A DNA stretch of 64,000 nucleotides from Hypanus sabinus (taxonomy: Eukaryota): the NCBI RefSeq assembly GCF_030144855.1, contig NC_082732.1, forward strand, positions 29,760,001-29,824,000, read 5' to 3'. The position numbers were made by a program, and so were the translations under genes. Shown one piece after another: positions 1 through 64,000 of the stretch. How positions within the stretch are numbered: the first letter of the stretch is position 1; every line of letters begins with the position of its first letter. The notes beneath the pieces are model-generated. The model did no database searches and had not been told where the DNA came from. It saw nothing but the letters and a program-made list of their open reading frames with translations.

Positions 1-959
1 TCAACAGTCAATCACAGGAAGCTGGTGGATCATGGGGGGCATCAGACAGAAGATGGAACTGACACCTTCACAGTTTCCACTGCTCAGGGTCACACAGTGT
101 TGTACTGAATTTAACAAGATCTTTTCAAAAGCCAACAAAACTGACAACACTTTCAAGTAAATATCACTAATCTGTTCAACAGTTGCAGTATAAGGCCAAA
201 GCCTAAACTGAATGTACCCAATATTAAGCTGTGTTCTGCCTCTATTTGCCCATCCCCACACAATAAGTTTGGTTTTAAACTTACAGTAGGATCCCACTGG
301 AACATGCAGCTTCACTGAAGAGTCCAGCACCTGATAGTGTTTTACACCAAGTGACGTTTTTAAATAGCATCTGCAATGCCATGTGACAGATCATCTGTTG
401 TCTTTTGCATTCACAGAATCAAAGTACATTAAGAGGCCAATCATCTCATAATTCTTGTGCCAGAATTAGAGTTCTGTTAAACCAGCATACTAGGGACTTA
501 AGTGGTGCTGAACTGGCAGATTTTTTTGAACTACTGATTAGTATTTCAATTTATATTCAAAGACACTTTTAATTCTCCTTTTACACTTTAGTTATAAAAT
601 TTCCAGCAAACACTAAATTTAAAGGGAGCATGGAAATCAGGATTCATGTGTATTTGTAGGAAGCATAGGAATGAGCATCCAGCGACCCAGTTGTCAAACA
701 CTGGGATTTCCAAACTATTTAAGTTTTACGGTAGTTGCACTTTCTAATTTATCCTCACAGCCAGCCCAGCAACAGCAGCCCTGGAATTTGATGACAACAT
801 TAGCCATTTTAGAAGCTTGGTCTAGAGATCATTGCAAAAGCAAGCCCTCAGTTTTTGACCTACTCAAACTCTGGTATTATGAATGTTGTCTGATTTGTAT
901 GACTTAGAATCGATTTCATATTAGAAAAAAAAAGTAATTATGTTCCTTTTCTCAGAGCA

Positions 960-1202
960 TTACACAATGATTTCATCTCCCTGATTACTGGTGTTTTCTT
1001 CAATGTCCTATCACCCCAATATCTCTCCTTCAAGCATTATCATTAAAATAAATAATTATCCACATTCCTGTTCATGGTTTCTGCTATGCACAGCATGGTT
1101 CCTTCATTTTTCAACATTGTTGAACTTCAAAAGTAAATTGATTGCAAGTGAAGCTTTAACTGGATATCATCTGGAGCTATATAAAGCAAATTTTCTTTCT
1201 TA
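960..1202 (+). mobile_element. Decayed Deu-domain-type SINE tail within the KLHL21 3' UTR region
   Basis: ...aacttcaaaagtaaattgattgcaagtgaagcttt...gctatataaagcaaattttctttctt resembles the DeuSINE/SacSINE1-type tail (from memory). A related tail lies at ~61700-61785. Confidence 0.4.
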
Positions 1203-1536
1203 ACCAATGCTTTATAACAAGTGATAATTGATAAGAAGTCCAGGAAGACAAAACTTGTATCTTCCTATTTTTAGTGAAACCCAAATGACAAATCAAGCCA
1301 GCAGTCAATGCTAGAGAACCCAGGGAATATTAGCAAACCAAATTCGGTCAGACCAGTGACTGCTGATGGTGACAACAAGGACAATTTTTAAATGAAATAA
1401 GGAAAGACAGTCACTAAGTTGACACTAAACAGTTCACTACTTATTGGCAATCTTTTGGAAGTTGGAGGCAGCCAGCTGATTTGAGGATGCCAGAGCAGCT
1501 TTCACTGTACATGTCTGAGCCTTCATTCCAATGTGA

Positions 1537-1848
1537 TCAGTGCAAAAGGCGGAGGTTCTCATTGTGAAGATTCCTCCGATACCGGGCCAGATTTAGACTG
1601 TTTATTTCATTGTTCTGGTTGTCATTGGCAGTTCCTTCGAAGGAGACCCGGGCAGTGGGCATGAACTGTCGGAAAATGCTGACAGACCCGTGCCAGAAGG
1701 TAGGTTGAGGAAGGTGACCCAAAATCGTCCAGGAGCCAGTCTGAAAATCGTAGGCCTCAACTACGTCAGATAATTCAAAGGTGTTATCATAGCCTCCAGA
1801 GACAATCAGCTTTCCTCCCAGGGCAGCTACACTTCCCCCAACGTGGAC
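1537..1848 (-). CDS. KLHL21: KLHL21 coding exon 4 (last): final kelch repeat and C-terminal tail
   Basis: Acceptor cttttaccccag|GTC at 1848, phase 0. Reads [34 protein letters not shown]...[15 protein letters not shown]...LH*, stop TGA at 1537-1539. Matches the KLHL21 C-terminus as I recall it. Confidence 0.95.
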
Positions 1849-2200
1849 CTGGGGTAAAAGAAAAACCAAGACTCAGCATACTCAATAGTGTAGGGAAATG
1901 GAACAAATTTCTCAGAATTGGATGTTCAGAGGATCACTGTAACTAAGCCACTCCATGTCTTGCAAACTCATCCTCATTTTCTAATTTCCTCTATTGTCCT
2001 GCCCTGTCTAAGGAGCTCATTCCAATTGAATCAGTAGCTCCTCTCATTCCCACCCTCTTGGCCTCTCCTATATTTCCACCTTTCCCACTATATTCCCAGA
2101 CCTCAGATCCAAACTTGACAGATTCTACAGACACCAACCATCACTGCAAACCAGATGAACAAAGATTATTGCTGAACATTCTCCCCTATTCCACTTGTAC

Positions 2201-2273
2201 CTGATTCATGGGTGGGATCTTGTCCCATTCATTCTTGGTTGGGTTATACACATCAACCTCTGCAGAGTCATCC
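2201..2273 (-). CDS. KLHL21: KLHL21 coding exon 3 (73 bp)
   Basis: Acceptor tttctcctcag|G at 2273 and donor CAG|gtacaa at 2201. Reads (Q)[24 protein letters not shown]. Phase 2 in and phase 0 out fit the neighbouring exons. Not in the ORF track in this frame. Confidence 0.93.
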
Positions 2274-3319
2274 CTGAGGAGAAAGAGGAATAGTCGGTCT
2301 TTAATAAAATCAATGAACCATCAGCCGATCCACCACTCAACACAAGTACAATTTCAAACAGAATATGCATCCTCAAACAGATACCCCAATTTTTTTTTTT
2401 TTTTTTTAAATGGCTGTCAAATATTTCTTTTCCCTCCAGCACTTGGAATTATTTGGCATCTTCCACAATCTCAAGAATACCAATTAATAGAGCTTAATTA
2501 ATGTCTGTATTTTGCAACAATCAAAGTGGCAGTCAATTGCTCACAGGAAGTTTCCATGAACAAAAATGAAGTAATTAAAACAGAATTAGTGATACTCGCT
2601 GCGGGGTTAATATTAGCAGCTCAGGATCTCAGTCAGACACAATTCCCTCACGTGATACTCTTGGCTTCCACTATTGTTCACAAACCCAATATCCATTTAC
2701 CCTATAATAATAAATACTGGTATTAAAGTTGTCAATCAAACGTGCTAATGTTGAACCATTAAGAATATCTTTATATACTTCTATTAGTTTAAGAGGCACC
2801 ACTTGGGGGGGGGGGGGTTTTACCTCACGTAGATAATAGATGCAGGATCTGCTCACTTCCAGGCTGTTTAAAACATCTACCGAAGTAGCAACAAATGGTC
2901 TCAGTACTGTCATTGAAGCAAGGACAAACACTGGTGTCCTCCTTCAGGCGAGTGTGGATATCAAGCACAGACTTGGAAGTAATCCCACCTCCCTGTTCGC
3001 CACCCCTTTTGCGATTCAAAAACCCATCCATACTTACGTACACTTTAATAGTCAGTAGCCATGCTGAAGCCAAACTGGGGAGTTGGGTGGGGAAGGTGAA
3101 CTACCAAAAATGTTGATCTAAATCAGAACTCACGCAGTAAGCAACGTGATCATATTCCAGACAGTTGCTGCTTCTGTCTCTCAGACCCACTTGTTTACAG
3201 AGTAGTTGTGTGTCAGAAAGAGCTGTGTGTTACTTCAGGGAAACATACTTCTTACTTAATGACAAATAATTATGATCTGGAAGCCACTGACAGTGTGGCA
3301 GAAGCAGCGTTTTTTAAAA

Positions 3320-4390
3320 TTTAATCATTTACGGGATGTGGGCGTTGCCAGCTAAGCCAGCATTTATTGCCCAACCCTAGATGCCCTTGAGAAGGTGGTG
3401 ATGAGCTGCCTTCTTGAACCGCTGCAGTCCCTCAGGTGCAGGCACACCCACAGTGCTGTAAGGGAGGGAATTCCATGATTTCCAATATGTTTCCAAGTCA
3501 GGCTGATGACTTGAGAGGAGGATTTCCAAGTGGTGGTGTTCCCAGATTTCTGCTGTCCCTTCTACATGGTGGTGGTCATGGGTCTGGAAAGTGCTGCCTT
3601 AAGAACTTTGTCATGTTGCTGCAGTGCATCTTGTAGATAGTACACACTGCTGCAACTGTTCGTCGATGGTGGAGTGATTGGATGCTTGTGGAAGAGGTAT
3701 CAATCAAGTGTGTTGCCTTGTACTGGTGGTGTCAAACTTCTTGAGTGTTAATGGAACTGCACTCATCCAGGTGAGTGGCGAGTATTCCGTTACACTCCTG
3801 ACCTGAGCCTTGTAGATGGTGGGCAGGCTTTGGGGAGTTAGGAGGTGAGTTACACGCCATAGGATTCCTAGCCTTTGACCTATTCTGGTAGCCACGGTGT
3901 TTATATGGCTAGACCAGTTCAGTTTCCTGTCAATGGTAAACCCCAGAATGTTGATAGTAGGGGATTCAGTGATGGTGATGCCACCGAATGTCAAGGGAGG
4001 ATGGTTAGAGCCTCACTTGTTGGAGGTGGTCATTGCCTGACATGTGGCTGAAATGTTACTTGTCACTAGGATATTGTCCAGGTCCTGTTTCACTATCTGA
4101 GGAATCACAAATGGTGCAGAACATTGTGCAGTCATTTGCGATCATCCCCACTTTTGACCTTGTGATGGAAGGAAGGTCATTGATGAAGCAACTAAAGATG
4201 GTTAGTCCTAGGACACTTCCCTGAGGAACTCCTGTAGTGATGTCCTGAGGATGAGATGATTGACCTCCAGCCACCACAACCATCTTTCTTTGTGTCGGGT
4301 ATGATTCCAACCAGTGGAGGGGCTCCCCCCCCAGTTCTCATTGACCCTATTTTAGCTTGGGCACTTTGATGCCATACTTGGTCAAATGAA
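3320..4390 (-). mobile_element. 5'-truncated CR1/L2-group LINE (RT C-terminal part and 3' tail)
   Basis: Frameshifted RT pieces: FDQVWH, GVPQGSVLGLTIFSCFINDLP, ANDCT (decayed YADD-type site), ILGFTIDRKLNWSSHI, IYKAQVRSVTEYSP. Confidence 0.85.
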
Positions 4391-4789
4391 GGCAGCTTCA
4401 AGGAGAATTGAATAAACACACTGCAGGACTGAAGTTCAGGGTGAAAATATTTGAATAGCCCTTTCGAAAAAAAATCAGCCCATGTACAATGGCTCTTACT
4501 GTGTTGGAAATTCTCTGAAGCTTGTGATATTAAAAAGAAACCGATAACAGTAATCAAGAGTTGTTTAGTTGTGGATAAAAATTTCATCAGTTGTTGGGGC
4601 AAATTACTTGCAGATCCAATGCAGACTGGTTAATGTTGTCTTGGTAAACAGTCATTAAGTCACACGTTCCACCTTAGACACTTAAATAGAACAAAACTAT
4701 TTTCCATCCCCAAGCCATAAGCCTCACAGCTCACCCTTCAATACCCAATTACCCTCATGAAAGACAATAAAAATGCAAGTTCATTCTCC

Positions 4790-5210
4790 TCACAAAGAAG
4801 AACTAATCCCCAGGACAACCCTTCCCCAGCCTCCGGGCCAATTCAACTGAAGTAAGTAGAAGGGAATACATAAGCAAATTTCTTGGCTTTGACCCTGGTT
4901 GCAGGAAAGGGTCACAGGCTGTAGCTGGGAAACTCTGGGCTCCATTGATGTGGGAAATGGGCTGGTGGTGCTGGTGAAGGGAAAGGAAATCATGGAAGAA
5001 CTCACAGGAACAATATAAATGATGCAACCCCAGGTGAAACTTCATCACCCACTTCCATGGAGGGATACTGAGAAAGTTGTGTTTAGTCATGTCACAGTCT
5101 GAAAAGTGATTAACCACAATGCTGGTCTTCAAACCCACAAGAAACTTCTCAGACATAGTCATTGGGGGCAAATCACATCATCGCTACCACCCTCAGAACA
5201 CTGGAGAAGG
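4790..5210 (-). mobile_element. Highly decayed Penelope-like element fragment
   Basis: Resembles the PLE linker/endonuclease region also seen at 14770-14970 and 51480-51720. Confidence 0.4.
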
Positions 5211-5387
5211 TGACATCAATTTAGTCCATCATGCTGATACCTCTTGCTAAAATAAGTAATCTTGAATTTATTTAAGTATATGTATCAATCTGGTCCTTCC
5301 CTCCCAATTAGCCCTCCATAATTCCTTCATTCACTAATTTACTAACAATCTCCTTACTCCATACAACACAAGTCATTTCAAACTTAC

Positions 5388-5793
5388 TGGACAAAGTATA
5401 TTAATCCATTGAGAGTCACCATCTTTGGTACAAGTAGCCACGGAGGCAATGAGCCACACGTCACCATACTCCACAAGTCAATCTCAGGGTCGTAGCACTG
5501 AATTGCCATCGATTCCTCACCAGTAAGGGTTCCAATGGTGTATAGTTTGCCTCGGCAGGCCGTGCTTGAGCAGTTGTCCATAGGGAATGGCATTGGCTGC
5601 AGGACCTCCCAACTGTCCACAGAGTGATCGTAGCGTTCTAGGCTGTCGTGGGCGAGAATGTATATGTGTCCCTTGAGCACAACGGAACTGTGGTATTCAC
5701 GGGCTTGCAACATAGGTGAAACTTCGGTCCACTCATTTACACTGGAATTGTATCGCCACACACAATCATATAATGACGTCCCATCAGAACCAC
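5388..5793 (-). CDS. KLHL21: KLHL21 coding exon 2 (406 bp), kelch repeats
   Basis: Acceptor tttttgtgtaatag|GT at 5793 and donor CA|gtaagt at 5388. Reads [37 protein letters not shown]...[10 protein letters not shown], with kelch GG/Y/W motifs. Confidence 0.95.
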
Positions 5794-5949
5794 CTATTAC
5801 ACAAAAATAAACACAATGAAGTTGTAACAGTCGAAAACTGTCCCTTCCCACCACAGAACCATTAATCATTTCTGCCTCAAGAGAATGCACTCAATGGGAG
5901 TCAGATCCTGTTTGCCAAGAAGGCTTAATGCTGATTTTTAAAATTTTCC

Positions 5950-6160
5950 GGTACAGTACAATATCAAGCTCTTCTGGCCCAACGAGCCTGCGCTGCCCAA
6001 TTACACACGTGTCCAATTAACCTACTAACCCGTACATCTTTGGAATGTGGGAGGGGACTACGATGCCAAAGAGGAAACCCAGGCAGTCACAATAAGAATG
6101 TACAAGCCCCTACAAACAGTGGCGGAATTGAGTGTACACTAACCGCTATGCTACAGTGTT
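5950..6160 (-). mobile_element. tRNA-derived SINE (HE1-like elasmobranch family)
   Basis: Core ccaattaacctactaacccgtacatctttggaatgtgggagg...gaaaccca is shared with copies at 12410, 16195, 32890, 34880, 53280 and 55520. Confidence 0.7.
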
Positions 6161-6294
6161 GCCATTGTGTGGTGCTGATATAATGCTCCAAAGCCACAGG
6201 TGCTGGCTTTTGGGTAAGACGTTAAAGCAAAGGTCAATTAATATCTTGGGTAGATATTAAAAATTAAGTCATTATTCTTTGTATCCTAGCAATC

Positions 6295-6635
6295 ACCCAA
6301 CATGTCTAAGCCTATCACCTCCCTCATGGTTCCGCCTCCTTCTACTACCCATACTGCTTTCCCCTTACATTCCTTCTTCACCTTTCCTGCCTATCCCCTC
6401 CCCCACCCCTTGGTCTTTCCCCTTACTGGTTTTTCACCTGACACCCACCAACCTTCTCCTTCCCACACTCCCCCCACCTTCTTTATAGGGCCCCTGCCCC
6501 CTCCCTCTTCAGTCCTGACGAAGGGTCTCAGCCCGAAACGTTGACTGCTCGTTTCCACAGATGCTGCCTGACCCGCTGAGTTCCTCCAGCATGTTGCATG
6601 TGTTGCTTTGACCCCAGCATCTGCAGAGTATTTTG
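6295..6635 (+). mobile_element. Penelope-like element 3' end/pseudo-LTR
   Basis: Pyrimidine-rich tract, then agtcctgacgaagggtctcagcccgaaacgttgactg...gatgctgcctgacccgctgagttcctccagc. The same unit follows the GIY-YIG remnant at 14859-14966. Confidence 0.75.
6510..6547 (+). ncRNA. Minimal type I hammerhead ribozyme motif (intact core)
   Basis: cagtc-CTGACGA-A-gggt(ctca)gccc-GAAA-CG-TT-gactg. Stem I cagtc/gactg, stem II gggt/gccc, conserved CUGANGA and GAAA, palindromic ACGU in place of stem III. Confidence 0.7.
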
Positions 6636-7419
6636 TGTCCAAGCCCAATATTCTTTTTAGAAAAAAAATCACATTTTTCTGCTTGGGAGTTCGGTGAAAA
6701 ATTTGCTGCAGAACTCCAGTATAAGGGGGGGGGGGGGGGAACTTCAATATGTGCAAAGCATTTTGAAGAATTACTTTTTCTGCCTTCTTCCACCCTCAAC
6801 AATTTTCTGTGGGCATCACCATGGAAACATCACAGCCAAACTTGATGAATTAATGATGATCTGCAGCACAAAGAGGCCAATCTGTGGAATGGCTTTAAAA
6901 AATCTACAGCTTATCTCACTGTTCTATCAAGTTGTGTACTTTTCTCCATTTTAAATGTTTAATCCATTTCCCCTTAAACTTTAAAGGATCACTACTTCAT
7001 GAACAACTCTCCATGTAAAGGGGGGTTCCTCTAAGAGTCTCACCAACCTCACCAACCAGGGCAACTGATCCTCACAATTTTAAAACAATCTCAACAGTTG
7101 CTCAACATTCTTCTCACAGTGAACAGGACTCCTTCCCTTCCACTCCTTGCTCTCGTTCACTGGGGTCAATGAACCTCCCTTTGTTCTTCACACCCCCACC
7201 CCCGATCATTTCCAAAAACACAAAGGGTAGTTAGTGCCAAGTTTGAATAACCATTAGCAACAGGAAGCTTGGTTGAAATCAGACGTGGCAAGGCACTAGA
7301 AATCTTCAGTATGGTCAGTGTCCGAGCCCAAGCTCAGAGTCATGAGTTTGGGGTGTAAGTTTAGGTCTGTGCTGCTTTGGCAGACTGTTTAACTCCAGCA
7401 CCGCAGTGGTCTCCTACAG

Positions 7420-7915
7420 TTAACACACAGAAGACGCTGGAGGAACTCAACAGGTGAGGCAGCATCTATGGAGGGGAGTAATCTGTCAATATTTCAGACC
7501 GAGACCCTTCATCAGGGCTGGAAAGGGAGGAAGTGCCCAGAATAAGGAAGTCGGGGAGGGGAAGAAGTGCGTTAAATGATAGATGAAGCCAGGTGGGTGG
7601 GGGACAGGGGTGAAGTTAGGAGGTGGAAGATGATAGGTGGAAAAGGTAAAGGACTAAAGGAGGAGGAATCTGATAGGAGAGGAGAGTGAACCATGGGAGA
7701 AAGGGAAGGAGGAAGGGCATCAGGGGGAGGTGATAGGTAGTTGAGGAGCAGAGAAGTAGTAAGCAGGAAGCCAGAGTGGGAAACAGAAAAAGAGGAAAGG
7801 GGGAAGGGGAAAAATTACCAGGTTAGTGTCCAGCAGGTTGGTGGTTACCCAGATGGAATACAAGGTGTTGGGCTGGTGGCCTCATCATTGCAGAAGAGAA
7901 GGTCATGGTGCAGTA
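7420..7915 (-). mobile_element. Penelope-like element terminal fragment
   Basis: acacacagaagacgctggaggaactcaacagg...gagacccttcatcagggctg followed by a purine-rich tract. Decayed hammerhead at ~7484-7520. Confidence 0.7.
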
Positions 7916-8339
7916 TGTGTTTTATCATTGATTTGATTTCCTTCAAGCACAGTTTGACTCTTAACCCAGACTCATCCCCCCCCCCCCACCAAACCCAGGT
8001 GGTCCAAGTTCAAACACCGCATACTACACAATGGACCCTCAGCAGATGAGGAGGTGGGAGCAAAAAATTACCCCCACACACTCAGCCAACTATTTCCCAG
8101 CACAGCCATGTGAGTATTTGGGGAAAGTAATACATATCTGGGCCGTGAAAAGATAATTTACCATGTCTCATTGCTGGCTACTGATCAAAAATAAACTGTA
8201 TTCCCTGAGTAAAGATAGTCACATGCCCTGACCACAATGGCATGATCTGTATGTGGAGTGAGCACTGAAGCAATGAGGACAGAAATAGTCAGACAGCATT
8301 TTCGAACTACCACTCACTTTTTACCCACTGACTGTGACC

Positions 8340-8720
8340 TTTCCTCCACCTCTTGAGCGTAGGAGAATGAGGGGATATTTGATCAAGTTATAGAAAATTC
8401 TGAGAGGGTATAGATGGGGGTAAAAGCAAGCAGGCTCTTTCCACTGAAGTTGAGTGAGCCTAAAACTGGGGGTCATGGGTTAGGGATGAAAGGTAAAATA
8501 TTTAAGGGGAACACGAGGGAAAACATCTTCACTTAGAGGACGGTGCAAGTGCAGAATGAGCTGTCAGCATAAGTGGTAAATGTGGCTATGATTTCAACTT
8601 TTAAGATAAATTTTAATAAGTACATGGATGGGAGAGGAATGGAGGGCTATGGTCTATGTTCAGGTCAATGGAACTCAACAGAATAATAATCTGACATGGG
8701 CTATTTCTATGACTCTATGG
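8340..8720 (+). mobile_element. CR1-type LINE 3' end
   Basis: aggagaatgaggggatatttgatcaagttatagaaaattctgagaggg (RRMRGDLIEVYKIMRG-like)...ttcacttagaggacggtg. A near-sibling copy lies at 57480-57820. Confidence 0.75.
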
Positions 8721-8883
8721 TTCCTCTTCAAGAATTTACCTAAATTTTGGTTTTGAAAGTTACTACTAAATTTGCTTTCATTGCCCTGATGCCCTAATCC
8801 CAATTTGAAAGCAACACGTTCTGAAGCAGAATATTTAATTACATAATGGAGAAATTCTCATCTTGGTTTCTGGTTCTCCTGTC

Positions 8884-9359
8884 AATTTTATTAAGTCCAT
8901 GTTCTTTGGTTTCCTCCCAAGCAGCAGAGCAGTTTCTCCTTTCTTACTCTATCAAGCTGGCCGGTGGTGTAGTGGCATCAGCACCGAACTTTAAGGCAAA
9001 TGGCCCCGAGTTCGAATCTAGCTGGCTACTTGCATGCTCTCCATCTGTGTCACATTGAGCTAGCAACTTGACCTTGTAAAAAACAGTCGAATGCTACAGA
9101 AAGGGCAAAAATGCTGCCCAATGTGCCACAAGGTGCAAAAAGGAAAACACAGCTATCAAAACCTTTCCTAAAAAATCTTCAACTTAAATCTCTAACTGCT
9201 TCTGCTCATAGAACCTTTTCTATTCCCTCCATAAACAAATTTTGCTTCGGTGTCAATTAAAGCTCGGCCACTACACCACCGGCCAGCTTGATAGAGTAAG
9301 AAAGGAGAAACTGCTCTGCTGCTTGGGAGGAAACCAAAGAACATGGACTTAATAAAATT
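8884..9359. repeat. Perfect 93-bp inverted repeat (arms 8884-8976 and 9267-9359, 290-bp spacer)
   Basis: Base-by-base reverse complement of 9267-9359 equals 8884-8976. Confidence 0.93.
8956..9152 (+). mobile_element. tRNA-headed SINE with 7-bp target site duplication
   Basis: A box TGGTGTAGTGG and B box GAGTTCGAATC. Flanked by ctatcaa at 8949-8955 and 9153-9159. Confidence 0.7.
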
Positions 9360-9964
9360 CAGGGTGAAATAAAGGTAGGGCTTTTCATTCAGCTGATCAT
9401 GGAAATTTAATTCCTCCGAAATATTATGAACCCTGGAAACCAACACAATCTGGGATATAGAAGTAAAATTAGGCCATTTGGCCCATTGAGACTTCACTGT
9501 TCGATCATGGCCGATTTATTTTCTCTCTCAACCACATTTTCCTATCTTCTCATTGTAACCTTTGGCATCCGTCTATTGAGACTGTGCCCTCTGGTTCTAG
9601 ACTCCCCCACTATAGGAAACATCCTCTCTCGTCCTCTCTATCTAGGCCTTTTAATATTCGATCAGAACATGTCTACAGTTCTCCGAATGGCATAGCACAG
9701 GGACAATAATCACCTTCTATGCTCCTAGGTAGTTTGAGGTAAGATTTTTATTAGTTGGAGACAAGGGTTACGAGTCAAATGCTGGGATTGCAATGTTAAT
9801 CAGCTACTAAACATCAGGCTCTGTATGAGCAGTTGAAGGAAGCAGGTCTCTTCTCTTTATTGAAGTGGGAGAGTATCACGAGGGCGTGTAATCCTCAGAC
9901 TCTCTGACTGTGGGCAAAGTTAGGGCAGGACCTTTAGCAAGCGGAAGCAAGTCTCTAAACAAAC

Positions 9965-10580
9965 AGCGGGATGGTAGTGTAGTGGATAGCATAACGCTTT
10001 ATAGTGTCAGCAATCAAAGTTCAATTCCTGCCGCTATCTGTAAGGATTTTGAACGTTCTGTGACTGCATGGGTTTTCTCTGGGAGCTCTGGTTCCCTCCC
10101 ACATTCCAAAGACATACAAGTTAGGGTTAGTAAGTTCTGGGATGCAATGGTGGCACTGGCAGCATGCCAACAGTTGCAGGCTGCCCTCGGCACATCCAGG
10201 ACTGTGCTGGATGTTGACACCAACAAGACATTTCACTCACAAGAAAGAGAAAATCTGCAGATGCTGAAAATCCAAGCAACACACACAACATGCTGGAGGA
10301 ACTTAACAGGCAGGGCAGCATCTATGGAAGAGAGTACAGTCGATGTTTCGGGCTGAGACCCTTCAGCAGGACTGAAGAACAAAAGTTGAGGAGTAGATTT
10401 AAAAGGTGGGGGAAGGGGAGGGATAAACACAAGGTGATGGGTGAAACTGGGAGGAGGAGGGGTGAAGTAAAGAGCAGGGAAGTTGATTGGTGAAATACAG
10501 GGCTGGAGAAGAGGGGATCTAATAGGAGAGGATAGATTCTTTATGCTTTGATGACAAATAAAACTAATATTTAATCTATA
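9965..10580. mobile_element. SINE (+) interrupted by a PLE terminal fragment (-, ~10240-10535)
   Basis: SINE body ggttttctctgggagctctggttccctcccacattccaaagac, then aaatctgcagatgctg...catgctggaggaac...gagacccttcagcaggactg, then the SINE-like tail resumes (gacaaataaaactaat). Confidence 0.65.
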
Positions 10581-10983
10581 AAGTGGAAGAGGATCTCTGT
10601 GGCGGGTAATCCTCAGACTCTCTGATTGTGGTGTTAGTGAGGCGAAGACAAGTCTCTGTACAAACCTGCTTCAGCGCTCGCGTGGATCTTGTACACAGTA
10701 GGATTGTGTGCTGTCAGATTAGCACTGGATGCCATCTGAAATTGCCCACGCGCAGTGATCTCAGAACTGGCTACAACTGGGTCAATGGTCACCTGCTCAG
10801 AATTAGAAAATATATGGTCCTCCAAGCCCACAAGGTGGGATCCTGACCTAAATGAATAGGTGGCGGGGTTGGGGGTGGGGGGAATCAAATGAGCCTACAT
10901 GTGTTGCTATGGAGACAGAAATAATGTTCTTTGCTAGCCTTGAGGCCCTCTGGGACAGTGCTGGGCCAGACGCGAATACTTGC

Positions 10984-12010
10984 CTGTTACATAGATGTCA
11001 TTGCCAAAGGCAGTGATGCTGTAGCCACCAGCCAGGTGGTCAGGGAACTCAGCGAGGTATCGCCACTGGCCAGTCTGTGGGTTGAAGCAATCCACCGTTA
11101 CCAGCTCGTCACAGTCCTTGTTGCAGCCGCCCACCACCACCAGTATCTCGGCCAGGCCAGTGGAGGGGCGGGCCCTCATCCTCTCACACGGGTAGTCATG
11201 CCGGTCGTACTCGGACGACTGAAAGGCCCGGGCCTGGTGGATGAGCTTGAGACAGAATGGGGAGTAGTAGACAAGCGGGTCGCTCTCTACGTAGGCCAGC
11301 AGGTAGAAGCGGCGGATGAAGGGCAGACGCACATGCTCAAAGAGCTCGGGCCAGAAGCGCAGCCGGCGCTTGGGATCGGCCTTGACCCACCGCAGCGCCA
11401 GTTGGTAGGCCACCTCCTCTTTGTCGACGTGCAGCCTGTCGTCAGACAGGTACTCGAGCAGCCGACGCTGGGGCAGCGCCTCGAACTCCTTCTCCTCTGA
11501 CAGCTCGATGATGTGGCGCAGAATGAAGCTCTTGGCACTCTCGGCCAGGCTCCGGCAGGCGTAGGCCTCAGCGAACTCCTGGATCTCCAGGCAGTTGGTC
11601 ACGTCCAGCTGGCGCTCCAGGTAGGCGCAGCAGGCCTCCTTCACTGAGTGGAACTGGAAGAGGTCGGCGGCCCGGGCCAGAGGTTCCACGTTACTCTGGG
11701 TGACAGTCACCTGGCCGGTGTAGGAGAAGTCCAGCAGTAGGCCTAGGATCTCGGCCTTCACCCCATGCAGCTCCACCCGCTCGGCATAGCTCTCCTTCAG
11801 CCGGCCGGCAAACATGGCCTTGAAGTAGTGGCTGGCTGCTGCCAGCACAGTGCGGTGACAGGGGAAGTCCTGGCCATCCACCCACAGGGTCATGTCAAAA
11901 AACTTGCGTTCTATCCGCAGCTCGTTGATGCCCTGCAGGATGTTAAGGGCGTGACTGGGGTCAAAGAATGGCAACACAGAGGCCTGGGTTACTATGCTCG
12001 GCCGTTCCAT
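10984..12010 (-). CDS. KLHL21: KLHL21 coding exon 1 (1027 bp): BTB, BACK and start of kelch domain (CUL3 substrate adaptor)
   Basis: ATG at 12010. MERP...[20 protein letters not shown]...[19 protein letters not shown] (BTB)...[17 protein letters not shown]...DIYVTG. Ends at a GC donor (G|gcaagt) in phase 1. Total CDS 1027+406+73+312=1818 nt, 605 aa. Confidence 0.96.
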
Positions 12011-12409
12011 CCTGATGGCTGGGGATCAAATCATCTGTAAAAATCAGAGAGAGCGAGAGGCGATTACAGAGCGCATGGGACCTCAGCAGCTTTATAGCCA
12101 ACCTCCTCATGTGGTGCGTTATATTTACCAGCAACCACACCAGGTGGGACTCATAAATCACACTGCCACTATTTGCATTCAATGGATTAAAACTTGGCTG
12201 ACTGAAACTTATCAGGAACCCAATACTCCCAGCTCAGTCACACAACACAGTCACGGAACAACTTTGTCGCCTTCCAAGCCCCACCTCCTCCTCTGCAATA
12301 GCACAAATACAACTGAGGATCCATTGGGGTCAGAGTTGTGAGTTCAAACCTTTTCTTTGTGGCTTAGCTCTATTAACCCAAGCTTCACTTCCTCCCCAAG
12401 CAAATGTAT

Positions 12410-12700
12410 TTATCTATTTAGAGATACAGCGCAGACTTGATCCCTCCAGCCCCTTGAGCCAAGCCAACCCAGCAAGCCTGACGAATCTGATCAACCTTAA
12501 CCCAATCACGAGGCAATTTACAATGACCAATTAACCTACCAGTACGTCTTTGGACTGTGGGAGGAAACCGGAGCACCCGGAGAATACCAACATGGTTCAC
12601 GGGGAGAACGTGCAAACTCCTAGCAGATTTCATTAGAAATGAACTCTGAAACACCCAGAGCAGTAATAGAATCATGCCAGCACCTACACTACTGTGGTCA
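12410..12700 (-). mobile_element. HE1-like SINE
   Basis: caatttacaatgaccaattaacctaccagtacgtctttggactgtgggaggaaaccggagcacccggag. Confidence 0.75.
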
Positions 12701-13109
12701 CAGTTATGAATGGGAAATTTTACATCTATTCGAGAGGCATGGGTTTAAAGAACAGCAGAACTCCCAGGTTACCTAATATTCAAACCTCAATCAACCTCTC
12801 CAAACACAAATTTTATCTGGACTTTAATTAGGTTTGGATCTTTGGGTGAGCAAATTGATGGTTATGTCTCCTAAATCATAACTATATCATAACATTTCAA
12901 AAGTTCTCCACTGACTTGAAGCATTTCAGGATGTCCATGGCTCTCTTCCCTCAAAAGTTTATAACTTGGTTTGATGGAGCCTGAACAAAACCAATAATAC
13001 CATGCTACGTTTGGGCTCAGTCACACAGGTGTAACTATCCCTCACCTTCATGGAGTTGTTCCCTGACACTGGGATAACTCCTATAGATTTCAAGTTATTC
13101 AATCAGTCA

Positions 13110-13640
13110 CGGCAAACACAAGGAAATCTGCAGATGCTGGAAATTCAAGCAACACACACACAAAATGCTGGAGGAACGCAGTAGGTCAGGCAGCATCTAT
13201 AGGGAGAAGCGCTGTCAACGTTTCAGGCCGAGACCCTTACTATCTTTTCTTTCAGTTAGTCCTGACAAAGGGTCTCGGCCCAAAATGTCGACAGCACTTC
13301 TCCCTATAGATGCTGCCTGACCTACTGCATTCCACCAGCATTTTGTGTGTGTTGCAATCTGTCATGGCCTCCATTTAAAAAGCTCTCCCAGAATGCTGGC
13401 ATTTCCAACAATGGTAACAATCTGCTGGAGGGACAGTGGGTTGAGCAGCATCTTTGGCAAGGTGGTGGTGATGGGGGGGAAAGAGGGGAAGGAATTGTCA
13501 ACATTTTGGGATGAAACCCTGAATCAGAACTGTCAAAATGTCAGCAATCCATAACCCCCACAGATGCTGCTCGACCTGCCAAGTTTCTCCAGCACATTTG
13601 TTTACTGCTCCAGACTCCAGCATCTGCAGTCTCTTGAGAG
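13110..13640. mobile_element. Two adjacent palindromic PLE-derived elements (13110-13357 and ~13380-13635)
   Basis: Arms ~13149-13238 and ~13269-13356 are inverted copies sharing private variants. The second, older element has the same head-to-head layout. Confidence 0.7.
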
Positions 13641-14089
13641 ACCCAGGGTAATATTGGTCAGGAACCTAGTCTGAAGCCTTGAGTATGCCTTCTGTGTGCT
13701 TCTTGTGCAGAGCGGAGCTTTAATGAGGACCACTATGCAACTTTAATGGCATTGAACTTTACCACAGAGGAAAATCCATTCAGTCCATCACTCTCCCAGA
13801 CCCCTTCCACCAAACTCATCTGATTCTCCCTTATACAATGGTTTTTACTTTGTGCAAAACAATATCTTGTCAATTTCTTTCCTCATTCTCTTAAAAGCAC
13901 CAAATTTCATTTATTCCACACTCCTTATTGACTCTAGTCCCTACAAAAAACTCTGAGCAAACTACCACAGCAAAACTTCAGCAATTAAAATAACAATCTT
14001 AATGGCATCTCAACATCACTGGAACTTGTACAAGAACGCTACAGGCAAAGGAATGATAAGATTTTGTAAATGGAAGACAGAATACAGTT

Positions 14090-14770
14090 CTGATAAATTG
14101 AAAGTGCACTTTGGGAGGACAGGTGAGAGGCGACCACACAAATGAAAGATGGGATTGCAAGGAACTATCAAGGAATAGAAGAACCTTGCCGCACAAATTC
14201 AAGGATTGCTGAAGGTGGCAGCACCTGTAGATGAGGTGGTGAAGGCAGAAAATGGGAAACTTGCTCTTGTTAGCTGGGCAGAGAACATGGGTGCAGGGAG
14301 ATTGAGTTAGATCACAGCTAGATTTACTGTGTACGGTTCGAGTATTGTGCATTGATCTCATTGGTATTTTACAGGAAGTTGCAGAGGATTCACCAGAATG
14401 TCACATGCAGTGTTCGGTTATGATGAGAAATTGATTAGGTTGAACATGTTTTTCTTGAAGTGAAGAAGGCTGAGGGCAACCTGATAGAGATATACAAAAC
14501 TAGGAGGAGTACTGATGGTAAAGATAATTGGAAGTATTTCCCTCAATCAGAAGCACCTAAAACTAAAGGACATGGATCTCAGGTATGCAGTAATTGGTTT
14601 AGAGAGGAGTGTAAATTTGGACAAGACAGCCTGAGTGGGTGGTAGAGGTAAGAACTCTCAGAATACTTAAAAGTACCGAGATAAATACTTCATTCACCAA
14701 AACACTCAGGGCAAGGGATCACATGTAGATAAATGGGATTAGTATGGATAAATACTTATAGTTAGTGTTA
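14090..14770 (+). mobile_element. Old CR1-type LINE 3' fragment
   Basis: gaaggctgagggcaacctgatagagatatacaaaact (RLRGNLIEIYK) and gaggattcaccagaatg (RFTRM) motifs. Confidence 0.6.
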
Positions 14771-15517
14771 GTCACTCTCCACGAATCTCCCTCCTGGCAC
14801 TTAACCCTGTAATTGGCAGATGTGCTACACCTTCCCATTAGCCTCCATTTAAGGCACCAAACAGACCTTCGAGGTGAGACAACACTTCACCTGTGAATCT
14901 GTTAGGGCCATTTTCTGTATCTGGTGCTTCCAGTGTGGCCTCCTCTACGTTGGTGAGACCCAACAAGGAACGACACCTTATACTCTGCCTAGGTAACAGA
15001 AAACATAGAAAACCTACAGCACGTAACAGGCCCTTCGGCCCACAGTTGTGCCAACCATGTAACCTACTTTAGAAGCTGCTTAGAATTTCCCTACTGCATA
15101 GCCCTCTATTTTTCTAAGAACCTCCGTCCTCCATCCTGACGGCATGAACATCAATTCCAGTAATTACCCATCCCTCTCTTCATTTCCCCTCTTAGCCCCC
15201 CCTTACCTCTTCTCCTCCCCTGCTTATTAACTCCTTCTCCCCTGTCCACTCTCCTTCTTCTCTAGCCTTTGACCTTTTCCATCTATCACCTCCCATCTTC
15301 TTACTTCATCCTCCCCCCGACACACCTGGCCTCACCTATCACCTTCTAGCTTGTACTCCTTCCCCTCCCACCCCCTTTCCCCCAGCTTCTTATTCTGGCA
15401 TCCTTCCCCTTCCTTTTTAGTCCTGATGTGGGTCTTGGCCCGAAATGTTGGCTGTTTATTCATTTCCATAGGTGCTGCCTGAGCTGCTGAGTTCCTCCTA
15501 TATTTTGTGTGTTGCAG
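14770..15517 (+). mobile_element. Penelope-like retroelement remnant with GIY-YIG endonuclease fragment and 3' terminal repeat
   Basis: 14859-14966 translates to KQTFEVRQHFTCESVRAIFCIWCFQCGLLYVGETQ, the typical PLE Uri/GIY-YIG signature. Followed by a pyrimidine tract and a hammerhead-like unit at 15418-15454. A short tail of another element is inserted at ~14997-15120. Confidence 0.85.
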
Positions 15518-16189
15518 TGGTTGACAAGGACATGGTGTGCTGGAGGGCCCGAGCCTGTCCTCTGTGACTCATCCCATGACTCCGGAAGCAGAGCCCTTGA
15601 ATATTTCAGGGCTGAGGTAGATGGATTATTCATAACAGGGTGAAAGGGTACCACAGATGGATCAGAATGCAGAATTAAGTTTACAATCAGCTGTCAATTT
15701 ATAAAGATTGCCCCATGTATATCGAAATATACAACAATGTCATTTACGTCAAGGACCAACACAGTCCGAGGATTGTACCGGGGTAGCCCGCAAATATCAC
15801 AATGCTTCCAACGCTAATATAGCTACCCACAACTCATTAACACACTTATTAAGTGACAAAACATCTTGAAAGGCTGTGTGACCTACTTCTGCACCATATT
15901 CACATTATCGCAGGGAACATCACTTATTGTGCTATGGAGATCTCAGAGCTACGGTCCTCTAACTAAGGACATTGTGTAAACTTAACTAATTAAAAAAAGG
16001 GGTGAAGATTGACCCTTAAAGAAGAAAAAAAATCACTATTTTAATGGACACATTTAAAGGTAGCTCTTATTTTACCAGCTCTTCAATCTCAGCTGAGTTG
16101 CAGTTCACAACTCAGGAGCTGCAGTGTTGATGGTAATGACATCAGGGGGAACGATGAACCAGAAAATAGGTTGGTTTGTAAAGTGAGCG

Positions 16190-16425
16190 GTATATTCCTG
16201 CCACTGTCTGTAAAAAGTTTGTACATTCTCCCTGTGACTGCGGGGGTTTCCTCCAGGTGCTCCGGTTTCCTCCTACAGTCCAAAGATGTACCGGTTGGTA
16301 GGTTAGTTGGTCATTGTAAATTGTCCCGTGATGAGGCTACGGTTAAATCATTGGTTGCTGGGTGGCGTGGTTTGAAGGGGGCAGAGAGGCCTGTTCCGTG
16401 CTGTATCTCAATAGACAAATAAATA
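16190..16425 (+). mobile_element. HE1-like SINE
   Basis: gtttcctccaggtgctccggtttcctcctacagtccaaagatgtaccggttggtaggttagttggtcattgtaaattgtccc. Confidence 0.75.
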
Positions 16426-17744
16426 ATACGAATGACCTTGTGATATTTTTAAATCAAAGGGAAATTCCTAAACCAATGAGAAACAATTTTGTTCATTTAT
16501 TCTATTATCATGAACAAAAGCTCCATTGTATTGTGACTCTGGCATCTCATATGATCCAAGCTTCTCTTGATGGTCTAACTCAAAGAGCTGGCCTAGGTCA
16601 AGAAAACAGCAGGCAGAAAGGACGGCCTTGGTACTCCAGTGTCACAGAGAGTTCATTTAAATTAAAATCAGCTGGGATTGTTGCAGCTGACACACTGAAC
16701 GGCCATCGTGGTGACAATGGACAAGGGTGAGACTAAACTCACAAGCCACCCAGTCAAATAGTCAATGCCTGTAAATGATAACTGGTAGGTTAGGAACAGC
16801 TAAATGTTAGCTAGGCTTATAAATCAGCAGCAGGTAAAGATTTGATACCTACAGAAAGTGGGGGGAAAAAATGACATTGTACTTACTCTGAATCTTTCAC
16901 TAAATTGTTCCCAAATGAATTCACTTAAGAGCTGAATTCACTTGTCCCTTGAAGCTTCGTAAACTTCACACACAGGACTCTGTCAGTCTCACACACAGAT
17001 GGGCAATATCCAGTCACAGTACACAGACGTCAGCCATGAGTAACTCTAGTTGTCAGCAAGAACACGGGCTAATTAAATGAGCTGAGGTTGTTTTAAAAAC
17101 ATGTATGCTCAAGGCAAAACAAATTTAACAACTCATCATGGACCCCACTTATTGGGCAACAGCTTTTTATTAATAGCATGCTTTACTGTAAATAAGCAAA
17201 ATTAAACACAGAGCCACATAGTAGATATTAGGCTCTGATGAATAAACCAGACTCTGAAGCAACCCAATATATTAACTCTCTATGGAGGCTGCCTGACTAG
17301 ATGAATACTCATAGCATTTTTATTTTTTATTATAGTGAAAATAAGTAAGATAGTTTAGTCAAAGAGGGAAGGTTTAAGCAGCATCTAAAAGAAGAACTAG
17401 AGTACTTGAGGCAGGAAATTACTTTCTTTAAAGTCTGAGCAAACAGGAACGCACAGGAGAACAGGAGCTATGCAGCTTTCAACGTTGTACAGCAGGGAGA
17501 TTATGGAGAGTGGGGGGGGGGGTGCAAAACTGGATCTTTGTTTGTTTACCAGTTTGAAGATTCAAAATATTTGTTTTAGTCACTGTTTTAAGATTTTCCT
17601 TTAACTCCATTTTAACTCTAAATATATTAGAACATGTTGATAACACACACTGGTGTTTTTGTCTTCATACACATTTTACTCCATATCTGTTCTTTAATCT
17701 CCGACTTTATAAAATTCTTTACACTTGATAATCATTCAAGTAAC

Positions 17745-18880
17745 AATTAGGATAGACAAAGGAGAGTCAGTGGATGTTGTGCACTTGGGTTTTCAGAAGG
17801 CCTTTGACAAGGTGCCACACGAGGCTGCATAACAAGCTAAGGGCCAATGGTATTACAGGAAAGATACTAGCCTGAGTGTAAGATTAGCTTACTGACAGGA
17901 GGCAAATAAAGTGAATAAAGGGGATTTGCTGGTTGGCTGACTAGTGGTGTTCCACAGGGTCAGTGTTTGTCTGTTTCGTTCACATTATATGCTAATAATT
18001 TGGATTAAGGAATTAATAGCCTTGTGGCCAAGTTTGTGGAACATAGGTAGAGAGGCAAGCAGTGGCAGATGGAATACAGTGTAGGGAAGTGACTAGTCAT
18101 GCACCTCGGTAGAAGGAATAAAGATGCAGATAACTTTTTAAATGGAGAGATAGTTCAAAAATCCGAGGTGTAAAAAGACTTAAAGAGTCCTTGTGCAGGA
18201 TTCCCTAAAGGTTAACTTCTGGGTTGAGTCAGTAGTAAGGAGGGCAAATGCAATTTTAGCATTTATTTCAAGAGGACTAGAAAATAAAAGCAAGGATTTA
18301 ATGCTGAGGCTTTATAAGGCATTAATCAAACTGCTCTTGGGAGTATTGAGAGCATTTTTGGGCCCCTTACCTAAGAAAAGATAGGCTGGTACTGGAGATA
18401 GTCCAGAGGAGGCTCATGAGAATTATTCTGAGAATAAAAGGGTTAACATATGAAGAGTGTTTGCTGGCTCTGGACCTACTCGCCAGAGTTTAGAAGAACG
18501 GGGGGGGGGGGGGGCGGATCTCATTGAAACCCACTGAATATTGAGAGGCCTAGATACAGAAGATGGGAAAAGGATGTTTCCTATAGTGATGGAGTTTAGG
18601 TCCACAGGGCTCAACCTCAGAATAGAGGGACATCTATTTAAAATAGAGAACTGGAGGAATTTCTTGAGCCAGAGAGCAGAGAATCTGTGATTCTCAGACA
18701 GCTGTAGAGACCAAGTCATTGGTTATATTTAAAGCAGAGGTTCTTGATTAGTCAGGGTGTCTAAGGTTAGAGTAAAAAGGCAGGAGAATGGAATTGAGAG
18801 GGATTAATAAATAAACCATGATGGAATTGTGGAGTAGACTCTATGGGCTGAATAGCCTAATTCTGCTCCCATGTCTTATA
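17745..18880 (+). mobile_element. CR1-type LINE (RT to 3' end), decayed
   Basis: gtggatgttgtgcacttgggttttcagaaggcctttgacaaggtgccacac reads VDVVHLGFQKAFDKVPH. Also GVPQGS and ANAILAFISRGLENKSKDLMLRLYKAL; tail gggctgaatagcctaattctgctccc. Confidence 0.85.
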
Positions 18881-18949
18881 TGTATTGCACTAAACTGCCG
18901 CCATAAAACAAATTTCATGATATATATCGATGACATTAAACCTGATTCA

Positions 18950-19227
18950 ACATTCTCTGGAGTTTAAAGAGGATGGTACAAAAAATAAAGAACATCCAGT
19001 GAGTGGCAGTTCTGTGGATGAAAACACTTCGTTAATGAGAGGTCAGAGGAAAATGGGTAGACTGGTTCAAATTGACAGGAAGGCAACAGTAGCACAAAAA
19101 ATACACATATTACAACAGTGATGTGTGGCAGAGCATCCCTGATCCCATGACGTGTCGATCCTCAAAATGGTTGGGCTTCAGCAGTAAAAAAACCCACTCC
19201 TATACTTAATAAAGTGGCCACTGAGTT
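18950..19227. mobile_element. Partial Tc1/mariner-type MITE (opposite orientation to the 41484-41963 copy)
   Basis: Ends in taataaagtggccactgagt (TIR). Interior is the reverse complement of ~41500-41770. Confidence 0.7.
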
Positions 19228-20404
19228 TATCTGCACAAATTGGATTCCTAAGTTGTTTTATGCCATGGGTCAGCAGAACATGTCCTGGGCTGCACCGAAT
19301 CAAAGCCCCCAGGTAGTAGCCCAATACAGTACCGCATACCAACTGCTCAGGGCCGCCATGAGGGCGAGTGCAGCCCCACCTATTGGCAAAGGACCAGCAT
19401 TGCAGCGCCACCTAACAGCAAGTTCATGTCCTGCAGCATTCACAACAGTATCTAATAAGGCGGTGGCGTATGTATGCCAAGTGGCCTCTGGAACCAATCG
19501 GCCAATCAATAAATCCACAGCTGACTTGAATATAACTTTAACTTCACACTCCTGTTCATCCCAGTAAACTTTCTTTATAAATTAAAATGATATATTAGTG
19601 CAGAAAAAAAAACTTTGTTTTTCATGCCCTTGATCAGATCATTCTATCTCATCAGTACATTGAGGTAGAACAAGGGGAATGCAATAGACAGGATACTGAA
19701 TTCAATAGAACAGAATACATGCGAGATGGTACAGCAGCATGGCAATTCCATTCAAGCTGCTCTATGGCAATCTACTCATTACCTTTTGCCCCCTTGTTTA
19801 TCAAGAATCTTCTACCTCTCCCTTGAAAACATTCAAAGAATTACAAGATCTCCCCCCTCCCAAGAAAGTTCCAAAGATCCATGATTCACAGAGAAAAAAA
19901 TGCCTCAGTCTTAAATGGATAACCCCTTGTTTTTGAAACTTCTAGATTATCAAGAGGAAGCACCCTCTCAAGAACCCCTAGGATTAAATAGTTAAATCAG
20001 GTTAAATAGTCTGTCACCTTCTAAATTCCAGCTGAAACAAGCCTAGCCTTTCTAAGATTTCATTAGGCAACAGAAAAATTCGTTAAGATGTGAATTTTTG
20101 TTGGGTTTATAAATCAGTTACAAAATAACAACACATTATTTAATCCATTCTGTGCACCCATCCCTCAGTCTCACAACTGGATTTTTGAATTTTGTGAAAA
20201 CTGACTACTTACAACATTGAGCTTACTGCCTTAGAGCACTAGATGTGGTGGGCACATTGATGAATGGTTATAGAAATAAATACAAGTACTTATCAATAAT
20301 CACAATGCTTTCAATGTGTGTGTGCGCTATACCCCAATTTCATTCAAATGTTTTATCATAGAATGTCTTCACCTTGCCTTTCAACAGTTTGTCCTATTGT
20401 CATA

Positions 20405-20690
20405 TTGAAAGCTCAAATTTATTATCAAAGTACATATATCCTATACAACCTTGAGATTCATCTTCTTGCAGGCACTCACAAAGAAACACAACAGAATTCA
20501 CTAAAGAACACACACAATACCACCTCATATCCAATTTGCAAAAGGGGACAAATCGCACAAATAGTAAAAATAAGTAAACAAAAGCATGGAATATGAACTG
20601 CAGAGTCCCTGAAAGTGAGCCCACAGCTACAGAGCCCGTTCAGTGCTAAGGCGAGTGAAACCCATCCAGGAGTCTGATGGCTGCAGACCA
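20405..20690 (-). mobile_element. 3' tail of Rex1/Babar-type LINE
   Basis: aaatttattatcaaagtacatatatcctatacaaccttgagattcatcttcttgcagg is the same tail as at 23200-23265, 24120, 26370 and 35335. Confidence 0.6.
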
Positions 20691-21379
20691 ACATCTGCCT
20701 ATTTCACCTCTGCTGCACCATTTTTCAGTTTGGTGAGGTGAACTTCCCTTTTAAATCAAGTCCTTTTCCTGTCTGTAGAAGAAGCACCAAGATCCTACAA
20801 AGACTGCAGAGAACTCCCCTTTGAGAGCAACACCCAGCAGTGACAGATCTTTCAGAAAGAGAAACAGAATTAAAAACAAAGAAACTGCCTAAATTGTATA
20901 CAGGGTACAGTAATTCTGTGAGCTGTTTCATGGATTCCAGCTTTCCAAGTTCCAAACCAATACTCAGGAGGGTAAAATGAGTAATATTATAGGTTATTCT
21001 CAAGTAGGCTCAATGCAAGTTATAACCTTTAAGTTTGACAGGCTTCAGATAACAGCAAGATCTCCAAAGACTGAACACAGCCTGACAATTCTGAAACAGA
21101 CAGTTCTCCTTTTTCCATTGTGATCTCCACCCACCCACAACACCCACAAACATTCCACGATTTTTTTAAAAGACACAATTCACTCTCAGTGTGCAAGTTT
21201 TGAGTGAGCTATTTATTGCCTGGCCCAATTTTGTCTGCAAGACTTGAAAAAGTTTGGAATTGCCATTTCAGATTCATCCATGTTTTTTTTTGCCTTAGCA
21301 AGGAAGACACTTGCCAGGTGAGATTTTGCATCAATCTGACACCTTCATGAAATTTCTACCAATACCATAGTTTTATTTG

Positions 21380-22410
21380 GAGTTGGTATTGGTTTATTAT
21401 TGTTACATCTACTGAGATACAGTGCAAAGCTTGCCCTGCATATTGTTCATACAGATCCGTTCATTACACAGTGCATTGAGGTAGTACAAAGTAAGACAAT
21501 AACAGAATAAAAAACGAAGTGTAACAGCCACAGAGAAAGCACAGTACAGGTAGACAATGAGGTGCAAGATCATTCTGAGGTAGATTGTGAGGTCAAGTCT
21601 ATCTTATCATACCAGCAAACCATTCAATTGTCTTATAACAGTGGGTAAGAGGCTGTCCTTGAGACTAGTGGTATGTGCTTTCAAACTTCTGTATCTTCTG
21701 CTCAATGGGAAGGAGAAAAGAGAAAATGTCCACGGTGGATGGGGTCCTTGGTTATAATTGTTGCTTTTCTGAGGCAGCAAGAAGACAGAGTCCATGGAGA
21801 GGTAGATAGTTTCTGTGATGTGCTGAGCTGTCTCCACAAATCAGTGCAGTTACGTGTAGAGCAGTTGCCATACCAAGATGTTATACATCCAGATTGGATG
21901 TTTCTATGGAGCATCAACGAAAGTTGGTGAGGGTCAAATGGAATATGCCAGATTTCTCTCGCCAGCTGAGGAAATAGAGGCACAGGTGAGCATTCTTGGC
22001 TGTGGCATCTTCGTGGTTGGACAGGACCAGATATTGGTGATGTTCATTCCTAGGAATTTGAAGCTCTCCACCTCAACACTATTGATGTAGACAGCAGCAC
22101 GTGCATTGCCTGCTTTCTAAAGTCAATGAAGAGCTTGTTAAGCTGATATTTAGGGTGGGATTGTTGTCATGTTACTAAGCTCCTTCCTACATTTTGAGTC
22201 CTTGTAAACTTGAGCCTATTGTGGTGGTATTATCTGCAAACTCAGAGAAGGAGTTTTAAGCAGAATCTGGCCACATAGTCATGAGTGTAGAGGCAGTAGA
22301 GTAGGGATCTGACAACGTAACTTTGTGGAACACCAGTGTTTAGAATAATCATGGTGGAAATGTTACTGCCTATCCTTACTGAATGTGGTCTGTTGGTCAG
22401 GTTTCTAGGT
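21380..22410 (-). mobile_element. Rex1/Babar-type LINE 3' fragment
   Basis: IQSGCITSWYGNCS, IIKDPxHPGHxLFS and SRRYRSLKAHTTSLKDS motifs across frames. A similar copy lies at 49370-50010. Confidence 0.8.
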
Positions 22411-25274
22411 CTTAGTTTTTTTTATACGCTTTTGAAAGGTTTTGAAATTTTTCTACAGCCTGGATCAATGTGAGTGACCAGTTTAAGACTCTTGATCACT
22501 AATCCAATAACAATACTTTACTATCACACTGTTCCAAGTCCTCTGTTAAGCACTATACATACAACAGAAAGCACACAAATTAAAACTACATTCCCATTCC
22601 ATCTATTTTCAAACAATTAGTTATAATACAATGGTACAATGAAGTTGTAAAGAGCAAAGAGCAAATTTAACAGGAAGGGTTCCGAAGCTGGAATACTCTG
22701 ATTATGTGCAGTTCAATCAGACTGAAGGGATGTTTGTTTTGCAACAAGGACACTTTACAAGGGGCGGAAAGGACTACAGGCAGGACTCCAAATATACAAG
22801 CAGTCTTTCATCAATGCAGAGCCTACACCCTTTCAACTCTCTGTAGTTTGATGTTTAATGTCCTCAGTGCTGAATGCGCTTCTTTATTTGTGCAATTTGA
22901 TCGATGCACTCAGCACGGAACTGAATCTCCGGCTGTGGCCTGAAGCCATCAACACAGTGTTGAATCGAGTGATTTGATGGCTGTGACTGTGGCCATCAGC
23001 TCCTGGACAGGCCTCCCTTGCCTCAGGGACTTGTGGCTGTGGACTCACCTTTGGGGACTCGGTGGTTTGAGTTTAACGTTCTGTGTTGTTTGTTCGCTTT
23101 TTGTTGTTAGCGCAATTTGCTCTTTTTTCTCCCCTTGCAAGTTTGATGGTCTTGTTGTGTGGTTTAAACAGGTTCTATGGTGGTTCTTCGTTTTTGTTGC
23201 TGCCTGCAGGAAGATAAATCTCGAGGTTGTACACATATTTTGATAATAGGTACTTTGAACTTTAATGAACACTGTGGATGTACTTTTACTAGAATGAGTG
23301 CAGTAGCTCAAAGTGATGGCTCACTACCATTTTGCCAGGATAATCAGGGATGAGTAATAGATGTAAGCTTTACTAGATGCATCCAGATCCCCCCAAAAAA
23401 TTAAGAAATATACAATGCACAAAATACACATCAGTGTGAAACTACATTCAAGATTCTGCATAAATTTGTCCATTTAAGGTCAAATTAAACTCTGATTCAG
23501 GCCAATCTGCAACAGAAGTGGACCTGGATCTGGCTTCAGTTCACTGCAAATAAAGGCACTTTAACAGGAGAATGGGTGTCCATACTCTTTAAGAATCTGG
23601 GCAGAGGTATGAACACCACTCAAGCTTACCATTTTAATCAGAATTTGTGGACTGGGTATTGCTTTGGAAATAGTCTAAAGGTCCTGTGTCCTGGATACTC
23701 TGCTGTAAATTGTTTTATGTTGTAACAAGTGCGCAAAATTCTGCTGTCTTTTGCAAGAATTTCATTCCGCTCAGATCCTTTTATCTTGATAGTAAAACCA
23801 TGCAAAACCTTTAATCCGGAAGTACTGTTGCTAGAGTTGCAGTGGGCTGTAACTTGACAGCAGGAAGATGGCAGTCTTTGATAAGCATACTGTGACTGAG
23901 ATTATACAAATGTCATTTCAACTCAGAGTAAAAGGTGCTGAAAACAATTATTCATGCTAACCCTTCAAATCATAAAATAGCAAAGATCATCTCCCCATGT
24001 TATTCTGATAACTATTAACTACAAACTTCCAGAAGTTTTAAATTGGAGCACTACACCTAGACCTCCGAGAGGTAAAAGCCCATATTAGGAGTTGACCTAC
24101 AATCCAGACAGAGAATACACAAAGTTCAAATTCGGTATCCAAGCATGTATGAGATTCATTTTCTTGCAGGCATATGCAGTAGAACAGAAAAATAGAATAG
24201 AATTAATGAAAAACTACACACAAAACAAAGATTAACAATTAACAAATCTGCAAATAAAGACAAACTGTGGAAGGAATAATTAAATCAATTAACTAAATAA
24301 GCAATGAGTACATTAAAAGCATGCTGATAACGTGTGTTGTAGAGTCATTGAAAGTGAGTCCATATTGTGGAATCAGTTCAGAGAGGAGGTGAGTGAAGCT
24401 ATCCACACAGTTTCAGTAGCCTGATGGCTGAGGGGTAATAGATGTTCCTGAACCATTGACACACGTAATTAAACCTTGACTTTTCCTCACATCTTGCAAT
24501 TGTGCCTATCTTACACATACTTCCTTCCTCCTTCCCTACATCCTTGCTGTTTTGAAATCAGATCACCTCAGAGCCTCTTCCACCCTGTTTCGGAGTCTTT
24601 GTAAATACTGAGATCTCTAATTCCCTGAACTACCCATGTGCCAGAGAAATGAAACTTGCCCTGACCCATGACCAATAATAGGTTTAACAGCAACATAGCT
24701 TTTGATTTGCCATGCAAGTTACTCCAGGTATCCACATCATAGATTTCAGATATCTCCAGTATTACAAACAGGGAACAACTTGGAATCAGAATGTGTGGAG
24801 CAACACACAAAGTGTTGGAAGAACTCAGCAAGGAAAGTTTCTTCTGTTGAACACCTGAAAGCAGTTGTAAAGATAAACAATACAAAAGAAAAAGAAAACA
24901 CACCAATCTGCAAAAGTAATGCAAGCATATATATTTTCAATTGCAGGCGAAGTGCAACAATCCTTGACATCCAGCATTGGTAATCAAATCCCATTTTACC
25001 ATTACCCTGCTGAAAGCCGAATGCACACTAAAAATACGGATAGCTGCAAATCAGACAAACAGCAAGCACAAATTCCTCATTCCTTCAGCTTGCATGCAAG
25101 AGTTTGTCAGAGACACAGCTGTTTCAGGGAGTAACTTAGACTCACTAGGAATGCCTTCGTCTACACTGAGCTGGCTGAACAGTGCAAGAGACAAGGCTGT
25201 AAGCCCTCCAGTCAGGGAGGAGTAAGCCAGACAAGTTTGCTGCACACGACACAGAAACCCTTGCGGCAAGGGGG

Positions 25275-25312
25275 GTGTGTGTGTGTGTGCGCACGCGCAC
25301 ACACACACACAC
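25275..25312. repeat. (GT)7-GCGC-AC-GCGC-(AC)7 palindromic microsatellite
   Basis: Perfect 18-bp inverted arms with a 2-nt spacer; fully alternating purine/pyrimidine. Confidence 0.9.
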
Positions 25313-26369
25313 TCTCAAGGCTACAACCTTTCCACATCTTACAGTACTGTGGAAAAGTCTTGGCCAGATATAGCTCAGGTGCCTAAAACTTCTGCACAAT
25401 ACCGTAGTAATTTCATGTATTGCACTGTACAGCTGCTGCAAAGAAAATCCAAATTTCATGACATATATGAATAATGATAAACCTGTTATGGGTCTCTATT
25501 GTGGACTGAGAGTGAGAAGGGGACAGGAAAAGGGGAATCATCATTGGGAAAAGTGGAAGGGAGAGGGGAGGGAGCAAGAAGCACCGCAGAGACATTCAGT
25601 AATGATCAATAAATCAATTATATCAATTATATGGAATTAAGTTACCTTGCCTGGTGTTTCAGGGCAGGGTATGTCTGTATGCATGCCATCCCTCCCGCCC
25701 TGGCACCCTTTCTCTGCCACCTGTCCCACACCCTTCCCACAGTGCTCCACCCTCACCATTCCCAACATCCTTTGCTCCCATTAGATTTACAAACTCACTC
25801 ACTGCTTCACATTTGACAAATACTGCACTGTGCTGAAGTCTTACATATGTGCCTAAGACTTTTGCACAATACTGTATATGGATAGGGTGATCGAGTGAGG
25901 TCTTTTCTCTTTGGAACAGAGGAGGATGACAGGTGACTTAGTAAGGGTGTATAAGATTATAAAAGGTGTAGTTAGAGTGGACACCTTTTTCCCAGTGCAG
26001 CAAGTGCAGAGGACATCCTTTTAAGGCGAGTGAGGAGAGTAGTCAAGTATAGAGGAGATGTCAGAGATAGTTTTTTTAAAAAACAGTGTTGGGTGCCTGC
26101 TGTACGCTGCCGGGGGTGGTGGTTGAAGCAGATGCATTAGGGTAATTTAGACAACTTTTAGATAGGTACATAGATGAAAGACAAATGTACAGTATTTGGC
26201 TGTGTAGGAGGGAGGATTTAGGTTGATCATGGGGTTGGTTTACATAGGTCGGCTAACAGACTGTGACATAAAAGTGAATCCCAAAACACTTAATACAGCA
26301 GCACTCTCAATTCCTGATGGAGCATCATATCTCATTCAATGTTACACATCAGGTCAAGACTGCTGTTCA

Positions 26370-27900
26370 AAGTTCAAAATAAACTTACCAAAGTACACAC
26401 ACAATCACCATATACAACCCTGAGATTCATTTTCTTGTGATAACAAGAAACACAGTAGAATCACTGTAAGACCGCACACAACAGGACAATCAACTGGTGT
26501 GCAAATGACAAGAAACTGTGCAAATACAGAAAGTTAAAAAAAGGAAAATAAATAAATACATAAGCAAGCAAGCAATAGATATTGAGAATGTAAGATAAAG
26601 AGTCCTTAAAAGTGAGTCCATTGGTTGAGGGAACATTTCAGAGTTGGGGTGGGTGAAGTTATCCCCTCTAGTTCAAGAAAGTGATGGCTGAGGGGTAATA
26701 ACTGTTCCTGTACCTGGTGGTATGGGTCCTGAGGCTCATGTGACTACTTCCTAATGGCAGCAGCGAGAAGACAGCACAGCCTGGATGGTGGAGGTCCTTG
26801 ATGATGGATGTTTTCCTGACAGCACTCTGTGTAGATGTGCTCAATGGTGGCGAGAGCTTTGTCTGCGATGGACTGGGCTGTATCCACTACCTCTTATAGG
26901 CTCTTCCATTGAAAAGCATTGGTGTTCCATACAAGGCCATGATGCAACCAGTCAATACACTCTCCACCACACATCTATAGAAGTTTGTCAAGGTTTGGGA
27001 TGACATGCCGAATCTTCACAAACTTCTAAGAAAGTAGAGGCGCTCCTGTGCTTTCTTTATAATGACACTTGCGTTCTGGACCCAGGACAGATCCTCTGAA
27101 ATAATAACACAAAGGAATTGAAAATTACTGATCCTCTCCACCTCCAACCCCCCAATGAGGGCTGGCTCCTGGATCTCTGGTTTCCTCCTCTTGAAGTCAA
27201 TAATCAGTTCCTTGGTCTTGCTGACAGAGAGCGAGAGGTTTTGTTGTGGCACTACTCAGCCAGATTTTTAATCTCCCTCCTATATGCTGATTCAGCACCT
27301 CCTTTGATTCGACCAACAACAGTGGTGTCATCAGCAAACTTAAATATGGCATTGGAGCTGTCCTTAGCCTCACAGTCATTAGTGGAAAACGAGTCGAGCA
27401 GGGGGCTGAGCACAAAGCCTTGTAGTGCACCTGCACTGATGGAGAGTGTGAAGGAAATATTACTAAACTGAACTGACTGGGGTCTACAAGTGAGGAAATC
27501 AAGGATCTGGTTGCACAAAGAGGTATTGAGGCCAAGGTCTTGAAGCTTAATGATTAGTTTAGAGGGCACGACAGTATTGATAAGAGTATCCAAATGTTTA
27601 CATCTTCATTGTCCAGATGTTTCAGGGATGAATGAAGAACCAATGAAATGGCAGGTGCTGTGGACCTGTTGTGACAGTAGGCAAATTGGAAGAGGACCCA
27701 AGTAGCTTCTCAGACAGGAGTTGACTTGTTTTATCACCAACTTCTCAAAGCACATCATCACATTGGATCTGTTACCAAACGATCGTCATTGAGGCACGTT
27801 ATCACGTTCTTCTTGGGCACCAGTATAATTGAAGCCTGCTTGAAGCAAGTGGCTTCCTCATTCTGCTGAAGTGACAGGTTAAAGATATTGGTGATGCAAC
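26370..27900 (-). mobile_element. Rex1/Babar-type LINE, ~1.5 kb RT remnant
   Basis: IPACCITNIFNLSLQQ..CFKQASIILVPKK; [43 protein letters not shown]; LSVSKTKELIIDF..KKAQERLYFLRSL. Confidence 0.9.
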
Positions 27901-29452
27901 ATGCAGGTATTTTTTGCCTCACACTCAAGCTTCCAAGGGACTTCGATACTTCCAGTGCCACGAGTGGTTATTCTAAACAACTCTGGACAACAAGATTTTA
28001 ATCTCTTCACCATTGAAGTCTTTACCTTCAGTTGATATAGGCTTCTTTGCAATTTCCCCCACTTTATAAATCCACTCCATGTTGACTGAACTTTGTTACT
28101 AAATTTTGTTTAACTACTCTGTGAACATCCATGAGATGTTTATTACTTTTAAAGGTGACTGACAGCATCAAGCTTTACACTCATACCTCAATCCTATTGG
28201 CAACCAATGCCCACTAGTGCAGTGCATCTTGGAAAATCATTCAGCACCTACTTCAAGCAAGGGTACAGCTAATTATTACTTCTACTCTTAGAATGAAGAC
28301 AATGAGCCCCAATCTAGACAACCTAATACAGCACAGACTGCCAAACCTGAAATTTCCAGCTCATTTAACTTTGCAGGCATGGATGCTGCAGACAAAGCCA
28401 GTTGTATCTGTTTGTGGTTGTTCACAGAAGTGGTAATGGGGTTTCATGAGCTGCTAATGTTTCCACTCCAAGTGCCCAATGTTCATGTACCCGTCCTGCC
28501 ACCAATAAAATTAAAAGCTTATACATTTCATTAAGCCATCAACGGTGAAACCCAGCAACCCAAGGAAAAGTTGTCAAAAAAATTAATTAGCTGGAATCAG
28601 ACTGACAGAGAGCTTATTTATAAAATAAAACAGCATTTTTTCCATAGATTTCCACAAAAAACACCATCTGTGTTGTTCCACCTCTGGAGAGAGAGAACAA
28701 TGAAAACTAATGTTTACACGCCTCATCCTTAACAGGAATAAGCTTCTTTACTTGGAGTTTGTATAATTCTTTTAAAAGTAAAGTTTCTTCTCCTCCACCC
28801 CCAACTTGTGCCAATAGATGAACTCAGAAACCACACTACAATGTGGGGAGATCCGTTAGTGGTTTATAAGATCACTTGTTGATTCAAGTTGAAAAGGTTC
28901 CTTTATTTATTATAATTTGTACATCTTTAAACTGGAGGAAATTAAGGCATCACCCATAGGTAGAGAACATCTGCAAATTTTAGCTTCTTAATAAATAATT
29001 AACAATCCAAAGTGCCAGAGAAAGAAAAAAAGAAAATTGTTTGAGGGAAATACTGTCTAACTGTAAATCAGCAGTATTTTAAGTTTATCAATTTATAAAC
29101 ATGTTAAATGTAAGTACAAATATTTTGGCTGTTGTTGGTGTCTCACATTCCGGAAATCTGTTTATATTTGCTTTTAATGTTGACTATGCTGAAATTTGAC
29201 TTACACATAAAAAGGTGATCTTAAGTGCATACATGCAATGTTTTAAATTAAATAATTATTAATTATAAATAATTATTAATTAAATAATACTACACAAAGT
29301 TTGCCTACTTAAAACAAAGTGTGAAGTACTGCTCATCTTCACAATGAATCTCCCATGCCATGAATAAACCCATCAAAAGCACAAATTACAGAAAGTTACG
29401 GAATAAATAAATAAATATTTAAAGCAGAACGGAGAGATACAATCACAGAGAG

Positions 29453-29516
29453 CAGGCATTCCCACCCTTTTTTACCATTGGCTGAGGGGCCTGTGGACCC
29501 CAGGTTGGGAACCCTG
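29453..29516. mobile_element. Tiny hAT-like MITE (related copy at 44744-44823)
   Basis: Imperfect TIRs caggcattcccac / gttgggaaccctg. The second copy has caggagttctcaa / ttgggaacccctg. Confidence 0.5.
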
Positions 29517-29569
29517 GCCGACAGGGAAAACAGCAAGTCCAGTAGATTCAACAAGTGAGAAATCAAGGA

Positions 29570-32500
29570 TGAATTTAAAGCTTTAATTAACACGTCTATG
29601 AAATTAATGTAATTAATGAAATACGATTGTAAGATGAGCAGGACTGGCAACTTTATAACCCAGAGTATCAGCGAGATGGTGGGGGGGGGGGGGGGGAAGA
29701 GAAAAAGGAAAGATGGTATTGCACTGTTCATCAAATATTGCATTACTTCAGTAGTGTTCTAGAAAGCTCTTCAAATGAGGCCATAAATGGTAAGTTAGAA
29801 ACAAAAAAACAATGTCACTCTGCTGGGTCTGTATTACAAAGCTCCCAACAGTTCATAGGAGGGAGAGGAACAAAGACATTGGACGTTATAATCATACTGG
29901 GCGATTTCACTGGGATTGCCTTTTTGTTAAAGGTTCTGAATGGGAAAATTCTTCTGAGCACAGTAAGGGGGTAAACTCTGAATGAAGCTTTATCTTGCAG
30001 AATCTATCTAGTCAAGTGGAAGGAGGGTTATTGGGGAACATAACTCCAATGAGGTGCAGGTACTCAGATTTATTTGTCTTTTTAAATGGTTATGGTAAAG
30101 CATAGGGTTGGACCAATAACAAGGATTGTAAAATTGGAAGACTAATTTCATTAACATAAGGGAGGACTTGGCAAGGGTACATTGGGAGCATCTACTTGCA
30201 GGTCTACATCTACACAGCAGGTAGCATTCCAAGGGGAAAGAGCACGATTTCAAGGCAAACATGTTTCTGTAGGGGTCATGAATGGTCACCAGGTAAATCT
30301 GAAGACTTTCTACAGTACAGTAAGGGCAAAAGAGTAACCAGAGAAGTGGTCCCATTAAGGGCAATGGAAGCCATCTGTGCATAGAGCCAGAAGGTATAGG
30401 GAAGGTCTGAAGCAGTTTTTTTTTAAAAAAAAGTATTCATATAAATTACAGCCTTTGTAGTTGAAAAATCCATTGAAAAAGGAAAATGGCAAAAGTCTAG
30501 TACAGATCTCCATAAAGATGGGATACTCATTGGAGGTGGATGAGTCTCCAAGTCCAGGTGGGATTTACTGCAGGATACTACAGGGAGCAAGGAAGACACT
30601 GCTGGGATTTTTAAATCTTTGCTGGACACAAGTGACTGGAGGATAGCAAATGTGGCAGGAAAGACTGGTAAAGATAAACCTCTGAGCTTAACATTGGTGG
30701 TACAGAAGATACTGGAAAACATTCTGTAGGAGAGGATTAACATTGGAAAGGCAGGGAAAGCCAACATGGCTTGGCAATAGGAATCAGAAGGTGAGAGTTG
30801 TTATTATGATCGAATATCATGGATTTCCCCAACAAAGTAACAAAACCCATGCAGTTTGTCATGTATTAGAATTACTTGGATGTAGGAGGAAAAATTCACA
30901 GATGACAGATTGGCAGAATTGTTGACAGTGTGGAAGGCAAAGGCTGAAGAGATACTGATGGGTGGAATGGGTTGAAAAACAAACGGCAGATGGAGATTAA
31001 TCCAGACAAATCTGCAGTGATGCATTTTGGGGCACTAAAGAAACTAGGTTAGGAACAATAAATGGAAGGGCTTTAGGGACTACAGAGAAACAGAGGCACA
31101 AGCCCATGGATCCTTTCAAGTGTCAATGATGTGATAGTGTTGAGAGAGGGCACAGAGGAAATTCACCAGGATGTTGCCTGGGATGGAGTAACTTAGTCAC
31201 GAGAAAAGACTGCAGGAAGTAGATTTATTCTCCTTGGACTGGAGGAGGTTAAGACGGGGAATGACTGAGGTACAGTGGATTCTGGTTAATTGGGGCACAT
31301 GGGACCAGTACATTTTGGTCCAATTAAGCATCTGTCTCAATTATCTGAAGTTTAATGGAAACAAGTTAAAAAGTTATAAAAAAGGCAAACTACTGTTTAA
31401 CTGAGTTAAGAAAAAAATGTATTTAAATGAAATACAAAAGAAATTAGAATACTACCAATATTACTACAGCACTATAAAACTGTGTATTAGTTTTTAATGG
31501 TTACTAACAGAGGAATTCATTGAACATATGCTGGTGTGTTCTTTTGATTGACTATACACAAACACCTAGTGCAACTAATGGACTGCCTTCAATGCTTTAG
31601 TGCATGAAGTGATGTCATAATTCAACAATACATTTCCTGGCATCTTGTGTAGTCACTAGCTCAGGTTCAACTCTGTGACACTCATCACTTTCCTCATCTT
31701 CATATTCCCCACCTTGGTGTTTTGATACAATGCTTTCGATGATTGCATTCCCCCCCCCCCCAAATCTTCATTTCAACGGTTTCAAAAGGTACATTTAATA
31801 TCAGAGAAATGTATACAATATACATCCTGAAATTCTTTTTCTTCATAATTCATTTTTTCATAGTAAAATTCAAGATGATTATTAATACCTTCAAATTTTG
31901 CCAAGTTCCTAACTCATTGTAGTAGTGAAATCATTTCATTTTCACTCCTGGCCATTTTGGGCATCTCCAAGCTTTAATGCTTGAAACCACAGTGAGCAAA
32001 ACACTAATGAATTGTCTTGTTTATTTCTCATCATCCACAAACTGTAAAAGTTGAACCCTTAGACTCATTTCCTCGGCTGGTGAAGTAGATGTCAGTCCTT
32101 CATTTGCTTCAAGAATGTGGTTCACCAACTTTCTGCGATACAGCGCCTTTAGATTTTTTGATTGCCATATCCATTGGTTGTACCAAGGATGTTGTATTGG
32201 CAGGCAGAAATTCCAGCTGGATGTTTCTCCAACATTCTACGTTAGGGTATGCTGTACAATTGTCCACAAGCAGAAGAATTTTGCTTAATTTCCACTGTAG
32301 CTCCATATCCCAAATTATGAGCCATTTCTTAAAAATTTCAAAAGTCATCCACACATTTTATTAGCATAAACTTGCTTGATAAACTATTCTTCTTAGCCTT
32401 AAAGCATCAAGGTTTAATACTTTTCCAACTAACCAACTATTTGTTTTTAGCAGTTTTTGACATATGAATATAAAGACTGTGTGAACACACAACAGTTCCG

Positions 32501-33965
32501 TAATCCATGGGTTTCTTTGAACTTGATAATACTGCATGCTTGCAGCAAAGAGAACCATTCAGTGTGGCATGATTAAAAAAAAGGCCTGCTTCATCGACAT
32601 TGTAGGTATCATCTGCACAAAATTTTTGAAGAAAGTCGGGGAGTTTTGTAGATTTCCATGTTTCTGCATCACCTTTCTTGCCATGAATTTTCTTGATTTT
32701 AATGTGTACCTATATTTCCATTTAGACAACCAACCATCTGTTGCTTTAAAGTCTTTGTGACCCAGCTTCTTAGCTAGCTCCCCTGACCTGCTTTTTAACA
32801 CTGGTCCACTGTCAAGCACACCTTGTCCAGTTTCAATGGTGTCTTCAACATCTGGATCCTTACCTTCACACTTTCATTTTTATTGAGAGACACACAGCAT
32901 GGAGTAGGCTCTCCCGCCCCAGCAACCCCTGATTCAATACTAACCTAATCACGGGACAATTTACAATGACTAATTACCTTACCAACTGGTCCGCCTCTGG
33001 ACTGTGGAAGGAAATTGGAGTGTACAGAGAAAACCCATGCACTCCACGGGAAGGATGTACATTCTCCTTGCAGGTGACATCAGAATTGAACTCTGAACTC
33101 CAACACTGAGTCATAATAGCTTCGTGCTAACCACTGCGTTACTGTGGTGCCATACTGTTTTTGGGATGTTTCCTGTTGACCCTCGTGTAATGCCCATTCT
33201 TCTCACAGTTTATTCTTGCTGATGCATCAAGCATGAAATTGTAGATTTCGGCACTCCAGTTACCTCTGCCAGCTGATGAAGCGCAGTGTTAGGCTGATGG
33301 CTTTTAATTTGGTCCAGTAAGGTAATTTTTTCAGCTAAGGTTAAAGGCTTTCATGGCATCTCAACAAGGATCAAAATAAAAAATATCAAAAATCACTGCT
33401 TTTTGAATTCGCTTCCATCGACCCAAATGGGTAACATAACGTAAGCACACCGCAGCTGCCACAACTGTTTGCTCTCACAGTCTAACGGCCACACGAGTAC
33501 ATGTGACTGACCTTCTCCTGCCCAGTTAAGCGGCATAATTTCTCAAGTAAATGAAGGGAATCTTGGCTATCTTCTTGATTTGTTTCTTTTTCTTTAAGAG
33601 TTGTCCTAAATAAGTTACTGCCCAATTAACCGGAATCCACTGTATATGAGGTATATGTAGATTGAAGAAAGCATTTACCCCATAGCAGAAGTAGATAAAA
33701 CAAGAGGATATTACCTTAGAGTGAGGGGGAAGAGAGGTGGAGGGGATATCAGGGAGACCTTCACCCAGAGAGTGGCAAGACCTGGAATGCACTGCCTGAG
33801 AGAGTGGTTAAACTGATTTACTGTTGGCATTTAGAAGTGTCTACACAGCACTTGAATCACTTAATCACGGAAGACAGCAGACCATGTGTGCTGTGCAATG
33901 GGATTCATTCAGAAGGCTACCTACTGATCAACGTTGATGATTTGGGCTGAATGAACTGTTTCCAT
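29570..33965 (+). mobile_element. Long, heavily decayed CR1-type LINE split by a Tigger insertion
   Basis: Endonuclease-like pieces (IIILGDF), dwriaNv-like gactggaggatagcaaatgt, and aggaaattcaccaggatgttgcctgg before 31272. The 3' end (ttcacccagagagtgg...ctggaatgcactgcctgagagagtgg) resumes after 33644. Confidence 0.65.
31273..33642 (-). mobile_element. Tigger/pogo-family DNA transposon with broken transposase
   Basis: TA-CAGTGGATTCTGGTTAATTGGG ... CCCAATTAACCGGAATCCACTG-TA. Transposase pieces LAKKLGHKDFKATDGWLSKWKYR (CENP-B-type HTH) and WMTFEIFKKWL..ILLLVDNCTAYP..LEFLPANTTSLVQPMD (DDE_1). A SINE is inserted at ~32890-33150. Confidence 0.92.
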
Positions 33966-34879
33966 GCAAAACAAAAGATCACAGTACCATTCCTGGCTCA
34001 GCTGCATAGGGACAGAAGAGTGTCAACTGAACAATACATATTGGAGCTTTATAACCTTCAAGGGAAATACACTGATGTGCATAAATCATGGAGTAATGAT
34101 AATGTGTGATTTCAATTCAAATTTATATCGGGATAGCAATAACATTATGTAAAGAAGGTTGTAGTTTCTGGAATGTGTTCAGGAGTATGTTCTTGATTGG
34201 TATAGTTCTGTCCAAAGGAGGAAGGTAATGGAGGAACATCTTGGATGAGTGACCATGATTTTCTAAAGCTTCGAATATATACAATTACAAGTTAAAATGA
34301 TCAGTCGGAGAAAGGACAACTTCAATGATTTGGGAACCAATATAGCATAGGTAAATGGAATCAAAGCTTGCAAAGAAAATTATAACTGAAAATCAAAATA
34401 TTACAGATACTGAAATTTTTAAATACAAAACTTATAGACTTTGCTTTCACACTTTCCAAAAAAAAATCACAAAACCTAATCAACAGTTTCACATTATATT
34501 GCAGTGCAAGATCTTTGTGAACTTTCTTAACCTACCTGTGGCCCATTGTAGCATCCTGACAACTTACTTGCTAACCTATAAGCAAATCCAACAACCAAAC
34601 CTCTGATGCCTTCACTCAAGTTGTTCATAGAAATGAGAAAAGTCCACACTCCAGCACCGATACATTTTGCAAACCAGAAAAGGAATGTACCCTTTCTTGT
34701 CATTCATAAGTAACCTCTACACAATGAATTTTTTTTTCAGTAATAATCTTTGAATTTGAATTGAATTTATTTAAATCTTACATCCATCCCACAACGTGAG
34801 GGAGTAAAAATCTTTGCTTTATGACTCCATCACAATGTACCAACATGAGAATTTATAAGTCTAATGGCTTGTAAATTGA

Positions 34880-35210
34880 TGTGGTTCAGAGAGTGACAGA
34901 TCAAAAACAGGCTCTTGGGCCCATTGAGTCTGTGCTAGCCATCAAGAACCTACTTACACTAATCCAAGATTACTCCTAGTTTCCCCCCAGATTCCTCTCA
35001 ACTCCCCCATATTCTACCACTTACCTACACTTCAGGGCAATTTACAGGGGCCAATTAACCTACCAACCCGCACATCTTTGGAAGAATTGGGAGCACCTAG
35101 AAGAAACCTAACCAGTCACAGTGAGAGCATGCAAACTCCAAACATCAAAGATCAGGACTGAACCCCAGTTGTGGAACCATAAGCAGCTCTTTACAGCACC
35201 GCCACTGTAC
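34880..35210 (-). mobile_element. HE1-like SINE
   Basis: gggcaatttacagggGccaattaacctaccaacccgcacatctttgg...gagcacctagaagaaacc. Confidence 0.65.
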
Positions 35211-36034
35211 CTGGAGGGTGCCCACAATTTCCCTTTCACAGGCCTATTTTGACTTTGCATAATTACATTGAATTTTTCAAACTGCCCTGTTACACCTTTA
35301 ACAATAGCTTCCAATATTTTCCCAACAACAGAATCAAAGTTCAAATTATTATCAAGGTATGTATATGTCACCACATACAACCCTGAGATTTATTTTATTA
35401 TCTCTGCACAACTACATACACAGTACATATAAAGAAACACAATAAAGTCAATGAAAAACAAAGACAAAAAAGACACACAAAAAATAAACTGTGAAAATAC
35501 AAAAAGAAAAACAAATAATAATAATAAATAAATCTGAGAACATGAGCTGTACAGTCCTTGAAAGTAAGTCCACAGGTTGTAGAATCAGTTCAGTGCTGAA
35601 GGGAGTGAAGTTATCCATGCTGGTTCAGGAGCCTAATGGTTGAAGGGTAATAACAGTTCTTGAACCCGGTGGTGTGGCTCCTGTACCTCCACTCCAATGC
35701 AAGCAGTGAGAAGACAGCATGGCCTAGATGGTGTGGGGCCTTGATGATGGATGCTGTTGACTTGTGTCAAGCTAACAGGCTGTAGTTTCCCACGTTTCAT
35801 CTCCCTCCTCTTTTGAGTTAAAGGTATTACAATGGGTTCCAAGAAAACAGGTTGATAGGTGATAGATTAAATTTAATGCTGTCAATGTTACGTTATAGGA
35901 AGAATGAGAGGCAATGTAAACGAGGTGGCACAGTTCTAAAAAATGGTACTGTTCAAGAACCAAGATCTGTGGTTACATATAGTTTGTTGAAACAACTCCA
36001 GATCAAGAAAAATGATTTTAAAAAATGGCCTTTA

Positions 36035-36875
36035 TAAATGGTGGCGAGAGGGTGTACAGGAGCAAGATATGCCAACTAGTGGAGTGGTGTTGCAGCAACA
36101 ACCTGGCACTCAACGTCCGTAAGACGAAAGAGCTGCCTGTGGACTTCAGGAAGGGTAAGACGAAGGAACACATACCAATCCTCAAAGAGATCAGAAGTGG
36201 AGAGAGTGAGCAGTTTCAAGTTCCTTGGTGTAAAAGATCCCAGAGGACCTAACCTGGTCCCAACATATTGATGCAGTTATAAAAAAGGCAAGACAGTGGC
36301 TATACTTTATTATGAGTTTGAAGAGATTTAGTATGTCAACAAATACACTCAAAAACTTCTATAGATGTACAGTACCGTGGAGAACATTCTGACAGGCTGC
36401 ATCACTGACTGGTATTGGGTGGGGGGGGGGGGGGCAGTGCTACTGGACAAGACCAAAAGAAATTACAGAGGGTTGTATATTTAGTTAGCTCCATCTTGGG
36501 TACTAGCCTATAAAGTACCCAGGACATCTTCAAGGAGCAGAAAGGCAGCTTCCTTTATTAAAGACCTCCAGCACTCAGGGCATGCCTTTTTCTCTCTGTT
36601 ACTATCAGATAGGAGGTACAGAAGCCTAAAGGCACACACTCAACGATTCAGAAACAGCTTCTTCCCCGCTGCCATCAGATTCCTAAATGGACATTGAACC
36701 CTTGAACGCTACCTCACTTTAATATATATTATTTATGTTTTTGCACTATTTTTAACCTATTCAATATACATATAAGGTAATTGATTTATCTTCTATATTA
36801 TGTATTGCAATGAACAGCTGCTGCTAAGTTAACAAATTTCAGGACACATGCCAGTGATAATAAACCTGATTCTGA
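36035..36875 (+). mobile_element. Rex1/Babar-type LINE 3' fragment, inserted in an older CR1 (35760-36030, 36880-37390)
   Basis: YRSKICQLVEWCCSNNLALNVRKTKELPVDFRK; ggagaacattctgacaggctgcatcact; tail gataataaacctgattctga. Confidence 0.85.
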
Positions 36876-38209
36876 TGGGATGCAGAGAGCAAGTCCGTAC
36901 AGCTACATTGTCTTAACAGAAGAGTTTGTGAACAGTATCGTATTCATTTCCAGCCACACTTCAATAAAGATTAAAGTGCATTGGAAAGGGTGCATAAGAG
37001 ATCTGGTAAAAGTATTTCCGGGATGAGGGACCTTGGTGATGTACAAGGACTGATGCTGGGACTTGCTTCTCGGAACACTAACTCTGACCGGAAATCGGAT
37101 AGAGGTATTTAAAATCGTGAAGCATACCGTTGCAGAAGGGTTCCATACTGCGGAGGGAGGGAGAGCGGGGCAAAGAATGAAGATGATTGTGACAAAGGAA
37201 ACAATGTAGCAAGCGAATAAAATCTGGATGCATCTTAAGTCAAATTCAGAATCAATTGCAGTCATCAAAAAGGAATCGGAAAAGCATCTAAAAATATTTG
37301 CAGTGCTAGTACTGTATTTGCAGAGAGCAGCTGGATCGTGCCTCTACCGCTTCGACGGGCCGATGGCCTCCATCAGCGCTTAACTGTCCTGTGGTAGGTT
37401 TGAAGTGAAAATATTCCACACTCGGAAACCAGCCACGCAAAGACCCGCCACTCATTCCTTCCCTTACTCCAGAATCATCTGACTCCCATCCCCCATGAAA
37501 TCTCAGGCCTTTAAGTCATTCTCCGGTATTCTATATTTAACCCCCCAACATCTCAACTGAATTGGAATAACAGGCAAGCTTAATGTTGAAAAACGAAATC
37601 ACTACAATATTAATTTGTAAATAAATTCCCGAATTAATAAAAATTAATAAATAAACCTGGCGGAACTATAACAATCAGCTATTTTTATAAAAATCTGGGT
37701 AAATTAAAGCCAAAAATAGCCCACACGTACGAACAAGGGAGAGTGAATGAGAGACTCGGAATCTCAGAAGGGCACACGTCACCAGAAATACCCTGTCGCT
37801 GTCTCCCCAACACGTGGATATCCCAAATCCACAAGATACTGGAATCTCGATACGACCTCATCATTAAGAGCAATGATTAGCAATACAAAGCAAAAAAACC
37901 ACAATCCCTATTCTTTAGAAAAAAAGAAATACACAATTTAAAACTATTCCTGCGTATTGAACAACAGCAAAATAAAAATAACAGTAAGGTATAAATTTTC
38001 CCGGTTAACCCTCGGCTACCTGGAGGTGCAGGCTATATTGCTGGAGGGAGGACATGGGAGACCGAAGAGACGACGAAACTGACGGGCTCAGTTTCCTGGC
38101 GCGTCTGGGATTTCTCTGCTCTGCCCCATTCCCCGCCCCTGCAACAAGAGCGGGGAGGCAGTCCCGAGAAACGACGTAGAAAACGAAGAGTAAAATCAAT
38201 TGCACTTAC

Positions 38210-38260
38210 CGGAAATCTTAACTCGATAGCTTCACGACCAACTAACCTCGTCAACCCCCT
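38210..38260 (-). other. Candidate non-coding first exon of KLHL21
   Basis: Strong minus-strand donor CCG|gtaagtgc at 38210 inside the CpG-rich region, plus a second donor CAG|gtagcc near 38020. The KLHL21 ATG exon is preceded by a polypyrimidine tract and acceptor (tttttacag| at 12034) that needs an upstream exon. The 5' boundary is a guess. Confidence 0.45.
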
Positions 38261-39439
38261 TTCTATACTTTAGAAATAAATTTGGAGATAAGGGTGGGGG
38301 AAAAAAAAACTTATTGCAAATTCCAGTTTGCAACTATTTCTGGGGGTTGGTCCGGTCACAAACATAAACCAAAGAAAGGAGGGGGTAAAGGAGAAGGAGA
38401 GACTCCTTATTTAACCTGAAACTATGAGTTCACAGTAAACAAAATAACATAGATAAGTCTAATTCTAAATATAATTAATATATATGTATGAATCCAATTG
38501 TTTTAGTTAATGTTTTAAGAAGATGAATGGACGCTTCCTACACCCCTCCCCCCCGGACTGGGAATAGAATGGTTGGGGCTTCATTTGCATGGAGATTAAG
38601 GGTTGACATCAGGATTTTGTTACATTGTATCATTCGGACCGGAGAAAGGTATCCATTTATTTTTAATTATAATTTTCTTTCTTCGATAGCGATTAAATTT
38701 TGCAAGGATACCGTTAGAGCCTCGAATGTGGGAAATCTTTTTATTCAGAAATGACAAACCGCACCGCCAGGGGATCTTTCCAAGGTGGGCTCCAGATCCT
38801 GGAATTTTCCCCCCTTTCTAAATGCTATGGTCAAAGGATTCAAAACTAACTTTATCCCTTATATAGAAGCTTTCTTTTGGGAGATCGCCGGCAAAAAAAA
38901 ATAAACCACCATCGTCAATATTATGTGGGGATTTTCTCTAATTGGAGGCGGGATCAACGTTTATCTCGTATTCATTTATCGGAGAAAGAGAGGGAAATGG
39001 CAGCATCGATTCGAAGTATCAGTAGCGACTCTTTTTTTTTAATATATTTTAGTTGTGTGCAGACACTTTCCTGTGTTTAAATCGGGAGGCTTCTAGTATA
39101 GGATCCTCCCCAGCACTCCACACCAATCTGGGCTCGTTGCTTTAACTGTAAACCGGCTTTCGAAAAGCTTCCAACGCGATTAAATTCCAGTTTAATATCA
39201 GACTTAATATGTGCAGGAATAAAATGAAAGAAAAGGGTTAGGGAAATTCGGGTAACTTTTAAATTTGACCTGCCGCCGCCGCCGCCTCCTCTTCCTCCTC
39301 CATGGCGATTCTCTCTCCCCCCCCCCCCCCCCCCAACCCTGAACTCGTTTGGTTCGTGGCAGGATTATGCTTCGCTCGCTCAAATCTCTTCAGTAGAGGA
39401 AAAATCTATGATTATTGTATCTTTTTTATAATTATAGAG

Positions 39440-39475
39440 ATGGATTCTGAATCGCCTTCAACTTTCGACTCGGAG
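39440..39475 (+). CDS. PHF13: PHF13 coding exon 1
   Basis: ATG GAT TCT GAA...TCG GAG|gtaaga gives MDSESPSTFDSE, phase 0. Resembles the human MDSDS...HPE N-terminus. Confidence 0.85.
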
Positions 39476-41279
39476 GTAAGATCTGATTTAAACAGCATTG
39501 AGGTTGGGGGTGGGGCGGTTGAAGATTATGGTATCTCCTTGTGTTTGATTTTCGTGTATATATAAAATCAAGAAATTCCACTTATAAGATGAAAATTTCC
39601 GTCGATTTCTGTCGGCAGGCGATTCGATTTCAGACCCTAAGGTTTCGGAGTATAGTACAGCGCCTTGCGCCATCTTGTTGATTTGCATATATATTTAAAC
39701 CCCTTAATAATCGGAGAGATAGGTTGGCGATAACGTGTCGCCCACCGCCCTTTCATTGCTGCCTGTCTGAAGTTGGGGATTTGTTGGGGGGGGGGGAATG
39801 TTTCCATTTTAGACCGGTTTTTAAAGTCCTCCCTTCATATGTCTGCTGCCTGTCTGTCCCTCGGAGATCGCCAATCCCTGTGTGTTTTTTTAAAAATAAT
39901 GAATATTCGCCATCTTGCCTCTGACCCTTCCCTTTTTCTGTCTTCCCCCTTTTTGAAAATAATAATCTCATTTTCCTAGTTAATGGTTCGTGCATCTACT
40001 GTCCTCCGCTCTTCTCCCCCTCAGCCCCGAACTCCTACAACACCCCACCCGTCACTATCTTAAGTAATTTCACCAATGCTTGAATGTCCCTACTTCCATG
40101 TATTTTTCAAAAAATCCTTTCGGCGGTACCCTGGGTGGCAACTTAATTCAGTCAAATATAAAGATTTACTACTAATAAATTGTATTAAAATATACAAGGC
40201 TAAATCGGCCCCTTTGTTTGTACAGTCACTCAGAGCTGTTGTATAAGATGGACCCCCTTGGATTTGTTAATTCCCACCGTATAAAATGTGCACGTTTGTG
40301 TGCAACCGAGCAGATCAGCCCCGGGGAAGTATTAAAAGTGAGATTTGATGGAAACGGATGCTTGCCAGGGTAGCTCAGCTTTAAATCTGTAGTGCCGTAT
40401 ATACAATGTTTAGACCGAGAAGTTACGATGTAGGTGGCATTTTACAACTGGGGAAATGAGCGTTTATCTCCAGTTGAAGTCGGCACTCTCCGCGCTAAGC
40501 TAAATTACGCACAGGTTGATAAAACACGGTGCTGTTAAAGTCTTGAGTGCCAGGATTGTGGACACTGGCTTTAATGGTTTCTGATGTCACCAGTTCCCCT
40601 TCTCCACATTTCACTGACAAAATCGAGTTCAGTTTACAGTTTTTCTCCACACAGTTGGGAGTTGCACAGATTTCCAGTGGTAGCTTGGTTTACTTGATGC
40701 ATTTAATATCATTTTACAAATGCCTAATTGTATTTTTGGGACAAACTCGTTGAGCTAGCAATGTTAAGCAACACACAGGATGCTAGAGGAGTTCAGCGGG
40801 TGAGGTAGTATCTCTGGACAGTTGTCCAGATTTCTGCAAAACTTAGAGCATCAAAAAAAAAAGTGCGGGAGGAACTCAGCTGGTCAGGCAGCACTTGTCG
40901 GGGGACTGACATAATCGTCTGCAAAATTTCGGCCTGACAGAAGAAAAGTCCTGCAATGAATTCAGCTGACAATTAACAGAAATCAGTTTGAAAACTTCAT
41001 TCACTGTGGCACAATAATGGCTGACACAAAGCAATAATCTGCTTCGCCCACACCATCCCTGTAAAACACTATAGTTTAAAATGGTTAATAGCAGAAACTG
41101 TACCTCATTGATTAGAGAAAGTAATGTTTGGAATATTAATGAGGTAAGGGAAAAAGGCAGTGAAGAGGACTCAAAATACATTTTAAGACTGCTGACTACC
41201 AATACACATCCAGGGTGCCACTGATCTAGTGTTGAATAAATACATTGCTAACCTTCTTTGTCTCTCTGAATCTTACCAG

Positions 41280-41381
41280 GATTACTCCCCATCTGATAAG
41301 AGGAGCAGAACAGTGGAAGACTTTAACAAATTCTGCACTTTTGTGTTGGTTTATGCTGGGTATATCCCTTGTCCTCAGGAA
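41280..41381 (+). CDS. PHF13: PHF13 coding exon 2 (102 bp), conserved N-terminal domain
   Basis: Acceptor tcttaccag|GAT and donor GAA|gtgagt. Reads [34 protein letters not shown], the signature shared by PHF13 and PHF23. Confidence 0.95.
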
Positions 41382-41483
41382 GTGAGTTTTGGTTATTCTT
41401 ACTACAATTTATGTACAGCTTGATGAGACCACATTTCTAATACTGTGTACAAATTTTGGTAATGCTGCCTGTTAAGAAATATA

Positions 41484-41963
41484 CACTCAGTGGCCACTTT
41501 ATTAGATGCAGGAGGGGAACCTGGTGTGGTCTTCTGCTGCTGTAGCCCATCCACTTCAAGGTTCGAAGTAATGTGTGTTCAGATTTGCTCTTCTGCACAC
41601 CACTGTTGTAACATGTAGTTACTCGAGTTACTGTCATGTTCCTGTCAACTTGAACAAATCTGGCGGTTCTCCTCTGACGTCTCTCATTAACAAGGCGTTT
41701 TATTCATCCTCAGAACTGCCACTGGCTGGATGTTGTTTGTTTATTGAACCATTCTCTATAAACTCTAGAGACTGTTTGCATGAAAGTCCCCTGAGATATT
41801 CATTCCACAGTCAAAGTTACTGAGATCACACTTCTTCCCCACTCTGATGTCTGGTCCAAACAACAACTGAACCTTTATACATTAAGTTGCTGCCACATGA
41901 TTGACCGATTAGATATCTGCATGAATGAGCCGGTGTATCTAATAAAGTGAGTGCCACTGAGTG
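41484..41963. mobile_element. Tc1/mariner-type MITE in PHF13 intron 2
   Basis: TA-CACTCAGTGGCCACTTTATTAG ... CTAATAAAGTGAGTGCCACTGAGTG-TA. No ORF. Confidence 0.85.
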
Positions 41964-42963
41964 TAAACACCTGCTATGAAGATTTGTCAGGCTGGTTCCT
42001 GGGACGGTGAGTCACATCTGAGAAACTTGAGCCTTCCAGGTCTCTGGAGTTTAAAAGAATAAGAGATAACTTAATTGAATCAAAATTCCTTAAGGCAGTA
42101 GATATGGCAGCAAAATTAAGCCATTTAGCTCATCGAGTGTGGCTACTGTTCATTCATGGCTGATTTTTTAAAAACTCCATTCTCCTGTTTTCTCCCCAAA
42201 TCTTGGAGATTGTGTACCCTTGAGAGCTATAAAGATTCAAATGCTGATTCCATACAGAATCCGCGATTTATATATTTCTGACTATGAGAGAAATTGATGG
42301 AGATGAGGAAGGAAAATGTTGAGGTGAATCAGCCTTGACCTCACTCATTTATGCCCACCTCTTCAGTCCCTCTGACAACCAACTGCCCATCCTCACTTAA
42401 CTCCATTCTCAACTCCTCATCCTCTCCCTTCTTTCTCTTAGACACCTCTCACCCTTTACCTGTCCCCTCCTGCTCCCCCCCACCTTATTTAGTCTTCCCT
42501 TTATCTCTTGGCCAGCTCATTTCACTTCCCACTCACTGACTATGTCTTTCTTTCTTCATTCCTCTGACTCCTCCTGAATTTCTCTATCTTCTCCTTTTCC
42601 ATGCTGCCCCCACCCCCCAAACCATGGTCAAAACAAATTTTAACCAGATTCTGCAAAAATCATGCAAGTAACAGGCTGTACCAAAATGATCCATTTTCAT
42701 TGACAGAAATGTTACTGTCTCAGGTCATGGATTCAAAAGTAATTGTGTCAGGGCTAAAGAAAATTGATGCATACCCCAAGTAGCCCGCTCCCATTCTCCA
42801 TTCAGCTCAAGACTGTCAGCCCAGATTGTGTGCTCATGATTTTTAAGTTGGATTTGATCTCACATCTTTCTGAGTGTTAGATGAGAGTTCTTTCTATTGA
42901 ACAATGCTAGACTCCTGTTTATTCTTTGACCTGATAAGATGTGTTGCCTTTTTATCTTTTCAG

Positions 42964-43561
42964 GATTTGCCTCTACGGACCAGCTCCAGTCCTCCTAACA
43001 GCACAGGCAGTACAGCAGATAGTGAGCCCTGGGATCTTCGCTACAATGATCTTCCATTGTCTGTTCCTTCCAAGGCTAAACGCAGGAAAACTCTAACAAG
43101 CTTCAAGCGAGCCAAACCTTATTCATTTCTTAAGCATCACAAATCTGGAGGCTTCCTGCTGCCTGCCTTCAATCGTAGGAAGTCTGACAAGATGAAGAGG
43201 AAGCACAAGGTGAGGACAAAAGAGGAAAGCCCGAGGATAGAACAGCACATCGAGGAACCTGTCAAGCAGGAATCACCCAACCTGGATCCAGTGATCAAAC
43301 AAGAACTCACTGACCATGCTGCAGTGGACACAGCACCAGTTCCTATTAACACAGTATCTCTTGCCCCTGAGCCCCTCACAGACTTCCCAAGCAAAGGCCA
43401 GGACAGTTCTTTTGTGCCAGTTACTGCAACAGAAACAATAAATGAGACGGTAAAAAGTGAAAAAGTGGAACGACACAGAACTGTTTTCCGTCAGGGAAAG
43501 CAGGTTGTGTTCAGGGATGTGGATACAACAGGCAATGACGAGGATATCATGGTGGATTCTG
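42964..43561 (+). CDS. PHF13: PHF13 coding exon 3 (598 bp), basic NLS-like region and low-complexity linker
   Basis: Acceptor ttttatcttttcag|GAT and donor TCT G|gtgagt (phase 1). Reads DLPLRTSSSPPNSTGSTADSEPWD...RRKSDKMKRKHK...VFRQGKQVVFRDVDTTGNDEDIMVDS. Confidence 0.93.
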
Positions 43562-44422
43562 GTGAGTGCCATATACTGATGGCTGTTACTGATGGTCATG
43601 CTTGGGTGTATGTATCTGTGTCACAGACTCAATGTATGTCTTCTGCTTTGGCTGGTACATCTGTTCAAACCTGAGAGTGGGTTGTGCGGACAAGTAATGT
43701 CCCCTGGCATGACCGGGTTAACTGAGGTGATACATGTCTGTCCATAGTGATGTGTAATCATCAATGGAATAACGTACCGTGACAAATATACAGATAGGTG
43801 GTTTATTTTCAAACTATTAATACCAAAACTAACAGCAGATTATATGATTTACAAATTCATAACAATTAAGCATTAACCCTTAAGGATTGTGACAAAGGCC
43901 AGCTTCTGATTGCCAGACCCATGTAATGAATGGTACCTCAATTCTTGGGATATATTTGTAATCTCTAGGAACTGGCAAGGATCAGGACATGATTTTTGCG
44001 TTTGGATTAAATATGTCATAAACTTGCAAATAACTAGTGACAGCCCTCGTTTTATTGCATGGAGCCCGTTCATTATTATCTTTGGTTCGTGTGTTTGGCA
44101 ACTACTTATGCATCACAAATGCAAATAGACTGAAAGGTTCACTTATTAATCCCTGTCATTTAGTGTACATCATGTAGTAAATTCTGGAGTTAAATTTACA
44201 AAAACTAAATGGCATGCTCTCTTCATGAGCAATCATGTCCAAAACTCTATCTCTAGAACGTTGATTGGGTTTGATTCTATTGCTGTTTGGTGCATACCAG
44301 CTCCTCCCTCCCTCCCTTCACCTTTTTCTTTAGTATATAAATTAAGCCACTTGGAATTTAAACTTGTGGGGAAATCACATCCAATCTTTTTTAGATGGCA
44401 ATTACAATTGTACAGGCATCTT

Positions 44423-44436
44423 CCAGTAGAGGGCAC
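44423..44436 (+). promoter_or_regulatory. CTCF-like motif in PHF13 intron 3
   Basis: CCAGTAGAGGGCAC fits the CCASYAGRKGGCRS core consensus and lies in unique sequence. Confidence 0.5.
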
Positions 44437-45289
44437 ATGAGCGATCTCTTTGTACCTCAATTAATAACAAGACTAGTTTTAACTTGCTTTGAGCCATTCT
44501 TCAGATCAACAAACTCTGTGACAACTTGAGATCTTCTTCGTTAGTTAGTAAGACCTTATGTATTTACACACTAAGCCAATTCTTCACTTGATGGTTATTG
44601 GGCAGAGTTGATTCCCTTTTTGCTCTGATGTTAAAAGTAATTATCATTCAGATTATGTATGATCTATTCAGAGTATGTAAGATAATAAAATGTTTGATCT
44701 GATAGAAAGAATTTAAATAGAAATTGTTTGTTTTAGTGATGAGCAGGAGTTCTCAATTTGGGATCCATGGACCATTTGGTTAATGGTAAGGGTCCATGGC
44801 TTTAAAATTTTTGGGAACCCCTGGTCTGGAACAAAAGGGAACAACTTTGACATTAGAACTTGGCTGTTAAGGATAATCTGGAAGCAAGTCACACAAGGGT
44901 ATAGAAAGTCTATAGAAAACTGTAATTAATTATTTCAATTAATCTTTAACATCAGGATATTGAAAGTTACATTTCAAAGCATATTAATAGGTCAGCCCTG
45001 ATCTATCTAAACTGTGGAACTCTTAGTCATTTTCATTCGCTCTCACACCTTTTTTTTTGATATGACAGCTGTTACCCCAACCTATTTCCACAGATGTAGT
45101 AATTATCAGAAAAGCTGAAGTTTGGTCAAACAGTCAAAGTAGAGGTGGTTCTGCTCAACTTAGGACTGAGAAATATTGTTGTCCATGGCCATTGATTAAT
45201 GTAAATAAAGTAAGTCTTCTGCCTGCCCTTTCATGCTTCACTTCAGTGACTATACCAGACCCAATACAGTGCAAGGATAACATTTGCCT

Positions 45290-45540
45290 CTAGGTCAAGG
45301 CACACTCAATGCATTTGAACTAAAGATCTAGGCTTACACTTGCAGTGACAATACTGGGAAAGTGCAACATTGTTGTGAGTGTGGCATTTAAATTGAGATG
45401 GCAGACTGGATTTGCCTTCTAAGTTGGGTGTAAAAATAAAAAATTCCTAACCACTATACTTGTCAATATTTATCTCTTAACTGTCATTGGTTAACCTGTT
45501 TATTGTCACTTTGTTATATATGAAAACAGCTATGCACAAA
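45290..45540 (+). mobile_element. Decayed Deu-domain-type SINE
   Basis: atctaggcttacacttgcagtgacaatactgggaaagtgcaacattg...caatatttatctctt resembles the Deu domain (from memory). Related pieces at ~6195-6290 and ~57060-57150. Confidence 0.45.
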
Positions 45541-45690
45541 GGAATATGTAGTTTTCTCATTCATAATAACAAATACAATCCAAATCAACTGTCAAGGAGT
45601 TCCTCACCTTGTGAAAACTGATGTGGATATTTGCAAGATGTTATTACCTGATGTGAGATAATTAACTTTTGAAAGTTCTCCCCTGAACAG

Positions 45691-45917
45691 ATGATGATTC
45701 TTGGGATCTGGTGACGTGTTACTGCATGAAGCCATTTGCTGGACGTCCAATGATAGAGTGTAATGAGTGTGGTACCTGGATCCACCTGTCCTGTGCCAAA
45801 ATCCGCAAATCCAATGTCCCGGAGGTGTATGTCTGTCAAAGGTGCCGAGACTCCAAATGCGATATTCGACGATCAAACAGGTCCCGGACCGGCTGCAGAA
45901 AGCACTTCCTTGACTGA
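45691..45917 (+). CDS. PHF13: PHF13 coding exon 4: PHD finger (H3K4me2/3 reader)
   Basis: Acceptor ccctgaacag|AT. Reads (D)[53 protein letters not shown]...HFLD*, a C4HC3 PHD finger. Total CDS 963 nt, 320 aa. Confidence 0.96.
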
Positions 45918-48760
45918 GGTGTCAGAAGCTTTTTCTTGATTTGTTTTATACCTGGGAAAGAGAAAAGAGAATCTTGAAATGATAATGAGGCAAAAAACAA
46001 GCCTGTTTTTAAGACAAAAGATCCTGATGGACTTGCTTGGAGACTTCCACCCATTCATGCAAGAATTGCCTGCTTTTTTGACTTTCTTTCTGCACACCCT
46101 CATGGTTTCCATTTCAGAACCTACAAGACTACTATATCAATGATAGTCTTGGCTAGTCCATCATGGGATGGAATTTGGGCATTGGGGGTGGGGTGGTGTG
46201 GGAGGTGGGGGCAAACATGCCAACTACAAACAACATTTCCTTTACCCGTCTGAGCTTTCTGTTGGTTATCACCCTGACTCCACCACCCTCTGAGTACAAA
46301 ATAAGAAAATCCACAAGAGAAAGTAAGGATGGCAATAATCTTAGTTCATCGTTCTCATCTTCCTTCCTCTGCACTCATTTGTTTCATAGTCTCAAGCAAA
46401 CAAAAGGGGCCCAGTGCAATAGACAAAGCCTTAAAACACTCTAAATTGAGAAAGGGGGAAAAAGAATAAGTAATATGTTTAACTAGTAGCCTGGCATTTA
46501 ACAGTGCAATAAAACCTAATAATGCTGTAAGTACACTGCAACTCTTTCATATTCAGTCAGTAAAGGTGGGTTAAAGTATCTTAATTTCCAGCCAGGATAC
46601 ACATTTGATACTATAGCACCTCTCTTCACAAGTGATGTTTGCCTTTTTATTTCATATTTCCTGAATTTTACTGTTGTATCAAGAGAAAACAATGCCCTTT
46701 TTGGTACCGACAATATATTTTGCCCACCTGCATTTAAAAAAAAAATCAATTACAATTGATCCAGGACTAAATATTCTTTCTGGAAAGGTAGATAACTGTG
46801 TTAGAACATTTGGTGGGTGGGTTCTCTTTTTTTGTAGTGTGACTGACATTACTAGAAGGGTTTGGAATGGGGAAAACAACTTGGAATTCTTTTTTTAAGG
46901 TTATTTCTTTTTTTTTATTTTTCAGAAAACTTTACACAGTTTCTGATGCCTAACATTTGGTACTTAAACTCCTACAGTGAGAAGGAGAAAATAAGATCTT
47001 TAGGAGCTAGTTTTTAAATGGTCATTGAATTAATTTCCATCTTTATGTTGTTTACAGACTATAACATTAAACTGCTGGTTGAAAGTTAGCTGTTTAAAAA
47101 GTCTGTTTACAATTAAGTTTAGACGTGCTGTATTTTTTAAATCATATCTGTTGATGGTACATTAAATCTGTTATGGCAACATACTGGAAATAATTCAGAA
47201 TAGCAAGTCAAGTTAAAAGTTTATGTGAGTAGGAGATCACCATCTATTGAAGTGTCCCCATAACATTCATCTGTTTTTTTTTAATGTGGTCTTCTAGCTA
47301 CGTGAAGGGGATTGTCTTTCTTGTGCAATGTTCCTTCTCTATATATTGCAAAATGTATATTGCCATAAAATATTGTACCTGCATTTTTATTTTCTGTTTT
47401 ATCCTACGGATATTTGCCAATTTGGATCTTCTCAATCCTGACATTAGTAAACTCACTTACGAGAAACAGCTCCCAAACTTTTGCCTATGGATAAAGTAAA
47501 TGAAATGAGAATTCTCCCCTTAATTTACATCTCACCTGCTTGCCCATCTTTGTTTTCTGTGTCTTACCACTATAACCAATGATCTAGGCTAGCTAGACGT
47601 AACTATGGGGATAAAAGATATAGTGGGTACAAAAAGATGTCTGACAATCAATCCCCTTTGCACTAATGCACACAAGATTAATTTGCCTCCTCAGTCACTC
47701 ATTCAAATAATAAAAAATTTCATCCACCAGAATATTCTCTTTTCTCCCACCCCACCCCATATTTTGCCACTACAAGAAAAGTGTGAACTGGTCGTCTCCC
47801 TTGTCAATAAATCTACCTCCTCAAACTTACTGGGATGTGAGGAAACAATCATTTTATGAGGGGAAAAGCCCGTGTTCATTTCCCATTGAAAATCAGATAA
47901 GATTCTGAACCTTTAGTACCACACACAAAACGCTGGAGGAACTCAGCAGGTTAGGCAGCATCTATGGAGAGGAATAAAGAATCAACATTTCAGGCTGAGA
48001 TGCTTCATCAGGACTGGCCCATAGATTCTGCCTGACCTGCTGAGTTCCTCCAGCATTTTGTATGTATTACTCTGGATTTTCAACATCTGCGGAATCTCTT
48101 GTCCCTTTAGTCCTTCCTAGTTGTGATTGCTGGCGTTTGCATTGTTGGACAATGAGCAAGGACAGAGATGAGGTCAGGTGTGTTAATCAGAGAGAATTAA
48201 TTCACACACGCACGCACTCACTAAAGGCTTGAGATGTAAATAATAGCTGGAATGGCCAGCAGATGGAAGGTGACTGATCCCTGTAAAACTGTTGAAAGAA
48301 AGTCAACTTAATCAGGAGATAAAACCCATATCTGACACATATACAATTTAATTCATAAGGATCCCAGAAATCTATCGTAGTAAATCATAGTTGTAAAATG
48401 TTCCTTGGTATGTGATCAAAACTCATTTTATCACACTCTTCCAGAGGAAAACTTATCCTAGCCGCAACCCCATTTTAGTTACTTTAATGAGGGTGACTTT
48501 TATAAAGCAGCTTTGCAACTTTACAAGGACTGGTGGGTGCTTTTGCTCCCAATGGGAATATCTGCAGTACTTTGTCATGCAAGACTAACAAGTCTCTGAT
48601 TTAGGGACGCTTTGCAGTGATGTTGCAAGGAATGTTGAAATGTCTCCATGGAAGGTTTATCAAAGCGGAACAAAGAAAACCTTGTTTCTGTGAAACTTTG
48701 TACGTGTATATCGGAAGTTATTTTGTAAATAAAGATTTAACTATTGGTATTTTAATTGAT
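45918..48760 (+). other. Probable PHF13 3' UTR
   Basis: AT-rich and mostly unique sequence after the stop. AATAAA at 46508-46513 and 48728-48733 (ttttgtaaataaag), with several miRNA seed matches. The end point is inferred. Confidence 0.5.
47918..48100. mobile_element. Palindromic PLE-derived element downstream of the PHF13 stop
   Basis: cacacacaaaacgctggaggaactcagcaggttaggcagcatctatgg ... ccatagattctgcctgacctgctgagttcctccagcattttgtatgt. Confidence 0.75.
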
Positions 48761-49369
48761 GAACCTGTTATGACTCTTTTTCCCTTTCTCACACCATATT
48801 AAAGGAAATCAAACCAAAGGAACAAATGCACAAGGGACTGATCCTGAGTAAAATTCTCACTATATTTCTCAAGACCCTAGATCAGGTAGGGAACTATTAG
48901 ATGTAGAATGATACACTTTGCACCTAATCTCAATGGTTCCCCTTAATAAGTATCCTTACATTTTCACTCGACATATATTCAGATTAACACGTGAGCATTG
49001 GTGAGGGAAAAAGTATTGGTTGAAAATACCTGCCTTTATTCATGTTGGTAGATGTGTATATGCAAATAGTGTAGAATAATTGCTTGTGGTGGAAAGTCTT
49101 ACCACAGTGTTATTTGTCACCCAGCAAGTACAGTGTCATTTATAGAATTACCATAGAGTTCTACAGAAAAAGAAAAATTAAATATCTAGTAGATGCAGCA
49201 ATTAGTGGATGCATCTGGTGGTTCAAGGTGTCAAGGTGTTATTTTGACTTGACACAAAGGTAGGGGGTACAGCAAAATAAGGAGGTGAGATGCAGAACAA
49301 ATAAGGTTGCACCCCTGAAAGTGAAAGTTTGCATACATCCAATGAGAAGTAACACAATGCAGACTGGAG

Positions 49370-50015
49370 TTGGATTATTATTGTCATGTGTACCAAGGTA
49401 CTGTGAAAAGCTTGTCTTGCATACTGTTCATACAGATCAAATAATTGCACATTATGCTGAGGTAGAACAAAATAAAACCTTAATGGAATGCTGGTAACAA
49501 ATAAGGTAAGGATAGATTGTGAGGTCAAGAGTCCATCTGATCATATTAAGGAACCATTTTATAGATTTATAACAGTAGAATAGAAGCTGTCCTCAAGCCT
49601 GTTTGTACTTGCTTTCAGACTTGTATCTTCTGCCCAGTGGAAGAAGGGAGAAGAGTTAATATCCAGGGTGGGTGGGGTCTTGGCTGCTTTACAGAGGCAG
49701 TGAGACATGTATACTGAGTCCACAGAGGTGAGGTTGGTTGTCGTGATGTGCCGAGCTGATCAAAACTCTCTGCAGTTTCTTTTGGCCACGTGCAGAGCAG
49801 TTATACCAAGCCATTATAAATCCAGATTGGATACTTTCTCTGGTACATCAATAGAAATAGTTAAGAGTCAGTGAAAACATGCTAAATTTATTTGGCCTCC
49901 TGAGAAAGTTTAGACTGGTGAACTTTCTTGGTTGTAGCATTGACGTAGTTCAACAGGGACAGGCTATTGGTGATGTTCACTCCTAGGAACTTACAACTCT
50001 CAACCTCAACACTGT
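49370..50015 (-). mobile_element. Rex1/Babar-type LINE 3' fragment
   Basis: VEVESCKFLGVNITNSLS..NATTKKVHQ; colinear with the 21380-22080 copy. Confidence 0.75.
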
Positions 50016-50819
50016 TGATATATAGACAGTGACAGGACTTGGTAATATAGCAATGGATGAAAATAATATTAGAAGTTGTTAGTTTGGCTTTATTTGACTT
50101 GATTAAAAAAGGTAAAGAAGCAAATTTTGCAACATGATCATGGCAGGTAGAGGAGGTATGATCTGTAGGAAATTGTCTTTTTGAGTGAGAGATTAAATTA
50201 AGGATATATCTTGTTACGTGTTCCCATGGCAAATTACAAAGACAAATAAGAGGTCAGAATCACAATCAAGTTTATCATTACTGAAATATGCTGTGAAATG
50301 TGTTATTTTGCGGCAGCTGTCTGTGCAAAACTTATGAATTATTATAAGCTATGAAATCTAACTATCCTATATGGAACCATTTGGTTAACCAATTGGCCAA
50401 CAATATTCCTTGCATATCAAAAAAATCACTACTGAGAGATCTTCCTTTAACACCATCAGCTTTGTATTCCCCATTCTGGCTCAGCTACTTTTACCTTCTC
50501 CATAGGCAGGACTGTTCAGGCAGACACATTGTTTTCTGTATGCTGTTGCTCTATTAAACTTATTTCTTCCTAATTTGATCTTGCTTTTTCTCTGTCTATG
50601 ACATCTCGGATGCCCTCAATTACTTTGACAATTTCCTTTTTCCTAACAGGCTCATCTTCATCACGCACATACAGTTCCTCTGCACATCCACCCCAGATGT
50701 GGTGGTCTGAGGACCTTTCACTTCTTCCTTGAACACAAGCCAAATAGCTTCTGTTTATGGCATATTTATTTACCCAGATGAAATCAGTGGCACATTGAAT
50801 GACATCTTCATCCCCATTC

Positions 50820-52080
50820 ACTTTTTTCCAGATTAAAAATGGAGCTATAGGAACTTGTGTAATCTGAAGCTTTGCCCAAACCTTTGTGGAATAGGTTGGA
50901 TCAGTTTGTCTCATCTGGCACAGGTTCCATCTCTCAATTCATTTTGTGTTTCAGTACTGAGGCAGCTTCCTGCATTCATCCAGAACTTGGAAATGTCATT
51001 ACACTTGCTGCTGATTTCTACCTTGTTCTCACAATTACTTGATTTACATATTCTCCGTCTCCATCTTAGTGGGGTAGCTAAGCTAATATCTAACACAGGT
51101 ACTGTTAACTATATTTCCTCCCACACTGCTTTCTATAAGAACTCCATTCTATTTTTCTCAAACCTTCCATCTCTGCAGTAACTGCTTTGATGATGACATT
51201 TTCCACACAGATGCCTTTGCCTTATTTTTCCTCATTTACCAGTTACATTTCACCTATTTCCTACAACTTTCTCCAGGCATGGTTAGGATCCCACCAGTGT
51301 CTTTTCTCCATAAAACCATAAGACATAGCAGAATTGGGCCACTCAGCCCCTCAGGTCTCCTCCATCATTTGATCGTGGCTGATTTATTTTCCCTCTCTAC
51401 GCCATTTCCTCAATGAGCACCTTTCATAAGTTCCACCACCTTCAAAACCAAATCCACTGGCAGACTCATCTCCTTTTTGGCTTTCTGAAGGGATTGTTCC
51501 TTTTGTGACTCCCTGGTACACCTCACTTTTCCACGCAACCATAGGAGGTACAACATCTGTACTTTTACTTTAACTGTTCCCACCATCCAGGAACCTAACA
51601 GACCTCCCAGGTGAAGCAGTAATACATTTGTATTTCTTTTTACACAATCTAATGTGCTCATGATATTGGACAAGCCATAAACATAACAGATGGCCAATTT
51701 ACAAAGCACTTCCATTCCATCTGGTCAGAGATGTCTAGGATGGAGTGTGAGCGGGATAAAAGAAATTAAACTGTCAGGCCTGAGCTTCTAGCTTTTCCTT
51801 AGCCCACTCACATACCATCCTAAACATCTCTGACCTCCTGCACTGTGTTCAACCAGATCTACATAAGCACTCTTCATTCTAGCAACATACAACTTATGAA
51901 TATTAAGATCAAACTTAGCCATTTCAGGTAACACAACACTTCTGTTTGTCAGAACTGGCCAGTCCTGTTGTAAGATGATCCATTTTATATTAACTTGGCT
52001 ATTTCTCTTTCCATGGACATTGCTGTGCATTTTCAGCATTCCTGGTTTCCTATTACTCACCAATGATGGCCTGCATTTCA
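50820..52080 (+). mobile_element. Old Penelope-like element (RT to endonuclease remnants)
   Basis: ttccagattaaaaatggagctataggaact (FQIKNGAIGT, a decayed QxxGxAMG motif); gtgactccctggtacac...gcaaccataggaggtacaacatctgt...cccaggtgaagcag, parallel to 14800-14900. Confidence 0.55.
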
Positions 52081-52189
52081 TGATTTTACATATTCTTTTG
52101 TTTGTTTCTTCTCTCTCTGTCCTCTGTTCTCTTAATCAGCCAATTCTATAACTATTGGAATCAGCTTGGCAATCATTCAATCAGATGTA

Positions 52190-52890
52190 CAGTGGATTCA
52201 GTTAATTGGGACACACCAGGACTAATACATTTTGGCCCAATTGAGTGGCTGCTCCAATTAGCCGAAGTCAAGGAAATAATTAAAAAGGTACAAAAAAGGA
52301 CAAACTTCTGTTGGAGTAACAAATTATGAACAAATTAGAATACTCTTAATACTACAGTACTATAAAATTGTGTATTAGTTCCTCAGTTCAGTGTACGCTG
52401 CCGTGTTTTTGTTTGACTGTAACTGAACAAAATCAGCAAAGGCAGCTAGTGTAGCTAATAGACTGTCTTCATACAATGCTTTCGACAATTGCATCCTCCA
52501 AATCTTCATCTTCATTGTAACATCCAAGATGATAGTCGATAACTTCAAATTCTTTGTAGTTCCTAACTTGTTGAAGTAGTGAAATAGTTCCGTTTTCACT
52601 CCTGGCAATGTGCTTGAAACTGCAGTAAGCAGAACAGCTTCCTTTTGAACAGTCACAGAGCTGAAGATATTTAAAAACTGGTCGATTTAAGCACAGCCAA
52701 ATGAGTGCACACAACTGATGTTAGTTGGAAACTGTTCAGCAACAGTCTCCTGATCCAATTAAGCAGAATAGTGTCCCAAATAAAAGAAGAGAATCCGGCT
52801 ATTTTCTTGATTAGCTTTTCTTCTTTAAGAGTTGTCCCAAATAAGCAGCTCCCCCGATTAACCTATGGCCCAACTAACTGGAATCCACTG
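52190..52890 (-). mobile_element. 701-bp internally deleted derivative of the same Tigger family
   Basis: TA-CAGTGGATTCAGTTAATTGGG ... CCCAACTAACTGGAATCCACTG-TA. Colinear with both ends of 31273-33642. Confidence 0.9.
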
Positions 52891-53279
52891 TATTCCCCTT
52901 ATCGTACCCATAGTTTCCTCACCCTCTCTGCAACAGAAAACTGACTCATTTTCTCACTTTCCCAGTTTTGATGAAGAGTCTGCACTTGAAAAGTTGCCTT
53001 TATTTCTCTTCACAAAGATGCTGCCCAATCTTTTATTTCTTTCACTTATAACCATATAACAATTACAGCACAGAAGCAGGCCGTTCTAGTCCGTGCCGAA
53101 CGCTTACTCTCACTTAGACCCACCGACCTGCACTCAGCCCATAACCCTGCACTCCTTTTCCTGTCCATATACCTGTCCAATCCTATATACTTGAACGTTT
53201 CAGCATTTTTTGGTTTGATTTCATCGGGACTAATGTGATAAAGCGTGAAAGGTGTATTTTTAAATACACTTTTTAGGAG

Positions 53280-53525
53280 CCATGGTACTACAGTTCGTCT
53301 CATCGGAGTTTGGAGTTCAATTCCAGTGCCGTCTGTCAGGAGTTTGTATGCTCTCCCTGTGAGTTTCCTCCAGGTGCTCCAGTTTCCTTCCACTGCCCAA
53401 AAATGTACCAATTGGACGGCCTATTGTCCTGTGATTAGGCTAGTGTTAAATAGGTGGGTTGGTGGTGTCACAGCTCATTGGACGGGAAGGGCTTATTCTA
53501 TGCTGCATCACTAAATCAAATAAAT
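53280..53525 (+). mobile_element. HE1-like SINE
   Basis: ggagttcaattccagtgccgtctgtcaggagtttgtatgctctccctgtgagtttcctccaggtgctccagtttcc. Confidence 0.7.
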
Positions 53526-54599
53526 AAAAATTCAGGCCCAAAATGTAAAGAAATGAAATGGCAAAGGAAAGCTTTTAAACTAGTTGAAGGAAGGAAGGAA
53601 GGGTGTGTTAAATTTGGGGAGACATTTAAAGAAGAAACTTTTAAAATGCATTGAAAGCAGTTCAGGGATTAGACTATTAACTGACACAGGCAGGTTGTCT
53701 TGTGAGGAAAATTTGGAGAGGGTACAATTGTATCTAATGGAGTTTAGAAGAGTGGGAAGAGACTTGACTGAAATGTGCAAGCTACTGAGCACTCTTGATA
53801 GAACAGATTTGGAAAGGTTTTACTTTCCCTTTGGAGAATCTGGAATGAAGGATTACTTTTTAAAAATAAATCAACCACTTAGAGTTTTGAGTCAATTTTT
53901 TTACCAGAGTTTGCACTCTTCCTCAAAGTATAATGAAATAAAAGTCTTAATAAGGCAAAAGTGGATAGATGTTTGATGAACAGGAGTGAAAGATTATGCG
54001 GGTTGGTGGTTGAAATTAGTTAGCTGAACTGTGATCTTATTAAATGACAGACCAGTTTTGAGGGTCTTAATGGGGTACTTGTTGCTCCTTAATCAGGTGT
54101 TCATAAAAAAGAGCAAAAAGAAGCCTGTGGAGGCGAGGGCAAATCGAAGTACCTGAAAGCAGTCAGCACTGTCAGTTAAAATGAATCGAAATTTGTGGAA
54201 TTTCAAAATATTTACAGCCAGGTGAGAAATTAAAAAAACTGTAGAAAACAGGCGTGATTACATCTAAAATTATTAAATTCAACGTTCACTATTGTACAGC
54301 ACAGCTGTAAGATGTTATACTTTGAGCTCTCACTTTCCTTCATTAGAATAAGTTGAAGCGTGGCAGTGGCAATGAAGTACACATTTCAAAAAGGAAGAGT
54401 TCAGAAGCCATTAGGTTCAGTAAATCTGCCTCTGAGGATACCACATTGAGGAGGAAAGGCAGCAAACAGAACCCAGCCGTGGTAATTGCCTGAGGGAAAC
54501 TGGGCACATGAACCGTGCTGTCACTGATAGACGCAACACACACTTGAGGCCCTTCGGTTTACTTCCACATTACTGTAGCCCCTGGGCACGTCTGATAAT

Positions 54600-55100
54600 T
54601 CAGAGACTTTTAAGCCGCATAAATCAAAACTTCACAACAGAATTTGCGCCAAAATCCAAATCACTTCTACCTGAAGGCCGTCCTCAACGTCATCACGCAT
54701 AACGTAAAAATGCGTCATTGAGCGGATTCCACCCCCACCGAAAAAAAACCCGAGCTGATTTTGAGGCAAAGGGATTCGGACCTTTTCGATATGCAGTTGT
54801 CTCCTCCACAGTAAATTAAGTTCGGAGAGGCTCGACTTGACATTTATCGTTCTTGTCAGTTTTCCTGCGGGTTGATGGGCGGAGAGTGGCCGAGCGGTGA
54901 CGCCATTTTGTGGTGAGGGGTGCGGCGAGGCGGGTGTTGCCGGCAGGCCGCCATTATTGTGGGGGGCAAGAGCGGGGCCGCGGCAGGGATATGCCCAAGT
55001 CGTGCGCAGCCTTCAACTGTACCAACAGGTACAGCAGCAAGAACAAGGAGCTCACCTTCCACAGGTAAAACAAGCGGAGGCTTATCAAAGTCGCAGCATT
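54600..55100 (+). promoter_or_regulatory. THAP3 CpG island promoter
   Basis: CpG-dense. GGGCGG at ~54877, YY1-like CGCCATTTT at 54901-54909, CRE-like TGCGTCA at ~54711. Confidence 0.75.
54991..55064 (+). CDS. THAP3: THAP3 coding exon 1 (THAP zinc finger, N-terminal part)
   Basis: MPKSCAAFNCTNRYSSKNKELTFH(R), donor AG|gtaaaa in phase 2. THAP CxxxxC start; syntenic position after PHF13. Confidence 0.93.
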
Positions 55101-55744
55101 TTAATCTGCCTACAGTGTTAGATAATAGAAATAATGTTGCAATGTGCTGTTATAACTACCTGCAGCTCATCATAGAGCTTATCTGCTACAGGTAAATCTG
55201 TCAGAGATCCAACGTATTTTATAATCGGTGTGGATGTGTAAAGAGAAATCACTTTTAATGAACGAATATGCAGAAATACTGTACGATTGTCACAGCATTT
55301 TGGGTACCAGTAGTTCACCCGACACATAAGTAAATCTGTCAGGGATTCATAAAATTAATATTCTTTATGTCAATGACGACTGATAATTTAAAAATGTTAA
55401 AATGTTAAAATTGCTGTACAATTATAATAGGACACCAGAGACAAGTAGATTCACTGTCACAGGTAACCTGTAGAAAGTAGCATCCTTCTTAGGGGTAAGG
55501 AGAGTTGGCATAAACAATTCGGGTAGTTGCCTGTAAGGCAGCATTTTCCCCATGACCCGTGGATTTCCTCTGGGTGCTCTGGTTTCCTCCCACAGCCCAA
55601 AGACGGACATGTTGGTAGGTTAATTGGTCATAGTGAAATGTCCTGTGATTAGGCTAGGTTTAAATCCAGGGTTGCTAAAAGGGCCTACTCTGCATTGTGT
55701 CTCAATAAGAGAAATGCATTTAATTTAATAAAGTAATCATTATT

Positions 55745-56110
55745 ACGTGCTGAGTCATATGACAAAGGCGATCCTGATCTCCACAACTGCGGTTATTCTT
55801 GACAAATTTTTCTACAGAAGTGGTTTGCCATTGCCTTCTTCTGGACAGTGTCTTTACAAGAGGGGTGACCCCAGCCACTACTAATCCTCTGCAGAGACTG
55901 TCTGCCTGGCATCAGTGGTTGCATAACCAGGACTTGAGATATGCACCAGCTGCTCGTAGGACCACTCACCATCTATTCCCATGGCTTCTCGCGGCCCTGA
56001 TTCAGGGAATGAGCATGTACCACACCCTGCTCAAGGGTGACCTGCAGGCTAGCCGAGGGAAAGGGCACCTTACACCTCCTTTGTAGAGACGTATCTCCAC
56101 CTCACTGCCC
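55745..56110 (-). mobile_element. SINE-like element with RTE/Bov-B-type 3' tail in THAP3 intron 1
   Basis: Minus strand reads gaagaaggcaatggcaaaccacttctgtagaaaaatttgtcaag, similar to the GAAGGCAATGGCAA(A/C)CCAC tail of Bov-A/Sauria SINEs. Confidence 0.55.
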
Positions 56111-56355
56111 AAAATAAAATAAGGCAGTTGTATTAGCTAGTGTCCTGGAATGGGGAGGAAGGTGGTAACAGGATTAGGCAGGGCTTTATGGTGGGGAGAG
56201 AGGGGATAACAATGGTCTAAATTTTGGAAGGTAGAGGGTGTTATTTCTGTGTCCTGTAAAGAATGAGATGGATGTAGATGGTGTAAGGGGGAGGGTGATG
56301 TACCGCTGAAAGGGCAAACTGTTTCATTTGTAGGTGCTCTTCCCCAATTATTCAG

Positions 56356-56548
56356 GTTTCCATTCAGCAAGCCAGATCTACTGATAGAGTGGATGAACAA
56401 TGTCGGAAGAGCTGAATTCAAACCCAACCAGCACACAGTTATTTGCTCAGACCACTTCAAACCAGAATGTTTCAACACTTGGGGGAACCGAAAAAATCTG
56501 AAGCATAATGCCGTGCCCACGGTCTTCCACTACCCAGATAACATGAAG
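56356..56548 (+). CDS. THAP3: THAP3 coding exon 2 (rest of THAP domain)
   Basis: Acceptor ttattcag|G and donor AAG|gtacag. Reads FPFSKPDLLIEWMNNVGRAEFKPNQHTVICSDHFKPECFNTWGNRKNLKHNAVPTVF, with the C2CH ligands and AVPTVF box. Confidence 0.95.
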
Positions 56549-56827
56549 GTACAGTGCTCGTCCTATCCTCTCCACTTGGGCATCCTGAATTTTAACTGCT
56601 TCAAAATTTGCAGCCATGCCTTGTTGTGCATCACCTAACCTACGGAATTTCTCCCTTAACCCATTCCTCCTTCAAGATACTATTTAAGATCTGACTTGCA
56701 ACTTGCCCCTCGTATCTCTGGCTTGTTCCAAAATTTTATTTACAATTATGAATCAGTTGAGAACCTTTATCCTTCCTGCCCCCATTCTAAAGTGATGATC
56801 CATTGTTTGACCTTGCTTGTTTCCCAG

Positions 56828-56908
56828 CAGAGACATCATGCAAGGAAAAAGCTGAAAGTTATCAGTGAAGTAACAAAGACTGACGTAGCTGAAGAGAAGC
56901 CTGAAATG
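56828..56908 (+). CDS. THAP3: THAP3 coding exon 3 (81 or 78 bp; tandem NAGNAG acceptor)
   Basis: ttgcttgtttccCAGCAG acceptor, reads (Q)RHHARKKLKVISEVTKTDVAEEKPEM, donor ATG|gtgggt. Phase 0 on both sides. Confidence 0.75.
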
Positions 56909-57479
56909 GTGGGTATTTGGACAAGTTGGAACTCATGAAGTCTGGAGTATTTCAGAATTTGGGTGGGGGTGTGGGAATTAGAATGTTTGCTTCACTGGGG
57001 AACATTAGAATTTACCCATAGTGCATATCACTCCCATTTGAATCGAAGGACATTGCTGTTCAGGCTGACTTGCTAATGCAGTACTGCAGGGATACTGTTC
57101 TGTTGGCAGTGCCATTTTCTTTTTGGGTGAAACGCTACACCCTTGCGTCTGAAAATATGCTTTTGCTGGTTTATATTTGTTGTTGTACTCAAGTTCTTTT
57201 GAACCAAGTGCAGACTAGTGAGCAAGAACAACAAGGTTTGGGCCCCAAAACACCAACAATTTCTTTCCTCTCTCTCACTGATGTTCCTCGATCTGTTGAG
57301 TTCTTACAGCAGGGTGTGTGTTGCTCAAGAGCAACAGTTCTAGCTGAATTCAATAGGCCTATTAAGCCAGCAGTCTGGAAAACTTCGAAGTTGGTGCTAA
57401 TACAAATACTAAATGGTTAATCAACACACCCTGTTGGTTGTAAGCAATTGCTAATCTCCCTAGCATAGGGAAATAAGGG

Positions 57480-57825
57480 AAGATTTGATAGACATGTACA
57501 AAATTATGAGGGGTATGGAAAGGGTTAATGCAGGCTTTTTCCACTGAGATTGGGCGAATCTAGAAATGGAAGTCATAGGTTAAGGGTGAAAGGTGAAATA
57601 TTTAAGGGAACCTGAGGAGGGAGCTTCTTCACTCAGAGGGTGATGTGAGTGTGGAATGAGCTGCTGAGGGAGTGGCGGATGTGGGTTTGATTTCAACATT
57701 TGAAAGTAGTTTGAATAAGTACATGAATGGGATGGCTATGGCCCAAGTTGGGTTGAAGGGACGAGGCATAGTAACATTTCAGCAATGACTAGATGGGCAG
57801 AAGATCTTGTTGCTCTATGACTCTC
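57480..57825 (+). mobile_element. CR1-type LINE 3' end in THAP3 intron 3
   Basis: gatttgatagacatgtacaaaattatgaggggtatgg (DLIDMYKIMRG)...ttcttcactcagaggg. Confidence 0.75.
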
Positions 57826-58173
57826 TTTTAAATGTACTTACTCAAAGTGATAGAGATGGTATGTTGAAACAGTAGGCATAATTATAAAGTTGGTGAGTGT
57901 TAAGCTTCGAAGGAAAACAGAGAGTTAGGTATGTTCATAAAATCTGAATCCTAGAGAGACAGAGAGTCCTGTTTGGTGGAGGGTGTATCTCATGTTATAT
58001 GAAGTATTTGCACATGTACATTTCATCTGTCTGCAGGTGAGTAGGTGATCATGGATGTGTTTGTCTTGGTCATTTGTGTTTGCAGACGAGTTTAGTTACA
58101 CAAGTCTCCCTTTGACCTGTGCTTGCCCTGTTGACTGCATCACTGTCGAGTCACTAAGGCTTTCTATTTTCAG

Positions 58174-58494
58174 GTGCCTGAGCTGGTTCTGAGTGGAGAA
58201 GAGGAGAAACTGCCTCTGGCGCCTGCTGCTGAAGATGGTTCCACTAAAGGAAGTGCCGATCATACTTATGCTGCCACCAATCTCAGCATGATGAAGAGGA
58301 GACTGTTCGCTGCCCTGGAAAAGAATGAGAAGTTGCGGAAGCGGCTGAAGGTGAAGCAGGAGGAGATGAGGAGGATGGTGAAAAAGTGGCAAGCAGTCAA
58401 GGATGAACTGGAGACCCTGAGAGCGAAGAGCCTGTCGACCCCCAGCGAGGTGACCCTCACAGACATAGCTCACCTGCAGGACTGTATAAATTAA
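58174..58494 (+). CDS. THAP3: THAP3 last coding exon: HCF-1-binding motif and coiled coil
   Basis: Acceptor tttctattttcag|GTG. Reads VPELVL...SADHTYA (DHxY at 58258-58269)...MKRRLFAALEKNEKLRKRLKVKQEEMRRM...CIN*. Confidence 0.9.
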   Translation: MPELVLSGEEEKLPLAPAAEDGSTKGSADHTYAATNLSMMKRRLFAALEKNEKLRKRLKVKQEEMRRMVKKWQAVKDELETLRAKSLSTPSEVTLTDIAHLQDCIN

Positions 58495-61400
58495 ACCACA
58501 TGTGTGTGGAGAGCAAAGACTGGACTTCCCACAGTCTCTGCGAGGTGAAGCTTGCTGGTGCAAACAAATCACATTAAGTGATGCTGGAACAATTTAAAAG
58601 AAGGATAGACTTAACGTAATCTGGAAATTATATTTGTGCGGGAGATTGAGCTGGTCACAATTCAGCATGGTTAAAACATGTCACACTGTCTTACAAGTCC
58701 ACATAAACATCTCTGAAGCTGAAGAATTCTGAAGCATAAAGAATTCTGGCAACTGGGTTGTCAGAGACTGAACTTGTCAGAATTGTGCTCTGTTGCTAGC
58801 CAGTTTAGGATTACAAGTCTGACTTGCAACCTGTCCTGTCCTTTCATGGCTGAGTTAGTTTTACTGTCTTAGTTATAAGATGCCTTGATTGCAAACTGTG
58901 AACTCCTTTGTTATTTTCAGTATGTGTTCAAGGCCTTCTCTGAGCTCTTAGACTATTTATTTATCACAGCAATCCCTTAGATAATCAAATGTAAGCAGTG
59001 GGGAAGCAGAGACTTGTCAGATCATGGATTCTGGGCAGTACTGTTGACCCAATTGTATCATTGGTGGTTATCTGCTGTGTTGCAACATAATTTTGATGCA
59101 GTTCGGGTCAACCCTTACACATCACGCAGCTAACCTAACAGCAGGTCCCTCAGCCTGCAGACTGTAAAATTCTTGCTGCCCCTCTCAAGGAGGAATTTAC
59201 AAAACTGCTCCTAACAACCTGAGCTGACACTTTTACTGAACAGGATACAAAGCGGTCCATAGTGTAAAACATCATACCAACACGTTTGGGGCAGTGCATG
59301 GAGAATTTTAATCTTCACTGAATTTATGATGTACTAAAACCCTGGAGCATTTGATGCCGACAATGGATGTATAAAATGAAAAGCCTTTTCATAAAGTATC
59401 TCTCATTTGAACATCAAAAATCAACCCCTTTTTAAAAAAAAAGCATTTGCTTCAGGGAATTATAAATCCCGAGTTATAAATGCCCAATTTATGGACACAC
59501 CAACATATGAAAGAGCTCCTTTGGTATTAAATTCAAAAGTTTGACATACTTGTATCCATTCATTCCATAAAAAGTAGAACTAATTTACTTTGCGCTTATA
59601 GTAATTGTTCTTTCTTATCAGTTTTATATGACTTTGATGCCATTCATTGCAGTGTGTGGTGGTATGGTTACCATATTAAGTGATTTTTGTGAATCTTTCA
59701 ACTTGGGGACAGATACACTTTACAGACATCGAGAAAAGGGAACTCATTTGTTCCCCAAGGACAGCCTGTATAAAGTTTATGTGGAGTCCGTCTTGGTAGA
59801 CTCTCATTTCCCAATCTACGCTTCTTTAATCTCAGCCTTAGCAGTTGGAGCTACATGTGGTCACAGTAAACCATCATGATTAAGGAGAAGTGAAATTCCT
59901 GCTCTGTATTAATTTCTAGAAACTCTTATGAACAATGAGTCTGTGCTTGCTGTGAATGAGTAGATGTAAGCATTTTATTGCTAGAGCTGGTCATTCCCAA
60001 CTCAAATTGTCGTTATTGGGAGCAGTGGGGAGAGAACATTAGTCAAGGAGATAAACTGATCAATTAGAACATGAATTTGAGATTCATGCCATAATTGAAT
60101 TATTTGGTTGTGGTTTCAGCTTGCAGTTGTATCTGTCTTCCATAGGAATGTACATTGGGGGGAAATGAGAATAGGCTGTTACTGACTATAGATCTAGAAG
60201 TTTCATCATAATGCACCCACCTTTGTCAGTACCCCATTTCTACCACATCTATCCACCTGCCCCCAGGGGACCCTTCTGCACCTTGATACCTGCCAGTGGT
60301 TTGCCTAACATGTCTGGGGCACTGAAAACAGCTGTAACAGTGATAGTCCGGAGGTTGGATTTTCTGTTTGAAAATTACTAATGAATCTACATCCTTTAAA
60401 GTAACACATTTTGGACATCTTCCTAATTATTTAAATCTGTCCCCAGTGGTTTGACCCTCTGACCATTGGAAACTGTTTCTTGTTATTTATTCAATTGAAC
60501 TATTTTTAATTTTAAACATAATTAAATCATCCCTCAATCACCTTTGTATGAAGAAGAATACTCCCAATTTTTCTAGTACCTCAGCAAATCTGAAGTCCCC
60601 CATTTCTCATTGCATTTTAGTAAATCTCCTCTGCACTCTCTCCAGATATGTATGCAGCATAGTACAGTATGTAGTTATAACTGTAATCTGTGCCCAGTTT
60701 GTTGATCTTGATTGTAGCTCCAGTTGGGTTTGCAAAAAAATGATCTTCACTGAACTTGCAAAAAAAAATCAACTGGCAATACCACTTCTTCACGGGATGA
60801 TCATTAAAATGGCATGGGTGGCGATCAGGAAAGAGAAAAGCCAAGTTATGCTACGATTTACTCTGGACAATGTACGAACAGACTGGATAACCACAGAGCA
60901 TATTCAGCTTTGTGGATATCCACTTTCCAACAGCTGGAATATTTGGAGGGGAGCAATTGTCATTGGGAGTTGGCATGGAACTATTGCCTTTTTGGTGGTG
61001 CACAGATCTGTGATTTATTTACTGATGTTATTAAAGCTTTAGTCCCTGCTGTTTCTATCCAGTGATCATGGAACACGTACATCCAAATGTAAGTGTGCCT
61101 TTTTCTGTTAAAACATTCTACTTAAACATAGATCAAAGACTTGTGAACGTTTGAGGATTAAACTTGGCTTGGGCTTTACTGTACTGGAGATTGATCTTGT
61201 TGCAAATGTAAGCTATACATTGAATGGTGCCAGATTCCTGTTTAATATCATTTTCTTGTAGGGAGCCCATTGCTTATCACTGATCTAATATTTTGGTCTA
61301 AATCAGAGCAGGGAATTTGAGTGTTACTCAAACTGACACTACTCCAAATATACAATAGAGTACAAATATGAAGTGAAAGTACAAAATGCCCAGCAGATGT

Positions 61401-62149
61401 GCTGGCACCAGAAAGATAGCAAAGAATAGTAGACACCTGCTTTAAATATATAGGGTGGATTGAAAGTAGAACGTTTCAAACAGCTTGTTCAAAAAAGGAA
61501 GGAATGCTGCAGTTGTTTAATTATTCTGAAGTGAAGACAATTTAGGAATAAATGCAAGCACCACAAATAATGTTCATACTAAGATCCCACAAAAAAAGAT
61601 TGAGGCCAATGTGCTTTTTTAATTGTTGACTGAAATAGGATGTTGGGTTGAAGAATTTCCTTTTCCTTTAAGCACTGCTCTGAGATAATTTTAGAGCTAA
61701 CGGCAATGACTACAGAAGTATTTTACCAATTGTTAAGTGCTTTGGAAGGTCATATAAGGTTTTATGAAAATGCAAGTCTTTCTTGCACTGTATCTAACTG
61801 GACAGAAAGACAGGTTTAGATCATGAAAAATGGTTAAAAATACATTTTAAATTTCTTCTCGTTCTGAGAGTTAGAAGCACGAATCATGCTGATTATTGTT
61901 TAATGTCCCTATTCCACTGAAACTAGGATTAGCTCATGCAGTACAGTAAAGCTGATGTTAAAGCTTCTGAATTTATGAGCTATATGGTGGAGAAGTGTTC
62001 AGAATTGAAACTTTTGAGATTGTGCATGAAGATCATAACCTTACAGATCCTGAACTTCTTTTTGTGGTGTAAAAGTTGTCTGTGTACTTTTTTAACCAGC
62101 TTTCATGAGGACTTCATAAAGCAAGATTTTGATTCGGAAAGGATAAGGT

Positions 62150-63670
62150 CTGAGTTGAGGGACAAACCTGTAAAATAAGCACCACATTCATGAGATGGGC
62201 TTTGCCATCAAGAATGAACCCGGCCGCCATTTCAGCAACTCACTTTGCAGAATTATTGAGAGTCTCAGGACCTTTGGGCTCAATCCCATCAAAGGATCAA
62301 CCCTTGAAACTTCAAATGAATTGGGGATTAATGTTTCCACTTTCAAAAAGAAAAACAGCTGATCTGCATCCCAAAGGGAAACAGATCAATCCTCCTGAGT
62401 GACTTCAGTGGCAGCATGGAAAAAGATGTACCCCATTGGCAAGGTATGTTAAGCAAGGAATAGGGAAGACTAATTCCGGTAGGGTGCTTGGAGCGCAGCT
62501 TTGTCATAATTAACTTCATGTTTCATCAGAGGGACAAGCAGAATATCTGGTACAACTAGAACCTGTGGAATTAAATCATTGCCTAAGTGTGTGAATCAGC
62601 AAAGATAATTGGATCTGCACACCATAGATACCAATGACTTTTGACTGACCATCATCTAATCTGAAGCAACACATACAAAATGCTGGAGGAATTGAGCAAG
62701 TCAGGCAGCATCTATGGAAATAAATAAGCTGTCGATGTTTTGGGCAGGGATCCTTCTTCAGAACTGAAAAGGAGAAAGTCACTAGTATAAAAAGGTTGGA
62801 GGAGAGGAAGGAGGCCAGCTAGAAGGTGATGTGTGAAGCCAGGTTGGAAAGATAGAGCTGGAAAAGAAAGGATCTGGTAGGAGAGGATGGTGGATCAAAG
62901 GAGGAAGGGACCCAGGGGTAGGTGCTAGGCAGGTGAGAGAGGTAGGCCAGAGTGGGGATAGAAGAAGAGGGGAGGGGAAAGGGATTTTTTTTTACCAGAA
63001 GGAGAAATCGTTATTCATGCCATCAGGTTGAAGGTTACCCAGATGGAATATAAGGTGTTGCTCCTCCACCATCTTTCCCCTTCCTTTTCAGTCCTGAAGA
63101 AAGGTCTTGGCTTGAAACACTGACTGTTTATTCATTTCTGTAGATGCTGAGCTGCTGAGTTCCTCCAGCATTTTGTGTGTGTTGCTCTGGAATTCCAGTA
63201 TCTGCAGAAGTTCTCATGTTTGTCATCTAATCTGCACTCTTTCTCCAAAACTTTGCCCCAAAATATTAGTGTCAATAGGAGTATTGCCACAAGAAGTTCA
63301 TTTTCAATGCTCTCAAGTTTCCTCCAGAACTGGCTCTTCTTGCACAGCTCCTCAACAATCCATCAACTCCCAGATCTCTGGACCCACTAAGTGACTAGAG
63401 CTTATGGACTGCCCTGTGCACCATAATTGACAACTGTGAAGAAATTCTTGGCTTCACTAACAGAAAGAACCAGGACTGGTTTGATGAGAATCAAGGACCT
63501 AATTCACAGGAAATGCAAGGCATTCTGGATAAGACACTTAACTTTTGTTTTGGGGGATCAAACAGGCACCTGAAGGTGGAGTCAGAGGAAAGACAGAAGA
63601 TGCAGCAATTCCCCCACAGCCATGAGATGTTCCAGTTCTTCAGCTATCATCTGTGGCCTAACACCTAAGT
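62150..63670 (+). mobile_element. Fragmented RTE-clade LINE
   Basis: catgagatgggctttgccatcaagaat reads HEMGFAIKN (RTE endonuclease GVGFAIK motif, ~62188-62215). 63435-63491 reads CEEILGFTNRKNQDWFDEN (RTE QDWFDEN motif). Interrupted by the PLE fragment. Confidence 0.65.
62660..63215. mobile_element. PLE fragment with inverted terminal repeats
   Basis: Left arm gcaacacatacaaaatgctggagga..., purine tract, right arm cagtcctgaagaaaggtcttggcttgaaac...ttcctccagcattttgtgtgtgttgc. Confidence 0.75.
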
Positions 63671-64000
63671 CAGGAATGGGCTAAAAGAGTCGGTGCCTCT
63701 AAATCCATTATATCAGTGACCTAAAAGATGTACGGTAAACTGAGTATAGTAAAACTGATGTGCAGTATAATATAATTTTGATTTTAAATTATATACCAGT
63801 AGTGATAACCTTTAGTGTCTGCCTTTTTGTTAATCTTTAATGCAAAATTTAGTGATGGGTATAGTCTGCTTGTTCCTCATAGCTTGTGCTTTAAATGAAA
63901 TAAGTGACCTTGCTATCCTTCAAGCCAATATTTCCCTACTTCACATTTATGTTGAACCTTCATTTGCCAATTCCTCATTCTGAAAGTGTTTTTGATGCTC

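What the first reader, a model, noticed from the sequence alone, without database searches (positions are those of the whole stretch)
6510..6547. Intact minimal hammerhead ribozyme in a Penelope-like terminal repeat
Seen: cagtc CTGACGA A gggt-ctca-gccc GAAA CG TT gactg. This gives a perfect 5-bp stem I, the CUGANGA and GAAA catalytic boxes, a 4-bp stem II and an NUH site (GUU; other copies have GUC/AUC). Stem III is reduced to the palindrome ACGU with no loop, and there is one extra A after CUGANGA. Established: PLEs carry minimal type I hammerheads that work as dimers through a palindromic stem III, and an extra A at that position is tolerated in the CChMVd hammerhead. Inference: this very abundant ray repeat is a self-cleaving RNA module, here an extremely short loop-less form that could fold only as a dimer. 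This copy is antisense to KLHL21.
Basis: partly seen in the sequence, partly recalled or inferred. Interest (0 to 1): 0.8.

Follow-up and report, generated by a model that had tools for sequence, protein, structure and literature searches.

The report
Fossil Penelope-type minimal hammerhead ribozyme copy
A 38-base stretch in an intron of a Kelch-like gene does spell a complete minimal hammerhead ribozyme, but it is one truncated, dead copy of a very common Penelope-type jumping gene whose dimer-dependent ribozyme is already described, so it is real but ordinary.

Summary
Bases 6510-6547 (+) read exactly as reported. They are the only place in the 64 kb that fits a minimal-hammerhead descriptor, and none of 200 shuffles matched at the strict setting.

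The motif sits in a repeat with about 17 copies in the window. These copies share a 3' end and have variable 5' ends. Four pairs lie head-to-head. Three longer copies run upstream into the end of an ORF, one of them with a GIY...YVG/CxxC remnant. This is the insertion signature of Penelope-like elements (PLEs).

The loop-less ACGU stem III, the extra base after A9 and the G10.1-C11.1 pair are the published features of metazoan PLE "min-HHRs" (Cervera & de la Pena 2014). The form is therefore standard, not unusual.

This copy is the least decayed in the window (10.8% from consensus), so its intactness fits neutral survival. It has no intact same-strand partner and is antisense to its host gene. 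Its GUU site is a CpG-decayed GUC.

The 11 window copies show no stem covariation above shuffles. Nearest-neighbour energies favour inactive folds over the double hammerhead.

Verdict: a real sequence fossil of a known ribozyme class, with no evidence of activity at this locus. The scan has already noted this family 277 times on other pieces of the same genome.

The parts
6510..6547 (+). Complete minimal type I hammerhead motif. Predicted cleavage is between U17 (6542) and G1.1 (6543).
   Evidence: Sequence. Only descriptor hit in the window, 0/200 shuffles at the strict setting. Core table.
6510..6514 (+). Stem I 5' strand, CAGUC. It pairs with 6543-6547 (GACUG), 5/5. In a dimer this helix must be swapped between the two molecules.
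   Evidence: The topology argument is inference, modelled.
6515..6522 (+). CUGACGA box (C3-A9) plus the extra unpaired A before stem II.
   Evidence: The extra A is present in 10 of 11 family copies. It is a published feature of PLE min-HHRs.
6523..6534 (+). Stem II hairpin, GGGU-CUCA-GCCC, with a G10.1-C11.1 closing pair.
   Evidence: It is the only helix that RNAalifold recovers across the copies.
6535..6542 (+). GAA, then A15.1 C15.2 G16.2 U16.1 (the palindrome ACGU, a loop-less stem III), then U17.
   Evidence: GUU is most likely a CpG-decayed GUC, because other copies keep TCGAC.
6281..6648 (+). Approximate extent of this insertion. It comprises a C-rich 3'-UTR-like segment of about 230 nt, the hammerhead, and a tail of about 100 nt (CCACAGATGCTGCCTGACCCGCTGAGTTCCTCCAGC...CAGCATCTGCAGA...). 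The 5' end falls about where the family's ORF stop would lie.
   Evidence: Alignments. Distance from ORF stop to C3 in copy c62772 is about 230 nt. Both boundaries are approximate.
6273..6280 (+). Candidate target-site duplication TATTCTTT. Its partner is at 6649-6656.
   Evidence: Weak: an 8-nt match arises in 5-10% of controls.
7407..7880 (-). Longer family copy. Its core bases are intact but stem I is broken (3/5). Upstream it reaches an ORF end, QHLVFHLGNHQPAGH*.
62645..63069 (-). Longer family copy that carries the last 25 codons of an ORF, VEEQHLIFHLGNLQPDGMNNDFSFW* (62995-63069, stop at 62992-62994). It lies head-to-head with the copy at 63082-63208(+).
14853..15540 (+). Longest family copy. 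It holds an endonuclease remnant with GIY-type/YVG spacing and CxxC (..AIFCIWCFQCGLLYVGET.., 14853-14993). The ORF tail ERHLILCLGN / LHPDGMNINSSNY is split by an unrelated insert of about 130 nt. The 3' UTR and a hammerhead lacking A9 follow.
   Evidence: The Atlas lead points to PF01541 GIY-YIG. There is no HMM-level confirmation.
13127..13364 (.). Head-to-head inverted pair of 5'-truncated copies, 13270-13127(-) and 13253-13364(+).
13392..13629 (.). A second, older head-to-head pair.
47895..48093 (.). Head-to-head pair, 48020-47895(-) and 48018-48093(+). The + copy is truncated downstream of the hammerhead.
10254..10535 (-). Family copy in the same intron, sense to the host gene. Its core is broken (A6 to C, G16.2 to A).
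40759..40937 (-). Two 5'-truncated copies in direct partial tandem.
5384..5890 (-). Host-gene exon encoding Kelch repeats. Together with the BTB-BACK-Kelch exon at 10934-12010(-), it brackets the intron that holds the finding.
   Evidence: Pfam. PDB KLHL hits.

Best explanation
The site is a sequence-intact but almost certainly inactive fossil. It belongs to a dead insertion of about 370 nt that holds only the 3' untranslated end of a GIY-YIG-type Penelope-like retrotransposon. The insertion lies antisense in an intron of a Kelch-like gene. The family's 3' end encodes the minimal, loop-less type I hammerhead already described for metazoan PLEs. In an active master element (inferred from the literature, not shown here), a read-through transcript of a tandem pLTR-ORF-pLTR unit carries two such motifs. 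Their ACGU palindromes pair into a shared 4-bp stem III, and their stem I strands swap. Each core then cleaves the other copy after GUC, probably helped by the element's own protein, which trims the RNA to unit length. The copy at 6510 keeps all core bases simply because it is the least decayed copy in the window. It has no intact partner on its strand, and its cleavage triplet has decayed from GUC to GUU.
For: The motif is exact and non-random. The family has about 17 copies with a shared 3' end and variable 5' ends. There are four head-to-head pairs and one partial tandem, matching the published PLE insertion structure. Three copies continue upstream into an ORF end about 230 nt before the motif. 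One of them has a GIY..YVG/CxxC remnant that the Atlas places among GIY-YIG clusters. The motif shows all four emergent features listed for PLE min-HHRs: a base between 9 and 10.1, G10.1-C11.1, a palindromic 15.2/16.2, and consensus families. This copy is 10.8% from the window consensus, against 13-25% for the others. From those divergences I estimate about 0.4 intact copies expected by neutral survival, against 1 observed. No tRNA head and no tandem array were found.
Against: No reverse-transcriptase domain was found in the window. The endonuclease remnant got no Pfam, PDB or large-database hit, so the PLE assignment rests on architecture, a motif read by eye, an Atlas lead and the literature. 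No stem covariation exceeds shuffles, and RNAalifold recovers only stem II. The nearest-neighbour model disfavours the active dimer. In the monomer's best fold, G5-G8 pair with C15.2-U17. Rfam hammerhead models do not match. HHR cleavage was dispensable for insertion by an Anolis PLE in vitro.
Confidence: 0.8

Rival explanations
1. The repeat is a separate non-autonomous element, either a SINE-like or retrozyme-like unit built around the hammerhead and mobilised in trans by PLE proteins. On this view it is not a set of randomly 5'-truncated PLE copies.
For: Most copies are short (100-400 nt) and very abundant. The 5' end of the 6510 copy falls about at the ORF stop, so it could be a 3'-UTR-only unit. 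A 2026 preprint argues that animal retrozymes derive from PLE pLTRs and reports them in one chondrichthyan. Earlier first-reader notes suggested SINE-like units.
Against: The 5' ends differ from copy to copy. Some lie inside the motif, others 170 nt upstream, and others inside the ORF. There is no tRNA-like head and no tandem array. Three copies are contiguous with coding remnants.
Confidence: 0.1
2. The conserved sequence is kept for something other than self-cleavage, for example as a hairpin recognised by the PLE RT/EN during priming. On this view the hammerhead boxes are a vestige.
For: The monomer folds into one closed hairpin with the core sequestered (-12.9 kcal/mol, 67% of the ensemble, z = -2.2). 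Published min-HHRs cleave weakly. HHR mutants did not affect in vitro insertion, and no RNA-seq ends mapped to the cut site in Anolis. Naiad PLEs thrive without HHRs.
Against: The exact CUGANGA/GAAA/UH boxes are the family consensus, as they are in PLEs across animals, plants and fungi, where some are fast monomeric ribozymes. C3/G8 rescue mutants behave as expected for a true hammerhead.
Confidence: 0.08
3. The hammerhead resemblance arose by chance in a C-rich repeat.
For: Rfam gives no hammerhead hit even at E<=10, and the window copies show no covariation.
Against: 0/200 shuffles match the strict descriptor. The boxes are the family consensus, not a peculiarity of one copy. The extra features match the published class.
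Confidence: 0.01

Closest known systems
Minimal hammerheads (min-HHR) in the terminal repeats of metazoan Penelope-like elements (Cervera & de la Pena 2014, PMC4209133; Lunse, Weinberg & Breaker 2017, cited in PMC6765202)
   Same: Type I topology. No stem III loop, with a palindromic 15.2/16.2. An unpaired base between A9 and G10.1. A G10.1-C11.1 pair. Short open stem I of 4-5 bp. Location near the 3' end of the element. Most genomic copies are solitary and truncated, and some are paired on opposite strands 100-700 bp apart.
   Different: Stem II here is only 4 bp with a tetraloop. The Schistosoma families described have 7-8 bp. I found no paper holding this sequence, so the elasmobranch family itself seems undescribed in the searchable literature.
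Poseidon PAc element of Anolis carolinensis (PMC11167929)
   Same: [quoted passage not shown] That motif is inactive without added protein.
   Different: In PAc the ORF start lies at stem II. In this family the ATG inside CUGAUGA opens only about 21 codons (reading of the consensus). Here the motif lies about 230 nt after the ORF stop.
Double hammerheads of newt satellite 2 and ASBVd (Forster et al. 1988, cited in PMC4209133 and PMC6765202)
   Same: An unstable stem III is rescued by pairing two copies into one extended helix III.
   Different: Those keep a 1-3 bp stem III with a small loop and have loop-loop tertiary contacts. This one has neither.
Non-LTR retrozymes of animals (PMC7229834; bioRxiv 10.64898/2026.07.22.740005)
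   Same: Hammerhead-bearing, non-coding, related to PLE pLTRs, and present in non-mammalian vertebrates.
   Different: Retrozymes are tandem arrays of canonical type I hammerheads and are depleted from introns. Here the copies are dispersed single units and inverted pairs, there are no arrays, and the copy is intronic.
CChMVd (+) hammerhead with an extra A after A9 (De la Pena & Flores 2001, cited in PMC4209133)
   Same: An extra unpaired base at the 5' end of stem II is tolerated.
   Different: That is a viroid ribozyme with full helices and tertiary contacts. It is a functional analogy only.

Membership tests
Hammerhead ribozyme (type I, minimal) | Conserved core: C3 U4 G5 A6 N7 G8 A9, G12 A13 A14, A15.1-U16.1, H17 | tested here: met
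   All core bases are present at 6515-6521 and 6535-6542. H17 is U, which is allowed but is a CpG-decayed C.
Hammerhead ribozyme (type I, minimal) | Helices I and II flank the core, with a G10.1-C11.1 pair | tested here: met
   Stem I is 5/5 and stem II 4/4, with G6523-C6534.
Hammerhead ribozyme (type I, minimal) | Helix III | tested here: inconclusive
   Only the 4-nt palindrome ACGU is present, and it cannot pair within one molecule. A swapped dimer is topologically possible but scores -19.3 kcal/mol, against -25.8 for two monomers.
Hammerhead ribozyme (type I, minimal) | Stems supported by compensatory changes across homologues | tested here: inconclusive
   Across 11 window copies, 84.5% of cells are paired against 84.8% in shuffles, and the covariation score is 0.240 against 0.233. 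The test is underpowered. It also uses decayed dead copies rather than active lineages.
Hammerhead ribozyme (type I, minimal) | Match to curated covariance models | tested here: not met
   No Rfam hammerhead family matches at the gathering score or at E<=10. My reading is that those models expect a stem III hairpin.
Hammerhead ribozyme (type I, minimal) | Mg2+-dependent site-specific self-cleavage | not testable with these tools
   This needs transcription and cleavage assays.
Penelope-like element (EN+ PLE) | TERT-like reverse transcriptase ORF | tested here: inconclusive
   Only the 10 longest ORFs were scanned. They gave only host Kelch domains. No copy in this window reaches that far upstream.
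Penelope-like element (EN+ PLE) | C-terminal GIY-YIG endonuclease with a CCHH/CxxC motif | tested here: inconclusive
   The remnant AIFCIWCFQCGLLYVGET has GIY-X10-YIG spacing, and PCNWQMCYTF lies upstream. In the Atlas, 59 of 100 nearest named clusters belong to the set whose best cluster carries PF01541 GIY-YIG (score 0.91). Pfam, PDB, a 1.8-billion-protein HMMER search of the ORF-tail piece and a word-index search all gave nothing.
Penelope-like element (EN+ PLE) | Heavy 5' truncation, partial tandems, and an adjacent inverted 5'-truncated copy | tested here: met
   Copies have variable 5' ends and a common 3' end. Four head-to-head pairs and one partial tandem are present. The feature is as described in PMC8557442.
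Penelope-like element (EN+ PLE) | Hammerhead motif in the terminal repeat near the 3' end | tested here: met
   The motif lies about 230 nt after the ORF stop and about 100 nt before the 3' end.
Non-LTR retrozyme | Tandem arrays of units, each with a canonical type I hammerhead | tested here: not met
   Tandem Repeats Finder reports no arrays in the window. Copies are dispersed or inverted.
tRNA-derived SINE | Pol III head and a defined 5' end | tested here: not met
   ARAGORN finds no tRNA-like sequence. The 5' ends vary between copies.

The most novel reading that the evidence does not exclude
The family is extremely abundant, and in a double hammerhead each core cleaves the partner strand. 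Transcripts carrying an intact motif, such as an antisense RNA over this intron, could therefore pair in trans with sense-oriented copies embedded in other RNAs and cut them. The dispersed fossils would then form a genome-wide, concentration-dependent RNA-cleavage network rather than inert debris.
Probability: 0.03. Interest if true: 0.7.

Novelty: new member of a known kind. Interest (0 to 1): 0.15.

Why it matters
It adds a cartilaginous-fish family to the catalogue of Penelope-borne minimal hammerheads, and it shows how dense these fossils are (about one per 4 kb here). It opens no new question, because the architecture, the need for a dimer and the link to PLEs were all published in 2014-2017. 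Its practical value is for annotation. The many 'intact hammerhead' calls in this genome should be read as neutral survivors of one repeat family, not as independent functional ribozymes.

Tried and rejected
- Rfam at the gathering score on the whole window, and at E<=10 on 6400-6660, gave no hammerhead.
- A literature search for the family's core string found no papers. Lunse et al. 2017 is not held in the library.
- Database confirmation of the ORF remnants failed by every route. Pfam on the 47-aa and 31-aa pieces found nothing. HMMER of the 31-aa piece against 1.84 billion representatives gave 0 hits. The word-index search of the 47-aa piece found no candidates. PDB gave no hits. Only the Atlas feature search gave a GIY-YIG lead.
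- Covariation on the window copies was no better than shuffles. RNAalifold recovered only stem II.
- The candidate target-site duplication TATTCTTT is not significant, since it arises in 5-10% of controls.
- My first dimer model, with intramolecular stem I, was a pseudoknot and was discarded. The swapped-stem-I model was used instead.
- A SINE head and tandem arrays were sought and not found.
- KLHL21 identity cannot be settled with the PDB. The best hits are KLHL3 and KLHL11.

Full report
**Observation.**
- Stem I is CAGUC/GACUG, 5 bp.
- CUGACGA is followed by one extra A.
- Stem II is GGGU/GCCC around the loop CUCA.
- GAAA follows, and then CG, so that A15.1-C-G-U16.1 forms the palindrome ACGU with no loop.
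- U17 comes next, then the 3' strand of stem I.

I wrote a descriptor for this class: CUGANGA, 0-1 extra base, stem II, GAAA, palindromic 15.2/16.2, U, H, stem I. It hits this site and nothing else on either strand of the 64 kb. In 200 dinucleotide-preserving shuffles the strict setting gave 0 hits and the loosest gave 2. Rfam gives no hammerhead match at the gathering score or at E<=10. I read this as a limit of models that expect a stem III hairpin.

**The carrier.** The motif is part of a repeat. BLAST and nhmmer find about 17 copies in the window. They share a block of about 130 nt: the hammerhead, then CCATAGATGCTGCCTGACCTGCTGAGTTCCTCCAGCATTTTGTGTG...CAGCATCTGCAGA.

The copies end at the same 3' position but start at different 5' positions. 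Some start inside or after the motif, some about 170 nt upstream, and some further still.

Four pairs lie head-to-head: 13270/13253, 13536/13536, 48020/48018 and 62773/63082. One pair is a direct partial tandem, 40937/40834. Heavy 5' truncation, partial tandems and an adjacent inverted truncated copy are the published hallmarks of Penelope-like element insertions, whose hammerheads sit in the pseudo-LTR near the 3' end (PMC8557442).

**Link to an ORF.** Three longer copies continue upstream into coding remnants.
- c62772(-) carries VEEQHLIFHLGNLQPDGMNNDFSFW*, ending about 230 nt before the motif.
- c7530(-) carries QHLVFHLGNHQPAGH*.
- c15358(+) carries ERHLILCLGN and LHPDGMNINSSNY, split by an unrelated insert.

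Further upstream, c15358(+) also carries PCNWQMCYTF...GTKQTFEVRQHFTCESVRAIFCIWCFQCGLLYVGET. By eye this last stretch has GIY-X10-YIG spacing with interleaved cysteines, preceded by a CX4CxxC-like linker. That is the arrangement expected of PLE endonucleases of the Neptune type, as described.

The ESM Atlas feature search puts the 47-aa piece among clusters carrying PF01541 GIY-YIG. That set accounts for 59 of the 100 nearest named clusters, with a score of 0.91. This is a lead, not a test. Pfam, PDB, a full HMMER scan with the 31-aa ORF-tail piece and a word-index search all returned nothing, which is unsurprising for short decayed pieces. No reverse transcriptase was seen in the window. The PLE assignment is therefore strong on architecture and only suggestive on protein homology.

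**Comparison with the literature.** Cervera & de la Pena 2014 defined exactly this object: a min-HHR with no helix III or loop 3 that can only act as a dimer. It occurs in both terminal repeats of PLEs and is scattered in thousands of solitary copies in fishes, coelacanth, frogs and reptiles.

They list four features that emerged beyond their descriptor: a base between positions 9 and 10.1, G10.1-C11.1, palindromic 15.2-16.2, and consensus families. All four are present here, and the extra A is kept in 10 of 11 copies. They also note dual motifs on opposite strands 100-700 bp apart, as seen in this window.

Activity of such motifs is low in vitro even as dimers. In the Anolis Poseidon element, cleavage occurred only when the element's protein was added. 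It was dispensable for in vitro insertion, and no RNA-seq ends mapped to the cut site.

**State of this copy.** Of the 11 copies that retain the motif region, only 6510 has all core bases and both stems. c7530 has an intact core but a broken stem I. The others carry core substitutions such as A6C, G8A, G12A or loss of A9.

The 6510 copy is also the least diverged from the window consensus, at 10.8% against 13-25% for the others. With about 17 fixed positions, I estimate that neutral survival predicts roughly 0.4 intact copies among these, against 1 observed. Intactness is therefore no sign of selection.

Other copies keep TCGAC where this one has TTGAC, so its GUU is a CpG-decayed GUC.

The insertion spans roughly 6281-6648 and so starts about where the ORF stop would be. 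An 8-nt flanking repeat, TATTCTTT, is a possible target-site duplication, but it arises in 5-10% of controls.

**Structure tests.** Pair counts on the 11 copies give 84.5% paired cells against 84.8% in shuffles. The covariation score is 0.240 against 0.233. RNAalifold keeps only stem II. The sample is small and consists of dead copies, so I call it inconclusive.

Alone, the 38-mer folds into a closed hairpin in which G5-G8 pair with C15.2-U17 (-12.9 kcal/mol, 67% of the ensemble, z = -2.2).

Stem III cannot form within one molecule. A dimer must therefore also swap stem I strands between the two molecules, which I infer from chain topology. That double hammerhead evaluates at -19.3 kcal/mol, against -25.8 for two monomers and -29.0 for an inactive extended duplex. 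Nearest-neighbour models ignore tertiary and protein stabilisation, so this result does not exclude activity, but it fits the weak activity reported.

**Context.** Pfam finds BTB, BACK and Kelch domains in minus-strand ORFs at 10934-12010 and 5384-5890, and PDB hits are KLHL proteins. The copy therefore sits in an intron and is antisense to the gene, which means the pre-mRNA carries the complement and not the ribozyme strand. The paralogue name KLHL21 was not testable. No intact plus-strand partner exists in the window. The nearest plus-strand copies, at 13253 and 15411, have broken cores.

**Rivals.**
- A discrete SINE- or retrozyme-like element is disfavoured. The 5' ends vary, there is no tRNA head, there are no arrays, and three copies join coding sequence.
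- A non-cleavage role for the conserved hairpin cannot be excluded.
- Chance is excluded together with the family consensus.

**Verdict.** This is a real sequence fossil of a known ribozyme class carried by a Penelope-type element. It is a new family member at most, and nothing indicates activity at this locus. The scan already holds 277 notes on this motif from other pieces of the same genome. One follow-up there reached the same conclusion, and I reached mine independently from this window.

Noticed in passing
window 8884-8976 and 9267-9359: A perfect 93-bp inverted repeat (100% identity) with a spacer of about 290 bp, in the same KLHL intron. It could be a young foldback or MITE-like insertion, or an assembly artefact.
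   Followed up: no
window 8356-8633 and 57462-57732; also about 14250-14700(+): Copies of another repeat, 73% identical to each other. Their translation reads ..LFPL...TRGH..K.KG..FK......FTQR.V..WN.L.. From memory this resembles the C-terminal end of CR1-type LINE ORF2. One copy abuts the 5' end of the long PLE copy at about 14780.
   Followed up: partly
window 14994-15125: An unrelated insert of about 130 nt splits the ORF tail of the PLE copy c15358, between ..CLGN and LHPDGMN... It has no other copy in this window.
   Followed up: partly
window 6556-6627 and the equivalent stretch in other copies: The conserved tail after the hammerhead contains AGATGCTG...CAGCATCT, a 7-8 nt inverted repeat about 60 nt apart, and a small GCTG-N8-CAGC hairpin. 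This could be a 3'-end structure used in priming. Not analysed.
   Followed up: no
window 6515-6521 versus other copies: In the family consensus, CUGAUGA contains an ATG that opens only about 21 codons (MKGLGPKRR...HRCCLTC*). This differs from the Anolis PAc element, where the ORF starts at stem II. In this copy the ATG is ACG.
   Followed up: partly
window 6727-6740: A run of 14 G about 80 nt downstream of the insertion.
   Followed up: no
window 51590-51655(+) and 51713-51751(-): Very weak tblastn echoes of the PLE endonuclease pieces (E about 1). Possibly an older PLE remnant.
   Followed up: no
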